The position numbers were made by a program, and so were the translations under genes. Positions 1 through 14,119 of a stretch of 14,119 bases of DNA are shown piece by piece; positions within the stretch are counted from its first letter, which is position 1, and each line of letters starts with the position of its first letter. The notes beneath the pieces were generated by a model that was not told where the DNA came from, did not search any database, and was given only the letters and a program-made list of their open reading frames with translations. Source of the DNA: Candidatus Latescibacterota bacterium (lineage in GTDB: Bacteria > Latescibacterota > UBA2968); contig JAYODI010000010.1 of NCBI GenBank assembly GCA_038279365.1, forward strand, positions 105,966 to 120,084, in the 5' to 3' direction.

Positions 1-1
1 T

Positions 2-3000
2 CAAATTTCGTAATTGAATGACTGTCACATTATCAAATTGACGCATTGCAGTTTCACGAGCTTTTCTAATGCGACTTATCAACCAAAAAAGCACAAACCA
101 AAAACAACAGATGGGCAAAACAGATACGGTTGTCCAAAATAAGCTTTGGTAATAACCATCAATGCCATAAACACATCCCACCGTTAACAAACCACTGATA
201 ACAATGCCAACCCTGCCAATTTCACGCATCCAATCTTTTACCTGATCCAAACCCATATAAACAACAGGAATAAAGATGAGGGTTGACAACATGGACATTG
301 ACAACCCTCCCAAAACAGTAATTGCAAAAGGCGGCCAAATTTCATAATCTCCGCCAAATTTTAGAGCCAAAGGCATAACCCCCAATAAGGTCGTGGCCGA
401 TGTCATTAAAATTGGCCGCACCCGCGACCGCCCCGCAAAAAGCACAGCGCGTTCTCGCCGAAATCCGTGATCTGTTCGCATTGTATTAATGGCATCAATC
501 AACATGATGCCATTGTTTACGGCAATGCCCAACAAAACAATAAAACCCAACAATGCCATTGGGCCTTCTTGTTGTGTTAGCCCAGTGCCAGAAAGAATTA
601 AAGCCCAACAAGAACCGATAATGGCTGTGGGTAAGGTGCATAAAATAATTATAGGTGCTGAAAATGATTCAAAAAGAGATGCCAAAATCATATAAATCAA
701 AAGCGCTGCAATACCCATCATCCAATAATAAATATTTTCTTCTTTTGCTTCTACGATCTCTATGCTGTATTCATCGGGTAAAATCATTTCGTGTATCACA
801 TTGCGAACCAATTGTCTGGCTTCTTCAATTGCAGGTTGAGAATTTAAGACTTCAGTTGTGAATTGATAACCAACCATCGCACGACGCGATTGGTCTGTTC
901 GCAGAATCATACTTCTCCCCTGATCCGTTCTCACATGTGCAATTTCGTCTAAAGGAACGGTGTGGCCATTAGGAGCAAGAATAGGCATCACCTTAAATTC
1001 TTGTAAATTGGGGCTCTCAGTTTTTGGATCGTCAAGTGTTCGCACATCTATAGACACTTCTAAACCAGATGAGGTTAAAAAGGGCACTGATGTTTGGAAT
1101 CCATCAGGACGCGCATCGCCAATACTTGCCAATACAGTTTGGATATTCAGTTGGCGATCAAACATCATCCATTCATTGGGAATCACCTGCACTTCAGGGG
1201 CACTGCGTTCAACATCTGGCCGAATAGACCCAGGATCAACAATCCCATCCAATTCTTCAAGCCGAAACGCCAAATCGTCGGCCAACATCTGCAAAGTTGA
1301 AAAATCATATCCTCGAATGACGGCCTGTTCTGTTTGGGAAACACCCGTCAAATTAAACCCACCCAAGGACGATCTACCCGTTCCGCCACCCGCACGTCCC
1401 CCCCCTCGCCCAGCTCTTACTGGAGCATCATAACCGATAACGCCCTCACTGATTTCGTTTAATTTTTCACTGAGTGTTTCTTTGATCTGCTCTACAGAAA
1501 TCTCATTAGGTCGTTCTTTTAAGTTGTGCAGAAGCACTGTTATGCTGGCCTGATTTTCTTGAATACTGGTTAAAAAACGGTCGAGCCCAGACACATCCCG
1601 CACGGCACTCTCAACTTCAGAAACCACCTCTTCCGTGGCTTCCAATGTGGCCCCTTCGGGCAAACTGACATAAATTGCAAACTGAGATTCTTCTTGTCTA
1701 ACATCTTGCTGTAACATAAAGAAAAACGAGGCAATAAGCGTTATAACAAATCCCAAAACGATACTTATGGTAACCAATGCCCGATGCCTTAAACCTGACT
1801 TAAGAAAAACAGTGTACATTTGCAATAAAATGCCACGATGAGAAGGTAAACGCGAAGCAGCCGAAAGGGTATATGCAGATAAAGCAGGAACCAATGTGAG
1901 GGCAACCAACAAGGAGGCCATCAATGGAAAGGTCATTGCAAGTGCCAATTCTCGCAAAATATCCTGAGCATCACTTTGAATAAATACAACTGGTAAAAAA
2001 ACGGTTACCGTTGTTGCTGTTGCTGCAACCACAGCACGAGCAACCTCTTCCGTACCTTGGCGCGCGGCTTCAATGGGAGACTTTCCAAGCTCAAAATGCT
2101 TAAAAATATTTTCCATAACCACGATCCCATTGTCTGTCAACATGCCAACAGCCAAAGCCAAACCGCACAAAGACAATACATTTAAACTCAGATCCCAAGC
2201 ATACATTAAGTTGAATGTCACAAGCAAAGAAACAGGTATGGCCAACAACAACACCAACACAAACCGAAAATTTCTCAAAAACAAAAACAGAACAAAAAGC
2301 CCCAAGAGGCCCCCAATGATGGCGGCTTGTTGAAGCGTATTGAGTGCCCCTTCCATCATTTCGGCTTGGTTATTGGTAATGATAACTTCAATTTCTTCAG
2401 AGGCAACATCTTGATTGATATTGGCAATGGCCTTTTCAACTTTACGTGAGACATCAATCAAGTTGGCTTCGTCATCTTTTTGAATGCGTATTCCTACAGA
2501 AGGTTTTCCGTTTACCCGTTGCACATCCGTTTGGGTTTGAGCACCATATCGAATATTTGCAATATCACCCAAGTGAAGGGAGATTTCGGGTTTCACAACC
2601 ACATCTTCTATTTGTTTGATATCTTGAAATTGCTCATGCATGCTTACCGACAATGCTTGATTGCCATCATATACATGCCCCAAATATTGACGCCTTTGAT
2701 TTGCGGCATTGATCCGACTTCTGACCTGAGACAATGACAATTGGTGCGCCCGAATCATCACTGGGTCTACAATAATTTCAATGGCTTCTCTGCGCCCTCC
2801 CAATACTTGTGCGGCCACAACACCATCCACAGCTTCCAATTCTGGCCGTATTTTTTGTTCTGTAAACTCTCTCAGCCAATTTAGATCACCATCGCCCAAA
2901 ACATTAAGTTGCATGATACTTGCGCTTAAATCTGAAGAATCGAATCGCTGCACATTTACCCGACTTCTTTCTGGAAATAAGGCTTGCAAACGGTTCATTC

Positions 3001-3331
3001 GATTTTGCAATTGTAAAAGAGCAAACTTCATATCGGTATCGGGTGCATAAGAAATGCGTATACCCCCAGAATTTGCCCGACAAAAAGACTCCATTACTTG
3101 AACACCATCTAATTTCCCAATCTCTCCTTCGGCTAAGACCACCATCTCTCGTTCAATTTGTTCGGCAGAAGCCCCATTGAGATTAAACGTGATAAATATT
3201 TCAGGAAAAACGAGTTCGGGAAATAATTGCAAGGGCAACCGCGTCCAGGAAATCACACCCAAAATAGCAAGGGCAAGAAAAAACATGGTTGTTGTAACCG
3301 GTCGACGCACAGCAAAGCCAGTAAGTGTCAT
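2..3331 (-). CDS. RND (AcrB/AcrD/AcrF family) permease, second paralog, 3'-truncated by the window edge (>1110 aa), with a C-terminal extension that is a probable fused ABC ATPase domain
   Basis: Not in the ORF track (no in-frame stop in the window); translated by hand. ATG at 3331 overlaps the upstream TGA (ATGA). Begins MTLTGFAVRRPVTTTMFFLALAILGVISWTRLPLQLFPELVFP; TM4 GLALAVGMLTDNGIVVMENIF; TM10 LLGIAVNNGIMLID; TM11 RSRVRPILMTSATT; TM12 VLGGLSMSMLSTLIFIPVVY; then ~80 further residues ending ...NVTVIQLRNL at the edge. Confidence 0.93.
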   Translation of the reverse strand, partial: MTLTGFAVRRPVTTTMFFLALAILGVISWTRLPLQLFPELVFPEIFITFNLNGASAEQIEREMVVLAEGEIGKLDGVQVMESFCRANSGGIRISYAPDTDMKFALLQLQNRMNRLQALFPERSRVNVQRFDSSDLSASIMQLNVLGDGDLNWLREFTEQKIRPELEAVDGVVAAQVLGGRREAIEIIVDPVMIRAHQLSLSQVRSRINAANQRRQYLGHVYDGNQALSVSMHEQFQDIKQIEDVVVKPEISLHLGDIANIRYGAQTQTDVQRVNGKPSVGIRIQKDDEANLIDVSRKVEKAIANINQDVASEEIEVIITNNQAEMMEGALNTLQQAAIIGGLLGLFVLFLFLRNFRFVLVLLLAIPVSLLVTFNLMYAWDLSLNVLSLCGLALAVGMLTDNGIVVMENIFKHFELGKSPIEAARQGTEEVARAVVAATATTVTVFLPVVFIQSDAQDILRELALAMTFPLMASLLVALTLVPALSAYTLSAASRLPSHRGILLQMYTVFLKSGLRHRALVTISIVLGFVITLIASFFFMLQQDVRQEESQFAIYVSLPEGATLEATEEVVSEVESAVRDVSGLDRFLTSIQENQASITVLLHNLKERPNEISVEQIKETLSEKLNEISEGVIGYDAPVRAGRGGGRAGGGTGRSSLGGFNLTGVSQTEQAVIRGYDFSTLQMLADDLAFRLEELDGIVDPGSIRPDVERSAPEVQVIPNEWMMFDRQLNIQTVLASIGDARPDGFQTSVPFLTSSGLEVSIDVRTLDDPKTESPNLQEFKVMPILAPNGHTVPLDEIAHVRTDQGRSMILRTDQSRRAMVGYQFTTEVLNSQPAIEEARQLVRNVIHEMILPDEYSIEIVEAKEENIYYWMMGIAALLIYMILASLFESFSAPIIILCTLPTAIIGSCWALILSGTGLTQQEGPMALLGFIVLLGIAVNNGIMLIDAINTMRTDHGFRRERAVLFAGRSRVRPILMTSATTLLGVMPLALKFGGDYEIWPPFAITVLGGLSMSMLSTLIFIPVVYMGLDQVKDWMREIGRVGIVISGLLTVGCVYGIDGYYQSLFWTTVSVLPICCFWFVLFWLISRIRKARETAMRQFDNVTVIQLRNL

Positions 3332-6300
3332 ACGTGCGCCTTTCCCCGCAATCGATCTACCATCTCATACATGACGGGAATAACCAACAAAGTCATTAAG
3401 GTTGATGTGATAAGCCCCCCAATCACCGCGATGGCCATTGGCGCACGCAAATTTGCCCCATCACCAAATCCAACCACCATTGGAAAAAGTGCCAAAATGG
3501 TTGTGGCGCTGGTCATCATAATTGGGCGCAAACGGTCTTGAGCACCTTGTAACACGGCTTCACGAAGGGGGTGTTGTGTGCGCAATTGATTGATCCTGTC
3601 AACCAGCACAATGGCATCATTAACAGCTATGCCACCTAGCATAATGATGCCAATATATGCCATTACACTCAAAGGTTCTTGCAACATCCAAAATGCAAAG
3701 ACCACACCAACCCCAGCAAGCGGAACAGATAACATCACAGTAAATGGATGGAGCAAAGACTCAAACAATGAAGCCATTACCATATAAACCAAAACAATGG
3801 ACAGGATGAGTGCAAATTTTAAGCTGTCAAAAGACTCTGTGCGTTGCCGTTCTTCTCCACCAATGGTGATGCGATACCCACTGGGAACAACCATTTGTGC
3901 GATCACCAAGTTAAGTTGTTCTATGGCATTGCTCAACGACATGCCATCTGTCACATATGCCGAAATGCGACCAACTCGTTTCTGGCTTTCTCTCAAAATC
4001 TCTCGCGGTCCTTCAATAATCTGCATATCCACAACATCACCCAAAGTCAAAACTGCACCACCACTTGCTTCTATACGAAGGGTTCCCAATTGATTAATAT
4101 CTAAATCTTCGTATTTTACTCGAATATTTCTTGTGCGCTGATCTTTGGAAAGTTCCCCTGCAATTTCCCCTGACAACTGTCTTTCGAGTGTTCGAATAAT
4201 GGTTTGTGTATTCAATCCAAAGGCTGATGCAACCTCTTCTCTCACACTCAAATCCACTTCAGGTTGCCCACCTTGAAAACTGGTTTGTACATTGTATACA
4301 GCAGGTAACGCTGCCATCCTCTGACTGATATCTTTGGTTAATCGTGTTAAAATGTCGAGATTGTCTCCGCTTACCTCAACTTGGATCGGTGCATCTTGCC
4401 CCCCCATGACTCCTTCAAGTGCAGTTTCATGCATATGATATTCAATTTCCACATCTGGCAATTCCCGCAAATGAGGGTCTATGATATCAACTATTTGACT
4501 GACACGTAACAAACGCTCTTTTTTAAGGGCAACAATAACGCTCGAACGATTAGGCCCGGTGGGGTTACCTGCCCCAGAAATTTTGGAAGGGTCAACACCT
4601 GAGCGTATATAAACATGGTCAATGTTGTTCTGGCCTACTTCTGCAACAATTTGTGCTATTCGATTGGCCACACGATCCGTCAATTCCAACCGGGTTCCTT
4701 CTGGCATAGTCAAATCAACCTGAAACAATCCCTGATCTTCACGTGGAATAAACTCTGTTTGCAATCCCTTAAACAGGTATGCAGTTGCTGCGAGCATAAT
4801 TATTGTTGTCATCACAATAAACAACTTGTGGTTTAATGCATTTAATAGAACGACACGATAACGTTTTGCACGTACAATATTTGATTTTTCTGGTTTCATT
4901 TTTTTTAAGAAACGCGCCGTCAACATGGGGACGGTTGTCATGGCAACGACCAAAGAGCAAACCAACGAATAAACAACCGTCCAAGCTTGGTCTTGGAAGA
5001 GTTCGCCAGCCAAACCTTGCACATAAACAATGGGTAAAAAAACAGATACTGTTGTAAGTGTTGAGGCCAATATGGCTACACCCACCTCACTTGCCCCTTG
5101 TGCCGATGCCGTTTGGGCATCTTCACCCATTTCTAAATGTCTGTATATGTTTTCGATTACCACAATGGCATTGTCGACCAACATGCCCGCCCCCAATGCC
5201 AACCCTCCCAAAGTCATGATGTTTAGAGTTAATGATTGGAAGTACATCAATGTAAAAGTAGCCAGTATAGAAATGGGAATGGCCACACCAATAACCAGTG
5301 TGGCCGTCCAATTACGCAAAGCAAGCAACAAAACACCAATGGCCAAAATGGCTCCATAAAGAGCCGATTCTTCTACTTCATCGATGGCATTTTCTATAAA
5401 CCTGGCCTGGTTTTCAACCACAACAAATTGAAGCTCAGGCAAATCGATCATTAAAGCATCTAAAACATCTGTAACCGTGCGAACAACATGAACCGTGTTG
5501 CTTCCCGCCTCTTTGTAAATGGCCAACCCCAAACACACTTTCCCATTGAGGCGAACAATAGTTTCTTGTTCTTGATATACCAAACCTACTTGCCCGACAT
5601 CCTTTACCCGCACAGGCACCCTTACAACACTTGCATCAGCACCACTTTCTCTTCGTTCACCAACAATCAGTTCTCTGACATCGTTTTCATCATTTAGGCG
5701 TCCCAACGCTTTTACCAAAAACGATTGTTGGCCCTCTTTGAGCGTTCCACCCGATATATCTGAATTGGCAGCTTGAATTCTTTCAATGACTGCTGTAGAT
5801 GTCAACCCAAAGGCTTCTAATAAATAAGGATCCAAGATAACTTGAACCTCTTTTTCAACACCCCCTTCTCGCTCTGCAGATGCAATGCCTTCTAATGACT
5901 CCAATTTGGGTTTAATAAGGGTTTCGACCTTACCTACCAAAGCATCCAAATCGTCATCTCCCACAATGGCCAATCGCATCACCGAAGAAGCCTGTGGGTC
6001 TTCCCGGGTCACATCCAATAGGGTAACTTCTTCATCTGAAGCATACACTGCAATTTTTTTTTGCACATCCAACAGTGCAAAATCAATATCAGCATCCCAA
6101 GAAAATTCTGCAATTACCACCACTTGCCCAGAGCGCGTAACAGAATAGACACGCTTGACCTGCCTGACGGTACTGATGTCTCGCTCAATACGCCGTGTAA
6201 AACGTTCTTCCATTTCTTGGGGTGCTTTTCCGGGCGCACGCAGGTCTATGGTAACCACTGGCGTTTGTAAGTCTGGGAGCAAATCGGTGCCCAACCGATC

Positions 6301-6387
6301 AAATGAAATCCAGCCCAAAAGAACCACTGCCAAAGTGGCCATGGCAATGGTTACCGGATAACGGGTTGCAAAATGAGAGAGTGTCAT
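3328..6387 (-). CDS. RND (AcrB/AcrD/AcrF family) efflux permease, 1019 aa
   Basis: Typical RND length and motifs: N-terminal FATRYPVT, TM4 GLALGAGMLVDNAIVVIENI, STLTTVSVFLP, YMVMASLFES, TM10 GIAVNDAIVLVD, RLRPIMMTS, AIAVIGGLITSTLMTLLVIPVMY. Confidence 0.96.
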   Translation of the reverse strand: MTLSHFATRYPVTIAMATLAVVLLGWISFDRLGTDLLPDLQTPVVTIDLRAPGKAPQEMEERFTRRIERDISTVRQVKRVYSVTRSGQVVVIAEFSWDADIDFALLDVQKKIAVYASDEEVTLLDVTREDPQASSVMRLAIVGDDDLDALVGKVETLIKPKLESLEGIASAEREGGVEKEVQVILDPYLLEAFGLTSTAVIERIQAANSDISGGTLKEGQQSFLVKALGRLNDENDVRELIVGERRESGADASVVRVPVRVKDVGQVGLVYQEQETIVRLNGKVCLGLAIYKEAGSNTVHVVRTVTDVLDALMIDLPELQFVVVENQARFIENAIDEVEESALYGAILAIGVLLLALRNWTATLVIGVAIPISILATFTLMYFQSLTLNIMTLGGLALGAGMLVDNAIVVIENIYRHLEMGEDAQTASAQGASEVGVAILASTLTTVSVFLPIVYVQGLAGELFQDQAWTVVYSLVCSLVVAMTTVPMLTARFLKKMKPEKSNIVRAKRYRVVLLNALNHKLFIVMTTIIMLAATAYLFKGLQTEFIPREDQGLFQVDLTMPEGTRLELTDRVANRIAQIVAEVGQNNIDHVYIRSGVDPSKISGAGNPTGPNRSSVIVALKKERLLRVSQIVDIIDPHLRELPDVEIEYHMHETALEGVMGGQDAPIQVEVSGDNLDILTRLTKDISQRMAALPAVYNVQTSFQGGQPEVDLSVREEVASAFGLNTQTIIRTLERQLSGEIAGELSKDQRTRNIRVKYEDLDINQLGTLRIEASGGAVLTLGDVVDMQIIEGPREILRESQKRVGRISAYVTDGMSLSNAIEQLNLVIAQMVVPSGYRITIGGEERQRTESFDSLKFALILSIVLVYMVMASLFESLLHPFTVMLSVPLAGVGVVFAFWMLQEPLSVMAYIGIIMLGGIAVNDAIVLVDRINQLRTQHPLREAVLQGAQDRLRPIMMTSATTILALFPMVVGFGDGANLRAPMAIAVIGGLITSTLMTLLVIPVMYEMVDRLRGKAHV

Positions 6388-6390
6388 ACT

Positions 6391-7449
6391 TCAATTCCCC
6401 TGCCCAGTAACCCGCACTCGGGTGCGTGGACTTAGGGTTTCATAATTGCTTGTTATAATTTGATCACCAACATCCAAACCCGATATGATTTCAACTTGCT
6501 CTCGATCTTCCAACCCCGTTTCAACTTCACGTTGCTGGGCTCTTCCTTCTTCTTCAACAAAAACGACTTTTTGTCCTCGACGACGCTGAACCATTTTTCG
6601 AGCAATCAACACCACATCTTCATGTAATTCAGTAATAATATCTGCCTGAACAAACATCCCTGGCCTAAGGAATAATTGATCGTTTTCAACTGTGCCTACA
6701 GCTCGAAAGGTTCGGGTTGCAGCATCCAACACTGGATTGATCGCAGATATTTCTCCCTCAAAATATTGATCGACAAATGCATAATTTCGAACCCGCAATT
6801 TTTGTCCTATGTTTACTTTGCTGATCTGTGCATTTGGAATTTGTAAATCAATTTTAACCTTAGAAAAGTCAACAATTTTGGCAATCAAAGTATTTTGATT
6901 GATGAGTGTGCCCTGTGTAATGTCTGAAACTTCTGAAAGCACACCACCAATGGGCGCGCGTAATGTTGTTTTGTCAATTTGAATCTCAGCATCTTCATAA
7001 CTTGACTTGGCATCCTGCCAAACCTTTCTGGCATTTTCTACTTCTTTTTCAGTCGTAAGACCTCTTTGAAACAAAACTTCTTGCTCGGCAAGAGTCTTTC
7101 GGGCTGTATCCATTGCCAACTTTTTAGATGAACTGCGTACCCCCACCATCCACTCTTGGTTTTTAAGGCGTGCAATAACTTGCCCTTTGGACACGGCGGT
7201 TCCTTCCGAAACCAGGCGACCATCTGCTTCCTCAAAAAAAAGATCTCCTCGGATTTCGGTGACAATTTGTGCTTCTCTTATGGGGCGCAATGTACCTGTC
7301 GCTGTTACAATCGCTTCAATATTGCCAGAGGTAACAGGCTTAACCGTAACGGGAACTGTCAAATCAACAGTTCTTTGTTCTGTTTGTCTGTTACATCCAC
7401 AAAATAACAAAGCGATAACAAAGCACGTACCCAATCCCCATCGCACCAT
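6391..7449 (-). CDS. RND periplasmic adaptor / membrane fusion protein, probable lipoprotein, 352 aa
   Basis: Signal-like N-terminus ending in a lipobox-like LLFCGC; lipoyl half-motifs (EGTAVSKGQVIARL, LRAPIGGV) flanking an alpha-helical hairpin; LRPGMFV; C-terminal VETG...VEIISGLDVGDQII. GGAGG ribosome-binding site at 7456-7460. Stop codon lies 3 nt before the RND start. Confidence 0.95.
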   Translation of the reverse strand: MVRWGLGTCFVIALLFCGCNRQTEQRTVDLTVPVTVKPVTSGNIEAIVTATGTLRPIREAQIVTEIRGDLFFEEADGRLVSEGTAVSKGQVIARLKNQEWMVGVRSSSKKLAMDTARKTLAEQEVLFQRGLTTEKEVENARKVWQDAKSSYEDAEIQIDKTTLRAPIGGVLSEVSDITQGTLINQNTLIAKIVDFSKVKIDLQIPNAQISKVNIGQKLRVRNYAFVDQYFEGEISAINPVLDAATRTFRAVGTVENDQLFLRPGMFVQADIITELHEDVVLIARKMVQRRRGQKVVFVEEEGRAQQREVETGLEDREQVEIISGLDVGDQIITSNYETLSPRTRVRVTGQGN

Positions 7450-7516
7450 GAAAAACCTCCCAAGTAAATTCTCAAAATTAGTATTCTATAAACATCAAAC
7501 CATCTTTCAATAGATA

Positions 7517-10500
7517 TTAAAACCTCAATCCTCCTTGTTGATTACCACCAACCCTTCCACGGTTTCCCCTTCCACCAAAATTCCACGTGGGCATCTCTTC
7601 TTCATAAACATCAAATGGTTTGTCGGGGTCAATAAAACGCCAACGGATGGCATCGGCATAGAGCATTCCTGGAGACAAATCGGGCAATTCAACCCTTGCA
7701 ATATCGCCTTTTTCAAACTTATAACGCCCCAAAGAATTCCACCCCGCTTTCATTTTATCTCGTTCAAATTGAAGGGTGTCTACTGTGTTTTGGTGAAAGA
7801 CCAACAATGAAAACAATGCCCCAATACGCATTCGTCTTGCCATTTCTGGGTCTAAAAAATAATAAGCAACATCATACTCACCAGTTTTGGGTATTGGGGT
7901 TGTCCAAATAGCGGGTTGCGCCCCATCGCCAGGACTTTTATATCGATAATTGGTTTCGTATCGACCATAAGCCATAGGCATTGTACGCTCCTTCCAGTTC
8001 CCACCCTGAAGTTCTGGTCGTAAATATTTTCGTTCGCGGCGCACGGGCATCTCAAACCCATCGTCGTCGTTATCAACAACCAACTCAATATCCGTTTCTT
8101 CTGAATGCGTTACATCTTTCACATATGCTTCTGGAAATCCCGTCACCACCTGGTCGGGTATGCGAACCGGTGACATGAGGATTCGACGATTCCGAGAAAA
8201 AAACGGTTCGATCATTACCCGAAAAGGTTGTTCCCACATGATCATAGACACTTCAACTTCTTGTCCACCTTCAATTTCAACCCCCTTAACCGCCTCATCC
8301 CCTCTGCCCATTGCGGACACTTGAACAAACCCTCGTCCAGGTTCCCCATTGCGAATCCGAACAATAACTTGATAAACCACCATGCCAAAACCATCATCTA
8401 CTTTATTTGCGATCGCTCGAGTAAGGGTATAACCTGGCACATCCGTACTATGCAACCAATCTCTCATTATTTTTTGAAGGTTTTTATTGGATTCACTTTT
8501 TAATGTATCTCCAACAGCAGCACGTTCAAATGATGCAAAATCTATTTCTTCATACTGATATTCCTTTTCAACATCTTCTACCAATCCCAAAAATTCACTT
8601 TCGCCCAAATAAGCCTTTAGCATTTTGAACATGGCTGGGCCTTTGGCCTCCACCACCTGGCGGTAAAGTTTGGCTTCTTCAGTGGGGTTGAGTTCTGAAA
8701 ATGAACGCTGTTGCATTTTGGCCACAAGCGTATCCCAAGCGGCACTGTTTTCATTAATATTCGGACGCTGAAAACCACCTCGACTTCGCCCCCCTCCTCG
8801 CCCAGCATAAAGCGATGATTGCAAATTGCTGCTCAGATCTTGTTGTAAAAACAGTGGCATCCCTTGTTTTACTAAGGCATAATGGTCTCCCGAAAAAGAT
8901 TTATTAAATGACCATAACTGCACAACTGGGCTACGAAACACACCCGATTGAGAAGAACCTCGCCCACTTGAATTGTTAAAAAACGTGCTCATAACAGCTC
9001 TGACAAATAAATCTCGTTTGATCTGTTTGGGTTCCCGATTGCCCCGGCTGCGCTTTTCTTGGAGGGAAAAATCACGCCGAAAACGCTGCCGATAGAGGGT
9101 GTCTTCTTCTATCATAAGCACCCCTGGGCTTGTCAATCCACCAGTTTCCTCCCAGCCTTCCCAATACCATTGAACTTGAAAAGGCACTTCCACCACAGAA
9201 AGTCGGGGGTATGGATAAAACAACCCAGACTCTTGTTCCATGGCATCTATTATTTGCCCCAAAGCTTCAATTACTTCTTCCTTTGCATCTTCAAAAAAAG
9301 CCACTTGCTTCCAGTGAGATGGGTGCACATAAAGCACACAGTTTATGTCGTGAATATTCGCTTCAATTTTTTTATATATCCCAGCATTTAATGATAACTG
9401 TGGAATCGGTTTTTCTGAGATCCATTCCTGTTTAATTTTTGTATCTGTCGTGTCAGTTTGGGTCGGACTGCCTTGGGTAATGACTTCCAAGCCTTTGGAA
9501 AAAAACAAGGTCAAATGCGTTGTTGAAAACGATTCGGTGCGCCCATTTTCATAACCATAATCCACCCCCGATACCGGATACCATCGGCTACGCGCTGGCA
9601 AAAATACGGAATTCTTTTCTACCCACGCCGTCATAGAACCTTTATTTATTGGCCCATCACGTTTTTTTAATCTGGGCTCACCAAGTTCACGCTGCAGGTC
9701 GAAACCTTCTACATCTATATTTCCCTGGTAAGCCACTTGAAGGACCAGGCTATCCCCCAATGCCAACGCTTGCTCTAACTTTATTTTTATCACACTGCCA
9801 ACTTGCATCCACTTGAGATCTTGGTGATTGATTTTTAATAACGAAACTTTAAGGCCAGAATTAAGCGATAAAATCAATGTGTCTATGGCAACTTTATTTA
9901 CATTTTTTAGATGGATATTTCCACCCACTTTAAGAGGAATATTTTGATTTAATTCGATGGATAAGTCATAATGTGTAATAGATGCTATGGGTTTTGTTGT
10001 CTGAGACTTTTGAATTTGCAGCAGATAAGAACGATAGTCTCGCAGGGATTCTTCAAATGCATTTAATTGCCAATAAGTCACGCCTGCTCCGACCAAACCC
10101 ACAATTGCCAAAGCTCTTCCAAACCAACGCCAAGACAACGATTGTGGCAATCGGGGATATCGATCTATGGATAACCCAAAAAGCCCCAACGCCAAAAGCA
10201 AATACAGCAAACGAAGCACATAAACACGATCAATATTTCCCAAACCCAGCAGATCGGAATAATACAAAGGGGCATAAAATGCTCCAAAATCGAAAAGACC
10301 ATCGTATCGTCGCCCCAAAACCAAAAGTACACCCAGTGCATAGGCAATTACCAGCAACGCTACGGCAGCTTGTCTGCGAAAAACGGCCCCTAAAAAAAAT
10401 GTAAACGAAGACATATAGATCAAACCTGGCACATTCATCAATAACAAATAACCCAAATAAGGCCGGAGAGAAAGTGGCTCACCTGTAATACTTATTTTGG

Positions 10501-10897
10501 CTGCTTGGATGGCCAGTGTTAAAACCATGACACCTATACTTAATGAAACCAATGCCCCAACAACGCCCAAATATTTACCAGTAACCAACTCGGCGGTCGA
10601 AATGGGTCTTGCTGCCACCACCTCATAGATATGTGCACGTTCATCAGCAGCCCGAAAGTCACCAACGATAAACGCAATTACAATGGTCTGCAAGAAGCTA
10701 TAGACATAAAATGGCATAAATGTGCCCAAACCCATGTAAGGCAGTTCAACGCCTCGGGCTTCGGCAATGGCCAATCCAACACCAATAAGCACAGGTATCC
10801 CCATGCCTAAGCCACCCAAAATGCGAAACTTGGTGGTGCGCAATAACATTTTGCGTTCATATCGGGCAACGCCTAAGATATTCCAAAAAGCAATCAT
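7517..10897 (-). CDS. Fusion protein, 1126 aa: ABC-2-type permease + degenerate M1 aminopeptidase-like domain + golvesin/xanthan-lyase C-terminal-like beta-sandwich domain
   Basis: N-terminal ~270 aa has several hydrophobic segments and ABC-2 hallmarks (VARYERKMLLR, ARPISTAELVTGKYLG). The middle has M1-scaffold motifs (ITHYDLSIEL, WYPV, YPYPRLSVVEVP, KGPAMFKMLKAYLGESEF, RDWLHSTDVPGY) but no HExxH. The C-terminus reads VVDNDDDGF...AIWTTPIPKTGEYDV...GWNSLGRYKF...YADAIRW. Start overlaps the ATPase stop (ATGA). Confidence 0.82.
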   Translation of the reverse strand: MIAFWNILGVARYERKMLLRTTKFRILGGLGMGIPVLIGVGLAIAEARGVELPYMGLGTFMPFYVYSFLQTIVIAFIVGDFRAADERAHIYEVVAARPISTAELVTGKYLGVVGALVSLSIGVMVLTLAIQAAKISITGEPLSLRPYLGYLLLMNVPGLIYMSSFTFFLGAVFRRQAAVALLVIAYALGVLLVLGRRYDGLFDFGAFYAPLYYSDLLGLGNIDRVYVLRLLYLLLALGLFGLSIDRYPRLPQSLSWRWFGRALAIVGLVGAGVTYWQLNAFEESLRDYRSYLLQIQKSQTTKPIASITHYDLSIELNQNIPLKVGGNIHLKNVNKVAIDTLILSLNSGLKVSLLKINHQDLKWMQVGSVIKIKLEQALALGDSLVLQVAYQGNIDVEGFDLQRELGEPRLKKRDGPINKGSMTAWVEKNSVFLPARSRWYPVSGVDYGYENGRTESFSTTHLTLFFSKGLEVITQGSPTQTDTTDTKIKQEWISEKPIPQLSLNAGIYKKIEANIHDINCVLYVHPSHWKQVAFFEDAKEEVIEALGQIIDAMEQESGLFYPYPRLSVVEVPFQVQWYWEGWEETGGLTSPGVLMIEEDTLYRQRFRRDFSLQEKRSRGNREPKQIKRDLFVRAVMSTFFNNSSGRGSSQSGVFRSPVVQLWSFNKSFSGDHYALVKQGMPLFLQQDLSSNLQSSLYAGRGGGRSRGGFQRPNINENSAAWDTLVAKMQQRSFSELNPTEEAKLYRQVVEAKGPAMFKMLKAYLGESEFLGLVEDVEKEYQYEEIDFASFERAAVGDTLKSESNKNLQKIMRDWLHSTDVPGYTLTRAIANKVDDGFGMVVYQVIVRIRNGEPGRGFVQVSAMGRGDEAVKGVEIEGGQEVEVSMIMWEQPFRVMIEPFFSRNRRILMSPVRIPDQVVTGFPEAYVKDVTHSEETDIELVVDNDDDGFEMPVRRERKYLRPELQGGNWKERTMPMAYGRYETNYRYKSPGDGAQPAIWTTPIPKTGEYDVAYYFLDPEMARRMRIGALFSLLVFHQNTVDTLQFERDKMKAGWNSLGRYKFEKGDIARVELPDLSPGMLYADAIRWRFIDPDKPFDVYEEEMPTWNFGGRGNRGRVGGNQQGGLRF

Positions 10898-11814
10898 ATT
10901 TTCAGGTCTTCATTTTGTGAGATTTTGTGAGAAATCTCCGCATCATCCTCATCCATAAAATAAACATATGCATCTTCCAAATTGGGTAAAACACTCCTTG
11001 CTTGCAAGGGAGGTTTTGCGTCTCCTACCATGCGCAATTTCAATAAACCACCTTCAACCTGTACGTTTACCACCCGAAATTGCCTCGATAACTCTTCAAA
11101 GCGCGTATCATTAACTTCCATTTCCCACGTTTTATTTTGGGCTTGTTGAATTAAGTTTGATGGGGAACCACGAAAAACCAATTTACCCATTTTCAAAATC
11201 GCAACATCATCACAGATACTTGAAATATCGCCCACAATATGGGTTGAAATGAGAATTGCTCTGTCTCGGCTTAAGCGTGCCAATATCCCTCGAAAACGAA
11301 TGCGTTCTTCCGGGTCCAAACCGACAGTAGGTTCATCGACAATCAAAAACTCTGGATCACCCAAGATGGCTTGAGCAATGCCCAAGCGGCGCATCATGCC
11401 ACCAGAAAATGTGCCCGATTCTCGATTGCGGGCATCCAATAATCCCACATCATTTAAGGCCTTTTCGACACGTAACTGGCGGTTCTTAGAGTCATGTAAT
11501 CCTGCCAGCAATGCCATATAATCTAAAAATTCAATTGCAGTAAGTTTGGGATACGTTCCAAAATGTTGTGGCAAATATCCCAAACGCTTTCGGATCTCAG
11601 TACGGTTATGCTTTAAATCCAAATGATCCATTTGTACCCTACCCGATGATGGCTCAATTTGGGTGGATAAGATTTTAATTAAGGTCGTTTTCCCTGCACC
11701 ATTGGGGCCAAGCAATCCAAAAGTGCCGGGAGGAATATCAAAGGTCACTTGATCAAGGGAAGCCCTTGGGCTTTTGGGATACACTTTTGTCAGATTTTGA
11801 ATTTTTATAATCAC
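10894..11814 (-). CDS. ABC transporter ATP-binding protein (ABC-2/DrrA-like exporter ATPase), 306 aa
   Basis: Walker A GPNGAGKT, Q-loop YLPQ, signature FSGGM, Walker B FLIVDEP, H-loop STH, C-terminal PNLEDAY. GTG start. Confidence 0.96.
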   Translation of the reverse strand: MIIKIQNLTKVYPKSPRASLDQVTFDIPPGTFGLLGPNGAGKTTLIKILSTQIEPSSGRVQMDHLDLKHNRTEIRKRLGYLPQHFGTYPKLTAIEFLDYMALLAGLHDSKNRQLRVEKALNDVGLLDARNRESGTFSGGMMRRLGIAQAILGDPEFLIVDEPTVGLDPEERIRFRGILARLSRDRAILISTHIVGDISSICDDVAILKMGKLVFRGSPSNLIQQAQNKTWEMEVNDTRFEELSRQFRVVNVQVEGGLLKLRMVGDAKPPLQARSVLPNLEDAYVYFMDEDDAEISHKISQNEDLKI

Positions 11815-11848
11815 GGCATCTCTTTCATTTATGTTTCAATTTGAAAAA

Positions 11849-11877
11849 TTAGACTGTTGTATTTTATGGTATGTTCC
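11849..11877 (-). promoter_or_regulatory. Putative ECF sigma (RpoE/AlgU-type) promoter for the ABC/RND operon
   Basis: Minus strand reads GGAACAT-accataaaatacaaca (16 nt)-GTCTAA, versus the sigmaE consensus GGAACTT-N16-GTCNAA. It lies 34 nt upstream of the GTG start and downstream of a terminator. Confidence 0.6.
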
Positions 11878-11912
11878 CATTGTGTTATTAAATGAATAAT
11901 TGTTCATATATA

Positions 11913-11951
11913 AAAAAGACTTTTCAACCCAAAAGGTTAAAAAGTCTTTTT
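11913..11951 (-). terminator. Rho-independent terminator after cheV, possibly bidirectional
   Basis: 17-bp inverted repeat. Minus strand reads AAAAAGACTTTTTAACC-ttttg-GGTTGAAAAGTCTTTTT, ending in a U-tract. The single mismatch forms a G.U pair only on the minus-strand transcript. Located ~55 nt past the cheV stop. Confidence 0.75.
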
Positions 11952-12004
11952 ATTTAACTTATAAACAACAATGATCTGTTTGATCCCAATTAAGAACGAT
12001 CAAA

Positions 12005-12910
12005 TCAAGCAGGAATCATCTCGAACAAGTTGGCAATGGTAGCAATCAGTTTTTCCGGTTCAGCCTTTGAAATGTGTCCATCAGCTCCAACAGCTTCACA
12101 TTTAGAAACCATTTGATCTGTTATTAGAGATGACAATATCAACACTTTTAAGCTTGGAAATTGCAGCTTCACTTTTTTACACAAAGTTAATCCATCTAAA
12201 ACAGGCATTTCAATATCAGAAATGAGCACATCAAACCCCTCTTCTGGATGGGTTCTTTCCATAGAGACAATTTGATCGTATGCCTCTTGCCCATTGCCAC
12301 ATATTACAACACGCTTAAAACCTGCCTTATCCAACATTTTGGAAAGTTGCTGTCGAACCAATGCAGAGTCATCTGCCACGATCAAACGCCAAGCACTGGG
12401 ATCAAAACCTGAAACCACATCCAAAGAATGGGTTTCTTGATGCTTTCTGCCCACAACTTCGCCTACTATACTTTCTAAGTCCATAATCATTATTTCACGG
12501 TTTTCAATTGGCACAATACCTGTAATCATGGCTTGTATTTTTTGCACCAAATATGATGGAGACTGACTCTGATCCCAAGATATCCTATAAATCTTGGTGA
12601 GTCCCTCAACTAAAAACCCATAAGAAGATTTATTAAATTCACAAATGACTGCCACCATATCAGTTGCAGGCTTTTTTTCATGCCCAAAATATGTACCTAA
12701 ATCTATAAGAGGTAGTGATTTGTCACGAAACAAAAACATACCCTTAACCGCTGGGTGTAAACCATATATTTTGGTAAGGCTTTTGGAATCATAGCTCACA
12801 ATCTGTTTTACCTTTAATACATTCACACCATAACTTTGCCCACCAACCAACAATTCCAAAACTTCCACTTCATTGGTTCCCGTTTCGAGCAAAATACCTT
12901 TGTCGTTCAT
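12005..12910 (-). CDS. cheV: Chemotaxis protein CheV (CheW + receiver domain), 301 aa
   Basis: CheV-typical N-terminus ILLETGTNEVEVL, YGVNVLKVKQIV, HPAVKGMFLFRDKSLPLIDL (CheW-like). The REC domain has IVADDS, phosphoacceptor SDIEMPVLDG, LILSS and HISK. Confidence 0.9.
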   Translation of the reverse strand: MNDKGILLETGTNEVEVLELLVGGQSYGVNVLKVKQIVSYDSKSLTKIYGLHPAVKGMFLFRDKSLPLIDLGTYFGHEKKPATDMVAVICEFNKSSYGFLVEGLTKIYRISWDQSQSPSYLVQKIQAMITGIVPIENREIMIMDLESIVGEVVGRKHQETHSLDVVSGFDPSAWRLIVADDSALVRQQLSKMLDKAGFKRVVICGNGQEAYDQIVSMERTHPEEGFDVLISDIEMPVLDGLTLCKKVKLQFPSLKVLILSSLITDQMVSKCEAVGADGHISKAEPEKLIATIANLFEMIPA

Positions 12911-13009
12911 TTTTCATTGTCCCTTTCTCGGCTATTTGGCGATGATGTGTCGGCAAATCACAGTTTTAGGCGTTTTTAAAGTGTGTTTGATATGTAAAAT
13001 GCCTAAGAT

Positions 13010-13026
13010 TGCAATAACCGTTCCAA
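13010..13026 (-). promoter_or_regulatory. Putative sigma54 (-24/-12) promoter of cheV
   Basis: Minus strand TTGGAACGGTTATTGCA: GG-N10-GC spacing with one mismatch to TGGCACG-N4-TTGCW. Located in the fdhD-cheV intergenic gap, ~100 nt upstream of the ATG. Confidence 0.6.
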
Positions 13027-13046
13027 GAGACATCCAAGTTTTTGTT

Positions 13047-13847
13047 TTATCCAGTATAGAGGTTATATCGATTGCCACGGGCAAAACCAACCAGGGTGAT
13101 TTTTAATGCCTGAGCCAACTCAACCGCCAATGATGTGGGCGCCGATATGCCAATAACCACAGAAATGCGTCCCATTGCTGCTTTTTGTATAATCTCAAAA
13201 CTCACCCGCCCACTCACAACAAGCGTTGTTGCCGTTCCTAACCCATCACTTTCAAATAATTTCCCAATGACCTTATCTGTTGCATTGTGTCGTCCAACAT
13301 CCTCAAAACACGCCAACAAATCTCCAGAGCGTGAAAATGCAGCCACGGCATGAACACCCCCAGTTAAATCAAATAGGGGTTGTTGCGAAGACAATTTTGT
13401 CACACATTGGGCTACTTGATCACTTTGAATGGGTAAAAAAACAGGAAATGGTTGACACCTTTCGATCAAGTCTTCAATTTGAGTTCTGCCACAAACACCA
13501 CAGGCAGAACCAATTAGCGTTCCTCTTTTGATATTAGTTTTTTTTTCAAAGTTCAATAGGACACCGGGTGCTGGTTGCACATCGACCACATTCCCATATT
13601 CTGGCGTGCCAAGTCGCCCACAATGAAAAACTTTTCCAATTTGACTGCGTTTTTCAACAAACCCTTCAGAAAAGAAAAAACCTTGGGCCAACAAATAATC
13701 ATGACCTGGTGTTCGCATCGTGGTGGCAATGGTTTCACCAGACAACCGCAATTCCAAAGGTTCTTCTATTGCCAACCAATCATCTTGAGCGTAATTCATA
13801 TCTCCAAATTTTACAATCCTTTGGATTTTAGATCTTTCTTTTATCAT
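13047..13847 (-). CDS. fdhD: Formate dehydrogenase accessory sulfurtransferase FdhD, 266 aa
   Basis: EEPLELR, MRTPGHD...GFFFSEG, SACGVCG (CxxC), TGGVHA, EDVGRHNATDKVIG, SGRVSFEIIQKA, SAPTSLAV, LVGFAR. Confidence 0.96.
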   Translation of the reverse strand: MIKERSKIQRIVKFGDMNYAQDDWLAIEEPLELRLSGETIATTMRTPGHDYLLAQGFFFSEGFVEKRSQIGKVFHCGRLGTPEYGNVVDVQPAPGVLLNFEKKTNIKRGTLIGSACGVCGRTQIEDLIERCQPFPVFLPIQSDQVAQCVTKLSSQQPLFDLTGGVHAVAAFSRSGDLLACFEDVGRHNATDKVIGKLFESDGLGTATTLVVSGRVSFEIIQKAAMGRISVVIGISAPTSLAVELAQALKITLVGFARGNRYNLYTG

Positions 13848-14015
13848 AAATGGGTCCTATGTGTTGTTTAAATGAGAGTCCGCTGACCTATTTGTAATAA
13901 TTTCTGCAACAAAATCCAAATCGACGGTTTCTGCATTACTTTGAGTTCGCAAATACAAATCGATTAAACCCATATATAACAATGAATTAACTTTTTGCAA
14001 TGCATTGCAGTCAAT

Positions 14016-14032
14016 TTGGCATAAAGTTTGCG
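14016..14032 (+). promoter_or_regulatory. Putative sigma54 promoter for a divergent gene beyond the right edge
   Basis: TTGGCATAAAGTTTGCG has TGGCA-N6-TTGC with GG-N10-GC spacing. It is intergenic and is followed by AGGAG at the window end. Confidence 0.55.
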
Positions 14033-14114
14033 ATTCCTTTTTGTAAGGATAAAGCTGTTGCAATGCTGTTTTGAAAATATATGAATTACTTAAATAAGGT
14101 CAGGAAACATATAT

Positions 14115-14119
14115 AGGAG
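14115..14119 (+). promoter_or_regulatory. Probable Shine-Dalgarno sequence of a plus-strand gene starting just outside the window
   Basis: AGGAG at the extreme end after an AT-rich leader. The start codon is not visible. Confidence 0.45.

Follow-up and report, generated by a model that had tools for sequence, protein, structure and literature searches.

A conserved ABC and RND gene cluster in Latescibacterota as a candidate composite envelope transporter

Gene order and upstream boundary

The stretch of DNA analyzed here (the window) comprises 14,119 nucleotides of a Candidatus Latescibacterota contig. It carries five co-oriented minus-strand genes, which are five of the six members of a conserved cluster. 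Their order is ATP1 (10894-11814; 306 aa, GTG start), FUS (7517-10897; 1126 aa, with ABC-2 permease, M1-like and Golvesin_C parts), MFP, the RND adaptor (6391-7449; 352 aa), RND1 (3328-6387; 1019 aa) and RND2 (2-3331; 1110 aa, 3' end open), and a small permease gene follows beyond a gap. ATGA overlaps join ATP1 to FUS at 10897-10894 and RND1 to RND2 at 3331-3328. The adaptor gene ends 3 nt before RND1 begins, and the coordinates leave 67 nt (7450-7516) between FUS and the adaptor. The first-pass annotation had described the five genes and each of these junctions exactly.

An intrinsic-terminator-like hairpin (11907..11951, minus strand) lies after the upstream CheV-like gene and delimits the cluster on its 5' side. 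Its 18-bp A+T-rich stem (~11913-11951) is followed by a U run. The predicted energy is -20 kcal/mol (z -5.5), and 0 of 200 shuffled sequences folded equally well, so the terminator noticed earlier corresponds to a real hairpin. The A+T-rich stem hid it from a strict scan that demands G+C. The promoter proposed in the same region did not survive: three candidate sites were counted where 1.8 ± 1.5 are expected, which is the level of chance.

In a metatranscriptome run, six contigs match RND1, FUS and ATP1 at 95% likeness or more, and one of 261 nt spans the ATP1/FUS junction. Such contigs hint at expression, with carry-over of DNA being possible.

The encoded proteins

ATP1 is, by its sequence, an ABC ATPase of the ABC-2 class (Pfam ABC_tran, E 2.1e-31) that scores 193.5 bits against the GldA model, under the cut-off of 402.6. 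All of its motifs are intact, namely Walker A, Q-loop, FSGGM signature, Walker B D-E and H-loop.

The FUS protein has three parts, and its AlphaFold2 model has a pLDDT of 84.3 and a pTM of 0.80. Residues 1-298 (10004..10897, minus strand) are modeled as an amphipathic N-terminal helix and seven membrane helices, with predicted helices at 22-47, 55-78, 101-138, 145-172, 176-197, 223-246 and 254-298. This part is predicted to be an ABC-2/NosY-like permease with one extra helix that would place the remainder of the protein outside the cytoplasm. The Pfam evidence is sub-threshold, both for ABC2_membrane_3 (27.5 bits, cut-off 31.6) and for Peptidase_M1 in the same protein (26.5 bits, cut-off 27.7). 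Relatives of FUS carry the JGI name "multi-copper enzyme maturation permease."

Residues 306-816 (8450..9982, minus strand) form an ectodomain with a beta N-domain and a helical thermolysin-like domain that lacks a zinc site. Its Foldseek matches are the M1 aminopeptidases IRAP, ERAP1/2, F3 and a two-domain M1 enzyme (E 1.7e-19 to about 5e-16). The FUS profile matches a Deinococcus two-domain M1 protein on both flanks and leaves the catalytic core unaligned. The GxMEN motif occurs in 0 of 79 FUS family members, and an H[ED]xxH word is found in five of the 79, only at about residues 806-814, outside the catalytic-core stretch. Judged from these sequences, the ectodomain is an M1 fold that is catalytically dead and without the zinc motif, as expected of the pseudo-peptidase that had been proposed.

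Residues 823-1088 (7634..8431, minus strand) hold a beta-sandwich and a Golvesin_C domain of CBM6/35/36-like type (Pfam 54.8 bits, cut-off 31.6, E 1.3e-14), after which the protein ends in a disordered Gly/Arg-rich tail. Domains of this class are found in Bacteroides lectins, according to the accessible part of the source. The C-terminal module matches that of a Paenibacillus xanthan lyase (6f2p; E 3.8e-11), a resemblance that explains the label "xanthan lyase" given to related proteins. Similar Bacteroidota gene sets, said to bear this label, had been mentioned earlier, and such sets do exist (L077 and L079).

The adaptor (minus strand; HlyD_D23, E 3.6e-24) is a periplasmic one of the RND type; it scores 178.2 bits against TIGR01730, above the cut-off of 94.9, and probably carries a lipoprotein signal. 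RND1 (minus strand) is an RND permease (ACR_tran, E 5.2e-235) that is 30% identical to RND2. Alignment to MdtB, CusA, ZneA and AcrB-type chains assigns RND1 an Asp-Asn pair in TM4, Asn-Asp in TM10, and Arg and Thr in TM11, all invariant in 59 of 59 orthologues. RND2 has Asp-Asn in TM4, Asn-Asn in TM10, and Arg and Thr in TM11, invariant in 58 of 58. Both proteins lack the classical Asp-Asp/Lys proton-relay pattern.

The RND2 core (residues 1-1027; 251..3331, minus strand) matches ACR_tran over residues 5-1027 (E 2.6e-184). Residues 1028-1110 (2..250, minus strand) begin a C-terminal extension with two extra helices and the first strand of an ATPase. The gene is interrupted by 10 consecutive N immediately outside the window start, and its remainder, with four more helices and the ATPase, lies at L002:10659-11954 (minus strand). 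The first-pass annotation had read RND2 as an extended RND protein; the extension is there, but the gene in the window is incomplete, and what extends it is a fusion to an ABC ATPase. In relatives, RND2 is one protein of ~1570 residues in which an RND core is followed by six additional membrane helices and then an ABC ATPase; Pfam places ACR_tran at 5-1027 and ABC_tran at 1290-1433 of a single ORF. Placed together, the two pieces from this genome match uninterrupted ORFs of 1562-1575 aa over their full length, apart from ~21-24 missing residues, and a public contig of 1429 nt extends 694 nt beyond window position 1. From the orthologues and this contig we infer that RND2 is continuous across the 10 N.

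Every catalytic motif of the fused ATPase, down to the Walker-B Glu and the H-loop His, is conserved in a 34-row alignment, and the motifs are intact in both ATPase domains of the cluster. Its nearest structures include NosF (ranks 9, 13 and 35), ABCA-type ATPases and LptB, and at its C terminus it has an additional domain that resembles the regulatory domains of TM_1403 and NosF. It is also the closest paralogue of ATP1 in the four genomes tested (4/4), at 45-46% identity, compared with 38% or less for others.

The sixth gene (L002:10009-10665, minus strand) encodes a small ABC-2-type permease, and its product matches ABC-2 permease models in seven of nine orthologues (best E 1.3e-7). It resembles the FUS membrane domain only faintly (BLASTP E 0.31; hhalign probability 12.6%), and therefore a heterodimeric permease finds no support.

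Conservation of the cluster

Among 78 related loci, 68 had informative flanks and 10 too little flank. Adaptor and RND genes adjoin FUS in 62 of the 68, with 51 collinear and 11 in which the RND operon is inverted and divergent; the link between ABC and RND genes is retained through this inversion in Acidobacteriota. The RND set is absent from six loci with full flanks, five of which are extra copies, their genomes carrying a linked one as well. In L036, L054, L072, L073 and L075, paralogous ATP1-like/FUS-like pairs or FUS copies have no RND gene within 10 kb, so such a pair can stand on its own.

Within the same phylum, 168 unselected genomes were searched with the RND2 linker and FUS as markers. 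The linker was found in 84 genomes and FUS in 85; both occurred in 81, one in seven and neither in 80. In 67 of the 81, the markers lie within about 7-12 kb of each other on the same contig and strand, and the remaining 14 are all assemblies with at least 160 contigs. Co-occurrence of the ABC pair with the RND trio had been chosen in advance as a test of the proposed association, and both surveys bear it out. Distant Bacteroidota-type loci, with FUS only 24-26% identical, keep ATP1, FUS, MFP, RND1, the RND2-ATPase fusion and the small permease, and contain an added TolC-like (OEP) gene. No outer-membrane factor was detected in the cluster of the present genome (0/26 OEP domain matches on contig C46). 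The genes of the cluster are inherited together across several phyla.

The fusion is similarly widespread. RND2 was detected in 60 loci, and in 57 of them its ORF includes the ATPase; of the three exceptions, two run into the end of the locus, one of these two showing a 1577-aa frame, and in the third, L062, the gene is two overlapping ORFs. Fusion orthologues occur in Latescibacterota, Gemmatimonadota-labeled MAGs, Acidobacteriota and Bacteroidota. Among 1.84 billion representatives, only 89 clusters match the RND2 linker profile.

A proposed composite transporter and its alternatives

Among characterized systems, MdtABC-TolC of Enterobacteria, a heteromeric HAE-1 RND pump, has the same arrangement of one adaptor gene and two paralogous RND permeases, and for the TM4 and TM10-12 segments MdtB ranks first or second among solved matches. 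MdtBC is named as the rare heterotrimeric RND case in the accessible part of PMC8277102. However, scores against the MdtB and MdtC equivalog models are far under their cut-offs (358 vs 1584 and 403 vs 1774), the Asp-Asp of TM4 and Lys of TM10 are replaced here, RND2 bears six extra helices and an ABC ATPase, and ABC-2 genes flank the operon.

NosDFY(L), with NosY as permease, NosF as ATPase and NosD in the periplasm, shares an ABC-2-class ATPase with a C-terminal extra domain and a large periplasmic part attached to the permease, and FUS relatives are annotated in the NosY-type COG. In the Nos system, ATP use drives periplasmic events and not transmembrane flux. Unlike NosD, the periplasmic part of FUS is fused to its permease and has an M1-like fold instead of a beta-helix; the cluster has no nos genes nearby and includes RND proteins, an adaptor and a second ABC module.

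MacAB-TolC and DevBCA-HgdD, as far as the available source text describes them, likewise combine ATP-driven modules, an MFP-type adaptor and a TolC-family channel, and draw substrate from the membrane or periplasm. MacB-type permeases, in contrast, have four helices, their own periplasmic domain and no RND subunit, whereas the permeases of the cluster are of ABC-2 type and its adaptor scores as an RND adaptor.

The accessible part of PMC3924187 describes family 3.A.1.145 of TCDB, in which Myxococcus xanthus Q1D520 (about 1200 aa, 13 TMS) joins an N-terminal ABC-2 part to a C-terminal Peptidase M1, a zinc-dependent aminopeptidase, and a relative is annotated "multi-copper enzyme maturation"; RND partners of the family are not mentioned there. 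Compared by that description, FUS differs in having seven predicted helices and no zinc motif. SecDF, a proton-driven member of the RND superfamily, acts on one substrate with ATPase-driven SecYEG-SecA and is the known example of such a partnership (PMC8277102, accessible part), but these are separate proteins without an ABC fold, adaptor or outer-membrane channel, and the likeness is conceptual only. No characterized transporter matching the locus was found in the literature, as had been surmised, nor was any published account of this transporter design, with an RND subunit and an ABC motor in one protein beside a permease that bears a dead peptidase domain.

We consider it likely (probability roughly 0.7) that the six genes encode one composite ABC and RND envelope transporter, probably an exporter, with a proposed physical assembly that goes beyond the covalent fusion. 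The comparisons support the earlier proposal that the ABC module and the RND pair may form one machine. RND1 and RND2 would form an MdtBC-like heterotrimer with the adaptor and a TolC-family channel, the latter encoded within the cluster in Bacteroidota and presumably elsewhere in the present genome. Two ABC-2 modules would be held at the pump, one of them covalently, and their ATP hydrolysis could load or gate it. These modules may move a substrate located in the membrane or periplasm, or reshape the periplasmic pseudo-peptidase/lectin arm (compare NosDFY, MacB and LptB2FG). The arm would capture the substrate and pass it to the RND porter for expulsion. Judging by the domain types alone, the substrate is probably a glycan- or peptide-bearing envelope molecule. 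One difficulty for a composite machine is stoichiometry, since ABC ATPases work as dimers whereas RND pumps are trimeric.

An unlikely alternative is that two physically separate units cooperate. One would consist of the small permease and the RND trio, including the fused ATPase; the other, ATP1/FUS, would be an independent homodimeric ABC-2 complex, co-regulated and active at an earlier or later step of the same pathway without docking. Each ATPase gene or domain directly precedes its own permease gene, with stop and start overlapping, which is the usual homodimeric ABC-2 layout. RND-free pairs exist (L036 and L054), and ATP1 can move: in three genomes where it is not adjacent, a 69%-identical copy is retained 0.4-1.4 Mb away. 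However, the near-perfect co-inheritance (81 genomes with both markers against seven with one), and an adjacency that survives both inversion and OEP insertion, are more than would be expected of mere pathway partners.

It is considerably less probable that the fused ATPase is a nucleotide-sensing or gating switch of a proton-driven RND pump and supplies no transport power, with the small permease-like protein and the six extra helices as a membrane anchor only. RND1 has invariant acidic residues in TM4 and TM10 and an invariant TM11 Arg, which makes ATP-independent proton coupling through RND1 plausible, and the ATPase has the regulatory-type extra domain. The conserved catalytic motifs nevertheless argue for hydrolysis, and a dedicated ABC-2-type permease partner is conserved beside this ATPase.

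The least probable reading is that the genes are unrelated neighbors encoding ordinary separate ABC and RND transporters, or that the fused frame arose as an artefact of assembly or annotation. It could appeal to the run of 10 N at the fusion point and to the split gene of L062, but it is already contradicted by ~1570-aa frames that are uninterrupted in many single-contig assemblies and in cultured Ancylomarina, Labilibaculum and Marinifilum, by the 57 fused loci, and by a linker that lies at ~residue 1016-1322 in every match of at least 1550 aa (about 27).

A covalent RND-ABC ATPase protein

The first-pass annotation described five co-oriented genes, and an ORF listing places five minus-strand ORFs exactly where it had put them. 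These encode an ABC ATPase (ATP1, 10894-11814), a 1126-aa multidomain protein (FUS, 7517-10897), an RND-type adaptor (6391-7449) and two ACR_tran permeases, RND1 (3328-6387) and RND2 (2-3331, open at its 3' end), as identified with Pfam and NCBIfam. Reading of the sequence letters also bore out the two ATGA overlaps, the 67-nt gap and the 3-nt gap, the last of which separates the adaptor gene from RND1 downstream.

The fifth ORF had been taken for an "extended RND" gene. The RND core and its extension are present, but the gene is incomplete within the window. In L002, the locus from the window's own genome that includes DNA beyond window position 1, a run of 10 N (L002:11957-11966) lies directly before that position, exactly at the RND2 fusion point. 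The product of an ORF that is open from this run onward has four hydrophobic helices plus an ABC ATPase (ABC_tran E 3.1e-27), and the start of a further gene overlaps the stop of this ORF. Five relatives each have a single ORF, of 1562-1575 aa, to which the window's RND2 tail and the ORF beyond the run align in succession from end to end, leaving ~21-24 residues of RND2 in the N gap. In the single ORF of L004, another locus in the set, Pfam assigns residues 5-1027 to ACR_tran and 1290-1433 to ABC_tran. The "extended RND" is therefore an RND-ABC ATPase fusion, and the cluster comprises six genes, the sixth encoding a small ABC-2-type permease. One public contig of 1429 nt extends 694 nt beyond window position 1.

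ACR_tran and ABC_tran likewise share one ORF, of 1574 aa at full length, in Ancylomarina euxinus, a cultured Bacteroidota isolate; Labilibaculum and Marinifilum spp. are cultured carriers as well. Among 60 loci with a detected RND2, the ATPase is within the same ORF in 57; two others end at the locus edge and one (L062) is split. At L062:1-4705 (minus strand), on a Thermoanaerobaculia chromosome, the fusion occupies two overlapping ORFs of 805 aa and 765 aa, which could mean a frameshift or a sequencing error, or else a genuinely split version of the gene.

A profile of the RND2 linker, the residues between the RND core and the fused ATPase, matches only 89 clusters (50% identity) among 1.84 billion representatives. 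The linker occupies positions ~1016-1322 in every match of at least 1550 aa (about 27), and the shorter matches look like fragments. A Bacteroidota query retrieved 238 clusters at 90% identity, with names that include "efflux RND transporter permease subunit" and "ABC transporter ATP-binding protein"; recognition of the fusion and its cluster corrects these generic labels, as well as "hypothetical protein".

The fused ATPase may itself have an unusual organization. An AlphaFold2 model of the RND2 C-terminal region (535 residues, pLDDT 79.7) consists, in order, of two helices, a strand (77-87), a short amphipathic helix, four long helices and the ATPase core. When VIA-align is used to compare the model with solved structures, residues 1-2 of many ABC ATPases fall on model residues 74-77 and the remainder after ~255 (Z 25-27). 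This placement predicts that ~170 residues carrying the four membrane helices are inserted between the first ATPase strand, which holds an invariant L-T-K-x-Y-G word, and the remainder of the domain. The modeled region is L004:9306-10910, equivalent to window 2-250 plus L002:10659-11954. We know of no comparable split ATPase domain.

Inheritance of the gene set as a unit

The neighborhood set contains 78 loci that encode FUS relatives, drawn from a scan of one genome per species, with ORFs labeled by using the window's proteins. The adaptor and RND1 genes lie downstream on the same strand in 51 loci. In 11 more, all labeled Acidobacteriota or Thermoanaerobaculia, adaptor-RND1-RND2 is inverted and lies divergently upstream of ATP1-FUS. 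Ten loci have too little flank on the relevant side, and six carry no RND gene despite ~10 kb of flank on both sides. Five of these six are second copies, each from a genome with a linked one as well (second/linked: L036/L071, L054/L009, L072/L055, L073/L019 and L075/L049). The sixth, a FUS-like gene from Desulfatiglandales (L080, 22% identity), was treated as outside the system, since its genome lacks both the RND2 linker and the small permease.

Within the window's phylum, 168 genomes were searched with a FUS profile and an RND2 linker profile (residues 1028-1300 of the L004 protein). Of these, 84 have the linker, 85 have FUS, 81 have both and 80 have neither. Only seven genomes hold one of the two: three (58-86% complete) have the linker without FUS, and four have FUS without the linker, with two strong matches (in genomes 76-90% complete) and two weak partial ones. 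Together with the conserved loci, these counts uphold the earlier proposal that the ABC pair and the RND trio belong together. In 67 of the 81 genomes, linker and FUS share a contig and strand and fall within about 7-12 kb, and the other 14 are all assemblies of at least 160 contigs; among the phylum's 168 genomes, no assembly of six or fewer contigs has the two apart. Linkage spans five families of the phylum, in which kin genomes are not independent, and extends to loci labeled Acidobacteriota and Bacteroidota.

No gene for a TolC-family outer-membrane factor (OEP) occurs in the cluster or on its contig, C46; 26 OEP domain matches lie elsewhere in the genome. Such a gene is located between FUS and the adaptor gene in two loci with distant FUS relatives (L077 and L079, 24-26% identical), where it is accompanied by a fused RND2 (1576 and 1577 aa) and then the small permease. 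A set of six genes, or seven with the OEP gene, is inherited as a unit.

Additional pump genes are sometimes nearby. A second, ordinary adaptor and RND operon, with RND1-like scores of 640-660 bits, lies divergently upstream of ATP1 at L046:150-7983, L047:168-4582 and L048:1-6025 (minus strand), and L077 has an extra adaptor-RND pair upstream.

Two of the second copies, FUS-like and about 53% identical, have an ATP1-like gene apiece and no RND genes (L054:9006-19595 and L036:9006-19747). A radical-SAM gene and a sigma-54 response regulator gene precede them, and GT4- and GT28-type glycosyltransferase genes follow; L073 has the radical-SAM gene and one glycosyltransferase in common with them. 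Because the paralogous pair clusters with these glycosyltransferases in L036 and L054, which are close kin, there is a weak hint of a glycan substrate.

Components of the cluster

RND1 and RND2 match the 12-helix ACR_tran family over nearly their full length (E 5.2e-235 and 2.6e-184) and are 30% identical to each other, and the adaptor scores 178.2 bits against TIGR01730 (cut-off 94.9). Two paralogous RND genes thus follow one adaptor gene, as in MdtABC-TolC. However, RND1 scores 403.1 for MdtC (cut-off 1774) and 358.4 for MdtB (cut-off 1584), and RND2 also remains below these equivalog cut-offs (349.7 and 308).

In HAE-1 pumps, the proton relay consists of Asp-Asp in TM4, Lys in TM10 and Arg in TM11 (AcrB 407/408/940/971). 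Alignments to MdtB, CusA, ZneA and AcrB-type chains indicate that neither paralogue has this classical pattern. Both carry Asp-Asn in TM4, whereas HAE-1 pumps have Asp-Asp, and both have Asn at the position of the TM10 Lys, although the Arg and Thr of TM11 are retained. The next TM10 position is Asp in RND1 and Asn in RND2, and the ATPase-bearing paralogue is the poorer of the two in titratable residues. The relay residues are invariant among 59 RND1 and 58 RND2 orthologues. These altered, invariant residues mark the pair as an RND lineage of its own, with a modified relay.

The motifs expected of ABC-2 (type V) ATPases are present in both ATP1 and the fused ATPase, with the Walker A motif, Q-loop, FSGGM signature, Walker B Asp-Glu and H-loop His all intact. 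In all four genomes tested, the best paralogue of ATP1 is the fused ATPase (45-46% identity, versus at most 38% for other ABC ATPases). In three genomes in which ATP1 is not beside FUS (L017, L018 and L019), a 69%-identical copy resides 0.4-1.4 Mb away. Scores for the Gld equivalogs fall well below cut-off (GldA 193.5 versus 402.6; GldF 16.6 versus 288.5). The small permease has a PF12679 or PF12698 match in seven of nine orthologues (best E 1.3e-7), and FUS scores 27.5 bits against ABC2_membrane_3 (cut-off 31.6). Inside the window genome's copy of the sixth gene (L002:10009-10665), a stretch of N is read as XXXX, and ~20 residues are missing relative to orthologues; this stretch and the run of 10 N may be either scaffold gaps or withheld bases.

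The two ABC halves could be arranged in either of two ways. Because each ATPase gene precedes its own permease gene and paralogous pairs stand free, two homodimers are favored. A single heterodimeric transporter is allowed, given that the two ATPases are closely kin. The small permease and the FUS membrane domain give a BLASTP E of 0.31 and a collinear profile-profile comparison with a probability of only 12.6%, and we do not call them paralogues. A predicted complex of the two, both from L033, received a score of 0.06 and a mark of 0.32 in a run without controls, which speaks neither for nor against their pairing.

In Pfam, FUS matches Golvesin_C clearly (54.8 bits, cut-off 31.6) but an ABC-2 permease family and Peptidase_M1 (26.5 bits, cut-off 27.7) only weakly. 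Its model (pLDDT 84.3, pTM 0.80) starts with an amphipathic helix and seven long helices, after which come beta and helical domains, a beta-sandwich and Golvesin_C. With seven membrane helices, a large part of FUS would be outside the cytoplasm. Within this part is the M1 fold of an N-terminal beta domain and a thermolysin-like domain: Foldseek matches the model to IRAP (E 1.7e-19), and also to ERAP1/2, F3 and the two-domain M1 protein 6kp1.

M1 zinc aminopeptidases are distinguished by an HExxH...E zinc site and a GxMEN motif. None of 79 FUS family members has GxMEN, and the five with an H[ED]xxH word have it only at ~806-814, outside the catalytic-core stretch (residues 512-753). The family profile aligns with a Deinococcus two-domain M1 protein on either side of the core and not across it, and stretch 512-753 yields no alignment to M1 sequences. 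Therefore, the FUS ectodomain is a pseudo-peptidase and a further clear example of a peptidase fold that has been recruited as a noncatalytic periplasmic module.

The last module of FUS resembles the C-terminal module of a Paenibacillus xanthan lyase (E 3.8e-11). By sequence it belongs to a CBM6-35-36-like class and is a putative carbohydrate binder; PMC9166713 places CBM6/35/36-like modules in Bacteroides lectins too. Residues 1105-1126 (window 7517-7600, minus strand) form a disordered Gly/Arg/Asn-rich tail (pLDDT <50), and similar Gly/Arg-rich loops occur at RND2 ~640-665 and FUS ~701-718.

Proposed function, relation to known systems and genomic setting

RND pumps are proton-driven antiporters and ABC transporters are ATP driven, and the two are seen as alternative inner-membrane engines of tripartite efflux. 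RND1 and RND2 may form an MdtBC-like heterotrimer that operates together with the adaptor and a channel of the TolC family. The ABC-2 modules would then sit at the pump and use ATP for loading or gating, with the pseudo-peptidase/lectin arm as a periplasmic receptor, by analogy to NosDFY, MacB and LptB2FG. A natural, widely conserved RND-ABC fusion, with a second ABC module and a pseudo-enzyme receptor alongside, would mean that cells draw on both energy sources in one exporter.

A bolder possibility, to which we give about three chances in ten, is direct coupling of ATP hydrolysis to an RND protomer. The ATPase built into RND2, which has only one acidic relay residue, would drive or license the conformational cycle of RND2, while RND1 would use the proton gradient and the second ABC module would choose cargo via its dead peptidase and lectin-like arm. 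If true, such a pump would be categorically new, a single polypeptide complex in which primary active transport is merged with secondary.

Among known systems, the closest are MdtABC-TolC, NosDFY, MacAB-TolC and DevBCA, and the permease-peptidase fusions of TCDB 3.A.1.145, with SecDF and SecA similar only conceptually; in none of these is an RND subunit fused to an ABC ATPase. MacB has a four-helix permease with its own periplasmic domain and an ATPase fused at the N terminus, whereas the FUS model shows seven helices and lacks an ATPase, and the permease matches in Pfam are to ABC-2 families. Compared by description in PMC3924187, the TCDB fusions resemble FUS in having an ABC-2 domain and a C-terminal M1 domain, although 13 helices are reported there, versus seven in the FUS model. 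Open-access PMC and bioRxiv full text yielded no description of the RND-ABC fusion or of this cluster, and part of a 2021 review (PMC8277102) likewise contains none of the fusion. We regard the cluster as a variant of tripartite efflux systems. Cultured Marinifilaceae offer a tractable system for the passage of substrates from inner-membrane transporters to RND pumps.

The stretch is present in DNA runs of estuary, marine and marsh metagenomes. One metatranscriptome run contains six contigs with at least 95% likeness, on RND1, FUS and ATP1, one of which spans the ATP1/FUS junction. They cover six of 30 bins, where uncovered bins mean nothing, and give only a hint of expression, as DNA carry-over is possible. 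A deletion variant, as a 570-nt "joint" and some loose ends in ATP1 might suggest, is rejected because at least one loose end (10967) stems from cross-mapping of RND2's paralogous ATPase, whose gene end in L002 it matches.

The first-pass annotation had bounded the cluster upstream by a terminator and a candidate promoter. The former is retained as an 18-bp hairpin with a U run, found by folding; a strict terminator scan of 11700-12100 returned none. The promoter is not retained, with promoter-like hexamers occurring at chance level. Beyond the hairpin, on the minus strand, are a CheW-receiver (CheV-like) gene (12005-12910) and fdhD (13047-13847). The cluster is followed directly by two flagellin genes (L002:7240-8466, minus strand, and L002:8700-9887, plus strand), so motility genes flank it on both sides in this genome. 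In many close relatives (L005-L016, L041, L049 and L071), fdhD immediately precedes ATP1 without an intervening CheV gene, and in L018 it immediately precedes FUS.

Follow-up and report, generated by a model that had tools for sequence, protein, structure and literature searches.

An RND permease fused in frame to a split ABC ATPase domain within a conserved gene module of Candidatus Latescibacterota

The stretch of DNA analysed here (the window) comprises 14,119 nucleotides of a Candidatus Latescibacterota contig, JAYODI010000010.1, and opens within a gene whose conserved product joins, in one polypeptide, an RND permease and an ABC ATPase, pump types normally taught as alternatives. Positions 2..3331 (minus strand) are the first 1110 codons of this single gene of about 1562 codons, RND2::NBD2. 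The fused protein is encoded in a fixed module that also contains one adaptor, another RND, another ATPase and two putative ABC-2-like permeases; members of its family are frequent among Latescibacterota, Acidobacteriota, KSB1 and uncultured lineages related to them. The explanation that we consider best, with a probability of roughly 60%, is that the fused gene and its conserved module combine ATP-driven and proton-driven steps in one adaptor-linked machine. In its abstract, the review PMC8277102 follows textbook practice in classing tripartite efflux systems as ABC, RND or MFS according to the engine in the inner membrane.

A single reading frame across a scaffold gap

The translation of 2..3331 (minus strand) gave 1110 residues with zero stops, made up of a full RND permease of the AcrB/Mdt type with 12 TM helices (the ACR_tran domain), two extra helices (TM13 and TM14) and the first strand of an ABC domain. 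Pfam ACR_tran (PF00873) covers RND2 residues 5-1027, at profile positions 3-1019 of 1021, with 615 bits (cut-off 28), and reaches 619 bits on a full-length orthologue, in which ACR_tran, MMPL, ABC_tran, AAA_21 and AAA_23 were the only Pfam matches. TM12 ends with LSTLIFIPVVYMGL (residues 1015-1028; 248..289, minus strand). As stated in the preliminary description of this DNA, the unfused paralogue RND1 has only about 12 residues beyond the corresponding position, its end being ...IPVMYEMVDRLRGKAHV and then a stop codon, and RND2 runs on past TM12 through a tail, IPVVYMGLDQVKDWMREIGRVGIVISGLLTVGCVYGIDGYYQSLFWTTVSVLPICCFWFVLFWLISRIRKARETAMRQFDNVTVIQLRNL, whose letters are exactly those described.

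The edge of the window is an assembly gap and not a contig end: a scaffold gap of 10 N (contig 105956-105965) directly abuts the window start, and leftwards the contig extends for 106 kb. In bridging contigs, which come from three runs of two studies out of four public runs compared, the 10 N correspond to 60 letters, and the reading frames stay in register over the gap (1 + 60 + 2 bases, i.e. 21 codons). The rest of the fused gene, left of the gap at contig 104661-105953, consists of 431 codons followed by a stop and encodes a four-helix insertion and the ABC ATPase. Both halves align collinearly with a metagenome protein of 1562 aa, at 92% identity over residues 1-1110 and 84% over residues 1132-1562; this protein has 21 residues at the gap position. 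No stop was seen shortly past the edge; the frame joins the 431-residue open frame, and from the 1562-aa homologue we infer that the 60 bridging letters are free of stops in this organism. In the leftward frame, Pfam ABC_tran (PF00005) matched with 96.2 bits (cut-off 25), and Walker A (GPNGAGKT), signature (FSGGMKQR), Walker B (IIVVDEP) and H-loop (STH) motifs were all read. The RND-ABC ATPase fusion put forward in the preliminary description is thereby supported, with the halves bridged in frame, the full ABC motif set beyond the gap and both Pfam families (615 and 96 bits) in the architecture.

Of 40 relatives, 34 have the region in a single frame that is 1571 codons long or longer; in two more a contig end truncates it, and four are without the region. 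The orthologues examined are single frames of 1562-1574 residues, and PF00873 and PF00005 occur together in all of the at least 120 database proteins among the matches listed. The junction was present in 79 of the 168 genomes of the phylum and in 24 of its 49 genera. Database matches and a search of contigs across genomes, made with a junction profile built from 8 closer sequences, place the fusion in MAGs of Latescibacterota, Acidobacteriota, KSB1 and Calditrichota, and relatives occur in hundreds of metagenome contigs, all carriers being MAGs or metagenome contigs. None of the 20 records containing the stretch is listed as RNA.

That RND2 and the ATPase are in truth separate genes, their apparent continuity being due to faulty assembly or scaffolding or to a broken gene, is hardly credible. 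A scaffold gap does part the two halves in this assembly, the contigs of one run, a possible source, stop at the gap edges, and three database clusters of 483 aa start about 10 residues before strand 1. Independent contigs, however, bridge the gap in frame, single-contig genomes have uninterrupted frames, and a separate ATPase product would be devoid of its A-loop strand. Moreover, among metagenome loci related to the 483-aa entries, a split gene was seen in none of the 47 inspected: 38 contain frames of 1570-1607 codons, and in 9 the frame stays open up to the locus edge. These loci were hand-picked for upstream DNA from 80 related ones, the 33 left out being short or near-duplicate and including all those with gut-metagenome titles.

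Stand-alone proteins made of strand 1, the four helices and the NBD were considered and rejected, as none of the 47 loci showed a stop codon separating strand 1 from the RND part, and for the same reason the 483-aa entries are probably truncated gene calls. Longer frames (1790-2612 codons), which occur in some relatives, were also considered as further fusions to RND1 or Perm2; in the six loci examined they proved to be open upstream extensions before the first start codon. Database names are plain, either 'efflux RND transporter permease subunit' or 'ATP-binding cassette domain-containing protein', so that the RND::ABC architecture is invisible in annotations. A full-text literature search, with subscription journals outside its scope, brought up no description of an RND-ABC fusion, the papers listed on fused RND or AcrB proteins dealing with engineered fusions or Rnd GTPases; the literature found on RND, efflux or ABC in Latescibacteria does not describe the fusion.

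The ABC domain and its inserted helices

Two hydrophobic segments followed by a basic stretch had been noticed past TM12, and hydropathy places them: the Kyte-Doolittle means of 19-residue windows are 1.69 at residues 1041-1059 and 2.15 at 1067-1085. TM13 (IGRVGIVISGLLTVGCVYGI, residues 1038-1057; 161..220, minus strand) and TM14 (LFWTTVSVLPICCFWFVLFWLI, residues 1064-1085; 77..142, minus strand) correspond to helices 22-43 and 46-78 in an AlphaFold model of a same-genus orthologue (pLDDT 82.7). TM14 is followed by the basic cytoplasmic stretch SRIRKARETAMRQ (residues 1086-1098; 38..76, minus strand). The two extra transmembrane helices return the chain to the cytoplasm.

The sequence VTVIQLRNL (residues 1102-1110; 2..28, minus strand) forms the start of the first ABC beta-strand. 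Relatives extend it by TKIYGAPG(K/R)F..EW, in which the Lys and the A-loop Tyr, the residue that stacks on adenine, do not vary. The resemblance of VIQLRNL to the start of the free ATPase, MIIKIQNLTKVY, had been pointed out earlier, and the model together with NBD alignments makes it strand 1. Residues 86-96 of the model are a strand, and residues 1-2 of solved NBD chains align with model residues 83-86. TM0544 (1vpl) superposes on the model over 234 of 238 residues with an rmsd of 1.6 and a Z of 27.9, in the model range 85..538. When folded without the NBD core, the strand-1 segment is disordered, with a pLDDT below 50. In alignments to the GldA model, the fusion starts from profile position 16 and the free ATPase from position 1. 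An NBD is usually contiguous over about 200-250 residues, but here strand 1 lies at 86-96 and strand 2 begins at 269, about 170 residues apart, and Walker A is found about 170-190 residues past the VIQLRNL strand. The model thus upholds the assignment of VIQLRNL(TKIYGAPG) as the true first strand of an NBD that is predicted to be split by an insertion; the preliminary description was right about where the domain starts and did not foresee the four-helix segment before Walker A.

The insertion after strand 1 is about 170 residues long and has four helices; two of them are clearly hydrophobic and the other two only marginally, so its membrane topology is given as a model. In the orthologue model, the helices between strands 1 and 2 span 101-118, 120-147, 151-176, 183-205, 208-232 and 246-257. 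The junction sequences have no Pfam family in common (0 of 18 members share one), and hhalign of the junction against Perm2, the small permease of the module, gave a probability of 0.9%. Among 48,161 chains, no clear structural relative of TM13-18 alone (model pLDDT 75.7) was found; the best match, the small Mrp subunit 7d3u_F with 84 residues aligned, has a Z of 8.2, in the range of generic helical bundles.

The fused ATPase looks competent, to judge from its intact motifs: Walker A, Q-loop, signature, Walker B, D-loop and H-loop, as well as K94 and Y96, are invariant in 47 sequences. It scores below the curated cut-offs of GldA TIGR03522 (177.5 versus 402.6 bits) and DrrA TIGR01188 (164.7 versus 312.45 bits), and a C-terminal extension follows the ABC domain. 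Past the gap, a GTG or an ATG is a possible internal start for a separate product; starting there, it would be without the invariant Lys and Tyr of strand 1.

The fused domain could instead bind ATP as a regulator or assembly tether, for energy sensing or recruitment of an ABC transporter, without powering transport. In its favour, the CFTR NBD1 'regulatory insertion' (residues 404-435), described in a portion of PMC2217481, likewise separates strands 1 and 2 of the beta-subdomain, and is regulatory. We nevertheless judge this role very unlikely, as the Walker B Glu, the H-loop His and every other catalytic residue are invariant in the 47 diverse sequences, which argues for hydrolysis.

The module and its proposed working

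The module order is ATPase1, Perm1, adaptor, RND1, RND2::NBD2 and Perm2, with stop and start codons overlapping at three junctions. ATPase1 (10894..11814, minus strand) is a free ABC ATPase of 306 aa whose stop overlaps the start of Perm1 (ATGA). Among the paralogues that the fused ATPase has in the genome, ATPase1 is the closest, with 43% identity and an E of 1.6e-67, the next having 1.6e-42. Perm1 (7517..10897, minus strand) is a large permease of 1126 aa whose N-terminal membrane part appears ABC-2-like from sub-threshold Pfam matches; it also has a large extracytoplasmic domain, and its other matches are Golvesin_C (54.8 bits, cut-off 31.6) and a weak Peptidase_M1-like stretch without HEXXH. 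The periplasmic adaptor, or membrane fusion protein (6391..7449, minus strand), matches TIGR01730 RND_mfp with 178 bits (cut-off 94.9). RND1, of 1019 aa (3328..6387, minus strand), ends in a TGA that overlaps the ATG of RND2 (ATGA).

All six parts were present in 5 of the 6 loci examined, including an Acidobacteriota and a KSB1-like MAG, and the module is intact even where ATPase1-Perm1 is inverted. ATPase1-Perm1 forms a separate, divergently transcribed unit in 3 of these 6 loci, and in one KSB1-type genome the Perm1 homologue is on a different contig. A gene of the OEP family (TolC-type outer-membrane factor) lies inside the module in 2 of the 6 loci. The module of the present genome contains none, and its 26 OEP-domain matches, which represent over a dozen open frames with about two domains per protein, are all on other contigs.

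Perm2 is tentatively an ABC-2-like permease: 5 of 6 members match ABC2_membrane_2 (best E 5.9e-06) and 5 of 6 match ABC2_membrane_3, all below gathering scores, and hhalign with the membrane part of Perm1 gave a probability of 10.6%. Complex prediction of Perm2 with the fused C-terminal part scored 0.52, compared with 0.00 for the best control; at least 90% of contacts agree between runs and the pLDDT of the partner is at least 72. The mark applied is reached by 116 of 157 solved complexes and by 2 of 215 mismatched pairs, and where the score was 0.60 or lower, the passes were 18 of those 157 complexes together with the two mismatched pairs. The prediction weakly supports a pairing of Perm2 with the fused C-terminal part, and, an NBD and a permease being a textbook pair, the pass may reflect likeness to solved ABC transporters.

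We take the proton relay of RND pumps to involve D407 and D408 (TM4), K940 (TM10), and R971 and T978 (TM11). With the numbering checked on MexB and AcrB-like chains, the equivalents in RND2 are D, N, N, R and T, respectively; RND2 thus departs from the canonical AcrB/MexB relay in that D408 and K940 are both Asn. The loss of these residues was considered as a mark of an ATP-driven RND and rejected: the same pattern, D-N in TM4 and N-N in TM10, occurs in 10 of the 19 RND paralogues of the genome, RND2 included, and is therefore a subfamily trait rather than a loss tied to the fusion.

These residues bear on a direct coupling, in which TM13-18 would pass the movements of the NBD to the RND membrane domain and RND2 would be driven or gated by ATP, instead of or besides protons. 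The attachment of the NBD through six helices with neither a Pfam family (0 of 18) nor a clear structural relative (Z 8.2) is consistent with such a drive, as is the absence of two canonical relay residues. Yet that absence is the norm of the subfamily, the equivalents of D407, R971 and T978 are retained, and an NBD needs a partner NBD, while ABC-2-like permeases are always encoded alongside. We consider direct drive rather improbable.

In the reading that we prefer, the function would probably be that of an ABC-2 exporter tethered to a heteromeric RND pump. The fused ATPase would power the ABC-2-type permease or permeases of the module, and its covalent link would keep it on the RND2 protomer of a hetero-oligomer that RND1 and RND2 form in the manner of MdtBC. 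The ATP-driven step would be extraction or flipping at the inner membrane, and the proton-driven RND step would expel the substrate via the adaptor and an outer-membrane channel. An attractive stoichiometry would be RND1(2)-RND2(1), in which the single NBD2 would pair with ATPase1, and Perm2 with Perm1, as a heterodimeric ABC transporter; the mismatch between a three-fold RND and a two-fold ABC unit would thereby be resolved. This specific assembly, a single envelope-spanning exporter with two energy sources, in which a heterodimeric ABC-2 transporter (ATPase1/NBD2, Perm1/Perm2) is joined by the six extra helices to a single protomer of an RND1(2)-RND2 trimer, is possible, though we hold it to be less likely than not.

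The opposite stoichiometry was also weighed. In an RND1(1)-RND2(2) trimer, an NBD2 homodimer would drive a Perm2 homodimer, and ATPase1-Perm1 would be a separate transporter that shares the operon and the adaptor. Such a homodimer is feasible, since the canonical motifs are on both faces; translational coupling links Perm2 with the fused gene, just as it links ATPase1 with Perm1, and the divergent ATPase1-Perm1 units mentioned above agree with it. MdtBC-type pumps, according to an extract of PMC8277102, are heterotrimers. On the other hand, both units are still linked in 5 of the 6 loci examined despite rearrangement, and ATPase1 and NBD2 are mutual closest paralogues, as expected of heterodimer partners. 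We regard two NBD2 copies acting as a homodimer as unlikely.

If the parts do form one machine, as we favour, it would reveal a way of coupling transport driven by ATP with transport driven by protons and a way for a two-fold ABC unit to dock on a three-fold RND, and it would show that an NBD can accommodate a membrane insertion behind strand 1.

Comparison with known systems

The module resembles MdtABC-TolC and MuxABC, tripartite pumps with two RND paralogues (an MdtB2C heterotrimer in the former), in having one adaptor gene followed by two adjacent RND genes in a conserved order and, in some lineages, an outer-membrane factor. The best solved-structure match of the RND2 segments is MdtB (9lyq_B, E 2e-25 and 1e-23). 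The NCBIfam models of MdtC (NF007905, 333 bits versus a cut-off of 1774) and MdtB (NF007798, 305 versus 1584) are among the best matches of RND2, yet far below their cut-offs, and RND_permease_2 (NF033617) likewise gave 522 bits versus 1250. Unlike the MdtABC-type RNDs, RND2 has 2 + 4 extra helices and an ABC ATPase, and its relay is D-N / N-N and not D-D / K; the module, in addition, includes the ABC-2-like permeases and a second ATPase.

With MacAB-TolC the module shares an ABC ATPase fused to a membrane protein, MacB working with an adaptor and an outer-membrane factor, and the NBD of MacB strongly matches the fused NBD in structure (5lj9_B, Z 26.9, rmsd 2.3 over 220 residues). In MacB, as outlined in part of PMC8277102, the NBD is N-terminal to a four-helix permease, whereas the fused NBD is split and C-terminal to a 12-TM RND permease, a layout that is not of the MacB type. 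The parallel with the CFTR NBD1 insertion is an analogy of position only, with no homology: the latter has about 30 soluble, mobile residues with kinase sites, compared with about 170 residues with membrane-type helices predicted in NBD2.

By family and by fold, the fused NBD is best matched by ATPases of ABC-2-type exporters: GldA TIGR03522 (E 4e-52) and DrrA TIGR01188 (E 3e-48) among families, TM_1403 (4yer_B, Z 29.0) and again TM0544 (1vpl, Z 27.9) among structures, and the NosF chains 7osf_B and 7o0y_B among the Foldseek matches. Its C-terminal extension is also like that of ABC-2 exporter ATPases. All these ATPases, however, are free, contiguous domains of about 300 aa, whereas NBD2 is split and fused to an RND permease.

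One polypeptide across an assembly gap

The second RND permease, RND2, is open without a stop up to the edge of the window (2..3331, minus strand), giving 1110 residues in translation, of which residues 5-1027 match Pfam ACR_tran (615 bits). Its tail past TM12 reads as the preliminary description had quoted it, with hydrophobic stretches at residues 1041-1059 and 1067-1085 followed by SRIRKARETAMRQ and NVTVIQLRNL; the unfused permease RND1 (3328..6387, minus strand) does end 12 residues past IPVMYEMVD, the counterpart of this point in RND2. The edge is an assembly gap within a 120-kb contig, since a run of 10 N (positions 105956-105965 of the contig) abuts the window (105966-120084) and its last base lies one base before the window start. 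In the assembly (6.03 Mb, 199 contigs, 98.5% complete), scaffold gaps are written as 10 N in 44 places and as 100 N in 60. Further 10-N gaps left of the window (contig positions 95966-109500, our locus L003) fall in the gene of the small permease Perm2 and in one member of a divergently oriented pair of flagellin genes.

Beyond the 10 N, reading from the first complete codon gives a frame of 431 residues before a stop. Its N-terminal 150 residues are hydrophobic and are followed by Pfam ABC_tran at residues 161-302 (96 bits). The ATPase motifs present are Walker A GLLGPNGAGKTT, the signature FSGGMKQR, Walker B IIVVDEP and the H-loop STH. Four public metagenome runs were drawn on for Logan contigs, which were compared with L003:9300-10700. 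The gap is crossed with 60 letters, and with 0 to 1 other differences, by one contig each of X2, X3 and X5; X2 and X3 come from the study of the possible source run X1, in which contigs end at the gap edges, and X5 comes from another study. The RND2 frame leaves 1 base before the gap and the far frame takes 2 bases after it, which makes 63 bases (1 + 60 + 2), or 21 codons, and joins both frames into one. A 1562-residue metagenome protein is 92% identical to RND2 over residues 1-1110, ungapped, and 84% identical to the far frame over its own residues 1132-1562, with 21 residues left for the gap; because it is collinear with both halves, we infer that the 60 bridging letters of this genome hold no stop.

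Among 40 relatives searched with the 431-residue frame (orthologues at E below 1e-150), many of whose genomes are single contigs, 34 have the orthologue within a single open reading frame of 1571 codons or more. The orthologue is cut by a contig end in two (G005, G009), and the remaining four gave generic ABC matches only, with no orthologue. Counted from a start codon, fused ORFs measure 1563 aa (G002), 1562 aa (G001), 1574 aa (G015) and 1570 aa (G029). With the frames in register over the gap and uninterrupted in relatives, the proposed RND-ABC ATPase fusion holds: one polypeptide carries a complete RND permease and a complete ATPase, with all catalytic motifs strongly conserved.

Distribution of the fused gene

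Of the 168 genomes of the phylum that were searched, the source genome counted, 79 have the junction region at E 1e-10 or better; they represent 24 of 49 genera. With one genome scanned per species, 79 loci came up, all of them in MAGs, labelled Latescibacterota or Latescibacteria (44), Acidobacteriota, Thermoanaerobaculia included (12), Gemmatimonadota-type (7), KSB1 or Zhuqueibacter (3), 'Deferribacteres' (3), Bacteroidota or Cytophagia (2) and Caldithrix (1), or with no taxon label in the title (7). When metagenomes were scanned with a more distantly related member, at least 603 stretches matched. Frames of 1570-1607 codons occur in 38 of the 47 metagenome loci examined and the other 9 are open to the locus edge; a split between the fused parts was seen in none of the 47.

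All 120 listed protein-database matches to the C-terminal 544 residues combine PF00873 and PF00005, mostly at lengths of 1540-1620 aa, and their source names include Latescibacterota, Gemmatimonadota, Acidobacteriota, KSB1 and Calditrichaeota. RND-ABC fusion proteins are already in the databases, functionally undescribed, under pipeline names such as 'efflux RND transporter permease subunit', 'ATP-binding cassette domain-containing protein' and 'AcrB / ABC-type multidrug transport system ATPase subunit'.

Three 483-aa protein clusters (P0166, P0176, P0179) start about 10 residues ahead of the first strand of the nucleotide-binding domain (NBD) and resemble stand-alone proteins of strand 1, four helices and NBD; of the 47 related metagenome loci examined, none is split. 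At two loci, L124 (a Thermoanaerobaculia chromosome) and L120, the fused gene, or the adaptor, lies in two overlapping frames at one point. Each resembles a single frameshift, which may be genuine or may stem from an assembly error.

An NBD predicted to be divided by inserted helices

The segment VIQLRNL, likened in the preliminary description to the first strand of an NBD, matches IIKIQNLTKVY of the free ATPase, ATPase1, and forms strand 1 of the NBD sheet in the predicted model. In relatives it continues as TKIYGAPG(K/R)F..EW. A 47-sequence alignment with identity down to 39% shows no variation at the Lys and Tyr of LTKIY and almost none at the surrounding L, T, G, P, E and W, and the motif is still present at 20-24% identity. 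About 190 residues separate it from Walker A.

The AlphaFold2 model of residues 1020-1563 of the orthologue P0003 (47-row alignment, mean pLDDT 82.7, pTM 0.64) places TM13 and TM14 at model residues 22-43 and 46-78, the strand with the LTKIY motif at 86-96 and a helix at 101-118. Four inserted helices follow (120-147, 151-176, 183-205 and 208-232), then a helix at 246-257 ahead of the NBD core, which runs from the strand at 269 on. As solved NBDs align from their own residue 1-2 with model residue 83-86, the strand ahead of the insertion is, in the model, strand 1 of the NBD sheet. TM0544 (1vpl) superposes with Z 27.9 and rmsd 1.6 over 234 of 238 residues (model range 85..538), and 4yer_B and LptB (4p31_B) give Z 29.0 and 27.7. 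Modelled without the NBD core, the motif segment is disordered (pLDDT below 50). The GldA profile alignment starts at position 16 on the fusion and at position 1 on the free ATPase. In the source genome, hydropathy marks no more than two of the four inserted helices as clearly membrane-like. The extra helices are even in number in the model, which puts both predicted NBD pieces in the cytoplasm. To our knowledge, the only insertion known at this strand 1/2 site is the regulatory insertion of CFTR NBD1. The latter is roughly 30 residues long, soluble and located between strands 1 and 2 (PMC2217481).

The gene module, its possible working and known systems

On the minus strand of the window the order is ATPase1 (306 aa), the large permease Perm1 (1126 aa), the adaptor (TIGR01730, 178 bits), RND1 and RND2 with its fused ATPase, NBD2; Perm2, about 250 aa, follows left of the window. 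Stop and start overlap as ATGA at ATPase1/Perm1 and at RND1/RND2, and as ATGTTAA at NBD2/Perm2. All six parts are found in five of six annotated loci (two Latescibacterota, two Acidobacteriota-type, one KSB1-like), kept together even where ATPase1-Perm1 has been flipped to form a divergent unit; at the sixth locus the available DNA ends before any RND1 position. A KSB1-like and a 'Cytophagia'-labelled MAG have a seven-gene module, with a TolC-type outer-membrane factor gene (Pfam OEP; L123:14314-15873 and L121:16021-17544, E 4e-39 and 2e-45, respectively) between Perm1 and the adaptor. This gene is absent from the module in the Latescibacterota versions, the window included, and the 26 OEP-domain matches of the source genome, in more than a dozen open frames, are all on other contigs. 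The module is preceded upstream by a CheV-type gene (CheW and receiver domain) and fdhD (12005-12910 and 13047-13847), which are probably unrelated to the pump, since G029 has a TPP enzyme gene at that side.

Perm1 (7517-10897) has an ABC-2-like membrane part below threshold and a Golvesin_C domain above cut-off. Its Peptidase_M1 match is weak (E 5.8e-06, below cut-off) and no HEXXH motif was found in it, so the M1-like domain is probably non-catalytic. Full-length homologues (30-51% identity) occur in all five distant fusion-bearing genomes searched, adjoining the fusion in four and on a separate contig in G170. In five of six members, Perm2 gives ABC-2 matches below threshold, and it is probably a divergent permease of this kind.

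Gly/Arg-rich low-complexity stretches, an odd feature common to two proteins of one module, occur in the extracytoplasmic parts of RND2 (RAGRGGGRAGGGTGRSS, residues 639-655, window 1367-1417) and of Perm1 (GRGGGRSRGGFQR, residues 699-711, window 8765-8803, and the C-terminal GGRGNRGRVGGNQQGG, residues 1108-1123, window 7529-7576). The one in RND2 recurs in the orthologues P0003-P0006.

Predicted as a complex, Perm2 and the last 550 residues of the fused protein scored 0.52, against 0.00 for the best control, with contacts agreeing at least 90% between runs and partner pLDDT of at least 72. Of 157 solved complexes, 116 pass the mark used, as do 2 of 215 mismatched pairs; among passes scoring no more than 0.60 there are only 18 solved complexes, together with both mismatches. 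This result hints that the fused part pairs with Perm2, and may be explained by likeness to solved ABC transporters, a textbook type of pair.

In the likely mode of action, NBD2 would power the ABC-2-like permease(s) from its tether on RND2, and one adaptor-linked machine would combine an ATP-driven step with a proton-driven RND step. Less probably, the RND part would be driven or gated directly by ATP via TM13-18. RND2 has Asn at the D408 and K940 positions of MexB/AcrB, but direct drive gains nothing from these relay residues, because 10 of the 19 RND paralogues of the genome, RND2 counted, share the pattern. TM4 reads VDN in place of the AcrB-type VDD in 12 of the 19, and TM10 reads VNN in place of the Lys-containing motif in 11 of 18 alignable ones; only one paralogue (on contig C123) has the DD and K pattern. 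Judged from these residues, this large RND subfamily must use a proton relay unlike the one in AcrB.

For NBD2 energising the permeases, the partner of the single NBD2 could be ATPase1, its closest paralogue in the genome (43% identity, E 1.6e-67; next match 1.6e-42). We speculate that two RND1 and one RND2 form the trimer, with NBD2 paired with ATPase1 and Perm2 with Perm1, which would most simply reconcile an RND trimer with an ABC transporter dimer. An NBD2 homodimer spanning two RND2 protomers would be another, less probable arrangement, and a purely regulatory NBD is less probable still.

A literature search mostly confined to journals outside subscription returned no description of a natural RND-ABC fusion or of an NBD split by membrane helices. 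The RND half is most similar to MdtB/MdtC-type pumps and would work like them, although it scores below their curated cut-offs and lacks the complete canonical relay. The ATPase half is a GldA/DrrA/NosF-like ABC-2-type NBD, yet it too falls below the cut-offs of its models and is non-contiguous. Taken as a whole, the fusion appears to be part of a tripartite efflux pump whose engine is a composite of RND and ABC, different in build from MacAB-TolC, the known ABC-driven tripartite pump.
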